Source: Promethearchaeota archaeon
GTDB taxonomy: Archaea; Asgardarchaeota; Lokiarchaeia; Sigyniarchaeales; SOKP01
Length of the DNA stretch: 17,758 nt
Direction: 5' to 3'
NCBI GenBank assembly: GCA_011364975.1
Contig: RDOE01000066.1
Span: forward strand, 1-17,758
Notes under the pieces: model-generated
What the model was told of the DNA's origin: nothing
Seen by the model: the letters and a program-made list of their open reading frames with translations, nothing else
Databases searched by the model: none
Program-made: the position numbers and the translations under genes
In this document: positions 1-17,758 of the stretch, piece after piece
Position numbering within the stretch: position 1 is the first letter of the stretch
Layout of the letters: the number at the start of each line of letters is the position of its first letter

Positions 1-1
1 G

Positions 2-1273
2 AATAATGGACTACACTCAATTCAATTATTTGCAAACGATACAGTCGGAAATCATTATTTTTCTGAATTACGGTATTTTACGATGGAAACCAGTGGACCA
101 TCAATATCTATTCTTTCTCCATCTCTTAGTCAGTATTTTGGAACTAATCCTCCAGACTTTAGTCTTAATATCCAAGGAGTCAATCTCGATAAAAGGTGGT
201 ATAGTTTAGACGGAGGATTAACAAATATTACTTTCAATTCCAATACTGGAACTATTAACCAAATTGAATGGGATAAGGCATCACATGGTTCTGTATCAAT
301 AACATTTTATATATATGATTTATTTAGTCGATGGGGTTTTACAAGTATAAATATTAATAAAGATTTGAATCCTCCAACGACAAATATATATTATACTGCT
401 TATAGTGCTCCGAATAAAGTCATAAGTTCTACAACTTTTACACTTTTAGCAACAGATAATTCAGAATCGGGAGTATCGTTGAGAAGATATAAAGTGAACG
501 ATGGCCCATGGCAATCTTATATAGGACCTTTTACGCTTGCAAGTTTAAGTTTAGGAAATTATACTATCTCCTATCAATCTGTAGATAATGTGGGAAACGT
601 AGAAACAGAAAAATATCTAGAAGTTCAATTGATATCAACACCAATACCTCCTCCCCCTCCTCCAGATCTTACATTTATAATCTATATAGTAATTGGGATA
701 GCAATAGCACTTTTTGGTATGATATATCTTAAAGTGATCAGACCAAAAACAGCAGATTCACGTGCGAGGAAGAAGGAGGTAAAAATGGAAAGAACTCGCC
801 TAAAATCCGAACTATTAGAGCAGCAGAGTAGAGAGCAAGAGCGGTTAAGGCAAATCTTAATTGAACAGAAAAGGTTGGAACGAGAAAAAGTAATTCAACA
901 GCAAATGGAACAAGTTCGTTTTGAGAAAGAGCGATTAGAGCAAATTAGAATAATGAAGGAATTAGAAAAGCAAAGCCAAGCTGAATTGATAAAAAAACAA
1001 CGACTTGAAGAAGAACACGCGATAATTGAAAAAATTAGGAAAGTAATGAATGTCTCCACGAGAGTTAAAATGGATACATTAAAAGATTATCTTAAAATGG
1101 ATACAACCACTTTCAATCAAAAAATTTTTGATTGGGCAGCACAATTTAACTTTACAATCGATGGAGATTACCTAAATATAAGGAAAGAAAATGTATCAGA
1201 TTTCATAGATGAGTTAGAAAAACAATTCTCAAGCTGGAGAAGAACAGAAGAAAATCAACTCGATAAATTATAA
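2..1273 (+). CDS. 5'-truncated single-pass membrane protein: extracellular Ig-like/beta-sandwich repeats, poly-Pro linker, TM helix, charged coiled-coil, C-terminal helical domain
   Basis: The frame of ORF 83..1273 is open back to base 2 (NNGLHSIQLFANDTVGNHYFSELRYFT-M), so the gene starts left of the window. Repeated Ig-like strand signatures (ANDTVGN, YDLFSRW, SVDNVGNVE), PIPPPPPP linker, TM LTFIIYIVIGIAIALFGMIYL, E/R/K/Q-rich helix, then an ~80-aa C-terminal domain. Confidence 0.8.
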   Translation, partial: NNGLHSIQLFANDTVGNHYFSELRYFTMETSGPSISILSPSLSQYFGTNPPDFSLNIQGVNLDKRWYSLDGGLTNITFNSNTGTINQIEWDKASHGSVSITFYIYDLFSRWGFTSININKDLNPPTTNIYYTAYSAPNKVISSTTFTLLATDNSESGVSLRRYKVNDGPWQSYIGPFTLASLSLGNYTISYQSVDNVGNVETEKYLEVQLISTPIPPPPPPDLTFIIYIVIGIAIALFGMIYLKVIRPKTADSRARKKEVKMERTRLKSELLEQQSREQERLRQILIEQKRLEREKVIQQQMEQVRFEKERLEQIRIMKELEKQSQAELIKKQRLEEEHAIIEKIRKVMNVSTRVKMDTLKDYLKMDTTTFNQKIFDWAAQFNFTIDGDYLNIRKENVSDFIDELEKQFSSWRRTEENQLDKL

Positions 1274-1302
1274 CATAAGCAGAGATCTATTTATGTTATT
1301 TT
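1270..1302. terminator. Putative bidirectional terminator hairpin between convergent genes
   Basis: Perfect 9-bp inverted repeat ATAACATAA (1270-1278) / TTATGTTAT (1291-1299) that includes the stop codons of both convergent genes; short T run at 1299-1302. Confidence 0.5.
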
Positions 1303-2027
1303 AAGTTCAATATTTTTTTTTGTATGTTAATTACATCTAAAATTCCTTTTTCTCCAATATCTAAAATTTCGTTCAATCTTTCCCGAGAAAACGGGTCACC
1401 TTCAGCAGTTCCTTGAACTTCAATTAGTTCTAAATCCTCGTTTACTACAAGATTGAAATCAACATCTACCTTAGAATCTTCTTCATAATTCAAATCTAAT
1501 AATATTTTATCGTTTTTAATTCCAAGAGAGATAGCAGCGGTTACCTTATAGTCGGGGAATTCATAGATCATCTGTTCGTTATACATATAATTTAAAGCAT
1601 CAAAAACTGCAACGAAAGCGCCAGTTATGGAAGCACATCTGGTTCCACCATCTGCTTGAATTACATCACAATCCACTTTTATTGTACGTTCCCCAATTTT
1701 ATCAAAATTAAAGGCAGCTCTCATACTTCTTCCAATCAGTCTCTGTATTTCATGCGTACGACCTTTTATTCTCTGCCTTTCCCGTTCCCTTTGGTTCCTA
1801 ATTTGAGTTGCTCGAGGGAGCATATTGTATTCCGCGGTAATCCACCCTGTTCCGGTATCCATTAAAAATCGAGGAACGGATTCTTCGACTGTAACTGCGA
1901 CAATTACTTTTGTATCTCCTTGAGTGATTAAAACCGAACCTTCAGGGTATTTTAAATAGTTACGTTCTATTGTAGTTTTTCTAATCTCGTCAAATTTTCT
2001 GCCATCGAGCCTTAAATTTCCTTGCAT
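1296..2027 (-). CDS. rph: Ribonuclease PH (bacterial type, tRNA 3' phosphorolytic exoribonuclease)
   Basis: Motifs RLDGR, EGSVLI, GWITAEYNMLPRAT, GRTHEIQRLIGRSMRA, DCDVIQADGGTRCASITGA, LDLNYEEDS, IEVQGTAEG; 243 aa. Confidence 0.95.
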   Translation of the reverse strand: MQGNLRLDGRKFDEIRKTTIERNYLKYPEGSVLITQGDTKVIVAVTVEESVPRFLMDTGTGWITAEYNMLPRATQIRNQRERERQRIKGRTHEIQRLIGRSMRAAFNFDKIGERTIKVDCDVIQADGGTRCASITGAFVAVFDALNYMYNEQMIYEFPDYKVTAAISLGIKNDKILLDLNYEEDSKVDVDFNLVVNEDLELIEVQGTAEGDPFSRERLNEILDIGEKGILDVINIQKKILNLK

Positions 2028-2130
2028 AGCTTCTAGACCAAATTATTCTTTATTACAAAATCCTATGAAAAATGTTATGAATAAAAATAAGTGACTCATT
2101 TATGTAAAATATAGATAATTAAAATAGTTT

Positions 2131-2162
2131 TAGAAAAAGAGAATTGAATCAATATATTGATT
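2131..2162 (-). terminator. Putative terminator after pheA
   Basis: Perfect 16-bp palindrome AATCAATATATTGATT (2147-2162) 11 nt past the pheA stop, followed on the minus strand by the pyrimidine/U tract TTCTCTTTTTCT. Confidence 0.5.
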
Positions 2163-2173
2163 GCATAATACTT

Positions 2174-3274
2174 CTACTTAAATGGGTAGGTACCTAAAAC
2201 CTTATACCAGATTACGTTTGCTTTCATTTGTTCTAATACATCTTTCACTTTTGTATCTTCTTTATCCCCCTCAAAATCCATGAAAAAAATGTATTCCCAT
2301 CGACCTTTTCTCCTTGGTCTTGATTCAATTTTTGAAAGATTAATTTCAGCATCAGAAAAGATCTTCAATACCCAATATAATGCACCGGGTACATGTTTTG
2401 TGACAAAAACAATGGATGTTTTCATTTTCTCAGTTTTAATTGGATTTTCTGTTTTAGATATTATTAAAAATCGTGTAAAGTTTGAGGGCTCATCTTCAAT
2501 TTTCGAACTTAAAACTTTCAATTCATATACTTCCGCAGCAAATTCTGTACCAATTGCAGCATAAGATTTGTCCTCTAACTTTCTAATTCTTCTTACTGCT
2601 TCAGCAGTAGAGCTTACATCGATTAAATTGGCATTGGGTAAATTTGCCTTCAGCCATGATCTTGTTTGAGCAAAAGCCTGAGGATGAGAAAAAATATTTT
2701 TTATCTGAGAAAGCTCTGAATCCTTTATACCGATAAGATTTTGAACAATTCTTAACTCTATTTCTCCTTGAATGAATAGTTCTTTTTCAATGAGCATGTC
2801 TAAGGTTTCTCTAACGGTACCTTGAAGACTGTTTTCAATAGGTACCACTCCAAATTCAAGTGTATCTTTTTCAATGTTTTCAAATATCTCTTGAGTAGTG
2901 TTATATGATAAAAATTGCGTTCCCGCTTTTGGGAAAAATTCAAGAGCTGCTTGGTGTGTAAAAGTACCCATTGGTCCTAGATATCCTACCTTGGCAATTG
3001 TTCCTTGAATTCCTCGGCTTGCACTAATAATCTCTTTCCAGATTGCTTCAATTCCCTCTTTTCTAAAGATAGTGGACTTGGTTTTGAGCCTCTCAATGAC
3101 TTCCTTTTCTCTTTCAGGTTGTAATACTTCTAAATTGAGTTCTTTCTTTAAGTTCCCTAACCTTAACGCTATATTACCTCGCTCATTCAAAAGATCCAAT
3201 AATTTATCATCAATACTGTCAATCTTTTTTCTTATATCTTCCAATTCTGTTGTATATTTATCTTCTTCACTCAA
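2174..3274 (-). CDS. pheA: Bifunctional chorismate mutase / prephenate dehydratase (P-protein) with ACT domain
   Basis: N-terminal AroQ chorismate mutase (LEDIRKKIDSIDDKLLDLLNER...PERE), PDT motifs YLGPMGTFT, GVVPIENS, SHPQA, NFTRF, ACT domain INLSKIESRP and WEYIFFMD; TTG start. Confidence 0.95.
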   Translation of the reverse strand: MSEEDKYTTELEDIRKKIDSIDDKLLDLLNERGNIALRLGNLKKELNLEVLQPEREKEVIERLKTKSTIFRKEGIEAIWKEIISASRGIQGTIAKVGYLGPMGTFTHQAALEFFPKAGTQFLSYNTTQEIFENIEKDTLEFGVVPIENSLQGTVRETLDMLIEKELFIQGEIELRIVQNLIGIKDSELSQIKNIFSHPQAFAQTRSWLKANLPNANLIDVSSTAEAVRRIRKLEDKSYAAIGTEFAAEVYELKVLSSKIEDEPSNFTRFLIISKTENPIKTEKMKTSIVFVTKHVPGALYWVLKIFSDAEINLSKIESRPRRKGRWEYIFFMDFEGDKEDTKVKDVLEQMKANVIWYKVLGTYPFK

Positions 3275-3320
3275 TATGATCCCATTTTTGATTAATTGAA
3301 TTTAAATAAAGATAATTAAC

Positions 3321-4997
3321 TTAAATAAATTTTTGTAAGTTTAATTCAAATCCCGCAACGGGAAATTCTAATTTGAAATTTAAAAGAACTTCAGGGTGAA
3401 TTTCACCGATCTCTCCTACTTTCGTCTTTTTATAATAAATCTCTCCGTACCTTCCCTCAATATATGTCGGATTTGTTGAGGGTTTAATTGTATAATCATT
3501 ACTCAATCCGAGAGAATTCATAATATAATCTAAAGCTGATCGAATTTCAGTAAAATCAGCATCTTCATGATACGAGACTGCCGATAAGTGTACCTCTCTT
3601 TTAGCTCCAGTTTCTTCTTTCGAAGCTAATAGTAAAATGTCCCCCACTTCAAAAATTTTTATTGGTTTTTCCTCGGATCGATTAAAGCGAAGGGTTTCCA
3701 TTAATTTAGGTAAAATTGCTGTACGAGTAGTATCATATTCTTTGGATACTGGATTTGCAATTTGAATTAAATTATCTATTTTGAACTCTTGTTTCATAGA
3801 ATGGTAATTTCTTTCTGAATTGGAAAGAATAAAATTAAGAACCTCTAAATACCCTGCCCCGATCATAATTATTCTAATCTTATTTTGAAATGATTGAATC
3901 GGATGATATTCTCCAATTCCCCCCTCTCTAATTGTTTTGGGGATATTATAATACCCATACCCAATAGCTACTTCTTCAGTAAAATCTACGGAATGCATTA
4001 TATCTCCACGAAATGCTGGAACTTCGACTTCTATATATCCTTTCTTTTTAGATTTTGCAGCATTCATTCTGACTTTCTTCAAACATTTAATTATTTCTTC
4101 ATTAGATAACTTAAGACCTATAAAACTATTGATATAATCCGCGTTTATTTCCCATTTTTTAGCATCGAGATTTGGAGTGACAATCTCTTTCTCTCCTTCA
4201 TAAATAACTTTAACAGATTCAATTTCTGCTCCCATATCTGATAATGTAGTTGAGAGTATATTCAATGCAAGGTTTATGGCGTTAAAGTCAGTACCCGTTA
4301 AATCTAAGAAAAGATTTTTTGTTTCATCTGTAACTGTGGTCAGTTCACCATTGATGATAGGAGGAAACGAAAGTACTTCATTGTTTTTATCAAAAATTAT
4401 AGGATAAACCTCTTTTCCTTCAAGAATATGAGCATATTCAATTCCTTTATCGTGTAGTAATAAAATTTCTTCTAGATTCATTGGATATCCATCACCATGT
4501 AAAGGAACAAAACTTACTGAATCAGGCTTTACTGCTGTGTACCGATATGGAGGAGCTACTTTATCTAAATCGTGAACTCCTATTGCAACTTTTTTTCTAC
4601 CTCGACCAACAGCCCAGTGAAGATGTTCTTGAATATTCATTAAGGTGGCTACTTCTTCTTCATCTAAATCTATATTTCGAATGACTCCACATACTATGTA
4701 GGGTCTTACTTTTTTTACACTTGGATCTACATTTAATATTACTTTACCCGGAGTTATGTTAAATTGAGGCAACCCAAGTTCTACTTCGTAATATCCTTTT
4801 AAAGCTCGAGCTATTCCCTCTGGGCTTGAAAAATCTGGTCTATTTGGATTATATTCAACCTTTAATGTTTGTTCTTCTTCATTAATATCTTCAAGATCTA
4901 AACTTATCCATTGGAGATCGTATTCCAAATCTTTAAGTGATAATTTTTTGCCTACTAATCTCTCTAACCGGTCTATTTTCAATTCTAAAGTCGGCAT
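3321..4997 (-). CDS. pheT: Phenylalanine--tRNA ligase beta subunit (archaeal/eukaryotic type)
   Basis: MPTL start, NRPDFSSPEGIARAL, KKVAIGVHDLD, VLSFPPIING, PAFRGDIMHSVDFTEEVAIGYGY, GEIHPEVL. Start moved from 5039 to ATG 4997, which has a strong RBS and removes the overlap with pheS; 558 aa. Confidence 0.95.
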   Translation of the reverse strand: MPTLELKIDRLERLVGKKLSLKDLEYDLQWISLDLEDINEEEQTLKVEYNPNRPDFSSPEGIARALKGYYEVELGLPQFNITPGKVILNVDPSVKKVRPYIVCGVIRNIDLDEEEVATLMNIQEHLHWAVGRGRKKVAIGVHDLDKVAPPYRYTAVKPDSVSFVPLHGDGYPMNLEEILLLHDKGIEYAHILEGKEVYPIIFDKNNEVLSFPPIINGELTTVTDETKNLFLDLTGTDFNAINLALNILSTTLSDMGAEIESVKVIYEGEKEIVTPNLDAKKWEINADYINSFIGLKLSNEEIIKCLKKVRMNAAKSKKKGYIEVEVPAFRGDIMHSVDFTEEVAIGYGYYNIPKTIREGGIGEYHPIQSFQNKIRIIMIGAGYLEVLNFILSNSERNYHSMKQEFKIDNLIQIANPVSKEYDTTRTAILPKLMETLRFNRSEEKPIKIFEVGDILLLASKEETGAKREVHLSAVSYHEDADFTEIRSALDYIMNSLGLSNDYTIKPSTNPTYIEGRYGEIYYKKTKVGEIGEIHPEVLLNFKLEFPVAGFELNLQKFI

Positions 4998-5006
4998 ACT
5001 TTTTAA

Positions 5007-5014
5007 ACCTCCTC
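5007..5014 (-). promoter_or_regulatory. Shine-Dalgarno site of pheT
   Basis: GAGGAGGT directly after the pheS stop and 9 nt upstream of ATG 4997. Confidence 0.75.
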
Positions 5015-6550
5015 TTAGTAAGACTGATTCCTCAACCATTTAATTGGATTTATATACAAATCTCTTATATCTTCCCGTTCATAATATAACATCGCAATTC
5101 TTTCCAAACCTTGACCCCAGGCTAACACTCTCGTTGGTTCCTTTATACCCCAAGGATAGGTTACCTCTGGACGAAAAATCCCAGACCCTCCCATCTCTAA
5201 CCACTGACCTAATTTATCATAATACACCGAGACTTCCATGCTTGGTTCTGTGTATGGAAAAAATCCTGGTCGTGTAACGATTTTTTTAAATCCCATTTTC
5301 CTATAAAATTCTGATAATAATCCAATTAAGTCACCTAAATTTGCATTATCATCTATTACAATCCCTTCTACTTGAGTAAATTCTGCTAAATGAGATTTAT
5401 CTACCCTTTCATTGCGAAATACTCTATCTATACAAAATACTTTGATAGGTGGGGTATCATTATTGTTATAATATTCCGCTAATCTTCTTATAGTTGTAGC
5501 TGTAGTATGGGTTCTAAGAACTGTTTGCTTGGCTATATTTTCATCCCAATTATACCCCCATCCTGTAGAATTTGAATCTCCTCCATTTTCATGGGTTGCC
5601 TTCACTGCTAATACACGATCTTTTGCGGGTAATTTTGCTACTTTTGGAATATTCAAATAAAATGTATCTTGAAGTTCTCGAGCCGGATGATCCTGAGGTT
5701 GAAATAATGCATCAAAATTAAAGAAAGCACTTTCTATTACCGGACCACGTATTTCAGTAAATCCCATTGATATAAAAATCTCTCGAATTTGGTTAATGAG
5801 ATTGATAACGGGATGTATCTTTCCTGCTTTTAGCGTTGGGCCTGGTATTGTAATATCAAACGGCTTTAAACTGACAGTACTCCATTCACCAGAACTAAGC
5901 ATTTCAGCTGTGAGTTTACTTACTTGCTTTAATTCCTTTATATCGGATAATTTTATTTTTTTACCTTTTTCTGTTAAATAAATGACTCTTTGAGTTTTGC
6001 TCATCCTTTTAATCAGTTTTCGCTTGTTTAAAATATCCAGATTAGTTGTTTCTTCAATAGATAATGAGCCATAATCCATAATCGAATCATCGTGAAATTT
6101 GCTCAAAAATTGTTCTAAATCTGTTTTAGGAAAACTTTCGGTCATTAGAAATATTTTATTCTCTCCTGATGCTTTACTTTGTGCAATCCATCTATTCTTT
6201 TTCATGTTTGTAATACCAACATAAAAAATTGGCCTCGGTAAGTTTGATGATTTAAGTAAATCATCCATCTCAATTTCTTTGATATCTTTCTCCACAAATA
6301 TATTTAATAATTGCCGTTCAGGCAATCCTTTTTTTAGATAGGACATCCCTTCCTCAGTTAAAGTCACTTGATTTATTTCCGATTCACGAAATCCAGCAAG
6401 ATCGTGTGCTATCAAATCATTAATAGCAGACATAAGAACTATATAATCAATATCCAATTCTTTTGATAATTTTGAAGCTAATACATCTGTATTTTTGTTC
6501 TTAAGGATTTTTAGAATGTCAATAACTTGCTTTTTTAATTCGATTGGCAT
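5015..6550 (-). CDS. pheS: Phenylalanine--tRNA ligase alpha subunit (archaeal/eukaryotic long type)
   Basis: N-terminal extension (LTEEG...GLPE), GKIHP, FNFDALFQPQDHPARELQDTF, VLRTHTT, DRVFRNE, HLAEFTQVEG, FFPYTEPSME, GGSGIFRPEV, WGQGLERIAM; 511 aa. Confidence 0.97.
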   Translation of the reverse strand: MPIELKKQVIDILKILKNKNTDVLASKLSKELDIDYIVLMSAINDLIAHDLAGFRESEINQVTLTEEGMSYLKKGLPERQLLNIFVEKDIKEIEMDDLLKSSNLPRPIFYVGITNMKKNRWIAQSKASGENKIFLMTESFPKTDLEQFLSKFHDDSIMDYGSLSIEETTNLDILNKRKLIKRMSKTQRVIYLTEKGKKIKLSDIKELKQVSKLTAEMLSSGEWSTVSLKPFDITIPGPTLKAGKIHPVINLINQIREIFISMGFTEIRGPVIESAFFNFDALFQPQDHPARELQDTFYLNIPKVAKLPAKDRVLAVKATHENGGDSNSTGWGYNWDENIAKQTVLRTHTTATTIRRLAEYYNNNDTPPIKVFCIDRVFRNERVDKSHLAEFTQVEGIVIDDNANLGDLIGLLSEFYRKMGFKKIVTRPGFFPYTEPSMEVSVYYDKLGQWLEMGGSGIFRPEVTYPWGIKEPTRVLAWGQGLERIAMLYYEREDIRDLYINPIKWLRNQSY

Positions 6551-6726
6551 AACAAAAGTTCAAAAATATTATATTTTTTTCTATAGGTTTTTAAAATATT
6601 TAACTTATTTAAATCTTTCGCGGAGAATAGCGCTTTTCTTGAGCCTATCTTAAAATAGAACAATTCTAATGTGTTAAACCATGTAGGATCTCTAACTTTT
6701 ATAATTGAATTTTTAATAATGCCGCA

Positions 6727-6768
6727 GCCAAGGGATTAATTTGTAAGAAAGCCCTTTAAACCCTTGGC
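6727..6768 (-). promoter_or_regulatory. GC-rich leader hairpin upstream of pheS (candidate attenuator element)
   Basis: Minus strand GCCAAGGG-U-UUAA...UUAA-U-CCCUUGGC: 8 perfect bp, one U-U mismatch, 4 further bp, in otherwise very AT-rich intergenic DNA. Confidence 0.6.
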
Positions 6769-6842
6769 AGGTTAAAATGATTGAAGAAAAAGCTAACTTG
6801 ATAGAGTTCTAACAGATCTACTAACTTATACTTTTGATTCAT
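6756..6842 (-). CDS. Putative Phe-rich leader peptide, 28 aa MNQKYKLVDLLELYQVSFFFNHFNLPRV
   Basis: ATG at 6842, purine-rich GAGAAGAG just upstream, codons TTT TTC TTC AAT CAT TTT at 6791-6774, TAA at 6758-6756; same strand as and 205 nt upstream of pheS. Shorter than any ORF in the supplied track. Confidence 0.6.
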   Translation of the reverse strand: MNQKYKLVDLLELYQVSFFFNHFNLPRV

Positions 6843-6878
6843 CAATAACTCTTCTCAAGTGCAGTTTTAATTACTTAC

Positions 6879-6895
6879 TATAATTATTTTTTTCC
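6879..6895 (-). promoter_or_regulatory. Possible BRE/TATA promoter for the phe leader transcript
   Basis: Minus strand GGAAAAAAA-TAATTATA about 37-53 nt upstream of the leader ATG; weak evidence because the region is AT-rich. Confidence 0.3.
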
Positions 6896-6910
6896 TAAAA
6901 AATTTTGCGG

Positions 6911-7357
6911 CTATTCTAATTTTTCTCGTATATTTGTTGAACTAATTAATCTATTGTCTTTATCCTTTAACATAGGAATTACAACAAGAATTAATGGTAC
7001 CATCCCCTTTTTTTCACGGGCCTCATTTAATTTTATGCCATTCTCATAAGTTTCTTGGCTTACCACTAAAGCTTCATATTCTGGATCGAGAGCATATCCA
7101 GTCATTTGTTCCCAACTTTTTATAGTAACTATATTTACTCGATTTAAATCTGAAATTGAAGCGATATAATCTTTAAGCTTTTTTTTTCTAACTTCAAAGC
7201 TTTCTAAATGAGAGCCATATTTTTTATTTTTTAACAAATCTTCAGAAGTTAAACCAATTTCTATAAATTCAGAGACTGATAATGCTATTTTTATTAGCAA
7301 TTTATGACCATCGTGTAAATGGTCAAAAGTTCCGCCTAGCCCAACCTTTTTAAAAAT
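6911..7357 (-). CDS. coaD: Phosphopantetheine adenylyltransferase, archaeal type (cytidylyltransferase superfamily)
   Basis: The frame extends upstream of the called TTG (7300) to include (I)FKKVGLGGTFDHLHDGHKLL, the GGTFD-HxGH motif; also IGLTSE, ALVVSQET, LNEAREKKGM, ISSTNIR. Proposed start ATT at 7357 gives 148 aa. Confidence 0.88.
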   Translation of the reverse strand: MFKKVGLGGTFDHLHDGHKLLIKIALSVSEFIEIGLTSEDLLKNKKYGSHLESFEVRKKKLKDYIASISDLNRVNIVTIKSWEQMTGYALDPEYEALVVSQETYENGIKLNEAREKKGMVPLILVVIPMLKDKDNRLISSTNIREKLE

Positions 7358-7398
7358 TAGGATACACCTTTCAAACTAAGACTTATATACTTAATTAG

Positions 7399-7854
7399 TT
7401 AGGTTTTATTAGTAGTTTTGTCTTTTTTTGGTTTAGTTTTTTCTTTTTTCGCTTTTTCTTTTTCAGTCATTTCTTTTGTAGGCTTTTTTAGCTTAACACT
7501 ATAAATCTGTGCAATTTTCATAGGTTCAGTACATTTTTGGCAAGATTCTGTCATTTTAAAGACGTAATCTCCTTGCTTATAGTGTCTTACAGAAGTAATA
7601 TTGCATAAGCTGCATTTTATAATGGTTAGCGTTTGTCTAATTGGCTCTGCGGGTTGTTTTTGAATTTGAATTAATGTAGATCCAAAACAAATTAATGTAA
7701 AACCAATAAAGAAATTGGTAGTAGAGTCTTGTCCTCCAAGATATATAAATAAAGCTCCAATTATAATTAATGCAACTAGAAGTAAGTTCTTTAACACATT
7801 TTTAAGAGAAATCCCTTTTTCTAAAATCTCCTCGTCGTCTTCTTCATCAATCAT
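7399..7854 (-). CDS. Hypothetical membrane protein, two TM helices plus C-terminal Zn-ribbon and Lys-rich tail
   Basis: Two hydrophobic segments, CSLC...CQKC with intervening YKQGDYVFK; co-oriented with PPAT. Confidence 0.75.
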   Translation of the reverse strand: MIDEEDDEEILEKGISLKNVLKNLLLVALIIIGALFIYLGGQDSTTNFFIGFTLICFGSTLIQIQKQPAEPIRQTLTIIKCSLCNITSVRHYKQGDYVFKMTESCQKCTEPMKIAQIYSVKLKKPTKEMTEKEKAKKEKTKPKKDKTTNKT

Positions 7855-8003
7855 AAGTATCGTGTAATATTCTTATCCTTTTCTTATAATGTATACTCTA
7901 TAATAGAAAAGAATATAAGATTAAATAAATTTTGTTATTATGAAAATTTAATAGATTTAGCTTTTTAATTACTAAAATTATTTACAGAAAAGATAGGATA
8001 TAA

Positions 8004-9158
8004 ATGATTTACAATTTAATGCAGTTAGGTCAAAACCAGACCGATCCTCTTGGGTTGCTATTGAATGTGCTCTGGTTTGTCATGATTTTCATTTCTATTT
8101 TCTATGGCACTAAAATCCAGGCTTATCGTTCACAAAAGGAAGTAGAAAGTGGATTGAGTAAAATTAAGAAATGGGATGATGATTGCAAACAAATTCTACT
8201 TACTAACTTTCGTAAATTCGCAGATAAAAAAGAAACTGATAAGGATTTAATGTTAAAGTTAGAAGATGTACTTACATTTATAGCAATCACTCCAGTTGAT
8301 CTTGATCCCTATGGTATTATTCCAAAAATCGATCATATTCTTGATGTGAGAGATGACCGATTCAAGAATGAAGTTAAAACATTGGCACCTAATGTAGAGT
8401 CTGGAACGCCTGAAGCACAAAATCTTGAAAATGTCCTCGAAGCCGCCATGGCTGTAGATTATGTATACAGGTTAGTTAAACATTTCTTAATCCTTGGAAA
8501 AAAATCGAAGTCATATATCTTGCTTATGCAAATCTCTATGCAGATGTCGTTAATACTTGCGATGGCAAAAAGTTATTATCATGCTACTAAAGCATTCGCT
8601 GAAGGAAGTCCTATTGGAGATGCCCTGGGTCCGATGGTAGCTGGAAGTTTTATAAGAAATGTATCAGAAAAAGATGATATTGAAGCTTTGGAAATTGCTA
8701 AGGACACTATTGTACAAGAAGTTGATTTTGAAGGTAGAGATATATATGTTGTGCGAGCTAAAGGACCTGGAGGAACTGTTGGAAAACCAGGAACCGCCAT
8801 CAAAAAATTAATTGAAGAACATGGAGAGAAAATTACTCGAATCTTCATGATCGATGCTGGATTGAAACTTTCTGGAGATAAAACAGGGTCGATAGCAATA
8901 GGAGTTGGTGCTGCAATTGGCGGGATAGGTGTAGAAAAATTCTATATTGAAGAATCGTCTACTAATAAGGCAATTCCGATTGATGCTTTGATTTGTAGAC
9001 AATCATTAGAAGATGCAATTACTACTATGAAGCGACCAATTACTCAATCAGTCATTCCAATCGTTGAGAAAATAAAAATGGGAATAAGAAAGCGTACCGA
9101 AAAGGGCGCTAAAGTTATTATAGCTGGAATCGGCAACACCATAGGAATAGGAGTATAA
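8004..9158 (+). CDS. DUF1512 family archaeal membrane-anchored protein
   Basis: N-terminal TM; PVDLDPYGIIPKIDH, GSPIGDALGPMVA, AKGPGGTVGKPG, IDAGLKLSGDKTG, GAAIGGIGVEK, C-terminal GIGNTIGIG; 384 aa. Confidence 0.85.
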   Translation: MIYNLMQLGQNQTDPLGLLLNVLWFVMIFISIFYGTKIQAYRSQKEVESGLSKIKKWDDDCKQILLTNFRKFADKKETDKDLMLKLEDVLTFIAITPVDLDPYGIIPKIDHILDVRDDRFKNEVKTLAPNVESGTPEAQNLENVLEAAMAVDYVYRLVKHFLILGKKSKSYILLMQISMQMSLILAMAKSYYHATKAFAEGSPIGDALGPMVAGSFIRNVSEKDDIEALEIAKDTIVQEVDFEGRDIYVVRAKGPGGTVGKPGTAIKKLIEEHGEKITRIFMIDAGLKLSGDKTGSIAIGVGAAIGGIGVEKFYIEESSTNKAIPIDALICRQSLEDAITTMKRPITQSVIPIVEKIKMGIRKRTEKGAKVIIAGIGNTIGIGV

Positions 9159-9287
9159 TTTTTTTATAAATTATATAATTTTAATCTTCTTTTAAGATAT
9201 AATTCTTTATTTAGTACTTTTACTTATCATAAATATAATAATTTCATAAAAATCAATCTAAGTAATAATAGTTAGAAGGTGAAAAAT

Positions 9288-9746
9288 ATGCCAAAATTTG
9301 GAAGTAATGAATGGGCTAAAGCCTTTATGAAAGCAGTTAATGATAATCCAAATTATAAACAAGCAGCTTCTTGGTGGGAGGGTGATTTTATATTTGGTAT
9401 TGACCCAAGTGGTCCTCTTTCAAAGAAAATAAACATGTTCGTTGGGTTATATCATGGAGATTGCACAGGGGCAAAAACTTTAGCTGAAGGAGAGGAATTC
9501 GACGTTTTGAAACCTAACTCGCCACCTAGACCATTAAAGGAAGGTGAAAAAGTAGGTGTTGAATTTGTATTTTCAGGACCTTATGATAATTGGGTAAAGG
9601 TATTAAAAAAAGAACTAGACCCAATTCAAGGATTAATGGCTGGGAAATTTAAATTGGTTGGTAATATGGCTAAAGTGATGAGAGCAACCAAAGCTGCTCA
9701 AGAACTTGTTAATTCTACAACCATGGTCGAAACAGAATACTATTAA
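9288..9746 (+). CDS. SCP2 sterol/lipid-binding domain protein
   Basis: FGSNEW...VNDNPNYKQAASWWEGDF, GPYDNWVKVLKKELDPIQGLMAGKFKLVGNMAKVM is a typical SCP2 pattern. ATG 9288 preferred because AGGTGA (9277-9282) forms its RBS. Confidence 0.85.
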   Translation: MPKFGSNEWAKAFMKAVNDNPNYKQAASWWEGDFIFGIDPSGPLSKKINMFVGLYHGDCTGAKTLAEGEEFDVLKPNSPPRPLKEGEKVGVEFVFSGPYDNWVKVLKKELDPIQGLMAGKFKLVGNMAKVMRATKAAQELVNSTTMVETEYY

Positions 9747-9930
9747 TCTCTTATTATTTTTTTCTTTTCTATTTTGATAAAATAACCTCTTAAGTAATTT
9801 ATTAACTCAAGCTAAGGAGTATTTAAGATCAAACCTTAAATTTATTAAAAAAAAAATAAATATTGGACTATAGATTATATTTAATAGGTATTCTTTTATG
9901 AATATCATAAAAATAATCTAATTAAAAAAA

Positions 9931-10953
9931 ATGATAACTATGGGCTTATCCGCAAAAGAATTTTATGTAAAAGATTTAGTTATAGATGATGAGTATGGGA
10001 CGATTAGTTCTAACGCTACAATTCAAGAAGCTGCTAAAAAAATGAAAGAGCTTGGGGTACCCGATTTAGTTGTTGAAGAAGCAAACACTAAAGATGTATT
10101 AGGCGTTATTGCTGACTTTGATATTGTTCAAAACGTAGTAGCTGAAGGAAAGGATTATAAAACTGCAAATGTGACGACAGCTATGTATAAAATCACTCCT
10201 GTCAATTTGAATGATAAAGTTACTGAAGCTTTTAGACGAATGCGCGATTTACATGTGAATGTTATTCCTGTGGTCGAGGATGGGAAATTGGTAGGTGTGT
10301 GTAGTATACAAGATTGTTGGAGTTACATCCCAGACGAGAATATTGATGAGATCGGTTTAATCCCTGTTGAGAATACGAAAGCTGCAGAGTTTTGGTTCGC
10401 AAGCGTGTCATCAATTACTGCATTCATTTTGGGAATAATTTTACCTCTTGCAGGACTTGTTGGATTCTTCCTCACTAGTCAAGCGGACATTATGTCTTTA
10501 TTAGGATTAGCTGATGTTAGAGGAGGAAATCTTGTGTTTTATCTATTTGAAGCACATGCTACCGACTTTTTTGTTCCAATAATAAACTTAGCTGAGAGGA
10601 GTGGAGGAATATGGATAGCTATTGTAATTTTTAGTATTCTTCTTCTCATATTTGGATTTTTAGCATTATTTTCATTAATATATTCAAGTTTTTCTGATGC
10701 AAGACGAATAAAAACGGGTTATATCGTAAGGGTTGTTATTCCATTGTTAACAGTTTTTTTTATGATAATGGAATGGATTTTATTTTCTATAGGTTTTGCG
10801 ACTGCAAGCCAACCTGTTGATTATTCAATAGATCCTATAGGTTTCACTTTATCAATAATATCGATGATTCTTTTTATAGGCGCAATTTACCGTGATTACT
10901 TTTTCCGTCAAAAAAAATCAACTAGTGTAAAAGCTAATGAGGTGCCATTATAA
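9931..10953 (+). CDS. CBS-pair domain fused to a four-TM membrane domain
   Basis: CBS motifs ATIQEAAKKMKELGV...VLGVIADFDI and KVTEAFRRMRDLHVNVIPVVEDGKLVGVCSIQD, then four hydrophobic helices; start at 9931 or 9940. Confidence 0.85.
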   Translation: MITMGLSAKEFYVKDLVIDDEYGTISSNATIQEAAKKMKELGVPDLVVEEANTKDVLGVIADFDIVQNVVAEGKDYKTANVTTAMYKITPVNLNDKVTEAFRRMRDLHVNVIPVVEDGKLVGVCSIQDCWSYIPDENIDEIGLIPVENTKAAEFWFASVSSITAFILGIILPLAGLVGFFLTSQADIMSLLGLADVRGGNLVFYLFEAHATDFFVPIINLAERSGGIWIAIVIFSILLLIFGFLALFSLIYSSFSDARRIKTGYIVRVVIPLLTVFFMIMEWILFSIGFATASQPVDYSIDPIGFTLSIISMILFIGAIYRDYFFRQKKSTSVKANEVPL

Positions 10954-10955
10954 AG

Positions 10956-12485
10956 ATGCCTAGAGGCGGTGGCGGTGGATCTCGAGGCGGTGGCGGAGGA
11001 TTTCGAGGTGGTGGCGGAGGATTCAGAGGAGGCGGAATGGGTGGAGGCTTCCGAGGTGGAGGATTTAGAGGTTCCCCCGCAAGCTTTCGAATGGGTGGTG
11101 CTCGACCAGGAGGTATGCCTTTTGGAAGGACTGGAGCAACAAGAATAGTATCTCGATCCCCTAGTGGCCCTTATCGCCACAGTTATTATCGCCCACATCG
11201 CAGTTATTATGGCCGATATGGGTACTATGGTTGGAGGTATAGACCATATTGGTGGGGATATAGGCCTTGGTATTGGAGATGGTGGTATTCTCCTTGGTGG
11301 TCGGGGTATTATTATCGGCCATGGTATTATAGTCCTGCCTATATTGGGGGTGGCGTAATCTTTGCTATCCTATTAGGATTAATCCTATTACCATTGTTTG
11401 GTATAGCACTTTGGTTTCCATTCTCCAATGCAGATACAAATGGAAATGTTAACTATCGCTCTACAGAGACTCTTTATTTTAATGAATACTGGTATGAGAA
11501 AGAATACATTCAAACAGGAAATGAGATTACCTTTAGTGTACAATCGAGTCTTAGTCCTATTGGTTTTGCTATTTGGGATGAACCATTTGAAAACCTACCT
11601 TTGACAACTGTAAGTGAAGGACCATTTTCAGAAATACTTATCTTAGCTGAAAATCAGTATGAGTATTTTTCAGTATTTTTAAAGCCAGGATCTTCAATTA
11701 CGTATAATTTTAATGCAAGTTTATTCGTAGACTTTTTCATTGCTAATGGAAATCAATTGTATCAATGGAATGAAGGATATACTACGTCTTTTTATGAATT
11801 TGAGACGACTAATTCCTCCTCTGGAACATTTAATGTGCTTTCTGAAGCTCAAGATTATTATCTTGTTTGGTATAATGAAAATATAACAACTGCTAATGTT
11901 GATATTAGTTACAGTTTTTCAGCTGTAAATGTGATTGATTTAAGCGTAGCTGATTATTCCGTACTTAATACATACGCAGTTTCCGAGGATACGTTCGCAG
12001 TCCCTCAATCTGGTGAATGGTATTTCTTTATTTATTTCGATCCTCTCTACTCTCCTTATGAGACTACATCTATTACTTTTGATGTAACTTATGATTCGGG
12101 TTTAACTTCTACAGATCGATGGATAGATATTCAACCAATTTTGATAACAATCTTAGTCATTATAGTATTTATTCTAATTGCTGCGGTGATTGCACGACGA
12201 GGACAAAAAAAGATTAAGGAAAAACATCCCGATGCCTATGCTCCAAAAGACCAAATTACAACGCAGCCTTCAACTGAACAACCTTCTAAATGTATAAATT
12301 GCGGTACAACTCTTAGACCTGATGCCAATTTCTGTCCTAACTGTGGCACTAAGAAAGAAGGAAGAAAAATTGGAGAATCACCGGTTACCACACCACCTCA
12401 ATCTAAAATTTGCTCCTATTGCGGAAGTGAATTAACTCAATCTGACAAATTTTGTAAATGGTGTGGTACAAAAATAGAACAATAA
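10956..12485 (+). CDS. Two-TM protein: N-terminal RGG and Tyr/Trp/Arg-rich low-complexity region, beta-rich ectodomain, C-terminal double zinc ribbon
   Basis: Residues 1-40 (G)nFR repeats; 73-129 Y/W/R/P-rich; TM ~134-154; ectodomain ~161-380 with NAS/NSS/NIT sequons; TM ~395-413; CINC..CPNC and CSYC..CKWC. Starts 2 nt after the CBS gene stop. Confidence 0.85.
   Translation: MPRGGGGGSRGGGGGFRGGGGGFRGGGMGGGFRGGGFRGSPASFRMGGARPGGMPFGRTGATRIVSRSPSGPYRHSYYRPHRSYYGRYGYYGWRYRPYWWGYRPWYWRWWYSPWWSGYYYRPWYYSPAYIGGGVIFAILLGLILLPLFGIALWFPFSNADTNGNVNYRSTETLYFNEYWYEKEYIQTGNEITFSVQSSLSPIGFAIWDEPFENLPLTTVSEGPFSEILILAENQYEYFSVFLKPGSSITYNFNASLFVDFFIANGNQLYQWNEGYTTSFYEFETTNSSSGTFNVLSEAQDYYLVWYNENITTANVDISYSFSAVNVIDLSVADYSVLNTYAVSEDTFAVPQSGEWYFFIYFDPLYSPYETTSITFDVTYDSGLTSTDRWIDIQPILITILVIIVFILIAAVIARRGQKKIKEKHPDAYAPKDQITTQPSTEQPSKCINCGTTLRPDANFCPNCGTKKEGRKIGESPVTTPPQSKICSYCGSELTQSDKFCKWCGTKIEQ
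10965..11072 (+). repeat. Coding tandem repeat, 21-nt unit encoding GGGGG(F/S)R
   Basis: ggcggtggcggtggatctcga / ggcggtggcggaggatttcga / ggtggtggcggaggattcaga, then shorter degenerate GGGFR units. Confidence 0.85.
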
Positions 12486-12575
12486 ATCATCTTATTTCAA
12501 AATCCAAATTCTTAAATTTTTACTTTTTTTTCTTTATTTTATAGCTCGTTAAATGCCTATGATAGATTTATAATT

Positions 12576-13268
12576 ATGTTAAATGAATTTTTAAATTTAT
12601 ATGTTAAAAGAAGGATAATAGTCTTATTCTGGTATATAATACTTATGAATTTGGTTTTTTTACTTGGAATTTTACTTGATCTTTTAGCAAATGTTAACTT
12701 TAGCATTATTTTAGCTATAAATGTAATTATAATTGCTATTTTCTTTTTAAATATAGAGATAAAGCAAAAAAAAGTCTGCATTATTTTAGATACCATTACA
12801 CTACAAGAATTATACTTAGAAGAACAACAAAAACATCCAATTAAAGGCAGAAAGTTAACAAAACTTTATAAAAAATGGTTATTGACTTATGCAATGAATA
12901 ATAATATTGATATTCGTTATAATCCTTCTTTTTATGAAAGTTTTCATAGCTTATGTTTTTACTGTTGCTGTAATCTTTTTCCTATTTTGATTATTGGGAT
13001 GATTTCCATAATCTATTTATCTGTTTTTCATGCTTGGGTAATAATATTAATTTTTAGCGTTCTTTCTATCACTTTTTATTTTTTAATGGAAAGACGCTCT
13101 AATATGCTTAAATATAAAACGCTTGATTCTGAAATTAAAAGAATAATTTTTGAGGAAGAAACAGGTTATATGCCTATTCACAAAACTAAATTAACCTTTA
13201 AATATAGAGCATGGTTAATTATGAATGAAAGGAAACAAACAAAATCAGTTTTCGTAAACAACATATGA
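12576..13268 (+). CDS. Hypothetical membrane protein (about four TM helices)
   Basis: 230-aa ORF filling the gap between neighbouring genes, two pairs of hydrophobic helices, very AT-rich; no recognisable family; start uncertain. Confidence 0.55.
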   Translation: MLNEFLNLYVKRRIIVLFWYIILMNLVFLLGILLDLLANVNFSIILAINVIIIAIFFLNIEIKQKKVCIILDTITLQELYLEEQQKHPIKGRKLTKLYKKWLLTYAMNNNIDIRYNPSFYESFHSLCFYCCCNLFPILIIGMISIIYLSVFHAWVIILIFSVLSITFYFLMERRSNMLKYKTLDSEIKRIIFEEETGYMPIHKTKLTFKYRAWLIMNERKQTKSVFVNNI

Positions 13269-13344
13269 TATAAATCATTTTCTTAATTTGATCTATTTAA
13301 TTATTTTTTAATACTTTCAATTACCTTTTTAAAAGTTAATAAGG

Positions 13345-14148
13345 ATGAATAAAAAAAATGAAAAATTAGCTCAGCTAGCAAATAAACTTGTCTTCTTTTT
13401 TGATCTAGATGGAACAATTTATCTAGGAAATCAATTGTTTGATGGGGTTCTTGAATTAATAAGAATTTTAAAAAAAAGCGAGAAAAGTTTTTACTTTCTT
13501 TCAAATAATTCAAGTAAATCGACCAATGATTATCTAAGAAAGTTAAATGAGTTGAATCTTAATATCACAAGAGAAAATATAATTTTATCTCAACATCCCA
13601 CTATAGATTATTTGAATAAAAATCAATATCATGAGATTTTTTTACTAGGCACAGAATCTCTCAAAAAGGAATTTAGAAGTGAAGGTTTTATTCTCACAGA
13701 AGATAATCCTGAGGTTATCGTATTAGCGTTTGATAAAGACTTAACCTATGATCGCTTAAAAACAGCATCTCTCTTACTTCAAGAAGGGATTCCTTATATT
13801 GCTACTCATTTAGATGATCGTTGTCCAACTGAAAATGGATACATTCCTGATGCCGGTGGTATTGCCTCTTTACTTTACAAAGCGACAGAGCGAATGCCTA
13901 TAGTCTTGGGAAAGCCTAATAAGGAGATGCTCACTTTTAAGTTAGAAGAACTCGGGATTGATCCTAAGGATGCTGTAATTTTTGGAGATAGATTATATAC
14001 TGATATAAAAATGGGAATAGATGCCGGAGTTACAACTTGTTGTGTACTTTCCGGAGAAATATCATTAGAATTGATTGAAAAAAGCAAAGATTTTCAGCCG
14101 GATTATATAATTGATGGTATCTGGGATTTTTTAGAAATTTTGAAGTAA
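13345..14148 (+). CDS. HAD-superfamily subfamily IIA hydrolase (NagD-like phosphatase)
   Basis: Motif I FDLDGTIY, motif II LSNNS, GKP, motif IV GDRLYTDI, VLSGE, PDYII. Confidence 0.92.
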   Translation: MNKKNEKLAQLANKLVFFFDLDGTIYLGNQLFDGVLELIRILKKSEKSFYFLSNNSSKSTNDYLRKLNELNLNITRENIILSQHPTIDYLNKNQYHEIFLLGTESLKKEFRSEGFILTEDNPEVIVLAFDKDLTYDRLKTASLLLQEGIPYIATHLDDRCPTENGYIPDAGGIASLLYKATERMPIVLGKPNKEMLTFKLEELGIDPKDAVIFGDRLYTDIKMGIDAGVTTCCVLSGEISLELIEKSKDFQPDYIIDGIWDFLEILK

Positions 14149-14315
14149 TTAAAATCTCTTAAATCTCATTTCTTATAATCATAATGTAAATTTTGAATTA
14201 AAAAAGTAAAAAATATATCAGAAGTAATATTCTTTTTAGTACTTATAAATCAAATTTTATCCTTCAATCTTATTGAAATATATTTTTAGAAAATGACTAT
14301 AAATGGTTTTACAAA

Positions 14316-17012
14316 ATGACTGCTACTGAAAAAAATAAATATGTCTATGATTTTAGTGAAGGCAGTAAAGACTTAAAGAACTTATTAGGTGGAAAAGGAG
14401 CAAATCTTGGAGAAATGACCAAATTAGGACTTAACATCCCTCCAGGATTTACCATAACCACCGAGGCATGCCTTTTATATTTTAAGAATCCAGATAAAGT
14501 AATGGCCGATATTGAACCTAGGGTTCTTGAACACCTCAAGAATTTAGAACAAATTACCAAAAAGAAATTTGGTGATAAAAATAATCCCTTATTAGTGAGC
14601 GTTAGATCTGGTGCTCCGATGAGTATGCCTGGTATGATGGATACAGTATTAAATCTTGGATTGAATGATGATTCTGTGAAAGGTATGGCAGAACAAACTG
14701 AAAATCCCCGTTTTGCATATGATTCATGGCGAAGATTCATTCAAATGTTTGGAGATGTATGTATGGGAATCGGAGATGAAAAATTTGAAAGAATACTTGA
14801 TAAATACAAACGTGATATTTCAAGAAATGCTCAAGATACGGATTTAACGGTTACAGACCTTCAAAAAATAATAGCCGATTATAAAGCACTATATGAAAAG
14901 GAAATTGGATATCCATTTCCTCAAGATCCCTATAAACAGTTGTTCTTAGCAATCGAAGCTGTTTTTAAATCTTGGAATAATAAAAGAGCAATTACCTATC
15001 GGAAAATCAATAATATACCTAATTTTGGAACCGCAGTCAACATTCAGACTATGGTTTTTGGAAATAAGGGTTGGGATTCTGCTACAGGTGTAGCCTTTAC
15101 GAGAGATCCATCAACGGGGGAAAATCAAAAATTTGGAGAATATTTATCAAATGCTCAAGGAGAAGATGTAGTTGCGGGTATACGTACACCGAAAAAATTA
15201 GAAGAAATGAAGAAGGAATTTCCCAAAATATACACTCAGTTATTAAAAACGATGGATAAATTAGAAAAACACTATCGTGATATGCAAGATATTGAATTTA
15301 CCATTGAAAAAGGCATATTATATATTTTACAAACACGAAATGGTAAGCGAACTCCTTCTGCTGCTGTAAAAATAGCAGTGGATATGTTTAAAGAAGGTTT
15401 AATTTCTAAAGAAGAAGCTCTCATGAGTATTGATCCATTTAAAATTTCAAAGTTATTGTTTAAAAGTATTGATGAAAACGCTTATATTCATGTCTTAGCA
15501 ACAGGTATTAATGCTTCTCCTGGAGCTGTTTCAGGAAAAGCTATATTTGACCCGGATACCTGTGAGCAAATGGCAAATGCAGGTGAGAAAGAATTAATAT
15601 TAGTACGCCCCCAAACCAAACCCGACGATGTGCATGGATTATATGCTTCAAGTGGAGTTTTAACTCAATTTGGGGGAAAGACATCTCATGCTGCAGTAGT
15701 TGCTAGAGGAATGGGAAAACCAGCTGTAGTAGGCGCTCAGGACATTGAGATCGATGAAGAAAACAAATTATTTAGAGTGGGTGAGACGGAAGTTAAAAAT
15801 GGTGAATATATTACCATTGATGGAACAACCGGTAGAGTAATAGAAGGTAAGGTTCCCTTAATTGAACCTGAAATTAAAGGGGAGTTCTCCGAATTATTAA
15901 TTCTAGCTGATGAGTTAAAGGTTTTGGGCGTCCGTGCAAATGCAGATACTCCCACCGATGCAAAAACCGCATTAGAATTTGGTGCACAAGGAATTGGATT
16001 ATGTAGAACAGAACACATGTTTATGGCTCAAGATAGACTTCCTGTTGTACAAGCAATGATCATGGCAAGACATCAAGAAGAAAGACAAGATGCGTTAAAT
16101 AAAATCCTTCCAATGCAAAAAGGTGATTTTTATGAAATTTTTAAAATTATGGCAGGAAAACCAGTTACCATTCGATTATTAGATCCTCCTCTACATGAAT
16201 TTCTTCCAGAATTAAACACAGTGCAACTTGAATATCAAGAGCTTAAAATGACCAATGAATTAAGTAAGTCACTTTTAAATTCAAGTCCATTGGATGAAGA
16301 ACTTAAGAAAAAAAGCAAGGTTATATCTTTAATCCGTTCACTTTCTGAAGAAAATCCCATGATGGGGCTTAGGGGGTGCCGTTTGGGAATAGTCTGGCCA
16401 GAGATAAATGAAATGCAAGTTAAAGCTATTTTTCAAGCCGCTTGTGAACTTAAGCTTGAAGGAATAGAGGTTATACCGGAGGTAATGATTCCTTTAATCG
16501 GCATGATCTCGGAGTTAGAACATGTAAAAGAACAATTAGTTAATGTTGCAAGAGAGATAATTAACAGCTATAATGTTAAATTGGATTATAAATTTGGTAC
16601 TATGATCGAAATACCAAGAGCTGCTTTAACTGCAGATGAAATTGCAACCGAAGCAGAATTCTTTTCTTTTGGAACAAACGATCTTACACAAATGACATAT
16701 GGTTTTAGTCGAGATGACGCGGAATCTAAATTCCTACCAATCTATCTCAATAAAGAAATTTTGATGGAAAATCCATTTGAAACTATAGATCAAATTGGTG
16801 TAGGCAAATTAATGAAAATGGCGGTTGATGAAGGTCGAAAAACTCGACCTGACTTAAAATGCGGTATATGTGGTGAACATGGTGGTGAACCGCGTTCTAT
16901 TACTTTTGCTCATAATATTGGATTGAATTATGTATCTTGTTCTCCTTATAGAATTCCAGTAGCACGAATAGCTGCCGCACAGGCTGCTATAGAAGCTAAA
17001 AAGAAAAAATAA
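14316..17012 (+). CDS. ppdK: Pyruvate, phosphate dikinase
   Basis: LLGGKGANLGEM, PLLVSVRSGA, SMPGMMDTVLNLG, NAQGEDVVAGIRTP, phospho-His motif GGKTSHAAVVARGMG, GIGLCRTEHMF, IRLLDPPLHEFLP, FSFGTNDLTQ, GICGEHGG; 898 aa. Confidence 0.98.
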   Translation: MTATEKNKYVYDFSEGSKDLKNLLGGKGANLGEMTKLGLNIPPGFTITTEACLLYFKNPDKVMADIEPRVLEHLKNLEQITKKKFGDKNNPLLVSVRSGAPMSMPGMMDTVLNLGLNDDSVKGMAEQTENPRFAYDSWRRFIQMFGDVCMGIGDEKFERILDKYKRDISRNAQDTDLTVTDLQKIIADYKALYEKEIGYPFPQDPYKQLFLAIEAVFKSWNNKRAITYRKINNIPNFGTAVNIQTMVFGNKGWDSATGVAFTRDPSTGENQKFGEYLSNAQGEDVVAGIRTPKKLEEMKKEFPKIYTQLLKTMDKLEKHYRDMQDIEFTIEKGILYILQTRNGKRTPSAAVKIAVDMFKEGLISKEEALMSIDPFKISKLLFKSIDENAYIHVLATGINASPGAVSGKAIFDPDTCEQMANAGEKELILVRPQTKPDDVHGLYASSGVLTQFGGKTSHAAVVARGMGKPAVVGAQDIEIDEENKLFRVGETEVKNGEYITIDGTTGRVIEGKVPLIEPEIKGEFSELLILADELKVLGVRANADTPTDAKTALEFGAQGIGLCRTEHMFMAQDRLPVVQAMIMARHQEERQDALNKILPMQKGDFYEIFKIMAGKPVTIRLLDPPLHEFLPELNTVQLEYQELKMTNELSKSLLNSSPLDEELKKKSKVISLIRSLSEENPMMGLRGCRLGIVWPEINEMQVKAIFQAACELKLEGIEVIPEVMIPLIGMISELEHVKEQLVNVAREIINSYNVKLDYKFGTMIEIPRAALTADEIATEAEFFSFGTNDLTQMTYGFSRDDAESKFLPIYLNKEILMENPFETIDQIGVGKLMKMAVDEGRKTRPDLKCGICGEHGGEPRSITFAHNIGLNYVSCSPYRIPVARIAAAQAAIEAKKKK

Positions 17013-17138
17013 GGTAATCCACTACTTTTTATTAAACATTATTTCTATTTATCTATATTCACTTTCTTTGAATATTATTTTTTTTAAAGCTAAAAGAAAC
17101 TACCAAAAATTAAAAATACAAAAATCTATGTCTAACAT

Positions 17139-17552
17139 ATGGCGGAAGATAATTTTGAAGAATTAGAACATTTTCTAATGCCTTATGCAATTGGTAGGTT
17201 TGAAGAGAAGAGCGTAAAAGGACTTAAAGGCGTTTTAAAACGCATGATAACGAAGGATTTCATGGACTATTTAGCATGGGTTGTGCGAGCATTCGTAAGA
17301 TGTATTTGCACAGTCGAAGAAAGCTTACATATCAAAGAAATTTTAACTATTGTTCTCGCTGAAGCCAACCTAGCTTCAAATGCACCACCATTCATAATAA
17401 AGGTTAGTGATAACTTTTTAGATACGTTTGATAGTATCGATCTCAAAACAATGATGGAGAGCGAGGTACATCGATGGTTAGTATATCTTCAAGAAAGTTC
17501 CAAGCTTCCTGGTAAATATAATCGGTTTACAGGAAAGTATGTAAAAATGTAA
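17139..17552 (+). CDS. Hypothetical protein
   Basis: 137-aa ORF with natural, helical-looking composition; no recognisable motif. Confidence 0.7.
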   Translation: MAEDNFEELEHFLMPYAIGRFEEKSVKGLKGVLKRMITKDFMDYLAWVVRAFVRCICTVEESLHIKEILTIVLAEANLASNAPPFIIKVSDNFLDTFDSIDLKTMMESEVHRWLVYLQESSKLPGKYNRFTGKYVKM

Positions 17553-17758
17553 AAAAAACCACATTAGTATTAAAACGATGAGTCTAAATTCATTTGAGAA
17601 CTTTTTTGGACCTCAAATTACTTCTGTTTAGGCGCTAAAAAAGATATACTTTATACCTTAATATTAAAAAAGTTGGAATTTACTCTCTAATATTACATAC
17701 ATTCATTGTTAATGAAAAATATAAATATCTGTCCTATTATTCAAATTATTATTAGTTA

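What the first reader, a model, noticed from the sequence alone, without database searches (positions are those of the whole stretch)
6727..6842. Candidate Phe-sensing leader-peptide attenuator controlling an archaeal pheS-pheT-pheA operon
Seen: the 360-bp spacer before pheS holds a co-oriented 28-codon ORF whose only four Phe codons cluster as F18-F19-F20-N-H-F23. Its last codons (Leu-Pro-Arg-Val-stop) form the 5' arm of a 12/13-bp hairpin (6768-6727). The downstream genes charge tRNA-Phe (PheRS alpha/beta) and make Phe (chorismate mutase/prephenate dehydratase). Established: E. coli pheST (pheM) and pheA (pheL) are controlled by Phe-codon-rich leader peptides, and archaea can couple transcription and translation. 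Inference: a ribosome stalled on the Phe run would leave the hairpin intact, while one reaching the stop would melt it and expose the 3' arm and ~180 nt of untranslated leader, switching termination or pheS translation. No classical hairpin-plus-U-tract terminator follows, so the output could be archaeal factor-dependent termination (aCPSF1/FttA) or translational control. I do not know of such a system in Asgard archaea. Caveat: Phe codons arise easily in AT-rich DNA, so conservation is decisive.
Basis: partly seen in the sequence, partly recalled or inferred. Interest (0 to 1): 0.88.

Follow-up and report, generated by a model that had tools for sequence, protein, structure and literature searches.

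The report
Phenylalanine-sensing leader ORF in Asgard archaeon
A tiny, conserved gene rich in phenylalanine codons, followed by an RNA hairpin, sits in front of the genes that charge and make phenylalanine in an Asgard archaeon, and looks like a ribosome-based amino-acid sensor of a kind so far described only in bacteria.

Summary
In detail: a 28-codon ORF (6842-6756, minus strand) whose four Phe codons cluster near its end, a 12/13-bp hairpin (6768-6727) over its stop, and pheS-pheT-pheA downstream. In this genome alone it is not beyond chance: 93 of 3992 small upstream ORFs carry such a Phe cluster, and the hairpin has z = -1.29.

Conservation decides it. The same ORF ends ...F-x-F-x-F-F-x-L-P-R-E-stop at the same distance from pheS in 22 of 23 same-genus genomes. 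It recurs in 27 loci of nine other genera of the family. Its frame has no stop, while the other five frames have 33-102. The hairpin is kept, with G-C to A-U and G-U changes.

The same genome has parallel cognate leaders, each followed by a hairpin: Trp-rich before trpB2 (33 of 33 loci across the order), Leu-rich before leuS (17 of 17), and Ile-rich before ileS (3 of 3).

Best reading: a ribosome-stalling Phe sensor. The output is unproven. Only one helix is conserved. A U-tract follows it in only about half of the relatives, and not here. A conserved BRE/TATA-like box lies between the hairpin and pheS. No RNA data were available. Seven literature searches found no archaeal precedent.

The parts
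6911..7375 (-). Upstream gene, phosphopantetheine adenylyltransferase-like (coaD-like). The frame is open from stop to stop. It is not part of the element but marks its 5' border.
   Evidence: PF01467, 27.6 bits. NF001985, 100.7 bits, just under the cut-off of 104; open frame 6911-7375 with the GGTFDHLHDGH motif. The first canonical start is the TTG at 7300.
6894..6906 (-). AAAATTTTTTAGG just after the stop of the upstream gene. It is the likely end signal of that gene's transcript.
   Evidence: The T-run is conserved in the same place in same-genus relatives (alignment). The function is inferred.
6865..6885 (-). AT-rich TATA-like stretch upstream of the uORF. It is the candidate promoter of a leaderless or short-leader uORF transcript.
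   Evidence: in 48 uORF upstream regions, TATA-like 7-mers peak at -34 from the uORF start (12 of 48; 22 of 48 within -36..-32). No transcription start was mapped.
6849..6859 (-). Conserved box CTTGAGAAGAG between the TATA-like stretch and the uORF start. It holds the in-frame TGA that bounds the uORF upstream.
   Evidence: nearly invariant T9 G10 A11 in A1. Its role is unknown.
6756..6842 (-). Leader ORF: 28 codons plus stop (29 codons from the TTG at 6845).
   Evidence: The orthologous ORF is present in 22 of 23 same-genus loci and in 27 family loci. Frame 0 has 0 stops, against 35-102 and 33-91 in the other frames.
6774..6791 (-). Phe codon cluster F18 F19 F20 N H F23.
   Evidence: In one search the four aligned positions are Phe in 18, 18, 18 and 22 of 22 relatives; the window has His at one of them. 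Mean in-frame Phe codons in the last 11 codons are 3.92, against 1.46 and 2.04 in the other frames.
6727..6768 (-). RNA hairpin. The 5' arm is the third base of Leu25 plus Pro-Arg-Val-stop. The 10-bp core is conserved.
   Evidence: 23 sequences, 97.4% of cells paired; 50 sequences, 97.2% paired; pair 55:89 is GC 31, GU 11, AU 8, with none unpaired. The G-U changes fit RNA on this strand only.
6721..6726 (-). Conserved 3' flank UGCGG(C) of the hairpin. In many relatives a U-run follows it; here it does not.
   Evidence: nearly invariant; a T-run of 4 or more within 20 nt in 30 of 53 relatives, against 38 of 159 control windows.
6606..6620 (-). CGAAAGATTTAAATA: BRE/TATA-like box 56-70 nt upstream of the pheS ATG. 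It is a candidate pheS promoter of its own.
   Evidence: the most conserved block of the spacer; present also in genera g13, g17, g22 and g23. Reading it as a promoter is an inference.
5015..6550 (-). pheS, phenylalanyl-tRNA synthetase alpha chain.
3321..5039 (-). pheT, phenylalanyl-tRNA synthetase beta chain. It overlaps pheS by 25 nt.
2174..3274 (-). pheA-like gene: chorismate mutase, prephenate dehydratase and ACT domain.

Best explanation
The 28-codon ORF is a selected, translated leader ORF that reports the supply of Phe-tRNA through ribosome stalling at its Phe codons. It has its own TATA-like promoter and is probably leaderless or nearly so.

What is shown: the ORF, its Phe codons, its stop and a 10-bp RNA hairpin over its end are kept across a whole family of Asgard archaea. 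The element always lies about 200 nt before pheS. Trp, Leu and Ile versions of the same design precede trpB2, leuS and ileS.

What is inferred, with my odds given that it is a sensor:
- About 45%. The hairpin, with the U-rich tract that follows it in many relatives, stops or destabilises the leader transcript. A ribosome held on the last, invariant Phe codons reaches about 4 nt into the base of the stem and weakens it, so transcription runs on into pheS-pheT-pheA when Phe is short. A ribosome that finishes and leaves lets the hairpin form. This regulated input would add to a basal pheS promoter at 6620-6606.
- About 25%.
- About 30%. The output is something else: mRNA stability, translation, or action in trans.
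For: Conservation anchored on PheS homology, so unbiased:
- fetched 24 same-genus loci; 23 have enough upstream DNA.
- 22 of the 23 have an ORF of 27-34 codons ending 198-208 nt before pheS.
- 23 of the 23 have the hairpin.

Coding signal:
- Same genus: 0 stops in frame 0 in 23 sequences x 28 codons, against 35 and 60 in the other sense frames and 67, 38 and 102 in the antisense frames.
- 26 loci of other genera: 0 stops against 35, 44, 34, 33 and 91. 24 of the 26 have an in-frame ATG, most often giving 29 codons.
- The stop position is kept while its identity changes among TAA, TAG and TGA.
- The putative start column holds only ATG or TTG.

Phe codons:
- Four aligned positions are Phe in 18, 18, 18 and 22 of 22. 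Variation there sits mainly in the third base, TTT/TTC.

Hairpin:
- 50 sequences, 97.2% of cells paired. All 8 sequences with A at column 55 have U opposite; 11 have G-U; none is unpaired.
- Genus g13 flips the closing pair from G-C to C-G. Genus g17 has GCCAAGGAAU/AUUCCUUGGC.

Single copy:
- One copy in this genome.
- Mostly one hit per matching genome in the order-wide scan; a few genomes had a second, chance-like hit.

Parallel leaders in the same genome:
- The only uORF of 3992 with 4 Trp in 7 codons lies before a TrpB-like gene (NF009057, 628 bits). A Trp uORF is found in 22 of 22 same-genus and 11 of 11 assessable other-family loci. Hairpins of different sequence overlap its stop.
- A Leu-rich 29-codon uORF lies before the archaeal-type leuS in 17 of 17 assessable loci, with a covarying hairpin.
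- An Ile-rich uORF lies before ileS in 3 of 3.

Controls:
- 20 other amino-acid-biased uORFs had unrelated downstream genes.
- Of the 15 aaRS-family hits examined (excluding pheS itself), only the archaeal-type LeuRS and the IleRS had a cognate-rich uORF.

Geometry:
- The 5' arm starts 8 nt after the first base of the last Phe codon.
- With a 27-nt footprint and 12 nt 5' of the P site (Haloferax, passages of PMC7261190), the footprint would cover 4 arm bases.
Against: - No transcript data. No listed RNA run holds the stretch, and nothing was laid on it.
- A very conserved BRE/TATA-like box lies between the hairpin and pheS in all genera seen. pheS may therefore be transcribed independently of the leader.
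- Only one helix is conserved. RNAalifold found no alternative fold, even with the 5' arm blocked. Duplex searches gave no consistent partner for the 3' arm.
- No U-tract follows the hairpin in the window itself. One follows in only 30 of 53 relatives.
- 12 of 22 same-genus ORFs have only a TTG start.
- L004, L139, L141 and L143 have no canonical start. In genus g13 the ORF is only 13 codons long while the hairpin persists. The hairpin is thus more conserved than the ORF.
- Mean column entropy by codon position is 0.50/0.81/0.88, not a typical coding pattern. The last four codons coincide with the stem, so their conservation is explained by RNA alone.
- Kin are not independent, and 27 family loci were found through the hairpin pattern itself.
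- The direction of regulation cannot be read from the sequence.
Confidence: 0.6

Rival explanations
1. The ORF encodes a nascent peptide that arrests its own ribosome at or near the stop codon in response to free phenylalanine, as TnaC does for tryptophan. It would not count charged tRNA through hungry codons.
For: The C-terminal peptide F-F-x-L-P-R-E/D and the stop position are nearly invariant. The Trp leaders keep W-x-W-[RHQ] two to four residues from the stop across families. The N-terminal half is free to vary.
Against: The L-P-R-E codons are the hairpin arm, so RNA pairing already explains their conservation. Variants end in LPR, LPSEY or LPRN. The Leu and Ile leaders end in plain runs of the cognate codon, which fits codon counting better.
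Confidence: 0.1
2. The ORF is an independent small-protein gene, a hydrophobic micropeptide with its own promoter and terminator hairpin. Its function is unrelated to sensing Phe, and its place before pheS is only inherited gene order.
For: A TATA-like stretch at the right distance precedes it. A hairpin, often with a U-run, follows it. A separate promoter-like box precedes pheS.
Against: Only the Phe-rich tail is conserved; the first 16 codons vary freely. Three more small ORFs in the same genome are enriched for exactly the amino acid of the gene that follows them: Trp, Leu and Ile. 20 other biased uORFs were not. The element occurs once per genome and was next to pheS in all 24 family loci whose contig reaches that far.
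Confidence: 0.12
3. The functional element is the RNA hairpin alone, and the ORF is a by-product. The hairpin would be a terminator or 3'-end structure of an upstream transcript, or a protein-binding site.
For: The hairpin is present in every locus examined, including those without a canonical start for the ORF (L004, L139, L141, L143). In genus g13 a U5 run follows it directly.
Against: The frame stays open through about 16 unconserved codons in 49 sequences (23, 26), while every other frame is full of stops. Start and stop positions are kept with changing codons. The Phe codons vary at the third base. The upstream gene has its own T-run directly after its stop.
Confidence: 0.08
4. It is a chance ORF and a chance hairpin in AT-rich spacer DNA.
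For: In the single genome neither feature stands out: 93 of 3992 uORFs have such a Phe cluster, and the hairpin has z = -1.29.
Against: All the conservation data and the three parallel leaders.
Confidence: 0.01

Closest known systems
Bacterial leader-peptide transcription attenuators of amino-acid operons and of pheST (E. coli pheA and pheST leaders, trp, his, leu; recalled from general knowledge, no paper read here)
   Same: A short ORF with a cluster of codons for the amino acid that the downstream genes make or charge. The end of the ORF and its stop lie in the 5' arm of a hairpin, in the position of the 1:2 helix of the bacterial leaders. The same gene classes are controlled: PheRS and chorismate mutase/prephenate dehydratase.
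   Different: Only one conserved helix is present, with no antiterminator/terminator pair. A U-tract is present in only about half of the relatives and is absent here. About 180 nt and a promoter-like box separate the hairpin from pheS. The host is an archaeon with archaeal RNA polymerase and termination factors. The ORF is probably leaderless.
Polycysteine leaderless short ORFs of mycobacteria, the 'Cys ribulon' (bioRxiv 10.1101/834739; abstract and passages read)
   Same: A leaderless short ORF is the first ORF of its transcript. Runs of one cognate codon act as a ribosome-pausing sensor. Several independent loci share the design, so the ribosome coordinates a regulon.
   Different: [quoted passage not shown] Here the hairpin ends 177 nt before pheS, and no pairing with the pheS start region was found. 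Four different amino acids are involved here, not one.
TnaC-type arrest peptides (recalled from general knowledge)
   Same: A conserved C-terminal peptide with a fixed stop. A ribosome held at the end of a short ORF could mask the RNA next to the stop from a termination factor.
   Different: TnaC senses the free amino acid and induces a catabolic operon. Here the cognate codons are repeated, and the downstream genes are a synthetase and a biosynthetic enzyme.
ermC-type translational attenuation (passage in PMC10219788)
   Same: A ribosome stalled in a leader ORF remodels a nearby hairpin.
   Different: The signal there is an antibiotic, and the hairpin hides the Shine-Dalgarno sequence of the next gene. 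No such pairing exists here.
Eukaryotic regulatory uORFs responding to amino acids, such as the GCN4 uORFs and the arginine attenuator peptide (recalled)
   Same: Upstream ORFs tune expression of amino-acid genes. The host belongs to the Asgard archaea.
   Different: Those act on scanning and reinitiation or by peptide-mediated arrest, not by clusters of cognate codons next to a hairpin. No homology is claimed.

Membership tests
Ribosome-mediated transcription attenuator (bacterial leader-peptide type) | A short ORF with clustered codons for the amino acid of the downstream genes | tested here: met
   3-5 in-frame Phe codons in the last 11 codons, and four conserved Phe positions.
Ribosome-mediated transcription attenuator (bacterial leader-peptide type) | The ORF lies in the 5' leader of the same transcript as the regulated genes | not testable with these tools
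   No RNA run holds the stretch and nothing was laid on it. A conserved BRE/TATA-like box between the hairpin and pheS leaves co-transcription open.
Ribosome-mediated transcription attenuator (bacterial leader-peptide type) | Mutually exclusive antiterminator and terminator helices | tested here: not met
   RNAalifold finds one helix only. No fold appears when the 5' arm is blocked. The 3' arm has no consistent partner.
Ribosome-mediated transcription attenuator (bacterial leader-peptide type) | A hairpin followed by a U-tract (intrinsic terminator) before the structural genes | tested here: inconclusive
   None on this strand in the window. A T-run of 4 or more within 20 nt after the hairpin occurs in 30 of 53 relatives against 38 of 159 control windows; a run of 5 or more in 17 of 53 against 10 of 159.
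Translational attenuation by a leader ORF (ermC type; mycobacterial Cys short ORFs) | [quoted passage not shown] | tested here: not met
   The hairpin ends at 6727, 177 nt before the pheS ATG. No conserved pairing with the pheS start region was found.
Translational attenuation by a leader ORF (ermC type; mycobacterial Cys short ORFs) | [quoted passage not shown] | tested here: inconclusive
   TATA-like 7-mers peak 34 nt before the uORF start, which fits a start of transcription at or near the start codon. No start site was mapped.
Nascent-peptide arrest sensor (TnaC type) | Conserved peptide residues near a fixed stop codon that are needed for arrest | tested here: inconclusive
   F-F-x-L-P-R-E/D-stop is nearly invariant, but the same bases form the stem.
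Any described RNA family (Rfam 15) | A match at or above the family's gathering score | tested here: not met
   the best matches reach 16.4-18.3 bits against gathering scores of 41-50, with E of 1.1 or more. No tRNA was found.

The most novel reading that the evidence does not exclude
Asgard archaea of this order run a ribosome-read regulon. Leaderless mini-ORFs of about 17-30 codons each end in a cluster of one cognate codon (Phe, Trp, Leu or Ile) set against a hairpin at their stop. They tune the matching synthetase or biosynthetic gene. If so, ribosome-mediated attenuation, taken to be a bacterial invention that depends on bacterial terminators, works with archaeal polymerase and termination machinery. 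It may have arisen independently, in a group labelled as close kin of eukaryotes.
Probability: 0.55. Interest if true: 0.92.

Novelty: new variant of a known kind. Interest (0 to 1): 0.88.

Why it matters
Amino-acid control by leader peptides is a textbook example of coupled transcription and translation in bacteria. Seven full-text searches found no described archaeal case.

This report gives four cognate pairs, with dozens of natural variants each:
- Phe with pheS-pheT-pheA
- Trp with trpB2
- Leu with leuS
- Ile with ileS

This makes three questions directly testable:
- whether archaeal ribosomes and RNA polymerase are coupled tightly enough to regulate genes;
- how an archaeal terminator or termination factor reads a hairpin next to a ribosome;
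- how aminoacyl-tRNA synthetase genes are regulated in archaea.

The design is a single helix and a probably leaderless ORF, with a possible second promoter. That differs from the bacterial four-segment design, so it may be an independent solution. It also gives gene annotators a class of conserved 17-30 codon ORFs that gene callers miss.

Tried and rejected
- RNA evidence. The look-up of sequencing runs listed no RNA holder. Six metatranscriptome runs from the same studies held next to none of the words. Read laying on 5900-7000 with four of them at 80% likeness laid nothing. This says nothing about expression.
- Rfam and ARAGORN found nothing. The weak snoRNA-like rows (16-18 bits) were dropped as chance.
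- C/D-box or H/ACA readings were considered from those rows and rejected. The box-like TGATGA at the uORF start is not conserved.
- Sigma-70 and terminator scan. This is a bacterial consensus and is not informative for an archaeon. It was used only for the absence of a hairpin plus T-run.
- Alternative structures. RNAalifold over the whole leader, unconstrained and with the 5' arm blocked, gave only the one helix. A duplex search of the 3' arm against the downstream leader gave weak, scattered targets. A CYAAG-like site near -125 was seen in some sequences but is not consistent. RNAalifold on the Trp leader barely recovered its hairpin. A column-wise pair count on alignment A3 was abandoned because the helices are in different registers.
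- Phe leaders before pheA in another family: none. There pheA-like genes sit inside operons or are split.
- Other families of the order have the coaD-like gene 46-129 nt from pheS and no uORF.
- Genome-wide position of TATA-like words showed no sharp peak. It could not say whether the box at -63 is at a typical promoter distance.
- Blind scans for further cognate leaders were noisy. 20 candidate downstream genes were unrelated to the enriched amino acid. ValRS, MetRS and the class 1b, 2 and 2b synthetase genes showed no cognate uORF.
No earlier notes were seen.
- Supplementary files of papers are closed. Tables of small ORFs or transcription starts in archaeal surveys could hold such leaders and were not seen.
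Full report
**What is there**

On the minus strand the window holds five genes in a row:
- a phosphopantetheine adenylyltransferase-like gene (frame 6911-7375);
- after a 360-nt spacer, pheS (5015-6550);
- pheT (3321-5039);
- a chorismate mutase/prephenate dehydratase/ACT gene (2174-3274);
- an RNase PH-like gene.

It runs from ATG 6842 to TAA 6758-6756, has 28 codons, and its four Phe codons are at positions 18, 19, 20 and 23. Its last codons and the stop form the 5' arm (6768-6756) of a 12/13-bp hairpin whose 3' arm is 6739-6727.

**Not significant on its own**

- In a scan of 2340 upstream regions of the same genome, 93 of 3992 small ORFs have at least 4 Phe in 7 codons.
- The hairpin folds at -16.5 kcal/mol, z = -1.29, and 23 of 200 shuffles fold as well.
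- The whole spacer has z = -0.45.
- Rfam and ARAGORN find nothing.
- The hairpin motif occurs once in the 3.74-Mb assembly.

**Conservation within the genus (unbiased sample)**

A PheS search in 41 genomes returned 24 same-genus loci at 68-74% protein identity and six loci of other families. L012 has only 28 nt upstream, so 23 same-genus loci can be judged.
- 22 of the 23 have an ORF of 27-34 codons that starts 287-304 nt and ends 198-208 nt before the pheS ATG.
- The first 16 or so codons differ freely. The tail reads S-F-x-F-x-F-F-x-L-P-R-E/D/V-stop.
- Frame 0 has no stop in 23 x 28 codons. The other sense frames have 35 and 60; the antisense frames have 67, 38 and 102.
- Four aligned positions are Phe in 18, 18, 18 and 22 of 22. 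Variation there is mainly TTT/TTC.
- The stop stays in place but is TAA, TAG or TGA.
- Ten ORFs have an ATG. Twelve have only a TTG, in the same alignment column.
- L004 has lost the start through a deletion.
- Mean entropy by codon position is 0.50/0.81/0.88, which is not a textbook coding pattern.

**The hairpin**

- In 23 sequences, 97.4% of cells pair.
- In 50 sequences, 97.2% pair. One pair is G-C in 31, G-U in 11 and A-U in 8, and is never unpaired. All 8 sequences with A on the 5' side have U opposite.
- The G-U states would be A-C mismatches on the other strand, so the helix is an RNA helix on the pheS strand.
- Six of the ten pairs never vary, and relatives are not independent, so this is moderate covariation support, not strong.

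**Conservation across the family**

A pattern for the two arms hit 96 of 154 genomes of the order. In the window's family it hit 92 of 134, in ten of twelve genera. Most genomes had one hit; a few had a second, chance-like one. The reversed-pattern control hit about 28 times (my count from the table).
- Of the 30 fetched loci, 27 carry the leader context. The other three (L109, L110, L120) look like chance matches.
- In 24 of the 27, pheS follows 132-225 nt after the ORF stop. In the other three the contig ends first.
- In the 26 usable loci, frame 0 again has no stop, against 33-91 in the other frames. 24 have an in-frame ATG giving 20-37 codons, most often 29. In-frame Phe codons in the last 11 codons average 3.92, against 1.46 and 2.04 in the other frames.
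- These 27 loci were found through the hairpin, so their hairpins do not count as independent.

I therefore also fetched PheS loci from eight pattern-negative genomes. All eight have a variant of the element at the same place:
- L144 and L145 end in LPR-stop after a one-base deletion.
- L146 ends in LPSEY-stop.
- Genus g17 has a stem with both arms changed (L140). One g17 locus has no canonical start (L139).
- Genus g13 has the closing pair flipped from G-C to C-G and a U5 run directly after the stem. Its ORF is only 13 codons, with a canonical start in one of three loci (L141-L143).

So the hairpin is more widely kept than the ORF.

Other families of the order have no spacer and no uORF before pheS. 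NCBI places that group in the Asgard kingdom Promethearchaeati.

**Parallel leaders in the same genome**

*Trp.* The only small ORF with 4 Trp in 7 codons lies 168 nt before a TrpB-like gene (NF009057, 628 bits). For comparison, 29 of 3992 small ORFs have 2 or more Trp in 7 codons, 2 have 3 or more, and 1 has 4.
- Trp-containing ORFs ending in W-x-W-[RHQP] lie before this gene in 22 of 22 same-genus loci and in 11 of 11 assessable loci of three other families. L061 is too short to judge.
- In each, a hairpin overlaps the stop, with quite different sequences in different families. This is real structural conservation.
- In family f2 a GGUUUU follows the stem.

*Leu.* A scan of synthetase genes found a 29-codon ORF ending in LLAVLLLLL 137 nt before the archaeal-type leuS (TIGR00395, 955.8 bits).
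- It is present in 16 of 16 assessable same-genus relatives. L153 is too short to judge. It is absent in two loci of family f2.
- A 12-bp stem starts 5 nt after the stop, encloses a conserved U-rich loop, and shows compensating changes.

*Ile.* An ORF ending in IIPSKIIIE lies before ileS (TIGR00392, 740 bits). Its only two close orthologues have IISDIIIK and IISEIIIQ, again followed by a covarying stem.

*Controls.* Twenty other biased uORFs had unrelated downstream genes. The other synthetase genes examined had no cognate uORF.

Four matches between the enriched codon and the function of the downstream gene make a codon-counting sensor far more likely than an unrelated micropeptide.

**How it may work**

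What the sequence shows:
- A TATA-like stretch peaks 34 nt before the uORF start. This fits a leaderless or short-leader transcript.
- The 5' arm begins 8 nt after the first base of the last Phe codon.

What is inferred, using the 27-nt archaeal footprint with 12 nt on the 5' side of the P site (Haloferax; passages of PMC7261190):
- A ribosome waiting with the last Phe codon in its A site would cover the first 4 bases of the stem.
- A ribosome on F18-F20 would not touch the stem.
- A ribosome at the stop would cover the whole 5' arm.

A run of four or more U lies within 20 nt after the stem in 30 of 53 relatives, against 38 of 159 control windows. A run of five or more lies there in 17 of 53, against 10 of 159. 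Five loci, including the window, were not anchored by my expression, and two rows were mis-anchored.

My preferred model is that the stem with its U-rich tail ends or destabilises the leader transcript, and that a ribosome held on the last Phe codons opens the stem base and lets transcription continue.

**What speaks against control of pheS in cis**

- The most conserved block of the whole spacer is CGAAAGATTTAAATA at 6620-6606, 56-70 nt before pheS. It is present in every genus examined and looks like an archaeal BRE/TATA promoter. If it is one, pheS has its own start downstream of the hairpin, and the leader could only add to it or interfere with it.
- No alternative helix exists.
- The window itself has no U-run after the stem.
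- No RNA evidence could be obtained.
- The genome-wide position of TATA-like words gave no help.

**Comparison with what is known, and verdict**

The element works like a bacterial leader-peptide attenuator in its sensor part. It fails the membership test on the alternative helices and is open on co-transcription and the terminator.

It also resembles the leaderless polycysteine ORFs of mycobacteria (abstract and passages of 10.1101/834739), but it lacks their pairing with the next ribosome-binding site.

Seven full-text searches returned no archaeal amino-acid leader peptide. I read search listings for all of them. I read passages of PMC6991167, PMC1262725, PMC10219788 and PMC7261190; one introduction states in general terms that uORFs regulate genes in archaea. 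Supplements were closed.

I rate the finding a new variant of a known kind. It is real and conserved, and of high interest. The sensor is well supported and the output is unresolved.

Noticed in passing
L031:3361-3414 (+) = G000:C125, 168 nt before the TrpB-like gene L031:3583-4983: A Trp leader, MATLKIVTWCWQWPWRS-stop, with a hairpin over its stop. A Trp-containing uORF is conserved before this gene in 33 of 33 assessable loci of four families. Further covarying small helices lie in the leader upstream of trpB2 (by eye).
   Followed up: partly
L147:3030-3119 (-) = G000:C47, before the archaeal-type leuS L147:1-2892 (-): A Leu leader of 29 codons ending in LLAVLLLLL-stop. It is conserved in 16 of 16 assessable same-genus relatives. 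A roughly 12-bp covarying stem follows and encloses a conserved U-rich loop.
   Followed up: partly
L149:3065-3139 (-) = G000:C113, before ileS (L149:38-2725 and upstream, -): An Ile leader ending in IIMIIPSKIIIE-stop. The only two close orthologues (G006, G008) end in IISDIIIK and IISEIIIQ. A covarying stem follows the stop.
   Followed up: partly
window 6727-6733 and L031:3400-3406: The heptamer CCUUGGC is shared. It is the 3' arm of the Phe hairpin and it lies inside the Trp uORF (codons P-W-R). GGSCUUGGC is kept across families in the Trp leaders, including the third base of the Ala/Pro codon. This may be coincidence or a common RNA-level constraint.
   Followed up: no
window 7300-7375 (-): The coaD-like frame carries its conserved GGTFDHLHDGH motif upstream of the first canonical start codon (TTG at 7300). 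No ATG, GTG or TTG precedes the motif in frame. Relatives start with ATG or GTG before the motif. This may be a non-canonical start or a lost start.
   Followed up: partly
G000:C113, about 34925-35115 (-): The ileS frame is open for 958 residues, but it has no ATG, GTG or TTG where the two orthologues have their ATG (MSYI...). The first canonical start is a GTG about 63 codons further in.
   Followed up: no
G000:C47:1267-4158 and G000:C200:5447-8239: There are two leucyl-tRNA synthetase genes, one archaeal-type (TIGR00395) and one bacterial-type (TIGR00396, 961.8 bits). Only the archaeal-type gene has the Leu leader.
   Followed up: no
G000:C113, upstream of 30806 and of 35510 (+): Two small ORFs begin with the same residues MSYLII (MSYLIIFPYIWIEKESI and MSYLIIIITI). 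They flank the ileS gene on the opposite strand. This may be a repeat or chance.
   Followed up: no
L004 (G009:C318), 283 nt before pheS: In this one same-genus relative, a deletion brings the end of the coaD-like gene into the leader and removes the uORF start. The Phe-rich tail and the hairpin remain.
   Followed up: no
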